32,000 nucleotides of DNA from Cuniculiplasma divulgatum. GTDB lineage: Archaea; Thermoplasmatota; Thermoplasmata; Thermoplasmatales; Thermoplasmataceae. Shown piece after piece: positions 1-32,000 of the stretch (its first letter is position 1; every line of letters starts with the position of its first letter). Both the position numbers and the translations under genes were made by a program. Below the pieces are notes generated by a model, which ran no database searches, was not told the origin of the DNA, and saw only the letters and a program-made list of their open reading frames with translations. Location of the stretch: assembly GCF_900083515.1 (NCBI RefSeq), contig NZ_LT671858.1:1050001-1082000 (forward strand), read 5' to 3'.

Positions 1-5
1 AACGT

Positions 6-1139
6 TTAATCGAGTAGGCTTCTAATTTCTTCCTGTCTTATTTGTAGTTTTTGTGGTCCATATATGGTTATATATCTCCTGTTGAAGCTATCATAAAGCG
101 AGTTAATCAATGGTGAAAGTGAACTAATTTCCATGAATTTTCTTCCCTGTTTTACCAGCACCTCATTTTTACTTTTCTTTCTGTCCTGATATGCATATGG
201 AGGTACATAATCAACTATAAGCTCAGGATATTTTTCATGAATCTTACTTTCTATTTCAGGATTCCTTATATCAGGAGCAGAATCCCTGTATACGACCTTG
301 TATAGATCTCTTCTATCTATCTGCCCGATCATATCTGAACTTGAAGCCTGATTTCTTAGATAATTCAGGAAAATATCATCATGCATATCCATCATTGAAC
401 TGTCAACCTTATCCAGTGAGTCCATTGCTCTCTCAATCATTTTTTGTGCAATCCTGACGGTTTTATGAAAATATACTGACTTATGCATCAGGTTTCTTGA
501 TAGAAGGATCGATTCCACTGATGTTATTCCTTTTTCCTCAATGAATATTTTTTCGCCATCTGTCCTGAGTATGTCTACCATTCTTTTTATACTGAAAGCT
601 ATGTTTCCTGTTCCTGTAAAGTAACTATCTCTTACAAGATAATCCATTTCATCGGCATCTAAAGGTCCACTAACGATTTCACTTTCCAGTTTAAATTCTC
701 TGTGACCTCCAGAAAGGATTCTGGTCACCACTTCAGGATCAATATCATTAGACTCCAAATATTCCCTTATTTCACCCGTTCCTTTCTTACCAAGTATAAT
801 TTCTCGTCCATTTTCTTCATGATTTACGTGGAATTTATCCTGAAAAAAATCTTCGAATGAATGACTTAAGGGAAAATGACCTATATCATGCAGGAGAGCA
901 GCAAATGTAACCTCCGTGGGATATTTAGTTTCAAGTTTCCGTGCGATCTGGTCGGCCAGTGCCATAGTTCCAAGTGAATGCTGAAATCTAGTATGAACTG
1001 CACCCGGGTATACAAGATAACACATTCCAAGCTGCCTGATCCAGTGCAGTCTCTGAAACTCAGGAGTGTCTATTATTTTCAAAAATTTTTCCGGAATCTC
1101 TGTGTAACCCCAAACAGGATCCTGAATGGCTTTGAACAT
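6..1139 (-). CDS. HD-domain metal-dependent phosphohydrolase (COG1078 / SAMHD1-like dNTPase family)
   Basis: Motifs FQRLHWIRQLG, HTRFQHSLGT and LLHDIGHFPLSHSFE are typical of this family. The ORF-track start at 1208 runs into the SRP RNA gene. The internal ATG at 1139 (MFKAIQDPVWGY) has a GAGGT Shine-Dalgarno 5 nt upstream and is preferred. Confidence 0.8.
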   Translation of the reverse strand: MFKAIQDPVWGYTEIPEKFLKIIDTPEFQRLHWIRQLGMCYLVYPGAVHTRFQHSLGTMALADQIARKLETKYPTEVTFAALLHDIGHFPLSHSFEDFFQDKFHVNHEENGREIILGKKGTGEIREYLESNDIDPEVVTRILSGGHREFKLESEIVSGPLDADEMDYLVRDSYFTGTGNIAFSIKRMVDILRTDGEKIFIEEKGITSVESILLSRNLMHKSVYFHKTVRIAQKMIERAMDSLDKVDSSMMDMHDDIFLNYLRNQASSSDMIGQIDRRDLYKVVYRDSAPDIRNPEIESKIHEKYPELIVDYVPPYAYQDRKKSKNEVLVKQGRKFMEISSLSPLINSLYDSFNRRYITIYGPQKLQIRQEEIRSLLD

Positions 1140-1152
1140 TTTTAACCTCAAA

Positions 1153-1458
1153 TACCGGACGCGCCCAGATTGGGCCTGACGTCCTGCTAAGTTTACCCCT
1201 GAGTTCACTCGACCCCGGTATCCAGCAGCACCAAAAGTTCCACCTACCGTTGCTCCCTTCCGGACCTGGCGGGTTTGGTGAATAAGTTACGGAAAGCATT
1301 TCCTTTGAATTGCTTTCTGTAATCCTCCGATCCGCTGGGCCGAAATCTCATTGATTCCTCAAGGCTTAACAGAGGCCAGGTTGGCCTCTCTGGACTGTCG
1401 TTCCCGCGTATAGGCTTCGGGTAACAGGAAGAGCCTGGCTTCCCAACCTAGTCCGGCT
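1153..1458 (-). ncRNA. Signal recognition particle RNA (archaeal 7S / SRP RNA), ~306 nt
   Basis: This is a GC-rich island in AT-rich DNA. The minus strand reads CCAGGUCCGGAAGGGAGCAACGG, the helix-8 SRP54-binding motif (compare E. coli 4.5S CAGGUCCGGAAGGAAGCAGC). The 5' end GCCGGAC...CCUGUUACCCGAAGC resembles the Alu-domain start (human GCCGGGC...CCUGUAGUCCCAGC). The 5' GCCGGAC pairs with the 3' GUCCGGU to close the molecule. The ends are approximate (+/-10 nt). Confidence 0.85.
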
Positions 1459-1480
1459 ATTACCTTTATTAATCCTTCCT

Positions 1481-1491
1481 TAATATTTTTT
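1481..1491 (-). promoter_or_regulatory. Candidate TATA box for the SRP RNA gene
   Basis: The minus strand reads AAAAAATATTA, centred ~28 nt upstream of the inferred SRP RNA 5' end. Confidence 0.35.
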
Positions 1492-1496
1492 CCATA

Positions 1497-1516
1497 GTTT
1501 TCGCATGTTTTCGCAT
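1497..1516. repeat. Perfect tandem direct repeat, 2 x GTTTTCGCAT
   Basis: Read directly: gttttcgcat at 1497-1506 and again at 1507-1516, immediately upstream (minus-strand sense) of the SRP RNA TATA candidate. Function unknown. Confidence 0.9.
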
Positions 1517-1631
1517 TTCCTTTGTGACATCCTCCCACCCCTGAAGAGTGCGGGATTTCCCGCTCACACGTGTTGAAACTTATTTATACGAAGGAATGAA
1601 AAAGTTTTTTGATTAAATGGAAACAGGATTT

Positions 1632-2609
1632 TCACATAAATGATTCGTAGACGTCATCGATCGATTTTATTATTCTTTCAGTGCTTGCTTCCATCTCTGC
1701 CAGTACCATAGATCCGCCCATTCCTGCTCCTTCTTTAACGTATCCGTCCTCAAAGCGTCTTATTCCATCGAACCTTGATTTTGTTAAATCAGTACGGGAA
1801 AACCTCAGGTGATCCGGATCGACCAGATATTCCATAGTTTTTCGTGAGTCTTTCATTACCTGTTTAGTTGTCCACACTTCGAGATTATCCACCGGTAGTT
1901 TCATAGAAGATGCAATGTAATATATTGTTGCCATCTGTGTACCGCCAGAGAGAACTATTCTGGAGTCTTCGTTCTCTGAAATAATTCCAAGTGCTATTTC
2001 CTGAGTATAATCCCCAACCCTTGATATGGATTTCAGTGGATCATTCTGAATTCCGTGTCTCTGAATCATTTCTTCTATAACGTCACTCTTAAGGTTTGTA
2101 GGGTTTATTCTAAATGAACTGCTTGTTTTTATATCCAAACCGAGAAGTGATAGGACAGATTGTGCAGTAGTCGTTCCTCCTGGTATGGATTCTGAAATCA
2201 TTATGGAACGACCATTTTTTAAAAGTGTCTTGCCAATATATCTGCCAGTTGAAACTGCAAGTGATGCCTGAGGTAAAGCCATCTCTTTCCTTCCGTCTCT
2301 CGCTGGATTTAGATCTGTATGTAGATAGGCACACTTTGGTTTTATCCCCATCCCTCCATCCACTACCAGAGTTTCCAATCCAGAAATACCAAGACATGCT
2401 CTGGCTATGAGGGAAGGTGTTGGTAATCCATCGGGTGTCATTGGAGGGACATCAAGAGATTTACATTCCCCCTCTACAAGTATTTCAGAGTCAAGGGCTG
2501 GTGTTAGAAAGGTTAGATCTGGAGTTTTACCAGCTGATGTTATACCTGGGATAAGGGATATCTGTGTATTTCCCGCTATCATCAAATTAATGTCAGGTTT
2601 TCTATTCAT
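1632..2609 (-). CDS. cobT: Archaeal-type CobT-like protein (UPF0284 family; nicotinate-nucleotide:dimethylbenzimidazole phosphoribosyltransferase-like)
   Basis: The N-terminus LMIAGNTQISLIPGITSAGKTPDLT and the ESIPGGTTTA / SGGTQMA motifs resemble the archaeal UPF0284/CobT family. It is the last gene of a tightly packed cobalamin operon, 4 nt after cbiB. Confidence 0.6.
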   Translation of the reverse strand: MNRKPDINLMIAGNTQISLIPGITSAGKTPDLTFLTPALDSEILVEGECKSLDVPPMTPDGLPTPSLIARACLGISGLETLVVDGGMGIKPKCAYLHTDLNPARDGRKEMALPQASLAVSTGRYIGKTLLKNGRSIMISESIPGGTTTAQSVLSLLGLDIKTSSSFRINPTNLKSDVIEEMIQRHGIQNDPLKSISRVGDYTQEIALGIISENEDSRIVLSGGTQMATIYYIASSMKLPVDNLEVWTTKQVMKDSRKTMEYLVDPDHLRFSRTDLTKSRFDGIRRFEDGYVKEGAGMGGSMVLAEMEASTERIIKSIDDVYESFM

Positions 2610-2613
2610 TTTA

Positions 2614-3603
2614 TCATACCACTATTTTAAGGGGAAATAAAAAGAATATGTGTGGGTAAAGAATATATGAAAAAATGAGGATCAATGGGATTGTTACGAA
2701 AATTACCATGAGAAAGAATGAGAAATAGAATATTCTTAATGCTTTCTTGAGATCGCCAAGAGTTGGGTCAAAACCTTTTCTGTTAATCACATAACTTCCT
2801 TTTTTCTCAAGCTTAAGATTCAAAACAATTGCCATTGTACCCATGGAATATGCAGCATTCCTACTGGGTACGCTATTTAGAACGGATGAAAGCAGTGATT
2901 TCCTATTGCTATAGTTCAGCATATATGCAGAAATTGATATGAGTGCAGATGAAATTCGTGCAGGAATATAGTTAAGAATTGTATCCATAGCAGCAGAAGC
3001 CCTTCCAAATTTCAGATATTTTTTATCCCTGTACCCAAAGGTTGAATCCAGTGTGTTCACGATTCTGTAAACTATGGAACCAATAACACCAAATATGGAG
3101 AAATACAGTAAACTTCCTGTGAATGAATCTGTGATACCTTCAGCAACTGTTTCAATGGCCGCAGATATTAGTAAGGGTTCGTTCAACTCTGAAACATCTC
3201 TTCTTACACATCTGGAAGTTAGGACTCTGGCACTGTCCATATCTCCTTTTTCAAGACTCTTTATTATGGGATTAATGTGCGCTCCCATTGAGGTAAATGC
3301 AAATGTTGATTTTGCAATTATGGCGTAAAATATCAGGAAAAATATGTATATAAGAGGAAGACTGTAAAGGAAATCAAAAACCACTCCAAAAAATATGGTG
3401 ATTGGAATTACTGTAAGCAATGCAGTAATCCACCCTGCCCTCACCAGCTTCCTGGATTTCTGCATCCCACGCCCAATGAACATGGCCCATCTTCCTGAGA
3501 TTACTGCAATGTGTAGAAAACCTCTGGGTTCTCCGAATATTATGTCTATTATAAGGGCAAGGAAAAGAGTTGAGATTATGATTGAAAGGAATTCAGGTTC
3601 CAT
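2614..3603 (-). CDS. cbiB: Adenosylcobinamide-phosphate synthase CbiB (CobD in Pseudomonas nomenclature), integral membrane
   Basis: A multi-TM protein of ~329 aa with the N-terminal FGEP motif and overall CbiB-like layout. It overlaps cobQ by 11 nt. Confidence 0.7.
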   Translation of the reverse strand: MEPEFLSIIISTLFLALIIDIIFGEPRGFLHIAVISGRWAMFIGRGMQKSRKLVRAGWITALLTVIPITIFFGVVFDFLYSLPLIYIFFLIFYAIIAKSTFAFTSMGAHINPIIKSLEKGDMDSARVLTSRCVRRDVSELNEPLLISAAIETVAEGITDSFTGSLLYFSIFGVIGSIVYRIVNTLDSTFGYRDKKYLKFGRASAAMDTILNYIPARISSALISISAYMLNYSNRKSLLSSVLNSVPSRNAAYSMGTMAIVLNLKLEKKGSYVINRKGFDPTLGDLKKALRIFYFSFFLMVIFVTIPLILIFSYILYPHIFFLFPLKIVV

Positions 3604-5020
3604 TTACGATCTGCATTAACAGTTCTCTTTTTAAATTTACGGATAGATTCATGGAGAATGATTTGATATTATCTTCCAGGGTTTCTTCGAAACTTCTACT
3701 TCTATTTATCCCTGTAAACCACTGAAAAACATTGGAATTTTCAAGGATCCCATGAAGATTGGTTCCAATAATTTTTCCGTCTGTGCTTATAGAACCTTCT
3801 GGACCAACGTTTGTATTGACAAAGTTTTCCTCATTTTTACTCTGTTCCTTTCCATAATGGATGAAATAGGCAGATCCTTCTAAGGGCAGGTTTCCAAGAG
3901 AACCGTGATACTTAACATCCCTAATCTCCTTTTTAGAATCATATAGGAAATTGGTATTTAGTAAACCAAGACCTTTAAGCTCATTCACAGGTAGCTGAAC
4001 ATGATCTGGATCCAGTATAGATCTTGACAGCATCTGGTATCCTCCGCAGATTCCCAGTATTTTCTTCCCATTCTCTAGAAATTCGCTTATCTTCTTCCCG
4101 ATTCCTGTTTTGATTACAAAATTAAGATCTTCATAAACATTCTTTGAACCTGGAAACAGAAGAGAATCTACACTATCAAGCTGTTCCGGAGTGGTTATAT
4201 ATTTACCAAGCCCCATCTGTATAAGTGGATCAATGTCACTGTAATTCTCAAAATATGGATATCTTATAATGCCAACCTTTGATCCGTTTATATTGCTGTA
4301 ATCAAGAGAATCTTCTCCAGGTAATGTAGTGTTTTCCATATGGGGAATTACTCCCATGCTGATCATCCCTGTCATAGAACTTATCTTTTCTATACCACTG
4401 TTCAGTAAATCCACCTCACCTCTCATGTTGTTTATGATGAAGTATTTTAGTACGTCGGGATACTGAGCAAGTGCCTTTGTTCCGTATAGTGATGAGAATG
4501 AACCACCATTTTCAATGTTGGTAACAAGTATTCCAGTACCTTTGAATTCATTTGTTAACCATGTATTCGCAAGATCCCTCTCATAGAGATTGATCTCCGC
4601 AGCTGACCCAGATCCCTCTGCAACAACCACATCATAGCTTTCAAGAAGAGACTTTAAAGCCTCCTTTACTGCTAACCTTGCTTCATCCCTCAGTATCTTT
4701 CCATAGTCATCAATGGTTCTGCTCCCGATGGACTTTCCCATAAAAATTACCTGGGACTTTCCTGATCCCTCGGGTTTAAGTAGAATAGGGTTAACCTTCC
4801 AGTCAGGTACTATTCTTGAGGCTTTTGCCTGTAACCATTGAGATCTTGCTATTTCATAACCATCTACAGTGGATATAGAATTCAATGACATGTTCATTGC
4901 TTTGAATGGCGATACTCTGTATCCCAGATCACTTAGAATTCTGCAAATCCCCATCGTAATAGTACTTTTCCCAGCATTGGATGATGTTCCCATAATGTGT
5001 ATAAGCTTACCCTCAACCAT
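3593..5020 (-). CDS. cobQ: Cobyric acid synthase CobQ/CbiP
   Basis: The N-terminal P-loop-like MGTSSNAGKSTITMGICR is characteristic of CobQ/CobB. The C-terminal half has a glutamine-amidotransferase-like segment (ILGICGGYQML). 475 aa. Confidence 0.8.
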   Translation of the reverse strand: MVEGKLIHIMGTSSNAGKSTITMGICRILSDLGYRVSPFKAMNMSLNSISTVDGYEIARSQWLQAKASRIVPDWKVNPILLKPEGSGKSQVIFMGKSIGSRTIDDYGKILRDEARLAVKEALKSLLESYDVVVAEGSGSAAEINLYERDLANTWLTNEFKGTGILVTNIENGGSFSSLYGTKALAQYPDVLKYFIINNMRGEVDLLNSGIEKISSMTGMISMGVIPHMENTTLPGEDSLDYSNINGSKVGIIRYPYFENYSDIDPLIQMGLGKYITTPEQLDSVDSLLFPGSKNVYEDLNFVIKTGIGKKISEFLENGKKILGICGGYQMLSRSILDPDHVQLPVNELKGLGLLNTNFLYDSKKEIRDVKYHGSLGNLPLEGSAYFIHYGKEQSKNEENFVNTNVGPEGSISTDGKIIGTNLHGILENSNVFQWFTGINRSRSFEETLEDNIKSFSMNLSVNLKRELLMQIVNGT

Positions 5021-6056
5021 TTATTACCGCCCGTATTGCCTTAATTAACTCCATATTTTCGTCGTGACCTCTTATATTTATTCTAAAGTCTCTCCCTGTA
5101 AAGCCATAAAAGTCACCCAGATTCCTTATTAAGAATCCCTTTTCCATAAGTTTTGTTTCAAAAAACAGAGGATCTATTTTTTCATTTAGACTGAAAGCCA
5201 GAAAGTTAACCTCTGACCTTCCCAGTACCTTTAGTTTCATTTTCTTTAATTCTAATACTAGATTTTCCCTTTCCCTTTCAATGTTTATGATATCAGGCTG
5301 ATACTCAGACCATTTTTCTAATATAAGTTTGTAATCCTCTGGAATAGTCCACGGTCCCCTGATTTTCTTAAGAATTTTTATAGTTTCGGGTGAACAAACA
5401 CCAAATCCTAATCTAATTCCAGGTAATCCACTCACTTTAGTAAGTGACCTTCCTAATATTACATCAGGATATTCTTCAGTAACTTTCCTAAATTCTTTTT
5501 GCCTTTCCGTTGATAAAAAATCTATATATGCCTGATCTAAGAAGACAGTTGCACCTTTCTTCGTTGAAATCCGGATTATTGCTTCAATCTCTGTGGAGTT
5601 AAGCATTTCACCTGTAGGATTGACAGGTATATTCAATGAGATTATATCATAACTAAAATTTTTTATAATTTCAGTGTTCTTAATCAATGCTCCTAAGGAT
5701 AATCTTGCTATTCTACAACCACTGACCTCAGCTGCTCTTCTGTGCTCTGAAAAAATTGGTTCTATTAACAGAGCGTTCCTTCCTGAATGTGATTGATATA
5801 CATAATGAATTAGAGATGTCATTCCATAGGTTGCAATAATTCTTTCAGGGTTAATGTCGAATAGTTTCCCTATGAGTTCCTCTAATTTTTCTTCACCCGC
5901 AGGGTAGTGTTTCAAAACTCCCGTCTTTTTACCCACAAGATATTCTGGACTGTTGTGATTGATATTCGCTGAAAAATCTGTTATTTCGGGATATTTATCC
6001 TTGATCCTCAGGAAATGATCACCGTGTGTAAAATTATCATCTGAACTTAATTTCAT
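5013..6056 (-). CDS. cobD: Class I/II PLP aminotransferase-fold enzyme, probably L-threonine-O-3-phosphate decarboxylase CobD (alternatively HisC-like)
   Basis: The PLP-lysine region SLTKVSGLPGIRLGF and the NPVNPTG-like motif (IPVNPTGE) fit the fold. It is the first gene of the cob operon and overlaps cobQ by 8 nt. Confidence 0.6.
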   Translation of the reverse strand: MKLSSDDNFTHGDHFLRIKDKYPEITDFSANINHNSPEYLVGKKTGVLKHYPAGEEKLEELIGKLFDINPERIIATYGMTSLIHYVYQSHSGRNALLIEPIFSEHRRAAEVSGCRIARLSLGALIKNTEIIKNFSYDIISLNIPVNPTGEMLNSTEIEAIIRISTKKGATVFLDQAYIDFLSTERQKEFRKVTEEYPDVILGRSLTKVSGLPGIRLGFGVCSPETIKILKKIRGPWTIPEDYKLILEKWSEYQPDIINIERERENLVLELKKMKLKVLGRSEVNFLAFSLNEKIDPLFFETKLMEKGFLIRNLGDFYGFTGRDFRINIRGHDENMELIKAIRAVING

Positions 6057-6103
6057 TTTAGTGTAATTAATTTCATATTTATATCACTTAAGTATATTCC
6101 AAC

Positions 6104-6838
6104 GTGAAAATATCAAAATATGCAAGGGCATCGATTTCTTTCTTTACAATCATACCTGCAGGAAATGCAGAATTCATACCTGAAGCTATCTATTTTCTCT
6201 GGTTACCATATCTTCTATCAGGACTGGTCTCCTTTATAGTTTTGTACGAAATTGAAGGTTTCGTTTCAAAGTTCATTCTCGCAATAATTGCGCTCAGTAT
6301 AATAGGTATTATACACGGTGCACAGAATCTTGATGCGCTATTTGATCTTGGAGACGGGCTCATGAAGAGAGGAGAGGCAGAGAAAAGACTTAAGGTGATG
6401 AAAGATCCATCTGTTGGTGCTGGAGGCTTATTTATGTTCTTTGTTGTATATGGGATTAGTGTTTCTGCCTTATTTTCTGTTCCCACAAACAAAATTCCCT
6501 ACATGATACTTTTTTCCCAGTTAGTGGATATCATTTTCATGTCAGTGGTATTCTTCAGAAATAAGCCAATAGGTGAGGGTTATGGTAAATTCTTTTCAGT
6601 CATTTCATCAAGATGGACATTTTTAATAACTTCCTTTGGAATTCCGTTTATATTATCATTGTTACTCTTCCCAGAGTATATTGTTGTTCTTTTTTCTGTA
6701 ATTATAATAGCAATTATTCTGAGGCTTTATCTTTACAAAATTTTCGGAGGCGTAAATGGAGATATAGTTGGAGCGTCTGGGGAGATCGGAAGAATGTTTG
6801 CCATTCTTCTTTCAACCATTTCAATTTTTATTGTGTGA
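6104..6838 (+). CDS. cobS: Cobalamin (adenosylcobinamide-GDP ribazoletransferase) synthase CobS
   Basis: A polytopic membrane protein of 244 aa with SFFTIIP near the N-terminus and GGVNGD near the C-terminus, both typical CobS motifs. It is divergent from the cobD operon. GTG start. Confidence 0.7.
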   Translation: MKISKYARASISFFTIIPAGNAEFIPEAIYFLWLPYLLSGLVSFIVLYEIEGFVSKFILAIIALSIIGIIHGAQNLDALFDLGDGLMKRGEAEKRLKVMKDPSVGAGGLFMFFVVYGISVSALFSVPTNKIPYMILFSQLVDIIFMSVVFFRNKPIGEGYGKFFSVISSRWTFLITSFGIPFILSLLLFPEYIVVLFSVIIIAIILRLYLYKIFGGVNGDIVGASGEIGRMFAILLSTISIFIV

Positions 6839-6910
6839 ATTGAGGATTCAGTAAAAATGTGTTAGTATTGAGAATGATAATTTTTTATGCACGTATACAA
6901 TGTCCATTCT

Positions 6911-7090
6911 ATGTCAAGATTTTATTATGCTTGTAAGGACGTAGGATTTGATTGCAGTTACCATATTGATGAACCAACTCATAAGGATCTGTGGAACAAA
7001 ATAAGGATACATAATAGATATGCACACAATCAATTTGATATTACCCCTGAATGGGAAGAAAAAATAAATAAGGCAATACAGGAAAAGTGA
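6911..7090 (+). CDS. Small DUF1059-like protein (predicted small metal-binding protein)
   Basis: FYYACKDVGFDCSYHI...AHNQ matches the DUF1059 pattern (C-x-D-x-G-x-D-C ... H). The start was moved to the third in-frame ATG (MSRFYY), which fits the TATA-like run ending near 6886. Confidence 0.55.
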   Translation: MSRFYYACKDVGFDCSYHIDEPTHKDLWNKIRIHNRYAHNQFDITPEWEEKINKAIQEK

Positions 7091-7094
7091 AGTA

Positions 7095-8060
7095 ATGAGA
7101 CCGATACCGACCATACTCAGGTCTGATGAGCTTATAGATAAGAGCCTGAAGAAAGCGTCAAAAATAGACGAGCCTTACGACAAGATATTTGAGAATAAGG
7201 TTAGAAAGGAAAATATAGACAGAATTGCAACTGCAGAGAGTGTTTCCGCAATATATCTAAAAAGGATAGTTAAGAAATTTCCAACTTCTGAAAAACTCCA
7301 TCCGTTCTATGAAGATTTTCTTCAGTTAAAATTTGGAATTGATAATTATAAAAGATCACTGAACAATGTGCAGTGGGCTGGAGAAAAGATTGTTGAACTT
7401 GCGACAGATTCTATACATGATCTTAAGAGAGCAAGAACAGCACACGAAATGGTAAATGTAAGAAAGAAATTTTACGGTCGATTTTGCTCTGTTCTTGAGC
7501 ACGTTGACAAGGACCTAAGATTACTTGGTGAATGCAGGGACTTTCTAAGGAAACTTCCGGAAATCGATCCAGAAAAACCGTCATTTGTCATAGCAGGAAT
7601 GCCTAATGTTGGGAAAAGCTCACTGCTAAATTCACTTACTAATAATGATGTTCAAATTGCACCTTACCCATTCACGACACTTAACGTATTCATAGGTCAC
7701 ATGAATGCGGGACCAAGAAAGATCCAAATTGTGGACACACCCGGTTTACTTGATAGGCCGATGGATGAGAGAAATGAACTGGAAAGGAGATCTATTCTTA
7801 GCCTGAAAGATATACGGGGAGTTATTCTATTTCTTATTGACTATTCTGGATTTTCAGGATATACAGTGGAGCAGCAGGAGAAACTTTACAACGATATAAG
7901 GGCAAACTTCCCTAAAAAGATAGTAAGGGTACAGACAAAAATAGATATAAGTGAAAGAAAAGAAGAAATTGCTATATCGAACATCAACAAAACAGGGATA
8001 AAAGAATTAAAGGACTTTATTATTAAGGAGTCTGGTGAATTCACTGAATACGGATATTGA
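7095..8060 (+). CDS. NOG1-family GTP-binding protein (archaeal Nog1)
   Basis: G1 GMPNVGKSS, G2 region FTT, G3 DTPGLLDRP, plus an N-terminal NOG1-type helical region. 321 aa. Confidence 0.8.
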   Translation: MRPIPTILRSDELIDKSLKKASKIDEPYDKIFENKVRKENIDRIATAESVSAIYLKRIVKKFPTSEKLHPFYEDFLQLKFGIDNYKRSLNNVQWAGEKIVELATDSIHDLKRARTAHEMVNVRKKFYGRFCSVLEHVDKDLRLLGECRDFLRKLPEIDPEKPSFVIAGMPNVGKSSLLNSLTNNDVQIAPYPFTTLNVFIGHMNAGPRKIQIVDTPGLLDRPMDERNELERRSILSLKDIRGVILFLIDYSGFSGYTVEQQEKLYNDIRANFPKKIVRVQTKIDISERKEEIAISNINKTGIKELKDFIIKESGEFTEYGY

Positions 8061-9690
8061 AAAGAATGTCCTTAAGAATGCCATCGAACACGATGGTAGG
8101 GCAGAACTAAAGAGCGTAGTTAATAAATTACTTGGTTCCTATCCAGAACTCCGATCCTCGATCAAGGATCTGATGGCAGATATCAATCTGAGTATTTCAA
8201 AGATAAATTCTATGAGCATCGAGGAACAGATTTCTCTTGCCAATGAGAAATATAGTGATATCCTTATAGTTGAAAAGAAGAATGAGGAACATCACCTACC
8301 AGATCTTAAAAATGTAAAGGGTAAAGTTGTGATGAGGATGGCACCATCCCCCTCTGGACCACTCCATATTGGTCACAGCAGGATGTTGATTTTAAATGAT
8401 GAATATGTGAAAAGATACGGTGGAGAATTAATTCTCAGAATAGAAGATACAAATCCAAATAATATATATCCTCAGGCTTATGACATGATCCAGGAAGATA
8501 CCAGATGGCTTGACGTAAACTTCACACAGTTTGTTATACAATCAGAGAGGATGGAACTTTATTATAAGAGGGCGAGAGAATTAATCCTGATGGGAAAGGC
8601 CTATATTTGTAAATGCAGAGTTGAAGATTTCAAAAGAGACCTTATGGAATCAAAAGCATGTCCCCATAGGAATCTTCCACCAGAGATGATGGTTGAACAA
8701 TTTGACCAGATTATAACAGGACATGATAAGGACTTAAAGCCTGTTCTTGTTATAAAAACTGACTTAAACCATCCCAATCCTGCGGTTAGGGACTGGATTG
8801 CATTCAGGGTTATAGAAACCCCACATCCTCATACTGGTAAGAAATACAGATTCTATCCTCTGATGAATTTCAGCGTGGCTGTGGACGACCATGAACTGGA
8901 ATTGACACATGTAATAAGAGGGATGGATCATCTAAACAATACGGAAAGACAAAAATATATTTTCAACTACTTTAAATGGGACATACCAGAATATTTTCAC
9001 TACGGTCTCATCAATATACAGGACGCCATACTGAGTACTACATCAATGAGGAAGGGTATTGAAGCGGGCGAATACAGAGGATGGGATGATGTTAGGCTCG
9101 CAACTCTCCTGGCCCTAAGAAGAAGAGGGTACCAGAAAGAAACCTTTAGAAAATACTGGATAGATTCTGGCCTGAATGATGTAAACTCAGATTTCTCATG
9201 GGAAATATTCAACTCAATGAACAGGCAATTCATAGATCACTCTGCAAACCGTTATTTCTTTGTCTCTGATCCGGTGAAGGTAAAGATCAATGGTTCTCCT
9301 GAAACAGAATCAATGATACCTCTCTATCCTAAAGAATCTGAAAGGGGATTTAGGAAATACAGTCTTGATAAGGATCAGACCCTTTATCTGCAGAAATCTG
9401 ACATTAACGATGCAAAGGAGAATGATACAGTTAGGCTAAAAGATCTGTATAATATAATCTATAAAGACGGAGCCTGGCATTATCTTGATTCTGAAAATAA
9501 GACCAGAAGAAAAATCATTCACTGGGTGAAGGACGATTCTCCGGAATTTGAAGTTTATAAACCAGATGGTACAACTGATAGAGGTTTCATAGAATCTGAT
9601 GCAGTAAAAGCAAATGGGATAGTACAATTTGAGAGATATGCATTTGTGAACAAGACATCGGAAAGATATGCACTATATCTGCATAAGTGA
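8035..9690 (+). CDS. gltX: Glutamyl-tRNA synthetase, archaeal type
   Basis: The class I HIGH motif is present (SPSGPLHIGHSR), with archaeal/eukaryal GluRS length and layout (551 aa). The GTG start at 8035 has AAGGAG 4 nt upstream and overlaps the NOG1 3' end by 26 nt. Confidence 0.85.
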   Translation: MNSLNTDIEKNVLKNAIEHDGRAELKSVVNKLLGSYPELRSSIKDLMADINLSISKINSMSIEEQISLANEKYSDILIVEKKNEEHHLPDLKNVKGKVVMRMAPSPSGPLHIGHSRMLILNDEYVKRYGGELILRIEDTNPNNIYPQAYDMIQEDTRWLDVNFTQFVIQSERMELYYKRARELILMGKAYICKCRVEDFKRDLMESKACPHRNLPPEMMVEQFDQIITGHDKDLKPVLVIKTDLNHPNPAVRDWIAFRVIETPHPHTGKKYRFYPLMNFSVAVDDHELELTHVIRGMDHLNNTERQKYIFNYFKWDIPEYFHYGLINIQDAILSTTSMRKGIEAGEYRGWDDVRLATLLALRRRGYQKETFRKYWIDSGLNDVNSDFSWEIFNSMNRQFIDHSANRYFFVSDPVKVKINGSPETESMIPLYPKESERGFRKYSLDKDQTLYLQKSDINDAKENDTVRLKDLYNIIYKDGAWHYLDSENKTRRKIIHWVKDDSPEFEVYKPDGTTDRGFIESDAVKANGIVQFERYAFVNKTSERYALYLHK

Positions 9691-9755
9691 AAATAAAAAA
9701 GCATTGAGTTTATTCAAAGCCAGTTTCCTTTCCAATTTTTATATAAATAGATGTT

Positions 9756-10160
9756 TTAACCTATATTTATTGAAATGTCTCCTTCCTTAACGTAATATGC
9801 TATTGCACCCAGTATTATGAATATAGGGCCAATATAGAATCCTGCATGAATTATTAGCAGAACTATTCCGAGAATTAGAAGAACTATACTGTTATGTTTT
9901 CTGTCACTGTTTCCTACCTTAAGTTTCTCACCGTAAGAGATAGAAATTGCAGACAAAATTATCTGTAACAGAAAAATTGCTACAATAAATCCAAAGGCAT
10001 CCGGGAAAATAGAAAGATTTCCTGTAACTCTAACAATACCTCCATTAAGTGAGGCCGCACCGATTATGATTGCAACTATAAGTTCCAAGACACCTGCAAT
10101 TATTCCTATTACTGCACCGATAAAAATTGCCAGACTCTTGAGATCATTAGTAATCTTCAT
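9756..10160 (-). CDS. Small multi-pass membrane protein, paralog A
   Basis: 134 aa with about 4 hydrophobic segments. The C-terminal block LILGIVLLIIHAGFYIGPIFIILGAIAYYVKEGDI aligns with the neighbouring ORF. Confidence 0.6.
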   Translation of the reverse strand: MKITNDLKSLAIFIGAVIGIIAGVLELIVAIIIGAASLNGGIVRVTGNLSIFPDAFGFIVAIFLLQIILSAISISYGEKLKVGNSDRKHNSIVLLILGIVLLIIHAGFYIGPIFIILGAIAYYVKEGDISINIG

Positions 10161-10289
10161 TATTTATAATAACGTCTCATTATAAAATATTTTTCTACAT
10201 ACAAATTAAACATTGGTTTTACAAAAAATTTGTAGAGTTAATTTATAAACTTCTAATAGGTTTATTAAGTAATTGCTGGAGGACTGCCC

Positions 10290-10706
10290 TCAATCCCTGA
10301 CGATTATATCCCCTTCCTTGGCAAAAAATGCAAAACCACCCAGTATAATTAATATAGAACCAATGTAATCCCCTGCTCCAAAGGAGAATAAAATTATACC
10401 AATTATGAGTATGGCCATTCCATTTCTTCCACTCAACTTAGCATTTTTAAATGAATTTTTCGCAAATTTAACTGCTATTATTACTAATATCACACTTAAG
10501 AGTAATAAAATCAACATAATCACAATGGTATGTTCTACTGACAATACAGCTTCCTCTGTCGGATTTATAAAAGGACCACCTGAAAAATAGTTTGTTATGT
10601 AATCATATTGAATAATATAGTTAATAAAACTTATAATTCCCCAGATAATGATAAATAGTGATCCTATCAACACTGAATAATATTTAGTGCTGTTTTCAAT
10701 CTTCAT
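10290..10706 (-). CDS. Small multi-pass membrane protein, paralog B
   Basis: 138 aa. The C-terminal block ILIIGIILFSFGAGDYIGSILIILGGFAFFAKEGDI is homologous to paralog A. Confidence 0.6.
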   Translation of the reverse strand: MKIENSTKYYSVLIGSLFIIIWGIISFINYIIQYDYITNYFSGGPFINPTEEAVLSVEHTIVIMLILLLLSVILVIIAVKFAKNSFKNAKLSGRNGMAILIIGIILFSFGAGDYIGSILIILGGFAFFAKEGDIIVRD

Positions 10707-10834
10707 ATATTAAGAATGAACCTCAGTTAATAAATTTTGCTTTAAGTTCAATTTACTAAGTTTCTTTACATATAACTAAGTTCTGAAACTCATTATTAGA
10801 GTGTTTTAAATAAAATGTACGTATATGATTGACA

Positions 10835-11329
10835 ATGGATAGGGAATTGGCAAGAAAGCTTATTTCAGTAGTTTCACAGGAAAAAAAGAATGCGAGATCT
10901 ATTTCTGGCAAGGATATTGTTAATATTCTGGTTTACAAAAGGAAATTTTTAAAGGAAGAAAGTTCGGTAAGGTTTGAAGATGAATGTGTCAGGGAAGGAC
11001 TACTTTCAAGAGAAGGAGATAGTTTTCTCATCAACTTCAATGCTCCTGCGGAACATGTTCCAATCGATCTGGTAATAGATGAGGAGGAACTTTTCCAGGA
11101 GCAAACCAGGGATGCTTCTTATCTAGACAGATTGCTCAATGCTGTAGTTGCCTCGGGTAAATTAACAAAAAAAGAAGCTCTGGAAAGGTCAAAGAAGCAG
11201 CTTGAAAACTTAAAATATGTTAACATGACAATAAGGCTTTGTTCACTTATGAACGATCTATATATTGATTATTCTGACATTAAAAAAGATATGGAAAGAG
11301 ATATCTTTAACCTTATTTCTCTCCCTTAA
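10835..11329 (+). CDS. Conserved-looking archaeal hypothetical protein (possibly DUF2240-like)
   Basis: Long ORF with coding-like composition. The ATG at 10835 lies ~26 nt downstream of TTTTAAATAAAA. The family assignment is from memory only and is weak. Confidence 0.45.
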   Translation: MDRELARKLISVVSQEKKNARSISGKDIVNILVYKRKFLKEESSVRFEDECVREGLLSREGDSFLINFNAPAEHVPIDLVIDEEELFQEQTRDASYLDRLLNAVVASGKLTKKEALERSKKQLENLKYVNMTIRLCSLMNDLYIDYSDIKKDMERDIFNLISLP

Positions 11330-12059
11330 ATTTTTCAGCTAAATCTCTTGCCCTTCCGATGTCCTCGTTCTCCATTGCAAGATCTATCGACACATCGTAT
11401 AGGTAGGAAATAACGTCCTTAAATTCCTCCTTATCTTTCTTTGTCTTGAATGAGTTCAGGGTTGCCTCGGCCTTATCTATATTCTCGGTTGATAACTTGT
11501 TTGCATCCTCCATTTTGTCCCTGTCTCTTAGTAGCTTTATGAGACTTACACAGGCTTCATAATATATCTCCCAGATTTTCTCCTTCTCTGATTCCTGCAT
11601 GATTTCTTTATATATTTTCGTGGCCTCCTCTGTATTTTTTATGTCCTCAGCAAGAATGTCGGCAAGAGCATTCTTAAGTGACAGAGTAAGGCTTATGTCC
11701 TCAAGTTGATCAGCAACTTCCATTGCCTCTTTAAGTGTTTTTTCTGCATTTTCCAGGCTACCAGCCTCATCCTGCAAATATGCAAGATTCATCATTTCAA
11801 GAGCAAGAATCTCTGGTTGTTCCAGCTCTGCTCTGATCTTGAGTGACTCAATAAGATTGGAAATGGCATTCTCTGTTTTCACACCTTCTTTTCCATAATA
11901 AGCCTCTGAAATCTTGCTCAGAATATCTGCCTTAAATTCCTTCTGATCACCGGCCTTCTCAAGCATTCCTTTGAGGGCAGTTAAGGCATCTGCATATTTC
12001 TCCTTATTCATTAGCTTTTCAACTTGCTTCATACCAGAATCGTATTCACTTTTATCCAT
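11313..12059 (-). CDS. Acidic TPR-like helical repeat protein
   Basis: Repeated A/L/Y-rich helical pairs (YADALTALKGMLEKA, AYYGKEG, LAYLQDEAGSLENAEKTLKEA, and others). The preferred start is the ATG at 12059, with GGTGA 5 nt upstream inside the last hmgA codons and 1 nt after the hmgA stop. Confidence 0.6.
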   Translation of the reverse strand: MDKSEYDSGMKQVEKLMNKEKYADALTALKGMLEKAGDQKEFKADILSKISEAYYGKEGVKTENAISNLIESLKIRAELEQPEILALEMMNLAYLQDEAGSLENAEKTLKEAMEVADQLEDISLTLSLKNALADILAEDIKNTEEATKIYKEIMQESEKEKIWEIYYEACVSLIKLLRDRDKMEDANKLSTENIDKAEATLNSFKTKKDKEEFKDVISYLYDVSIDLAMENEDIGRARDLAEKFKGEK

Positions 12060-12060
12060 A

Positions 12061-13332
12061 TTATTCACCTTTCATTAATTTATCAAGAATTACCCTTGCA
12101 TTAGTCATATTAATCGAACCAGATTTAACCAGCATTTCGGCAACTTTCTCAATATTATCACCAGTGGCTCCTACTGCCATCGCTAAATTTTTGGAGTGGA
12201 GAGCCATATGACCTTTCTGTATTCCCTCATCACTTAAAGCCCTCATTGCGGCGAAATTTTGTGCGAGTCCTACACAGGCCAGCACTTCTTCGAGTTCTCT
12301 GGCGTCTTTAATATCCAGAATCTTTTGACAGATTTTTGCCTTTGGAATGCTAGCAGAGGTGCCTCCAACGGTGCCCACACTTACTGGTATCTCAATTGAT
12401 CCTATTATATCTCCATTGTTATCCAGTTCATAATGCGTGAGAGAGCCGTATGAACCTTTTATTGCTGCATATGCATGCGCATTAGCCTCAGCTTGTCTCC
12501 AGTCGTTCATGATTGCAAGTAATACTGCATCGATTCCATTCATAATACCCTTGTTATGTGTAGCAGCTCTGAATATATCTTCCTCGGCTAGCCTTGCTGC
12601 GTGAATGAATCTCTCAACCACCTCAGGACCACCAATTGCATCTTTCCTGAATGTTGCATATGCTCTGACAATTCTTAGAGGTGAAAGATTGCTAAGGATC
12701 TTAAGTACAACAGTACCTCCTGTGATTGCTTCCAGAAAAGGCGATACTCTTTCTACCATACTGTTTATAATATTTGCACCCATTGCATCTCCCGTATCGA
12801 TTTCAAGATGTATAATCAGAACATGCTCATCATATTTCACATTATGAAATGTGATCTCTCTGGCACCTTTTCCCAGTTTGCTTAATGTCCTGCTTGCCTC
12901 GTTGGCAATTCGCAATATGTTCTCTCTTTCCATGAGAATTTCCGTCTTGGCTTTTCCTATATCATCGAGATTGGTTAACTGTATCTGGCCATACATAATA
13001 GATGAGGATGCATAGGCCCTGAATCCTCCTGCCATTCTTGCAATCCTTGCACCGTTTGAACATGCTGCTATTACAGAAGGCTCTTCTATGGCCATTGGAA
13101 TAAGATAATCCCTTCCATTAATACTAAAATTTGTTGCAATTCCCATGGGAATTTCCATATTAGAAATATAATTTTCAACCAGTTTTTCTCCGGTTTCCCG
13201 ATTCAGAGAACCGTTGTTCTTCAAAATGGATATTTCCTCATCGTTAAGATGGCAGTAATCCCTTAAAGTCTCTATTCTTTCCTCTGTACTCTTCCTGTAA
13301 AACCCTTTCAATTCTGAATTTTTTACTGGCAT
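12061..13332 (-). CDS. hmgA: Hydroxymethylglutaryl-CoA reductase, class II (bacterial-type)
   Basis: EEPSVIAA, DAMGANIINS, GTVGG and a C-terminal HMALH flap-like region. The EEPSV(I/V)AA signature belongs to class II enzymes (class I has TTEGxLVAS). 423 aa. Confidence 0.85.
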   Translation of the reverse strand: MPVKNSELKGFYRKSTEERIETLRDYCHLNDEEISILKNNGSLNRETGEKLVENYISNMEIPMGIATNFSINGRDYLIPMAIEEPSVIAACSNGARIARMAGGFRAYASSSIMYGQIQLTNLDDIGKAKTEILMERENILRIANEASRTLSKLGKGAREITFHNVKYDEHVLIIHLEIDTGDAMGANIINSMVERVSPFLEAITGGTVVLKILSNLSPLRIVRAYATFRKDAIGGPEVVERFIHAARLAEEDIFRAATHNKGIMNGIDAVLLAIMNDWRQAEANAHAYAAIKGSYGSLTHYELDNNGDIIGSIEIPVSVGTVGGTSASIPKAKICQKILDIKDARELEEVLACVGLAQNFAAMRALSDEGIQKGHMALHSKNLAMAVGATGDNIEKVAEMLVKSGSINMTNARVILDKLMKGE

Positions 13333-13451
13333 AAAATGAAGACCTTTTCCAAAAATAGCTAAAACGTATTAAACGCTTTGGTTGGTTTTTCACTTTACAC
13401 TTTACCTTATAGAAATATGAATTTTAACAATTTAATAAATGATTTAAAAAA

Positions 13452-14708
13452 TTACTGTGTTATCTGGGATGGAAGTTTCTTAGCAAATGGCTTGATCATT
13501 ATGTTTGTAATAATAGAAAGAACAAGGAATGAAAGCATTAAGATAAATGATAATTCCATTGAAATTTTTAGCGTCTCAAATAGAGTTGTGAATATTAATA
13601 TTCCAAAGGCTCCTCCAACTGTATTCCCTATACCCCAAGCCCATGTGTTTGCCCTGGTTGATACTTCCTTCGGTATTTTTTGATTCAGGAAACCAAGAAT
13701 TGATGGGAAACCGGTAAATGCTCCAAAGGCATAAATTGAAAAGAATATCAGAGATAGAACATAATTCTGTGAAAAATAAAGGAATGGAAGGAAAGCCAGC
13801 AATGATAGAACGCCTGCAAAGAGTAATGTGAAATCTCCCCCTTTTCTTCTAGTTAATTGTCCGAATATAGGTTGACCTACTATGGGTGTTACCAAAGCTA
13901 CCGCAAGGAATAAAAATGACAAAAAGCTACTTTTAAAGATTCCATCAATGTATGTAAATGCATAAGTAGAGATTGCCAGCTGAAAGGCAGACCTGAGAAA
14001 GAGTGTGACTGTCAATATGGCAAGAAATCCTCTAACTCCCGGCAGTGATTTCATCCTAACAAGCTCTTTCCTCTCTATTACAGCTTCCATTCTCTTTTCG
14101 CGGTAAGTTTCTGATTTTCTTAAATTTCTTGACATTATGTAAATGACTATAGCAACTACGAAATAGTACAGAGAAAGATAGAACAATCCCCTAAAAGCTC
14201 CATAATCTACTATCATAATACCAACTATAATGAGGATTACAGCCCTTCCAATGCTACCAAATGAACCATTTATTCCAAGTAAGAATGATGAATCTCTTCC
14301 CTTAAGTGAATATCTTAATATATCAGCACCAAGTGGATGATAAAATGCCTGCCCCAGTCCGAGGATGAATGCACCCAATCCAACTACAAGATATTTGGTC
14401 AGTATTGCCATAGATGATGAAAAAAGGAACGGGATAGAAAATGTAACTAGCGATATGGCAAGTAAGAGTATTCCCAGTGACATGAGCTCCGGATCTCTAT
14501 CACCTGAATCTGACCATCTACCAACTGGAATGCTAAGTATTCCCGAAACAAAAACATATATAGTTGCGAAATAACCCAGAATTGTTATATTCAAACCAAG
14601 GGATGGTTCTGAATAATACACTATTAAGGAAGAAAACAACAGGAATACTCCATCGTTTGATAGATGGGCAAGAGAAGTACTCGAAAGTGCTTTTAATTCA
14701 GTTTTCAT
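13452..14708 (-). CDS. MFS transporter
   Basis: About 12 hydrophobic segments and a GRWSD loop between TM2 and TM3. The start was moved to M32 (ATG 14708), which has AAAATATATATC ~30-40 nt upstream. The longer ORF-track version would cover the divergent promoter of the 14834 ORF. Confidence 0.7.
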   Translation of the reverse strand: MKTELKALSSTSLAHLSNDGVFLLFSSLIVYYSEPSLGLNITILGYFATIYVFVSGILSIPVGRWSDSGDRDPELMSLGILLLAISLVTFSIPFLFSSSMAILTKYLVVGLGAFILGLGQAFYHPLGADILRYSLKGRDSSFLLGINGSFGSIGRAVILIIVGIMIVDYGAFRGLFYLSLYYFVVAIVIYIMSRNLRKSETYREKRMEAVIERKELVRMKSLPGVRGFLAILTVTLFLRSAFQLAISTYAFTYIDGIFKSSFLSFLFLAVALVTPIVGQPIFGQLTRRKGGDFTLLFAGVLSLLAFLPFLYFSQNYVLSLIFFSIYAFGAFTGFPSILGFLNQKIPKEVSTRANTWAWGIGNTVGGAFGILIFTTLFETLKISMELSFILMLSFLVLSIITNIMIKPFAKKLPSQITQ

Positions 14709-14833
14709 GAGACATAGGTATTTCAAAACTGTATTTAGAGATATATATTTTGTAGGCAAAGGAACGCTTGTTACCTGTAGATCATTATTGAAGAGTTCCA
14801 AAGAATATTATAGGTAATCTAATTACAGGTTTA

Positions 14834-14995
14834 ATGGCGGATAGATTGGCAGAAGTTGAAATATCCAAAGATGGTGACGTATATCAGGCTAGGATAACAT
14901 TACCTTCCGGTGAAGTTGTCAACCTTGAGAATGAACAATTTGAGGATATTTTAGAGCAGATAGCAAACGATCTTGGAGAAAGATTCTCCAATTAA
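14834..14995 (+). CDS. Small acidic hypothetical protein, 53 aa (MADRLAEVEISKDGDVYQARITLPSGEVVNLENEQFEDILEQIANDLGERFSN)
   Basis: Not in the ORF track because it is under 60 aa. The ATG lies 26 nt downstream of AATATTATAG (14804-14813), which is leaderless geometry. The amino-acid composition is balanced, not low-complexity. Confidence 0.45.
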   Translation: MADRLAEVEISKDGDVYQARITLPSGEVVNLENEQFEDILEQIANDLGERFSN

Positions 14996-15003
14996 TGAAA
15001 AAT

Positions 15004-15086
15004 GCGAGGATGGCCCAGCGGTACGGCGGCAGCCTGCTAAGCTGTTTTTCCTATGGAAAGCGTGGGTTCGAATCCCACTCCTCGCG
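15004..15086 (+). tRNA. tRNA-Ser (anticodon GCU)
   Basis: Manual fold: acceptor GCGAGGA/UCCUCGC, anticodon stem GCAGC/GCUGU, loop CUGCUAA, long variable arm UUUCC-UAU-GGAAA, T arm GUGGG-UUCGAAU-CCCAC, discriminator G. No CCA is encoded. Confidence 0.9.
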
Positions 15087-15157
15087 TCTAATGATAATTT
15101 TTTATTAGAAGTTAATCTACAATAACTGTACCTTTTACACGAAACTATAAATGATGG

Positions 15158-16858
15158 TTATGTCCTTCTTTCATTTCTCTCCACTAATTCTCTTCTCAGC
15201 ACTTTTCCCACAAGACTTTTAGGAAGTGAGTCTACAAATTCAACGCGCTTTGGTATTTTGTAAATTGCCAGTTTCTCCGAGCAATATGAAATCACCTCTT
15301 TTTCAGTTAAATTCTGGTCTTTCTTGAGCACAATATAAGCTTTAACCGTTTCTCCACGATGCGGATCCTTTATTCCTATGACAGCAGCATCTTCAATTTT
15401 CCCATTCTTAAGTAATACTTCTTCGATCTCTCTAGGATATATATTATATCCACCAGCGATTATCATATCTTTCTTTCTGTCTATTATATGAATGTATCCC
15501 TCCTCATCTACAAACCCTATGTCACCAGTGTATAGCCATCCATCGCGAAGCACCTGATCAGTTTCTTCTTTCTTATTCAGATAACCAAGCATGACCTGCG
15601 GGCCCTTTACCGTTATTTCTCCAGATTCCCCCATATCTATAACTTTGGTTCCAGTTTCAATATCTACAATCCTGATTGATGTATTTGGGATCGGGAATCC
15701 AACTGTTCCTCTCTTTCTCTTTGAAGGATCTACAGGGGTTATAGTAACAACAGGTGAAGATTCAGATAAGCCATATCCTTCTATTATTATGATATTCGTA
15801 AGGGAAGTGAACTGACTTTCTAGTTCCTCTGGCATAGGAGCTGCACCTGAAAAAAGCAATGAAGTGTTTGACAGGGCCTTTTTATCTCCCTTAAGGTTTT
15901 TCATTATGGAATGATACATTGTTGGAATTCCAGGGAATGTAATATTTTTTCCTTTTTTCATAGTACTGATTATAAGTTTTGTATTTCTTGGGTCCGGTAT
16001 AATTGTTATGGGCATTCCGTTAAAAATTGGGAAAAGCATAGCTGTCATCATACCATAGACATGAAAAAATGGGATAGCAGCAAGGACCTCTGCATTTTTT
16101 TTATAGTTTTCAGGAACCCATTCATTGATCTGATATACATTGGAGATTAAATTCTGATGTGTTAAGATTGCACCCTTTGGCGTCCCTGTTGTTCCACCTG
16201 TATACTGTATTATGGCTGGTGTTGTTGAAGGTTCTATCTTTGCTTCTCCATTTTCTATTTTTCCCTTTTTATAGAATTTATATAGAATTATATCCTTGTT
16301 TAGCTGAATTTTTACCTTGCCTTTTTTAAACACTCTCCCTAAATTGTATAAACCCCTTATTGCACCTGGAAGGTAATCCTGAATTTTACAGAAAATTATC
16401 TTGTTTAGATATTTCTTATAAAGTGTTGCAATCCTTTCGTAAAAATCATCAAGGGTAATTATGACATCTGAACCAGAATCAGATAGTTCATTACTGATTT
16501 CAAAGCTTGTATAGAGTGGGTTTATTTGGACTACTACTGCTCCTATCTTGCAAATAGCAAAGAACATAATCACATATGCAGGAGAATTTGGCAACATTAT
16601 GCCCACTCTATCACTGGGTTTTATTCCATTTGCCTTCAAAAATTCTGCTGCATCATCAACCATATCTTTCAGTTCTGAGAACGTGTACTGTTTTCCAATA
16701 AACTTTAGTGATATCTTATTCGGATTCCTTAATACAACATCCTGCAAGACTGAATAGAGGGTTCTTTCGGGGATGCTCAATTCGCGTCTTGTCCCTCCTG
16801 GATAATTCTTTTTCCATAATTCTTCCATATGCTGCAATATTGATGTCTCGTCTTCCAT
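15158..16858 (-). CDS. AMP-dependent acyl-CoA synthetase/ligase (FadD-like)
   Basis: AMP-binding motif YTGGTTGTPKGAILTH, then GYGLSE, then YTGDIG...GYIHIIDRKKD. 566 aa. Confidence 0.85.
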   Translation of the reverse strand: MEDETSILQHMEELWKKNYPGGTRRELSIPERTLYSVLQDVVLRNPNKISLKFIGKQYTFSELKDMVDDAAEFLKANGIKPSDRVGIMLPNSPAYVIMFFAICKIGAVVVQINPLYTSFEISNELSDSGSDVIITLDDFYERIATLYKKYLNKIIFCKIQDYLPGAIRGLYNLGRVFKKGKVKIQLNKDIILYKFYKKGKIENGEAKIEPSTTPAIIQYTGGTTGTPKGAILTHQNLISNVYQINEWVPENYKKNAEVLAAIPFFHVYGMMTAMLFPIFNGMPITIIPDPRNTKLIISTMKKGKNITFPGIPTMYHSIMKNLKGDKKALSNTSLLFSGAAPMPEELESQFTSLTNIIIIEGYGLSESSPVVTITPVDPSKRKRGTVGFPIPNTSIRIVDIETGTKVIDMGESGEITVKGPQVMLGYLNKKEETDQVLRDGWLYTGDIGFVDEEGYIHIIDRKKDMIIAGGYNIYPREIEEVLLKNGKIEDAAVIGIKDPHRGETVKAYIVLKKDQNLTEKEVISYCSEKLAIYKIPKRVEFVDSLPKSLVGKVLRRELVERNERRT

Positions 16859-16987
16859 TTCATTTACACTATACTCATGTATAATTTTAACTCTTATGTT
16901 AGTTTATATTGATTTTATTATATTAAGACTTATAAAACTGATATAATAGGTACTGAACTTAAATATCAAGAAATAGTATATTTAAAA

Positions 16988-18232
16988 ATGAAAGAAGATT
17001 CTGTTGGTACGGATGATCAGAGATCGCTATATAGGTGGATAATGGCAGGCATTGCAGGACTTCTTATGACTACGAGTTTTATCTCACTGACTGCATTCGG
17101 CATCATGTCTACAAAAATGGCATCCACTTTTGGGATTAGTTCCGGTACACTATCTATATACGGTGTTGATGCATTTTCTGTTGGCTTATTTGTAGCATTT
17201 TTTCTGGGTCATGGTGGTATATTCGATACAAAATTGAAAACTGGTGTTCTTGTTGCACAGATTTTTCTCATAGTGCCTCAGTTTCTTATTCCCGTCTTTC
17301 CCAATCCATATGTGCTCATAGCACTCCGTTTCTTTCAGGGTTTAATGATAATGATGCTTGCACTGTTTTCAATTCAGCTCGCTGGATGGTTTCCAGCAGG
17401 GGAGAGAGCTAGGTCTCTTGCTTTTACATTAGGTGCCATAAGCCTTGGTAGTGCTGCTGGTGGAATTCTCTCTGGTGCACTTATTGCACTTTCATGGCAA
17501 GAAACGTACTACATTACAGGTATAGTGATGGTTGCAGGTGCACTGATCTACTTCATTTTTGCAAGAGATTCTGAGTCTCAGAGAGATGCCATAATTCAGG
17601 CAAAGGGTGAACATCATCAAAGCGCATGGAAAAACCCCATGGTAATCTTGATGGGATTGATCCAGTTCCCGCTTACGTGGGTCTTGTTTAGCGTTGGTGG
17701 ATATTTATCTTCATATTCTTATCACCTTGGCTATTCAAGTTCACAAACCAGCAACCTTATAATTGCCTGGGGTTTATCTGGATTTGTAGCCGCATTTATC
17801 GGAGCGATTCTAGGAGATTATCTCGCAAAAGGAAAGAAAACCAACAGAGGTATCCTGAATTCAAGACTTTTAATAATGACGTCTGCTGATATTCTTATGG
17901 CCATTGGGATTCTTCTCATGATAGTCATAGGAAGTTTCTCCTATTATGATCTTCTATTTGCCGCTGTGGTTAATGGATTCCTGATGATGTTTCCACCAAA
18001 TTACTGGGCTCTACCTGGAAATGTATTTCCTTTGGCTATAATGAGTGCAGGGGCTTTTGGAATGGGGCTTATATCTAATTCAGCGGATGCAATAGGACCG
18101 TTTGTAACTTCATCACTCATAAGCGATTTAGGGTGGGATGGTGTGTTTTTAATTATGCTAGTCCTTTCATTAATAGGAATATTGCTTAACGTTTATCTAT
18201 CCAGATCGAAATTACCTCTTCCACAGGATTAA
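16988..18232 (+). CDS. MFS transporter
   Basis: About 12 TM segments, 414 aa. It is divergent from the acyl-CoA synthetase across a 129-bp AT-rich spacer. Confidence 0.7.
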   Translation: MKEDSVGTDDQRSLYRWIMAGIAGLLMTTSFISLTAFGIMSTKMASTFGISSGTLSIYGVDAFSVGLFVAFFLGHGGIFDTKLKTGVLVAQIFLIVPQFLIPVFPNPYVLIALRFFQGLMIMMLALFSIQLAGWFPAGERARSLAFTLGAISLGSAAGGILSGALIALSWQETYYITGIVMVAGALIYFIFARDSESQRDAIIQAKGEHHQSAWKNPMVILMGLIQFPLTWVLFSVGGYLSSYSYHLGYSSSQTSNLIIAWGLSGFVAAFIGAILGDYLAKGKKTNRGILNSRLLIMTSADILMAIGILLMIVIGSFSYYDLLFAAVVNGFLMMFPPNYWALPGNVFPLAIMSAGAFGMGLISNSADAIGPFVTSSLISDLGWDGVFLIMLVLSLIGILLNVYLSRSKLPLPQD

Positions 18233-18420
18233 AATTATATAATATATTTCCATTTATATGTTCCAAAAACCAAAATATTTTTCTACAAATAATGAAATTG
18301 AATTTTAGCTCTCTTTATGGTTCTAAGCTATGGTTATATCCTGTGTATTATATTTAGATTAGCTTTATTGAATAGATATTTAATCCAAAATTATAAATTC
18401 TGAAAAGACTTGTATTATTT

Positions 18421-18510
18421 ATGGCAGTACCAAGAATAAAAAAGGGAAAATTGTCAAAAGAAAGAGAAAGAAATGATGATGGAACTTGGAGAAAGAAGAG
18501 AAAAAAGTGA
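18421..18510 (+). CDS. Very small basic ORF, 29 aa (MAVPRIKKGKLSKERERNDDGTWRKKRKK)
   Basis: The ATG lies 28 nt downstream of the centre of AAAATTATAAAT (18387-18398). It sits in an otherwise empty 350-bp spacer. It is short and K/R-rich, so it could be chance. Confidence 0.3.
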   Translation: MAVPRIKKGKLSKERERNDDGTWRKKRKK

Positions 18511-18583
18511 AAATGCCTAATTTGGAATTTTCACAGTTTTAAATTAATAATGGATTTGCATATACGTTTTATAAAATCTTCAA

Positions 18584-18657
18584 AGCCGCCGACGGGATTC
18601 GATCCCGCGACCTCGTGCTTACCAAGCACGCGCTCTACCAGGCTGAGCTACGACGGC
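18584..18657 (-). tRNA. tRNA-Thr (anticodon GGU)
   Basis: Manual fold of the minus strand: acceptor GCCGUCG/CGGCGGC, D arm GCUC-AGCCUGGUA-GAGC, anticodon stem CGUGC/GCACG, loop UUGGUAA, T arm GCGGG-AUCGAAU-CCCGU, discriminator U. No CCA is encoded. Confidence 0.9.
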
Positions 18658-18797
18658 AGTAACCACCTGAATTCATAATCCTTAATAAATCTTGCAAAAA
18701 ATTCTGAATAGTTCCTTATTTCCCTTAGGACTGCATACTTCTGTTGATTTAAAAGGTGCTTCTGCTATAATTTTAATAAATAGTAAGTGATTTTACC

Positions 18798-19787
18798 TTG
18801 TTGGAAGAGAAATTACCTATTATTTCTGTAATTATAACACTGTATAACAGAACACAATTTGTTCGTGAAGCAATCGAATCTGTTATCAAACAAACACTAA
18901 ATAAAGATCTCTATGAGATTATATTAGTGTCTAATATACCTTTAGATACAAGTGCGTATGGAGAAAACCTGAAGTTCTCACTAATTCCTGATGAACAAAT
19001 AGGGAAAAAATATTTGAGAGGACTCGAACTTTCAAAGGGAAAAATAATAACATTCCTTGATGATGACGACCTATTTTATGAAACAAGACTGGAGAAAATT
19101 GTGAATTTCTATAAGAAAAATAGTGGCACAATATATTATCATAATTCCTTTTCATTTATCAGTGCTGATGGGAAGGATGTGAAGACGACATTTAAGAAAC
19201 ATTCCCAAAAATTTTCACAAGGAAATAGACCCATGGTTATTAGAAATGATGGAAAACTTAAAAAACTTGTAAAAGCTAAAAAAATTTCGGCTGATTTCAA
19301 TATGAGTTCCATAGCAGTTTCTAGAGAACTTATAATTCAGAATTCCAATTTGCTTTTCTCAAGTAACAAAACGCCTGATATATACCTGTTTCTTGAGGCT
19401 ATACATCAGAGGGCCACAATATACCTGGATCCTGAAAAATTAACCAAATACAGGTTGAGAACAGAAACTCAGCCTAAATTATTTACTGAAACTATAAAAC
19501 CCGGACATGTTCAACTTGATGTCAGGGATGAAATTGTCTCGATTGCCTCAAAAAGTGGTGATAAATTATTTTTGAAATATTCATATTTTGAACGTTATGA
19601 TTACCTTGCATTTTCTGAATTAAAGAAGTTTAAAAACAGTAGGAACAGAAATAGGAAAAAGGTAATCGATAACATGAAAAAACTCCCTTTAACAAAAGTT
19701 TATTTGATACCTTATTTTTTTAAATACATATTTTTCTACATAATTTTATTTATTTATCCTGAGTGGGTAAAGCACATAAATATTTGA
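18798..19787 (+). CDS. Family 2 glycosyltransferase with C-terminal hydrophobic segment
   Basis: ISVIITLYNRTQFVREAIESVIKQT and FLDDDDLF (a DxD region) are typical GT2 motifs. There is a C-terminal TM-like LIPYFFKYIFFYIILFIY. TTG start ~20-25 nt downstream of TTTTAATAAATA. Confidence 0.75.
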   Translation: MLEEKLPIISVIITLYNRTQFVREAIESVIKQTLNKDLYEIILVSNIPLDTSAYGENLKFSLIPDEQIGKKYLRGLELSKGKIITFLDDDDLFYETRLEKIVNFYKKNSGTIYYHNSFSFISADGKDVKTTFKKHSQKFSQGNRPMVIRNDGKLKKLVKAKKISADFNMSSIAVSRELIIQNSNLLFSSNKTPDIYLFLEAIHQRATIYLDPEKLTKYRLRTETQPKLFTETIKPGHVQLDVRDEIVSIASKSGDKLFLKYSYFERYDYLAFSELKKFKNSRNRNRKKVIDNMKKLPLTKVYLIPYFFKYIFFYIILFIYPEWVKHINI

Positions 19788-19829
19788 CAATAGATTATCT
19801 CTGGTTAACTTCAGTCATAAGTGAGTTTA

Positions 19830-20789
19830 TCAAATACTGCTTGATCCGTAATAATAAATTCCTCCAATCTCTTTTTTGTCTAATGTCCCTGTACTTTCCA
19901 TATGTCTTAAATGCGATATGGCTTCACCAATTGCAAAGTTGGATTCCATCATATTCATGGATTCCATGGTTCTCCCCTTACTCCAGCGCATTTTGTGTGC
20001 TGTTTCATAGGCTGTCAACCACTTATCCCTAACGAGTTCCATGATTTCATTCATCCTATCACCATGATGTTTTATCAACTGATCTATCCTTTCATTTTGG
20101 TTTCCAAAAGGCTTTCCATGACCCGGGAATGTAGCCTTTACCTTAATGTTTTTAGTCTTGATGAGGCTGGAAAGGTATTCTCCAAGCATATCTTCCTCTT
20201 CGTCGTAATAGCTGATGTTGGGTGTAATTCGTTCTAAAATATGATCACCAGACATTAGAGCGGTACTATCATTTACAAAGTAGCAAGTAGATCCTGGTGA
20301 ATGACCTGGAACATGCAATGTTCTAATTCCATTTGGTAAATTTTTAATTGCTTCGAGAGGCTCCAGTTTAAGGTCCAAATAATTTTTCAACTCCCTGAAC
20401 ACAGGATGACTCTCGGTAAGATTTTCTAAGAATTTATCTGGTACGCCATTCCTTCGTAGGTAATCGATCTGCCATGATATGAAACCTTTAGCTGAGGATT
20501 GAATTGCCTCAATTCGTCTCAAATCTTCCTTTCCTATGTACCCGTTCAGACTGTAATTATTATGTAATTTATTAACTCCCCCTACATGATCTATATGCAG
20601 GTGAGTGAGGAGTACCATGTTTATACTTTCTATGTCAACCCTCTTACTTTCCAGAAATGTATCTATTTGATCATCCATTCCTGTGTCGATTAGAATTTTA
20701 TTTTTACCATCATCAAGAATGTAAATGGAAGCAGTTCTTAAAGCCCTTATGGCAATGGGAATTTCAAATGTGCTGATTTCGAATGTCAT
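19830..20789 (-). CDS. MBL-fold metallo-hydrolase
   Basis: The THLHIDHVGG (HxHxDH) motif is present, with downstream HVPGHSPG and GDH. 319 aa. Confidence 0.8.
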   Translation of the reverse strand: MTFEISTFEIPIAIRALRTASIYILDDGKNKILIDTGMDDQIDTFLESKRVDIESINMVLLTHLHIDHVGGVNKLHNNYSLNGYIGKEDLRRIEAIQSSAKGFISWQIDYLRRNGVPDKFLENLTESHPVFRELKNYLDLKLEPLEAIKNLPNGIRTLHVPGHSPGSTCYFVNDSTALMSGDHILERITPNISYYDEEEDMLGEYLSSLIKTKNIKVKATFPGHGKPFGNQNERIDQLIKHHGDRMNEIMELVRDKWLTAYETAHKMRWSKGRTMESMNMMESNFAIGEAISHLRHMESTGTLDKKEIGGIYYYGSSSI

Positions 20790-20944
20790 GAACTGGTATT
20801 ACGATAAATCTTAAGTTACTTACTAGTTGCTATTTTGTTAAAATATCAAACAGAAATGTGATTATTAAACATTAGAATTTGAATTCCTTAATGCTGACTT
20901 TGAGGGTTGGGATAAATTATAATTTATAATTGGAATACTGGATT

Positions 20945-21388
20945 ATGAAGAGTTTGGTTCCACTTGCTGTTTTTAAGGCAGGGACAAATGTAATTCCATA
21001 TATATCTGCAATCTTCCTTGTAATAGCAGTCATTTTGCCAATCTACTTTTACCCTGGTTATTTTTTGGCAAGTGTCGTAAACTACGCTCCTTTTCTGGTA
21101 CTATCCATCTTTATAATTGGATACAATATTGTACAGTACAGGAAAAGGGCTGACATAGAAATATTTGAAGATAAGATAATCATAGTTACCACAAACAAGA
21201 GATTTAATGTCTACTACAGTGACATACAAGATATTACCAGAGATATGAATGATGGCAAAAAACTGTTCATAATTCAAACCAAGTCTGGTCGTAAAATAGC
21301 GCTATATGACAGAAAATTAATAACATTCAAAACTACATTAATTGACTTTATTAAGAGCAGGACATCGTCAGGACAGGGTCAAAAATAA
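20945..21388 (+). CDS. Membrane protein with two N-terminal TM segments and a C-terminal soluble domain (bacterial-PH/YdbS-like architecture)
   Basis: Hydrophobic N-terminal half, followed by IEIFEDKIIIVTTNKRFNVYYSDIQDI...LFIIQTKSGRKI. The ATG at 20945 follows AAATTATAATTTATAAT (20913-20929). Confidence 0.5.
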   Translation: MKSLVPLAVFKAGTNVIPYISAIFLVIAVILPIYFYPGYFLASVVNYAPFLVLSIFIIGYNIVQYRKRADIEIFEDKIIIVTTNKRFNVYYSDIQDITRDMNDGKKLFIIQTKSGRKIALYDRKLITFKTTLIDFIKSRTSSGQGQK

Positions 21389-21742
21389 AGACCTACCTCT
21401 AAACTCTGGCATATGGTGATCTATTTTTTGATATGCGTGAAAAGTTCTTCTAATTTGGCATCTATATGGACATAATGAAGTTTAAATCATTTAAGAGTTG
21501 ACATAACTATGATTTATTATATGGTTAGACTTACCAGCCCTTGCTTATTATTGATTAATTCCATGACTATATTGATTTTAATATGTTTGTATATTTATAT
21601 TATAAAAATTGCCATACAGACGTACTTATTTAAAAATTGTAAATTATTATTAGAAATGTAATGTATGTTTGTTAAATCCTCTTAATTATTGGTTTTTAAT
21701 TAAAAAATAGAATTATTTACTGTAACAATTTAGACTATTTTT

Positions 21743-21796
21743 GTATATACTTGTGTACAGTCATTTACATAAAATTTATATACCTCCAAGTATATC
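21743..21796 (+). promoter_or_regulatory. Promoter/operator region of the RHH gene: TATA box plus three GTATAT-type half-sites
   Basis: Palindrome GTATATAC at 21743-21750 and palindrome TGTACA at 21754-21759. TATA-like AAAATTTATATA at 21771-21782. Inverted repeat ATATAC (21778-21783) - ctccaa - GTATAT (21790-21795) lies between the TATA box and the ATG at 21811. Confidence 0.45.
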
Positions 21797-21810
21797 TATT
21801 AGAGATAATA

Positions 21811-22230
21811 ATGAATCCTGAATCAAAAGACATTAAGATTACACTAAGGATTTCAGAAGAAGATCTTGACTTGATAGATAGTTTTCTTGAGGAAAACATG
21901 TCTTTTGGAAGTCGATCAGAGTTTCTTAGAAACTGCGCCCTAGATTTTATACAATCTAAGAAAAATTTCAAAGGAATGGATCTGGGAAACGGTATATCCC
22001 TTTCTAAGAAACAGGAAGAATACATTGAACGAATGATAAGAATGGGTTACTATCCATCAAAGGAAGATGCAATTAAGTCGATTCTGGAATATGTTTTTGA
22101 TTCTGGCTTTATAAAAAAGATTTTTGAGGAAAAAATAGAGAAGTATCAGGAAATAGAAAAATCAATGAAATCTAACGAAAGGGTAAGTTTGGTAGACAGG
22201 GATGAAGAAAAAAAATATGGGAGGTATTAG
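21811..22230 (+). CDS. DNA-binding protein with two tandem ribbon-helix-helix-like motifs (CopG-like followed by ParD-like)
   Basis: KITLRISEEDLDLIDSFLEE...GSRSEFLRNCALDFI fits the RHH strand-helix-helix pattern. A second unit, ISLSKKQEEYIERMIRMGYYPSKEDAIKSILEYV, resembles ParD-type antitoxins (xSLxxxxxxFIxxxVxxGRYxSxSEVIRxxLR). The ORF-track TTG start at 21751 is rejected in favour of the ATG at 21811 (139 aa). Confidence 0.6.
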   Translation: MNPESKDIKITLRISEEDLDLIDSFLEENMSFGSRSEFLRNCALDFIQSKKNFKGMDLGNGISLSKKQEEYIERMIRMGYYPSKEDAIKSILEYVFDSGFIKKIFEEKIEKYQEIEKSMKSNERVSLVDRDEEKKYGRY

Positions 22231-22239
22231 GTGATTTAA

Positions 22240-22947
22240 ATGGAGGAAGTAAATAAATTGAACCTGGAGAATGAAAAGCTTGACTCGGTGGAATTGCAGA
22301 CCTACATGCAACAAACTATTGTGCTGATAGGTGACAGAATGAGTGATGTGTATAATGGCCTCATCAAAGCAAATGAAGGAAAGAAGAATGCAATTATCTA
22401 TATCACACAGGAAAAGGAAAGAAAATTGAGTTCCTCAGGAAAACTGAAATACGAGGATTTTAATGATGAATATGATAGTTCCTTTGTAAAGATGACAGAT
22501 AAAGACGGAAATATAATGGACGAAGAGGACGGTGCCAGCAGGATATCTTACCCTGACATTGTACAGGTAAAATTCAGAAATCTATCTTCGGATCGTGAGC
22601 TGAGGCACGCTGCTGAAATTGTATCGGGACTTGTGGATAACAGCTGGGTAACAATAGTTGCAAGTGATCTGTCTGAAGGCTTCGCTAGAAATATACATTC
22701 ATCCTTGGTCTACAGAAGAAAGAAGTTCAATAATTCTGTCGCATCCTTCGTTTTTACAAGAGCAAGCAATCCCACTGATGAATTCAATCTTAAGATAATC
22801 AGAGAAAGTATAAAAAAGAACACTAATAAGTATAAAGAAATAGGCGAAGAGAAAAAAATAAGACACAATATCTTCTCAAAGAAAGGAGAAGAACAGGAAA
22901 TACAGAAGATGATAGCTGAAATCTCAAGTCTGCAGAAGAATTTTTAA
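22240..22947 (+). CDS. Hypothetical protein, 235 aa, no recognised family; C-terminal K/E-rich helical tail
   Basis: Long ORF. The ATG is preceded by AGGTGAT (22229-22235), a 7-nt match to the complement of the conserved 3' end of 16S rRNA, at 4 nt spacing and 9 nt after the RHH stop, so the two genes are probably co-transcribed. No catalytic or NTP-binding motif is visible. The N-terminal TIVLIGDRMSDVYNGLIKANEGKKNAIIYI has the strand-loop-helix-strand rhythm of a P-loop NTPase but lacks GxxGxGK[ST]. Confidence 0.55.
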   Translation: MEEVNKLNLENEKLDSVELQTYMQQTIVLIGDRMSDVYNGLIKANEGKKNAIIYITQEKERKLSSSGKLKYEDFNDEYDSSFVKMTDKDGNIMDEEDGASRISYPDIVQVKFRNLSSDRELRHAAEIVSGLVDNSWVTIVASDLSEGFARNIHSSLVYRRKKFNNSVASFVFTRASNPTDEFNLKIIRESIKKNTNKYKEIGEEKKIRHNIFSKKGEEQEIQKMIAEISSLQKNF

Positions 22948-22950
22948 AAA

Positions 22951-22980
22951 TTTAATTCTACCGATTACCTTAGAATTAAA
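22951..22980 (+). terminator. Perfect 10-bp inverted repeat with 10-nt loop, followed by a T/C-rich run
   Basis: TTTAATTCTA (22951-22960) and TAGAATTAAA (22971-22980) are exact reverse complements, starting 4 nt after the stop of the 235-aa ORF. CTTTCCTTCTTTT follows. The stem is AT-rich, so stability is modest. Confidence 0.3.
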
Positions 22981-23128
22981 AATCTACGCTTTCCTTCTTT
23001 TAAGATTTCAAGAGACTTCCACAAATTATTTTAGTTAGTGGTTCACTGAGCATTATATAAAAATAATCACTAACCGAATTTTTAGGCTGTTTATAGGGGA
23101 TTTATTTCAAAAAAAGTGGTGTAAAAGA

Positions 23129-23614
23129 TTATTTCATCAGGGATTCTCTTACTTCCTTGATGTCCATGGTTCTTTCACAGTAGTGACACCTGAATTTTTC
23201 ACTGTTTTTTTCTATTTCTACCTTAAAGCTTGATTCAACTGGTTCTTTAGAATTTGTTACACAGTTCTGGTTGCTGCATTTTATAATGCTCCTGACTTCG
23301 CGTGGTATCCTCACGCTAAATTTTTCCTTTATCTCGAATTTTTCGATTACATTTATTGTTGCGTTGGGGGAAACGATGCTTATTAGGTCAAGCTCTTTCT
23401 TTGCAAGCTTACGGTTTTCAACCTTAACTATATCCTTTGTTCCATCCTTCTTGCTTGGAACATTCATAAGGACACTTACTGTAAGTTTATCACGGCCATT
23501 AATCTTTAAAACTGATAAAACTTCAAGTGCTGCTCCTGGATTGATATGATCAATAACTATACCATCAGAAATCTTGTTTATCTTCAATACCTTTTCTTCA
23601 CTCATATTCTCCAC
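23129..23614 (-). CDS. pyrI: Aspartate carbamoyltransferase regulatory chain
   Basis: INKISDGIVIDHI in the N-terminal domain and the C-terminal zinc site CSNQNCVTN...CHYCER. It overlaps pyrB by 17 nt. Confidence 0.9.
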   Translation of the reverse strand: MENMSEEKVLKINKISDGIVIDHINPGAALEVLSVLKINGRDKLTVSVLMNVPSKKDGTKDIVKVENRKLAKKELDLISIVSPNATINVIEKFEIKEKFSVRIPREVRSIIKCSNQNCVTNSKEPVESSFKVEIEKNSEKFRCHYCERTMDIKEVRESLMK

Positions 23615-24527
23615 CTCTCAGAATTATATCAATCAATGCCATCCTTACAAAAACACCATTTGCAGCTTCTATAAAGTAATAGGCCCTCTTATTGCTGTCT
23701 ATTCTCGGATCAATTTCGTCCACCCTCGGAAGTGGATGCATAATTATGGAACTTTCCTTCATTCTTTCAACCAGATCCTGATTAAAAGAGTATGAACCAA
23801 TTACTTTCTGGTAGTCATTAAGATCAACAAATCTCTCCTTCTGAATTCTTGTTACATAAAAAACATCCGTTGTTCCGAGCACATTTTCCAAACTGGAATC
23901 GGGTCTAATCTTCGCCTTAGATTTAATAGAACTCAAAAAATGTTCAGGCATCCTTAATATTTCTGGCGAAACAAGGTTGATTGTATTATTAAACCTGCTC
24001 AAAGCCTTTATTAATGAATGAACAGTTCTCCCATATTTTAGATCCCCAATCATCGAAATTTCAAGATCTTCTATTCGTCCATATTTTTCCCAAATTGTAA
24101 ACAGATCAAGAAGAGTCTGTGTGGGATGCTGTCCTGACCCATCTCCTCCATTCAACACAGGTACTGTAGAAAATTCTGAAGCCAGTCTTGCAGCACCCTC
24201 CATTGGATGCCTCATAACAACTATATCTGAATATGAAGAAGCCATTCTTATGGTATCGGCTATGGTTTCCCCCTTTGCTGCTGAACTGCTTTTTGCCTCG
24301 GAAACACTTATTACGGAGCCACCGAGTCTATTCATTGCACTTTCAAAGGATAATCTTGTCCTTGTACTTGGTTCAAAGAAAAATGTAGCCATAATTTTTC
24401 CTTTCATTAGATCCAGTATTTTACCCTCCTTAACAGCTCTCTTGAAAATAGACGCACGTTTAAAAATTTCATAAAAATCTTCGGTTTCTACGTCGTCTAT
24501 ACTGACAATACTTTTACTCTTTAACAT
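23598..24527 (-). CDS. pyrB: Aspartate carbamoyltransferase catalytic chain
   Basis: FFEPSTRTRLSFE (carbamoyl-phosphate site), HPTQ and HPLPR motifs. 309 aa. Confidence 0.92.
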   Translation of the reverse strand: MLKSKSIVSIDDVETEDFYEIFKRASIFKRAVKEGKILDLMKGKIMATFFFEPSTRTRLSFESAMNRLGGSVISVSEAKSSSAAKGETIADTIRMASSYSDIVVMRHPMEGAARLASEFSTVPVLNGGDGSGQHPTQTLLDLFTIWEKYGRIEDLEISMIGDLKYGRTVHSLIKALSRFNNTINLVSPEILRMPEHFLSSIKSKAKIRPDSSLENVLGTTDVFYVTRIQKERFVDLNDYQKVIGSYSFNQDLVERMKESSIIMHPLPRVDEIDPRIDSNKRAYYFIEAANGVFVRMALIDIILRGGEYE

Positions 24528-24594
24528 TAAAAATAGACATGGATAATTGTTATTTAGATTTACCTTACAATAGATCCGGACTAGACCCCGCAGA

Positions 24595-25347
24595 TCAAAT
24601 TTTCAGGACAGATCCACTGGATTTCATGTAAGTTGATATGAAACCTGTGTGAATAATTCCTGTAGATTTAGGACGGGTTGCTCCTGTTTTCACCTGAATG
24701 TCCCTTCCTTCTATTTCAACTGTTTCCAGATGTAGAAATCCATTTTTTTCATATTCCTCTCTTGCTTTTTCTACCTGATTAAATGTTGGTAGGTAGGTGA
24801 TTATCCTTTTTCCTGACAGGATCCATTTTCTCTGCTCAGATACATTCTTCCAGGGTTCGGGCAGATCTAGAAAAATGGCATCTACTTTCCTCCCTTCATA
24901 CTTATAGTCCTCAAATTCACCTATATCTATTCTTATATCCATTCCTGTGAAGTTCTTCACGTTCCTCTTAGTAAATAATGCCGAATTTTCATTATGATCA
25001 ATTCCAAGGTACCCTTCAGAATTCTTGATTATTTTCAGAATGTATGTCGTTAGTGCTCCTGAACCTGTTCCACTTTCTATCACCGTTGATCCAAATTCTA
25101 TTCCAGATGCCATCACCATATAAGATGAATCCCTCCCATTGATAATCTGTGCTCCCCTCTCACCTATATTTGGAAAAAATTGTGGAGTATATGACATAAT
25201 TACATAATTTATACCGTCAAACAGAACACTGTCCCCGGGACTCAAAACCGCTGCGGGATTAACTTCAATTCTCTTCTTACCGTTTATAATGATGTTTTTC
25301 TCATCGTCATACAGCATTGTTCCATTATCAGAGTGAAGAAGCATCAT
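24595..25347 (-). CDS. trmI: tRNA (adenine-N1)-methyltransferase TrmI (GCD14 family)
   Basis: RGAQIINGRDSSYM, the SAM motif ESGTGSGALTTYI, DAIFLDLPEPW, and the C-terminal RP...IHTGFISTYMK. Confidence 0.8.
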   Translation of the reverse strand: MMLLHSDNGTMLYDDEKNIIINGKKRIEVNPAAVLSPGDSVLFDGINYVIMSYTPQFFPNIGERGAQIINGRDSSYMVMASGIEFGSTVIESGTGSGALTTYILKIIKNSEGYLGIDHNENSALFTKRNVKNFTGMDIRIDIGEFEDYKYEGRKVDAIFLDLPEPWKNVSEQRKWILSGKRIITYLPTFNQVEKAREEYEKNGFLHLETVEIEGRDIQVKTGATRPKSTGIIHTGFISTYMKSSGSVLKI

Positions 25348-26564
25348 TGTAACTTACCACCATAATATCCAATGACAACATCTGATACATTATTTCCTGA
25401 GGGGCCTGTGTTTATATCTCTCTTAAGCTTGATTGCAAGATTTCCAGTGTCACTGTTCTGAATATATCTTTCAATCTCGTCATTGTCAATTCTTTCTTTC
25501 AGAGTACTATCAACCAGGAACCCGGCGAGGCCACTGTTTCCATCCTGACCATCTGTAGCAAATGAAACAAAAGAAAATTCCTCTGATTTTTCAGTCTTTT
25601 TGAGTATTAAGGATGATAAGTAACAATTTCTACCTCCCTTTCCATCTCCAGTCACCCTGGATGTTGTCTCTCCATATGCTGAAAAGACGAATGGCTTTCC
25701 AGTCTTTTTATATTGATTTCTCAGGAGGTCCAGTAATCTATCTGAGCAGATGTTAACATCTCCATCAAGTATATTCCCAAGGAAGATTTTTTCATAGGGC
25801 AGTTCGATACTATTGAGCATATCTCCTGCATATTTCTTACCGGCCAGAATTATATCTGATTCTATCCTGCATTCTCTGTATGTAATATTATGTTTCTCTA
25901 TTCCGAGCTTTGCCATGAGTTCTTTATCCGGGTCAAACCTCTTTCCTGGATAAAATGGGTTAGAACCAATGACTGAAATGTCATCACCAGGAACGTCTGA
26001 TATGGCAAGAATAAGGACTTCACCATAATTACTGTGATTCAACATTTTTCCGCACTTGACATCTGAAAGTATGCATCGGATTGAATTTATCTGTTCTATG
26101 GGATAACCTCCTGTAACAAGTATATGCATGATTTCCATGTAACGATCGATTGAAACCCATGGAACAACTTTCTCGAATAGTGATGATGACCCTCCTGAAA
26201 GAAGGAAAATTAGTTTCTCCGAATTATCTTTCCCGATTAAATTAAATATTGCCTCTGAAGAATTAAATGTGTCATTCTCTGGAAAAGGATGATTTCCCTT
26301 AAACACCATGAATCCGTCAACATTTTCTGGACTTGGCGTCAGGCATATGCTTAGATTAGAATTTTTTATTACTGATCTGTCCAGTCCTTTTACCATTGGA
26401 ATGGATGCCTTACCAACAGAAAATATACTGTAACTGCTATGTGATATAAATGTCCTGATTCGTTCACTCTGATTCTTCATTATGATTTCCGGAGATTCTA
26501 TTTTCATTACCCTCAAGACAACATCTCTTATTTTTTCATTGATCTCCTTCATGTTTCCTGACAT
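25344..26564 (-). CDS. MOFRL-family glycerate 2-kinase (DUF4147 + MOFRL domains)
   Basis: GKASIPM near the N-terminus, LSGGSSSLFE, and the C-terminal ATDGQDGNSGLAG (MOFRL). 406 aa. It overlaps trmI by 4 nt. Confidence 0.7.
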   Translation of the reverse strand: MSGNMKEINEKIRDVVLRVMKIESPEIIMKNQSERIRTFISHSSYSIFSVGKASIPMVKGLDRSVIKNSNLSICLTPSPENVDGFMVFKGNHPFPENDTFNSSEAIFNLIGKDNSEKLIFLLSGGSSSLFEKVVPWVSIDRYMEIMHILVTGGYPIEQINSIRCILSDVKCGKMLNHSNYGEVLILAISDVPGDDISVIGSNPFYPGKRFDPDKELMAKLGIEKHNITYRECRIESDIILAGKKYAGDMLNSIELPYEKIFLGNILDGDVNICSDRLLDLLRNQYKKTGKPFVFSAYGETTSRVTGDGKGGRNCYLSSLILKKTEKSEEFSFVSFATDGQDGNSGLAGFLVDSTLKERIDNDEIERYIQNSDTGNLAIKLKRDINTGPSGNNVSDVVIGYYGGKLQ

Positions 26565-26664
26565 GTTTAAGGTATCAGCTTAAGGTCAATAAACTTAATT
26601 TTTCATAAAAAATTAGAAAAAACATTTTAATACTATTATCATTTAGATGTCATGAGGTGAAGCC

Positions 26665-26739
26665 GTGTTATTCAACTATAGACCTAGGGATGATGACGAC
26701 GATGACGACGACGATGACGATGACGACGATGGGTTCTGA
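26665..26739 (+). CDS. Candidate upstream mini-ORF, 24 aa: MLFNYRPR-D14-GF
   Basis: The GTG at 26665 is preceded by GAGGTGA (26654-26660), a 7-nt match to the complement of the conserved 3' end of 16S rRNA, at 4 nt spacing. The ORF ends at TGA 26737-26739, inside the AAGGAG SD of the helicase gene. An alternative reading starts at ATG 26690 (MMTTMTTTMTMTTMGSEGAI) and stops at TAA 26750-26752, abutting the helicase ATG. Confidence 0.25.
   Translation: MLFNYRPRDDDDDDDDDDDDDDGF
26689..26730 (+). repeat. Imperfect trinucleotide repeat (GAY)14
   Basis: Read directly: gat gat gac gac gat gac gac gac gat gac gat gac gac gat. It ends 23 nt upstream of the Lhr-type helicase start. Confidence 0.95.
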
Positions 26740-26752
26740 AGGAGCAATTTAA

Positions 26753-29479
26753 ATGGTCGTTATCAACGAGAATAATTTTGAAAATTTTTTCTCACAGAGA
26801 ATGTATGATTTTTTCAACACCCTAAAATTTGAAGAATTGACAGAAGCTCAGGAGATGCTCATCCCAGTAATTAGAAGTGGAAAAAGCGCCATGCTGATAT
26901 CTCCAACAGGAAGCGGAAAGACAGAAGCCGCTATTTTTCCCATATTTGATTATATACTTAATAACGAGACAAAACCAATAACAGCACTCTTCATCACACC
27001 ACTAAGAGCTTTGAACAGGGATATGTTACTCCGACTCAAGAATTATGGAAAAAAGATGGGTATAAGTGTTCAGGTTAGACACAGTGATATCTCTGAAAAG
27101 GAAAGGAGAGAGATCAGGGATAATCCTGCAGATATACTCATCACTACGCCAGAGTCGGTTCAGATACTGTTAAACTCAAAAAAGATAAGAGAGTACCTTA
27201 AATATTTGAAATATGTCATTGTAGATGAACTCCATGAACTGGCACAGAATGAAAGAGGGACGCAGTTAAGCATTTCTCTGGAAAGACTTGCAGAATTGTC
27301 ACCAAATTTTCAGAGGATAGGACTATCTGCAACAGTCGGAAATCCAGAGGAACTAGCTAGATTTCTTTATAATACTGGTAATGTAGAAATTCTCAAAACA
27401 TCCATGATAAAAACCATGGAGTTTGAGATTACAATTCCTGAAAAAGCCTCAGATGACATAGCAAGTAAGATGGGCTGTGAACCAGAGTATGCAGGGGCAG
27501 TTAAAAAAATTAAAGAACTGATTGAGTCCCATCAGGGTGCACTTGTATTTGTGAATACAAGAAGTGTGGCGGAGGATATTGCATTTCGAATGTCCCTATA
27601 TTATGGACAATTACCAGTAATGGTTCATCATGGTTCCCTTTCTAGAGAAACCAGGGAAGAGGCAGAGGCAAAATTCAAGAACAGGGAGATCAAAGGACTG
27701 ATTTGTACATCATCTCTGGAACTTGGGATAGACATAGGTTCTGCAGATCTTGTAATACAGTTCAATTCTCCAAGACAAATAAACAAGTTGATTCAAAGGA
27801 TCGGTAGGTCAGGTCACTGGATACAGAAAATCTCCAGAGGAATAATTCTCTGTGGAGACCTCATTGAAATGGAGGAAGCTATGGCAATAGTAGGACAGAT
27901 CAACAACCAGATACTTGAACCGGTGTTTATCAGAGATCTGTCCTATGCAACAGTGGCAAATCAGATACTTTTAAGATCTCACGAGATGAGAAAGTTTAAT
28001 ACTGAGAAATTCTACAAAATACTTATCAGAAGCTATCCCATGAGAAACCTATCCTATGAGGAATATCTTTCCATCATAGATTTTTTAAAAGTTTCAAGAA
28101 AGATCAGGTACGATTCTGTTAACGTTATGTCATCATCATCCTCGCTTGAATATTTCATAAATAATATTTCAATGATACCAAGCGAGAAGACATATAGGGT
28201 GATAGATGTAATCAACAGGAAATTTGTTGGAACACTTGACGAAAGATATGTACTGAATGAAATAGAACCCGGAGCTTATTTTGTTATGAGGGGTGCAACA
28301 TGGAGAACAATAAGACTTGAGGAACAGAGTATATTTGTTGAACCTTTTCATACTGCTGCCCTCACCCCCAAATGGACGGGAGAGGATATACCTGTCCTTA
28401 CAGATGTAACTGAAAGAGTTTCATTTAACAGGGAATTCTGCAATATAGATGAAAGCGTTGATCCCAGATCAAGAAAGAAACTTGAAGAGTGGCTGAAACA
28501 GGATCTTGCTCTTACAAGGAAGGTGTTCGTGGAGACCCATGGACAGGAGATACTTATACAGATACTATTAGGAACAAAGGGAAATTTTGCTCTTTCTGAG
28601 ATAATAGGGTCCTTACTCACTGCCATAACAGGTGAAAGCGTTGAAACAGACTATTCTCCATACCACATTTATATGAGAACTGGTAAGAAATTGAGGTCAG
28701 CCGATATGGTTGAGATAATTAGACAGCTGAAGAATCATGATCTTGAAATTCTCATAGAAAATACTGTTAAAAGATCCAGATTTTTCAATGGAATATTCCT
28801 TTACGAGGCAAGAAAATTTGGAGTCATTAAGATGGATGCTGATCTTTCAAGAATGAGGATAGAGAAGATAATTGAATCTTATAAAAACACGGTTCTCTAT
28901 GAAGACTGTATAAGGAAGATGATGAATGATTATATGGACATGGATACTGTGAATCTATTCATTAAAAACATTGATGATATTGAATTTGTTGAACGTGAAA
29001 ACTTCAGCCAGGGATCAGAAAAGTTCCTGTCTCATTATTCAGAGAGAATTGCACCATTAAAACCAACCAAGGCAATTATTGATTCGATCAGGGACAGACT
29101 ACTAAATGAAGAGATGACACTGCTCTGCACAAAGTGCCTGTGGACACATACAGATAAGGTTAAAAATTTAAATAATTTTAGATGTCCTTCCTGTGGAAGC
29201 AACCTTGTTGCAGCAATTTCACCGTTCAGCAGAGATAGCATAAAGGAATCAATTGACCGCGAAAAACTTACACTTAAGGAGAAAAATAGCCTGACAAAGT
29301 CCATTCACATTCTAAGGGCAAGAGGAAAGACAGCATTAATGACCATGGCAGGTAGAGGAATAGGGCCAGAAATGGCTACAAGACTTCTTTCGGTTAGATA
29401 TTTTGATGAGGATGACCTTATTAGGGAAATAATAAGACAGGAAACTGATTTTGCAAAAAATAGGAGGTTCTGGAACTGA
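26753..29479 (+). CDS. lhr: Lhr-family (large helicase-related) SF2 ATP-dependent helicase with C-terminal zinc ribbon
   Basis: Motif I SPTGSGKTEAA, motif II DELHEL, motif III SATVGN, HHGSLSRETR, TSSLELGIDIG, and motif VI QRIGRSGH. C-terminal CTKC...CPSCGS. 908 aa. AAGGAG lies 8 nt upstream of the ATG. Confidence 0.85.
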   Translation: MVVINENNFENFFSQRMYDFFNTLKFEELTEAQEMLIPVIRSGKSAMLISPTGSGKTEAAIFPIFDYILNNETKPITALFITPLRALNRDMLLRLKNYGKKMGISVQVRHSDISEKERREIRDNPADILITTPESVQILLNSKKIREYLKYLKYVIVDELHELAQNERGTQLSISLERLAELSPNFQRIGLSATVGNPEELARFLYNTGNVEILKTSMIKTMEFEITIPEKASDDIASKMGCEPEYAGAVKKIKELIESHQGALVFVNTRSVAEDIAFRMSLYYGQLPVMVHHGSLSRETREEAEAKFKNREIKGLICTSSLELGIDIGSADLVIQFNSPRQINKLIQRIGRSGHWIQKISRGIILCGDLIEMEEAMAIVGQINNQILEPVFIRDLSYATVANQILLRSHEMRKFNTEKFYKILIRSYPMRNLSYEEYLSIIDFLKVSRKIRYDSVNVMSSSSSLEYFINNISMIPSEKTYRVIDVINRKFVGTLDERYVLNEIEPGAYFVMRGATWRTIRLEEQSIFVEPFHTAALTPKWTGEDIPVLTDVTERVSFNREFCNIDESVDPRSRKKLEEWLKQDLALTRKVFVETHGQEILIQILLGTKGNFALSEIIGSLLTAITGESVETDYSPYHIYMRTGKKLRSADMVEIIRQLKNHDLEILIENTVKRSRFFNGIFLYEARKFGVIKMDADLSRMRIEKIIESYKNTVLYEDCIRKMMNDYMDMDTVNLFIKNIDDIEFVERENFSQGSEKFLSHYSERIAPLKPTKAIIDSIRDRLLNEEMTLLCTKCLWTHTDKVKNLNNFRCPSCGSNLVAAISPFSRDSIKESIDREKLTLKEKNSLTKSIHILRARGKTALMTMAGRGIGPEMATRLLSVRYFDEDDLIREIIRQETDFAKNRRFWN

Positions 29480-29514
29480 GGGAGAATAAATTCGTCAGAG
29501 AAGTTGAATATGTT

Positions 29515-29841
29515 TTGAGGGACAATATTAATTCGCCTATTATTGTAGAGGGGGATCATGACGTTTCAGCGCTAAGGGAAATTGGTGTCACTGGAGAGAT
29601 CATAAAAATCAACCAGGGTGTATCCATAGAAAATTTCTGCAGCAGAGTTTCTTCAGAACATACTAAAGTAATACTATTAACGGACTTTGATAGAAAGGGA
29701 ATAGATCTTCAATCAAAAATATCCACTATTCTTCAGAGTTATGGATGCAAAGTGAACTCCAGATTCTGGTACTTTATAGACCACAGCTTTAAGATTAAGA
29801 GTGTTGAGGACCTTCCCTGGCTTCTTCGGGAAAATCAGTGA
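29515..29841 (+). CDS. Small Toprim-domain protein (UPF0292-like)
   Basis: IIVEGDHDVSALREIG and VILLTDFDRKGIDL supply the Toprim E and DxD acidic motifs. The start is uncertain. TTG 29515 has no SD. The in-frame CTG at 29476 has GGAGGT 7 nt upstream and overlaps the lhr stop (CTGA). Confidence 0.65.
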   Translation: MRDNINSPIIVEGDHDVSALREIGVTGEIIKINQGVSIENFCSRVSSEHTKVILLTDFDRKGIDLQSKISTILQSYGCKVNSRFWYFIDHSFKIKSVEDLPWLLRENQ

Positions 29842-30583
29842 AATCCTCCATTTCAACCGGATAAAATCTTATTCCCTCTGGGGATGAATATTTAGCAAAT
29901 TTTGCATTATATGCCATTTCTAGATTGTGGATTGTTAGAACATCTTCCTTATCTCCGAAGGCAACAACCTTACCTTCCCTGAAAAGAAGGATAGAATCAG
30001 ATATTCTGTTAGCTAAGTTTATGTCATGCATTACAAGCAGAACACCCTTTCTCTTTTCCTTTAAAGAATTAAGAATCTTAATAAGAGTGCTAATTTTGTC
30101 AAGATCAAGAAATGACGTAGGTTCATCCATCATTATATAATCTGCATTCTGATAAATACCGCCGGCTATGGACACCATTCTTTTTTCTCCTCCACTCAAC
30201 GTAGAGAAATCCCTATCGATGAACTTTTCTACGCCACATAGTTTTAGAGCATCTACAATTTCTTCATCACCACCCATTCTTGTAAAGCCAGAAATCTCCA
30301 TAACATCCCTTACTGTAAAACCCATGGGGTCCGGAATTTCCTGTTGAACATAGGAAATTTTTCTTGCTACAACTGATGGCTTCAATTTCCTAAGATTGTC
30401 GCCATCCACAATTATGGAACCTCCAATCAGGGGTATATAACCACTGATTGCTGTGAGTGTCGAAGTTTTCCCTGAACCATTTTTTCCGCAGATTGAAAGG
30501 ATTTCTCCAGGGGAAAGTTCCATGGAGACAGGACCTATCTCAAGCTCACCTCGCCTGAAACGAATGTCATTCAGTTCAAGCAC
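29795..30583 (-). CDS. ABC transporter ATP-binding protein (FecE/BtuD-type)
   Basis: Walker A GKNGSGKTS, signature LSGGEKRM, Walker B IMMDEPTSFLD, H-loop MHD. It overlaps the permease gene by 8 nt. Confidence 0.85.
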   Translation of the reverse strand: MLELNDIRFRRGELEIGPVSMELSPGEILSICGKNGSGKTSTLTAISGYIPLIGGSIIVDGDNLRKLKPSVVARKISYVQQEIPDPMGFTVRDVMEISGFTRMGGDEEIVDALKLCGVEKFIDRDFSTLSGGEKRMVSIAGGIYQNADYIMMDEPTSFLDLDKISTLIKILNSLKEKRKGVLLVMHDINLANRISDSILLFREGKVVAFGDKEDVLTIHNLEMAYNAKFAKYSSPEGIRFYPVEMEDFTDFPEEAREGPQHS

Positions 30584-31649
30584 TGTAATACCCCCTTTTT
30601 GATATTTTTGCCATAAGAATCATGAAAAATGGTACACCAATTATGCCCGTGATAATACCTATGGGTAAAACCTCTCCCTTTATGATCAAATGTGCAAGAT
30701 CATTGCTGAGAATAAGGAATGTTGCACCAAGAATAGCAGAGGAAGGGATCACATACTTATTGGAACCACCATACAATAATCTTGAAACATGTGGGAATAT
30801 TAGACCTACAAATCCGATGAGACCGCTAATTGAAACACATGCAGATACTGCCACTGTGGTAAGCCCTATAGCAGCGAGTTTAGATTTTTCGGCATTTACT
30901 CCTACAGACTTTGCGTAAATCTCTCCCATCTGGAGTGCGTTTAACTGCCTGTACATTGACCCCAGTATAAGGGAAGTTACAATAACCAGAGGTACAACGA
31001 TCATGTCATCAAGCCAAGAAATACCTGAAAGCGATCCAAGAATCCAGTAAAATATCCTATTCTCAAGAGCCGGTTTCGAATAAAGCAATAGGGCCACAAA
31101 TGATGTTGCAAAAAGTGATATGGCGATACCTGTAAGCAGGAATACAACAGGAGGAGTTCTCCCATTTCTAAAGGATAAAACATAAACACCTGAAACAATA
31201 AGTATTGCGAATATAAATGCAAATATGGGTAATGTGAAAATTCCGAAAACTGTTATTCCAAAAACTATTGCAATGACAGCTCCAAGGGTTGCCCCACTGG
31301 ATACTCCTGTAATATATGGCTCAGATATGGGGTTCCTAAAAATACTCTGGATAACAGCACCTCCCACGCCTAGGGAAGCTCCAACAGCGGCTGCCCCAAG
31401 AATCTCGGGTTCTCTCAGCTGAGTTACTATAATATAATCAGAATATTTTACGGAACCTACATTGATTCCGATCTGCTCTCCTACTGAGCGCAGTATGGTA
31501 AAAAATTCAACATTTACCGACCCTACCCCCAGAGAAAGGAAAAATGATAGGAAAAAGGCTATAATTGAAATTGAAAATATGGTATACGTTCTACCATGTG
31601 ATACCATTAATTTCCTAATCTGTTTATTTTTAAACATTAACATCCTCAT
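30576..31649 (-). CDS. ABC transporter permease, FecCD/BtuC family
   Basis: About 9-10 TM segments, with FecCD-typical length and G/A-rich helices (ILGAAAVGASLGVGGAVIQSIFRNP). The exact start among several N-terminal Met codons is uncertain. Confidence 0.8.
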   Translation of the reverse strand: MRMLMFKNKQIRKLMVSHGRTYTIFSISIIAFFLSFFLSLGVGSVNVEFFTILRSVGEQIGINVGSVKYSDYIIVTQLREPEILGAAAVGASLGVGGAVIQSIFRNPISEPYITGVSSGATLGAVIAIVFGITVFGIFTLPIFAFIFAILIVSGVYVLSFRNGRTPPVVFLLTGIAISLFATSFVALLLYSKPALENRIFYWILGSLSGISWLDDMIVVPLVIVTSLILGSMYRQLNALQMGEIYAKSVGVNAEKSKLAAIGLTTVAVSACVSISGLIGFVGLIFPHVSRLLYGGSNKYVIPSSAILGATFLILSNDLAHLIIKGEVLPIGIITGIIGVPFFMILMAKISKRGYYSA

Positions 31650-32000
31650 AGATACTCTGAACCTTTGGAGGTTCTGGATTGTAATTTAATTCAAATGGAA
31701 ATTTAGGAAGTTTGACTGTTATGTGATATACTTCATAGATCATCCATTCTATGGCAAATATATTTCTGAAGTTAGGTTCTGAGAAAAGATTTGTATTAAA
31801 TGCGGTATAGATCGTATTATTCTTATAAGCACCAGTTGAATCAAAGGGTTCTTTGTCAAGATCGGATTGATTAAAGCATGTTCCAAGAAGTATTACCTGA
31901 GGATTTGAGTTTACTATGTTTTCATTTGATATCTCATAGAAACCAGATCCATTTGCTATATTATTTAAATGAGAGTAATTGAACATAGCATTCACAAATG
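31630..32000 (-). CDS. Substrate-binding protein of the FecB/BtuF type, C-terminal part only (gene runs off the window)
   Basis: An ORF open to the window edge, directly upstream of and overlapping the FecCD permease. The VILLGTC...DLDKEP segment fits the cluster-A binding-protein C-lobe. The identification rests mainly on context. Confidence 0.5.
   Translation of the reverse strand, partial: FVNAMFNYSHLNNIANGSGFYEISNENIVNSNPQVILLGTCFNQSDLDKEPFDSTGAYKNNTIYTAFNTNLFSEPNFRNIFAIEWMIYEVYHITVKLPKFPFELNYNPEPPKVQSIYEDVNV

What the first reader, a model, noticed from the sequence alone, without database searches (positions are those of the whole stretch)
21389..22980. Orphan two-gene cassette: double-RHH DNA-binding protein SD-coupled to a 235-aa protein of unrecognised family, behind a 420-bp AT-rich spacer
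The sequence shows five things. First, the longest non-coding stretch in the window (21389-21810) is extremely AT-rich. Second, the first gene is leaderless-style (TATA ~30-40 nt from the ATG) and encodes two consecutive ribbon-helix-helix-like units, one CopG-like and one ParD-antitoxin-like. Third, the second gene starts 9 nt after the first gene's stop, with AGGTGAT matching the complement of the conserved 3' end of 16S rRNA. Fourth, a perfect 10-bp hairpin follows immediately after it. Fifth, the flanks are unrelated housekeeping genes (pyrBI and an MBL hydrolase). The layout, a small RHH autoregulator followed by a larger partner, is that of type II toxin-antitoxin, partition (RHH centromere binder plus NTPase) and some defence modules. 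However, the partner has no Walker A, nuclease, PIN, kinase or other motif I can recognise. Its N-terminal third has the strand-loop-helix-strand rhythm of a P-loop NTPase with the P-loop replaced by GDRMSDV. This is the best candidate in the window for an undescribed regulator-effector pair.
Basis: partly seen in the sequence, partly recalled or inferred. Interest (0 to 1): 0.7.

Follow-up and report, generated by a model that had tools for sequence, protein, structure and literature searches.

The report
RHH regulator plus degenerate FtsZ-like protein
A small DNA-binding regulator and a fast-evolving partner protein sit side by side in acid-loving, wall-less archaea and resemble the archaeal cell-division gene pair cdrS-ftsZ2, except that the FtsZ-like partner has lost its GTP-binding motifs and its C-terminal half; the FtsZ link rests on predicted structure only.

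Summary
A 422-bp spacer (23.7% GC) precedes a near-leaderless 139-aa tandem ribbon-helix-helix (RHH) gene (21811-22230). It is coupled through a Shine-Dalgarno site to a 235-aa gene (22240-22947).

The pair is not an orphan mobile cassette. RHH, partner and convergent pyrI-pyrB are syntenic in about ten lineages of acidophilic Thermoplasmatales, down to 22-28% partner identity. Both genes are under strong purifying selection, and neither has a relative on plasmids or phages.

All 15 RHH homologues hit NCBIfam's CdrS model best. CdrS is the regulator normally encoded upstream of ftsZ2.

The partner has no sequence-detectable family. Two AlphaFold2 models (pLDDT 70-72) both retrieve FtsZ, TubZ or PhuZ as top Foldseek hits in PDB and in BFVD (probability 1.00, TM 0.45-0.56). 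The FtsZ T1 and T4 glycine loops are replaced by family-conserved non-glycine residues, and the T7 loop and C-terminal domain are absent.

Best reading (confidence about 0.5): a derived cdrS-ftsZ-type operon encoding a non-catalytic pseudo-FtsZ. Every sequence-level test of FtsZ homology failed, so an unrelated Rossmann-like partner remains a serious rival. Toxin-antitoxin, defence and partition readings are poorly supported.

The parts
20930..21388 (+). Conserved small 2-TM protein (152-aa ORF; probable start ATG 20945, about 147 aa). It is a frequent upstream neighbour on the same strand; whether it belongs to the module is uncertain.
   Evidence: ORF. Homologues (38-65% identity) occupy the same position in L001, L005, L007, L010 and L012 but not in L008, L016, L017, L019 or L029. 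No family hit.
21389..21810 (.). AT-rich intergenic spacer (422 bp, 23.7% GC). Only the promoter-proximal ~85 nt and one distal block (~21577-21620) are conserved.
   Evidence: no Rfam hit.
21582..21594 (+). Distal copy of the 13-nt motif TATGTTTGTATAT, inside the conserved distal block. Candidate RHH operator (inferred).
   Evidence: (D8). Not enriched window-wide.
21736..21753 (+). Proximal copy TATTTTTGTATAT, overlapping the left arm (ATATACTTG, 21745-21753) of an inverted repeat that brackets the TATA box. Candidate operator (inferred).
   Evidence: D8, I18; conserved block.
21775..21782 (+). TATA box TTTATATA, ending 28 nt upstream of the ATG, which gives a leaderless or near-leaderless mRNA.
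   Evidence: same element at the same distance in L014, L007, L001, L005, L010, L012, L008, L017, L019 and L029.
21787..21795 (+). Right arm CAAGTATAT of the inverted repeat, between the TATA box and the start codon.
   Evidence: I18; GTATAT-type element conserved at this position.
21811..22230 (+). Tandem-RHH protein, 139 aa. RHH unit 1 spans about residues 8-47, RHH unit 2 (CdrS/ParD-like) about residues 61-97, followed by a conserved C-terminal amphipathic helix at about residues 99-120.
   Evidence: (15 of 15 homologues hit the CdrS model best); dN/dS 0.005.
22220..22235 (+). Shine-Dalgarno region for the partner gene: GGAGGT at 22220-22225 and AGGTGAT at 22229-22235, the latter overlapping the RHH stop codon TAG (22228-22230).
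   Evidence: conserved SD or overlap junctions.
22240..22947 (+). Partner protein, 235 aa, with a predicted FtsZ/tubulin-type GTPase-domain fold (S1-S6 plus a long C-terminal helix). It lacks the glycine-rich T1 and T4 loops, the T7 loop and the C-terminal domain. The most conserved block is residues 142-173 (SDLSEGFARNIHSSLVYRR...VASFVFT).
   Evidence: dN/dS 0.033.
22951..22980 (+). Perfect 10-bp AT-rich inverted repeat with a 10-nt loop, followed by a T-rich tract. Weak and not conserved; function doubtful.
   Evidence: (I9).

Best explanation
This is a chromosomal, vertically inherited two-gene operon specific to acidophilic, wall-less Thermoplasmatales. The window comes from G-plasma, i.e. 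Cuniculiplasma.

A promoter whose TATA box ends 28 nt before the ATG gives a leaderless or near-leaderless bicistronic mRNA. The first product is a tandem ribbon-helix-helix DNA-binding protein whose second unit is CdrS-like. It probably forms an intramolecular RHH pseudo-dimer and represses or tunes its own promoter through the GTATAT-type repeats that bracket the TATA box. This regulatory step is inferred.

The second gene is translationally coupled to the first. Its product is predicted to have the fold of the FtsZ/tubulin GTPase domain. It lacks the glycine-rich nucleotide-binding loops, the T7 synergy loop and the whole C-terminal domain. It therefore cannot be a GTP-driven polymerising FtsZ.

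The arrangement (CdrS-like RHH followed by an FtsZ-fold protein) copies the widespread archaeal cdrS-ftsZ2 cell-division locus. I read the partner as a non-catalytic 'pseudo-FtsZ' that acts by binding. It could cap, modulate or scaffold the two canonical FtsZ proteins these organisms also have, or use the remodelled pocket for another ligand.

Shown: gene structure, coupling, synteny, purifying selection, CdrS-model similarity and predicted fold. Inferred: homology to FtsZ, autoregulation and a role in cell division.
For: Synteny. RHH, partner and convergent pyrI-pyrB occur together in every related locus, in about ten lineages. Partner identity ranges from 93% down to 22-28%, and the pair also occurs in a locus whose RHH is only 40% identical.

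Selection. dN/dS against the L014 orthologue is 0.005 for the RHH and 0.033 for the partner, at dS of about 1.

Promoter and coupling. The TATA box position and the SD or overlap junction are conserved.

RHH. NCBIfam's CdrS model is the top family for all 15 homologues, best E 6.9e-12. RHH unit 2 aligns in register (hhalign P 2.8e-4) with an RHH that precedes a bona fide ftsZ on a haloarchaeal replicon. That RHH shows the same hit spectrum: CdrS above NikR and ParD.

Literature. cdrS-ftsZ2 is a conserved co-transcribed locus across Euryarchaeota (PMC7439475). ftsZ2 is usually next to an RHH_1/parD-type gene (PMC9871819; PMC8178401).

Fold. Two AF2 models from different alignments give the same beta-alpha topology (pLDDT 70.4 and 72.2, pTM 0.71 and 0.74). 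Foldseek against PDB gives FtsZ, TubZ or PhuZ as 45 of the top 50 hits for model 2 (best M. jannaschii FtsZ, E 3.3e-4, probability 1.00, TMq 0.55). P-loop GTPases reach only TMq 0.26-0.33. An independent library (BFVD) also puts tubulin and PhuZ on top.

Intermediate. The positional orthologue L029p keeps GKSGKN where FtsZ has GGGGxN, and VVTIPK where FtsZ has VVTKPF. It gives weak, in-register hits to an FtsZ HMM and to the partner-family HMM (empirical P of about 0.004 each).

Conservation. The strongest conservation in the family lies at the S4-T4-H4 position, the equivalent of FtsZ's signature loop.
Against: No sequence method links the partner to FtsZ. Pfam Tubulin (PF00091) is not hit by any of 12 members, even at E up to 10. 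A family profile against all PDB sequences finds nothing. hhalign of the family against an 8-sequence FtsZ alignment gives probability 0.3%, and L029p against FtsZ gives 0.6%.

The AF2 models are of moderate confidence. They come from 9-10 sequences; the other four models of each run score only 36-58 pLDDT, and about 23% of residues are below pLDDT 50. Foldseek E-values are only 1e-3 to 3e-4.

Cuniculiplasma divulgatum already has two canonical, expressed FtsZ proteins, CSP5_0844 and CSP5_1965 (PMC7285479 supplements). The partner is therefore not simply the organism's FtsZ2.

The CdrS match (28.6 bits for the window protein) is far below the model's 100-bit cutoff. The L029 RHH does not hit the model at all.

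The likely C. divulgatum orthologues CSP5_1105-1107 are not found in the held proteome tables. Those files were truncated, so this is inconclusive.

No experimental datum bears on function.
Confidence: 0.5

Rival explanations
1. An RHH transcription factor is paired with a lineage-specific Rossmann-like protein unrelated to FtsZ. This could be a small-molecule sensor or co-regulator subunit, or an enzyme using the invariant Ser142, Asp143 and His153. The FtsZ resemblance would then be generic three-layer alpha/beta similarity or an artefact of a shallow-alignment AF2 model.
For: All sequence and profile tests against FtsZ are negative. The models are only moderately confident. Foldseek also lists other Rossmann-like and GTPase folds at similar E-values, for example 1uqu, Rab and G-alpha proteins, and ShosA. 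The organism already has two canonical FtsZ proteins. The conserved residues at the pocket are polar or charged rather than glycine, as expected for a different ligand or active site.
Against: FtsZ, TubZ and PhuZ dominate both structural libraries with the highest TM-scores and probability 1.00, from two independent alignments. The secondary-structure order matches S1-H1...S6-H7 one for one. The upstream gene is CdrS-like, which is exactly the context of ftsZ2. The L029p intermediate retains FtsZ-like T1 and S5 residues in register.
Confidence: 0.3
2. A type II toxin-antitoxin or abortive-infection/defence pair: an RHH antitoxin and autorepressor followed by a novel 235-aa toxin or effector.
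For: The gene order (RHH first), the tight translational coupling and the probable autoregulatory repeats fit TA architecture. RHH unit 2 weakly matches the ParD antitoxin model.
Against: There are no PADLOC or PHROG hits. No homologue exists on plasmids or phages. The pair has a fixed position next to pyrBI across deep divergence, with no sign of mobility or patchiness. The RHH is far more conserved than the partner (54-90% against 22-66% identity; dN 0.006 against 0.033), the opposite of the usual antitoxin/toxin pattern. No nuclease, PIN, kinase or other toxin motif is present.
Confidence: 0.07
3. A chromosome or element segregation module analogous to ParR-ParM or TubR-TubZ. The RHH protein would bind a centromere-like repeat array in the AT-rich spacer, and the FtsZ/TubZ-fold partner would form the filament.
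For: TubZ and PhuZ are among the best structural matches. Five of 15 RHH homologues weakly match a ParR model (E 0.001). A long AT-rich spacer with a repeated 13-nt motif lies upstream.
Against: The GTP-binding T1 and T4 loops, the T7 loop and the C-terminal domain are all missing, so a cytomotive GTP-driven filament is implausible. There are only two motif copies, with no iterated centromere array and no window-wide enrichment. Most of the spacer is not conserved. The locus is an ordinary chromosomal neighbourhood with no replication or mobile-element genes.
Confidence: 0.06

Closest known systems
Archaeal cdrS-ftsZ2 cell-division locus (Halobacterium salinarum and Haloferax volcanii; conserved across Euryarchaeota)
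   Same: A small RHH regulator lies immediately upstream of, co-oriented with, and co-expressed with an FtsZ-fold protein. The RHH's best profile match is the CdrS model, in 15 of 15 homologues. ftsZ2 loci typically carry an RHH_1/parD-like gene. A real example was fetched here (L031).
   Different: The RHH is a tandem double unit of 139 aa rather than about 60 aa, and it scores far below the CdrS cutoff. The downstream protein is 235 aa, has none of the FtsZ signature motifs, lacks the C-terminal domain and the SepF-binding tail, and is undetectable as FtsZ by sequence. The organism additionally has two canonical FtsZ genes elsewhere, neither with an RHH neighbour by locus-tag adjacency.
FtsZ/tubulin superfamily, including the N-terminal-domain-only FtsZl-1 proteins (Makarova and Koonin 2010, cited in PMC10936438; recalled from the literature, not tested here)
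   Same: The predicted S1-S6 Rossmann-like GTPase-domain topology plus a long core helix. The top structural neighbours are FtsZ, TubZ and PhuZ. Like FtsZl-1, it lacks the canonical C-terminal domain.
   Different: Known members, FtsZl-1 included, keep the glycine-rich GTP-binding loops. Here T1 is G-D-R-M-S-D and T4 is S-D-L-S-E-G-F, both conserved within the family. There is no Pfam PF00091 match.
TubR-TubZ (type III) and ParR-ParM (type II) partition systems
   Same: A small DNA-binding adaptor gene precedes a cytoskeletal-fold protein gene. TubZ and PhuZ are among the structural hits. ParR is an RHH protein, and a ParR model is weakly hit.
   Different: The locus is chromosomal and housekeeping-like, has no centromere array and no nucleotide-binding motifs. 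TubR is a winged-helix protein, not an RHH.
RHH antitoxins of type II TA systems (ParD and CopG families)
   Same: The RHH fold, an autoregulator-first gene order, tight coupling, and a weak ParD model hit.
   Different: No toxin family, no mobility, the reverse conservation pattern, and strictly syntenic vertical inheritance.
Tandem-RHH single-chain DNA binders such as F-plasmid TraY (from general knowledge, not tested here)
   Same: Two RHH units in one polypeptide joined by a variable linker, which would allow an intramolecular pseudo-dimer that recognises an asymmetric site.
   Different: TraY is a relaxosome accessory protein on conjugative plasmids. Only a weak NikA-like Pfam hit (E 0.047) connects the two.

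Membership tests
FtsZ/tubulin family | Match to the Tubulin/FtsZ GTPase-domain profile (Pfam PF00091, TIGR00065) | tested here: not met
   None of 12 family members hits it at E up to 10. The window protein has no hit. hhalign against an FtsZ alignment gives probability 0.3%. A genuine FtsZ (L031) scores 396 bits with TIGR00065.
FtsZ/tubulin family | Glycine-rich nucleotide-binding loops: T1 (GGGGxN) and the T4 signature (GGGTG[ST]G) | tested here: not met
   The structurally equivalent loops read G31-D-R-M34-S-D and S142-D143-L-S-E-G-F148. They are conserved within the family but not glycine-rich. The L029p orthologue keeps a partial T1, GKSGKN.
FtsZ/tubulin family | T7 synergy loop and C-terminal (FtsZ_C) domain | tested here: not met
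   The protein ends at residue 235, directly after the long helix 212-234. There is no PF12327 hit.
FtsZ/tubulin family | Three-dimensional fold of the GTPase domain (S1-S6, H1-H7) | tested here: met
   Two AF2 models were searched with Foldseek against PDB and BFVD. FtsZ, TubZ and PhuZ come top with probability 1.00 and TMq 0.45-0.56. This rests on moderate-confidence predictions only.
FtsZ/tubulin family | GTP binding and hydrolysis, and polymerisation | not testable with these tools
   This needs purified protein.
CdrS (RHH regulator of ftsZ2) | Match to the CdrS profile (NCBIfam NF058555) above its curated cutoff | tested here: not met
   The window protein scores 28.6 bits against a cutoff of 100. 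CdrS is nevertheless the best family for 15 of 15 homologues, best E 6.9e-12. An RHH upstream of a real haloarchaeal plasmid ftsZ is also below the cutoff, at 57.9 bits.
CdrS (RHH regulator of ftsZ2) | Encoded immediately upstream of, and co-transcribed with, ftsZ2 | tested here: inconclusive
   It lies immediately upstream of, and is SD-coupled to, a protein that is FtsZ-like only by predicted fold. Co-transcription was not measured.
CdrS (RHH regulator of ftsZ2) | A single RHH domain of about 60 aa | tested here: not met
   The protein is 139 aa with two RHH units plus a C-terminal helix.
Type II toxin-antitoxin module | A recognisable toxin family or toxic effector domain | tested here: not met
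   Pfam, NCBIfam, PADLOC and PHROGs give no hit for the partner.
Type II toxin-antitoxin module | Patchy, mobile distribution with association to plasmids, phages or genomic islands | tested here: not met
   The synteny is fixed. There are no plasmid or phage homologues.
Type II toxin-antitoxin module | Antitoxin-first, tightly coupled bicistron with an autoregulatory operator | tested here: met
   The gene order and the coupling are shown. The operator is only a candidate.
Partition systems (ParA Walker type, ParM, TubZ) | An NTP-binding motor with intact Walker A or tubulin signature motifs, plus an iterated centromere | tested here: not met
   No such motifs are present. Only two copies of a 13-nt motif exist, and it is not enriched.

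The most novel reading that the evidence does not exclude
The partner is a true, highly diverged FtsZ paralogue that has become a pseudo-GTPase: a 'pseudo-FtsZ' with no GTP-binding loops, no T7 loop and no C-terminal domain. It kept the ancestral CdrS-type regulator, while the two catalytic FtsZ genes of these wall-less acidophiles lost theirs. It would work as a dedicated, transcriptionally controlled cap or modulator of Z-ring dynamics. The clade is one in which division machinery is in flux: different members have 2, 1 or 0 FtsZ genes, with or without a minimal ESCRT system. This would be the first non-catalytic tubulin-superfamily regulator described in archaea.
Probability: 0.33. Interest if true: 0.75.

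Novelty: new variant of a known kind. Interest (0 to 1): 0.5.

Why it matters
Thermoplasmatales are wall-less archaea whose division machinery varies unusually. Published surveys report two, one or no FtsZ genes, with or without SepF and a minimal ESCRT system (PMC10936438, PMC8178401).

A conserved operon that pairs a CdrS-like regulator with a catalytically dead, truncated FtsZ-fold protein would add a regulatory component to that picture. It would also be a natural example of a tubulin-superfamily pseudoenzyme. Cuniculiplasma divulgatum is culturable, so the proposal can be tested directly.

If the fold assignment is wrong, the pair is still a well-defined, strongly selected regulator-partner module of unknown function. 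Its partner family appears limited to a handful of Thermoplasmatales lineages: 6 cluster representatives among 1.84 billion proteins.

Tried and rejected
Family libraries. Pfam, NCBIfam, PADLOC and PHROGs gave only noise for the partner (NPHP3, DUF7147 and AglG at E > 0.02), and the same for all 12 family members.

PDB by sequence. The single sequence gave one spurious histidine-kinase fragment (E 0.002). The family profile gave nothing relevant, and L029p gave nothing.

Exhaustive HMM search of 1.84 billion representatives. It found only the family itself, plus one repetitive 1059-aa protein.

Profile-profile tests. hhalign of the family, and of L029p, against an FtsZ alignment built here from 8 annotated ftsZ genes gave probability below 1%. 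An FtsZ HMM against all members gave only out-of-register noise, except for L029p.

P-loop NTPase reading. Rejected as second best: small GTPases reach only TMq 0.26-0.33, against 0.45-0.56 for FtsZ.

'The partner is the organism's FtsZ2 remnant'. Rejected in its simple form, because C. divulgatum has two annotated, expressed FtsZ proteins.

Non-coding RNA in the spacer. No Rfam hit at E up to 1.

Hairpin as a conserved terminator. It is weak and not conserved.

13-nt motif as a regulon marker. It is not enriched in the window.

FtsZ copy number from published tables. The Makarova 2024 phyletic table was truncated before the Thermoplasmata columns. No Darnell 2020 supplement is held.

Direct BLASTP of the window RHH against a genuine ftsZ-linked RHH gave no alignment. 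Only the profile-level comparison works.
Full report
ANATOMY

The region holds two co-oriented genes. The first is an RHH gene at 21811-22230 (139 aa). Its real start is ATG 21811, because the N-terminus M-N/I-P/S-D/E-S-K-D-I is conserved and several orthologues have stop codons just upstream. The second is a partner gene at 22240-22947 (235 aa).

Upstream lies a 422-bp spacer (21389-21810) at 23.7% GC, against 36.4% for the window. Two gaps look as long or longer by ORF criteria, but each contains an RNA gene: SRP RNA at 1153-1458 and tRNA-Thr at 18584-18657. The spacer is therefore the longest gene-free stretch in the window. It holds no Rfam family.

A TATA box (TTTATATA, 21775-21782) ends 28 nt before the ATG. 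It sits at the same distance in ten orthologous loci. This implies a leaderless or near-leaderless mRNA.

The RHH stop codon TAG (22228-22230) overlaps AGGTGAT (22229-22235), and the partner ATG follows at 22240. Orthologues keep either a 9-11 nt gap with GGTG or GGAGG, or a 4-8 nt overlap of the two genes. Translational coupling is thus a conserved feature.

The perfect 10-bp inverted repeat after the partner gene (22951-22960 / 22971-22980) exists. It is weak: -6.1 kcal/mol, z = -1.75, and 12 of 200 shuffles fold as well. It is absent from orthologues, where the partner stop often abuts the pyrI stop.

The upstream neighbour is not the MBL hydrolase. It is a small 2-TM ORF (20930-21388) that is itself conserved in part of the clade.

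ORGANISM AND DISTRIBUTION

An identical RHH protein is named by NCBI as coming from 'Thermoplasmatales archaeon Gpl'. Gpl is G-plasma, i.e. Cuniculiplasma divulgatum (PMC10936438).

The partner family is very small.
- A word-indexed search of 5.8 billion proteins found 11 proteins.
- An exhaustive HMM search of 1.84 billion representatives found 6 cluster representatives.
- A broader profile added three more proteins.
- Among 185,579 species genomes, 6 loci were found, all Thermoplasmata MAGs. This search was pattern-limited, so 6 is a lower bound.

The pair always occurs together. In every contig that covers the position, the order is RHH, then partner, then convergent pyrI-pyrB. This holds for the following lineages:
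- Cuniculiplasma relatives, with partner identity of 93%, 66% and 62%.
- A lineage at 40% partner identity.
- Three deeper lineages at 22-28% partner identity.

It also holds in a metagenomic locus, L029, whose RHH is only 40% identical. That locus corresponds to AKA49093.1 / IX51_08230, and its RHH neighbour is annotated 'Thermoplasmataceae archaeon'.

The RHH protein is much better conserved than the partner: 54-90% against 22-66% identity. Both are under strong purifying selection. dN/dS against the L014 orthologue is 0.005 for the RHH and 0.033 for the partner, at dS of about 1. Neither protein has any relative on 72,556 plasmids, and the partner has none on 50,697 phages. PADLOC and PHROGs give nothing.

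This is a vertically inherited chromosomal operon, not a mobile cassette.

THE RHH PROTEIN

The alignment of 15 homologues shows four parts:
- An invariant first RHH unit: KITLRIS, then EEDLDxIDSFLE, then G-S/N-RSEFLRNCAL.
- A variable linker of about 15 residues.
- A second unit with the ParD/CdrS-type G-Y-Y-x-S-x-E-D helix cap.
- A conserved amphipathic helix.

Pfam gives only weak hits for unit 1 (RHH_8, NikA-like, DUF6290). NCBIfam's CdrS model is the best hit for the window protein (E 1.1e-6, residues 65-92). It is also the best hit for all 15 homologues (best E 6.9e-12), ahead of NikR, ParD and ParR. All scores are far below the model's 100-bit equivalog cutoff, so this protein is CdrS-like rather than CdrS.

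As a positive control I fetched a haloarchaeal replicon, L031, on which a CopG/RHH gene sits directly upstream of a bona fide ftsZ (TIGR00065, 397 bits). That RHH shows the same hit spectrum: CdrS at 57.9 bits, then NikR and ParD. It aligns in register with unit 2 of our family (hhalign P 2.8e-4). Plain BLASTP between the two proteins finds nothing.

The literature establishes cdrS-ftsZ2 as a conserved, co-transcribed locus across Euryarchaeota (PMC7439475). It also notes that ftsZ2 usually has an RHH_1/parD-type neighbour (PMC9871819; PMC8178401).

THE PARTNER

Sequence methods place the partner nowhere.

Two AlphaFold2 runs used different alignments: A2 with close relatives only, and A5 including members at 22-24% identity. 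Both gave the same topology (pLDDT 70.4 and 72.2; pTM 0.71 and 0.74). Six beta-alpha units are followed by a 23-residue C-terminal helix. Low confidence is confined to the N-terminal 20 residues, an insert at 58-82 and two loops.

Foldseek against PDB returns FtsZ as the dominant hit class for both models. For model 2, 45 of the top 50 hits are FtsZ, TubZ or PhuZ. The best is M. jannaschii FtsZ (E 3.3e-4, probability 1.00, TMq 0.55). P-loop GTPases and other Rossmann folds stay at TMq 0.26-0.33. The independent BFVD library also puts phage tubulin and PhuZ on top.

The secondary-structure elements map one for one onto FtsZ S1-H1-S2-(insert)-S3-H3-S4-H4-S5-H5-S6-H7. On that mapping:
- The T1 loop (FtsZ GGGGxN) is G31-D-R-M34-S-D.
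- The T4 signature (FtsZ GGGTGTG) is S142-D143-L-S-E-G-F148.
- Both loops are conserved within the family. The S4-T4-H4-S5 block (residues 142-173) is the most conserved part of the protein.
- The protein ends after the H7-equivalent helix, so it has no T7 loop, no C-terminal domain and no SepF-binding tail.

That perception was right in kind, but the fold is of the tubulin/FtsZ type rather than the P-loop type.

HOW STRONG IS THE FtsZ LINK?

It is structural only.
- hhalign of the family against an FtsZ alignment I built from eight annotated ftsZ genes gives probability 0.3%.
- An FtsZ HMM gives only out-of-register noise on all main-family members.

The one partial exception is the positional orthologue L029p. 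It keeps GKSGKN at the T1 position and VVTIPK where FtsZ has VVTKPF. It gives weak, in-register matches both to the FtsZ HMM (3.8 bits) and to the partner-family HMM (5.2 bits). The empirical P from 3,000 shuffles is about 0.004 for each. hhalign still rates L029p against FtsZ at only 0.6%.

I therefore treat the FtsZ/tubulin fold as moderately supported and FtsZ homology as plausible but unproven.

One further caveat applies. C. divulgatum has two annotated and expressed canonical FtsZ proteins, CSP5_0844 and CSP5_1965. By locus-tag adjacency neither has an RHH neighbour: the flanks are transketolase and acyl-CoA synthase for the first, and FAA hydrolase and pyrF for the second (PMC7285479 supplements). 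The partner cannot simply be 'the' FtsZ2. If it is homologous to FtsZ, it is an extra, degenerate paralogue that retained, or acquired, the CdrS-type regulator.

The same tables confirm the gene order CSP5_1103 (GT), 1104 (MBL), 1108 (pyrI), 1109 (pyrB), 1110 (TrmI). The pair would therefore be CSP5_1106 and CSP5_1107. Neither appears in the held, truncated proteome tables, which is inconclusive.

MECHANISM PROPOSED

Shown:
- A conserved promoter at leaderless distance.
- Conserved translational coupling.
- Strong purifying selection on both genes.
- A CdrS-like tandem RHH.
- An FtsZ-type predicted fold without nucleotide-binding signatures.

Inferred:
- The tandem RHH forms an intramolecular pseudo-dimer.
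- It binds the GTATAT-type elements that bracket the TATA box. These are the inverted repeat ATATACTTG / CAAGTATAT at 21745-21753 and 21787-21795, and the 13-nt motif TATKTTTGTATAT at 21582 and 21736, the distal copy lying in a conserved block.
- It thereby autoregulates the operon, and possibly other genes.
- The partner, unable to bind GTP in the canonical way or to complete a longitudinal FtsZ interface, acts by binding. It could be a cap, modulator or scaffold for the canonical FtsZs, or a ligand-binding subunit.

The motif is not statistically enriched in the window, so the operator assignment is a lead only.

RIVALS

1. An unrelated Rossmann-like partner, with a misleading fold match (confidence about 0.3). 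This is the main rival, given that every sequence test failed.
2. Toxin-antitoxin or defence (about 0.07). Architecture fits. Mobility, family hits and the conservation pattern do not.
3. A partition-like module (about 0.06). The TubZ-like fold and weak ParR hits fit. There are no nucleotide motifs, no centromere array and no mobile context.

VERDICT

The 'undescribed regulator-effector pair' is real and conserved, but it is best read as a lineage-specific derivative of the cdrS-ftsZ theme rather than an orphan toxin-antitoxin, partition or defence cassette.

Novelty: a new variant of a known kind.

Interest: moderate (0.5). A pseudo-FtsZ under CdrS-type control in a clade with fluid division machinery would interest the archaeal cell-biology field, but the key link rests on moderate-confidence structure prediction.

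Noticed in passing
window 1153-1458 (-), 15003-15088 (+), 18584-18657 (-): Archaeal SRP RNA (Rfam RF01857, 177.9 bits), tRNA-Ser(GCT) and tRNA-Thr(GGT). These fill the other long ORF-free gaps of the window.
   Followed up: yes
window 20930-21388 (+): A small protein with two N-terminal TM helices and a beta-rich C-terminal half, with no family hit. It is conserved directly upstream on the same strand in the Cuniculiplasma clade and in the L010/L012 clade (38-65% identity), but absent in three other lineages that have the pair. It could be a loosely associated third component, for example a membrane partner.
   Followed up: partly
window ~21577-21620: A conserved distal block in an otherwise unconserved spacer (AATATGTTTGTATATTTAT...AAAAATTGCCATACA), shared with L014, L007 and L005. 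It contains a TATA-like run and one copy of the 13-nt motif. It could be a second promoter, a distal operator or a small unannotated transcript.
   Followed up: partly
protein P0010 (ENA contig, 6.8 kb): A 151-aa predicted protein that joins the first ~34 residues of the MBL hydrolase (opposite strand in the window) to the last 117 residues of the partner. It is either a rearranged population variant or an assembly chimera.
   Followed up: no
L029 4992-6161: A more distant version of the pair, in a 'Thermoplasmataceae archaeon' genome (AKA49094.1 and AKA49093.1, 2.2-Mb contig). Its partner keeps FtsZ-like residues at T1 (GKSGKN) and S5 (VVTIPK), making it a possible evolutionary intermediate.
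   Followed up: partly
C. divulgatum S5 genome (literature): CSP5_1965-1966 and CSP5_1107-1109: One canonical ftsZ (CSP5_1965) lies next to pyrF, while the FtsZ-fold partner lies next to pyrI-pyrB. Both FtsZ-type genes thus neighbour pyrimidine-biosynthesis genes. This may be coincidence or a trace of an ancestral arrangement.
   Followed up: no
L031 1006-2700 (Salinibaculum sp. KK48 plasmid NZ_CP129994.1): A haloarchaeal megaplasmid carries its own RHH (111 aa, CdrS-like at 57.9 bits) plus a full-length ftsZ pair. It served here as a control for the cdrS-ftsZ architecture.
   Followed up: partly
window 19830-20789 (-): The MBL-fold hydrolase homologues in related loci carry a precomputed Pfam hit to Anti-Pycsar_Apyc1 (PF23023) alongside Lactamase_B. 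This is probably generic MBL similarity.
   Followed up: no
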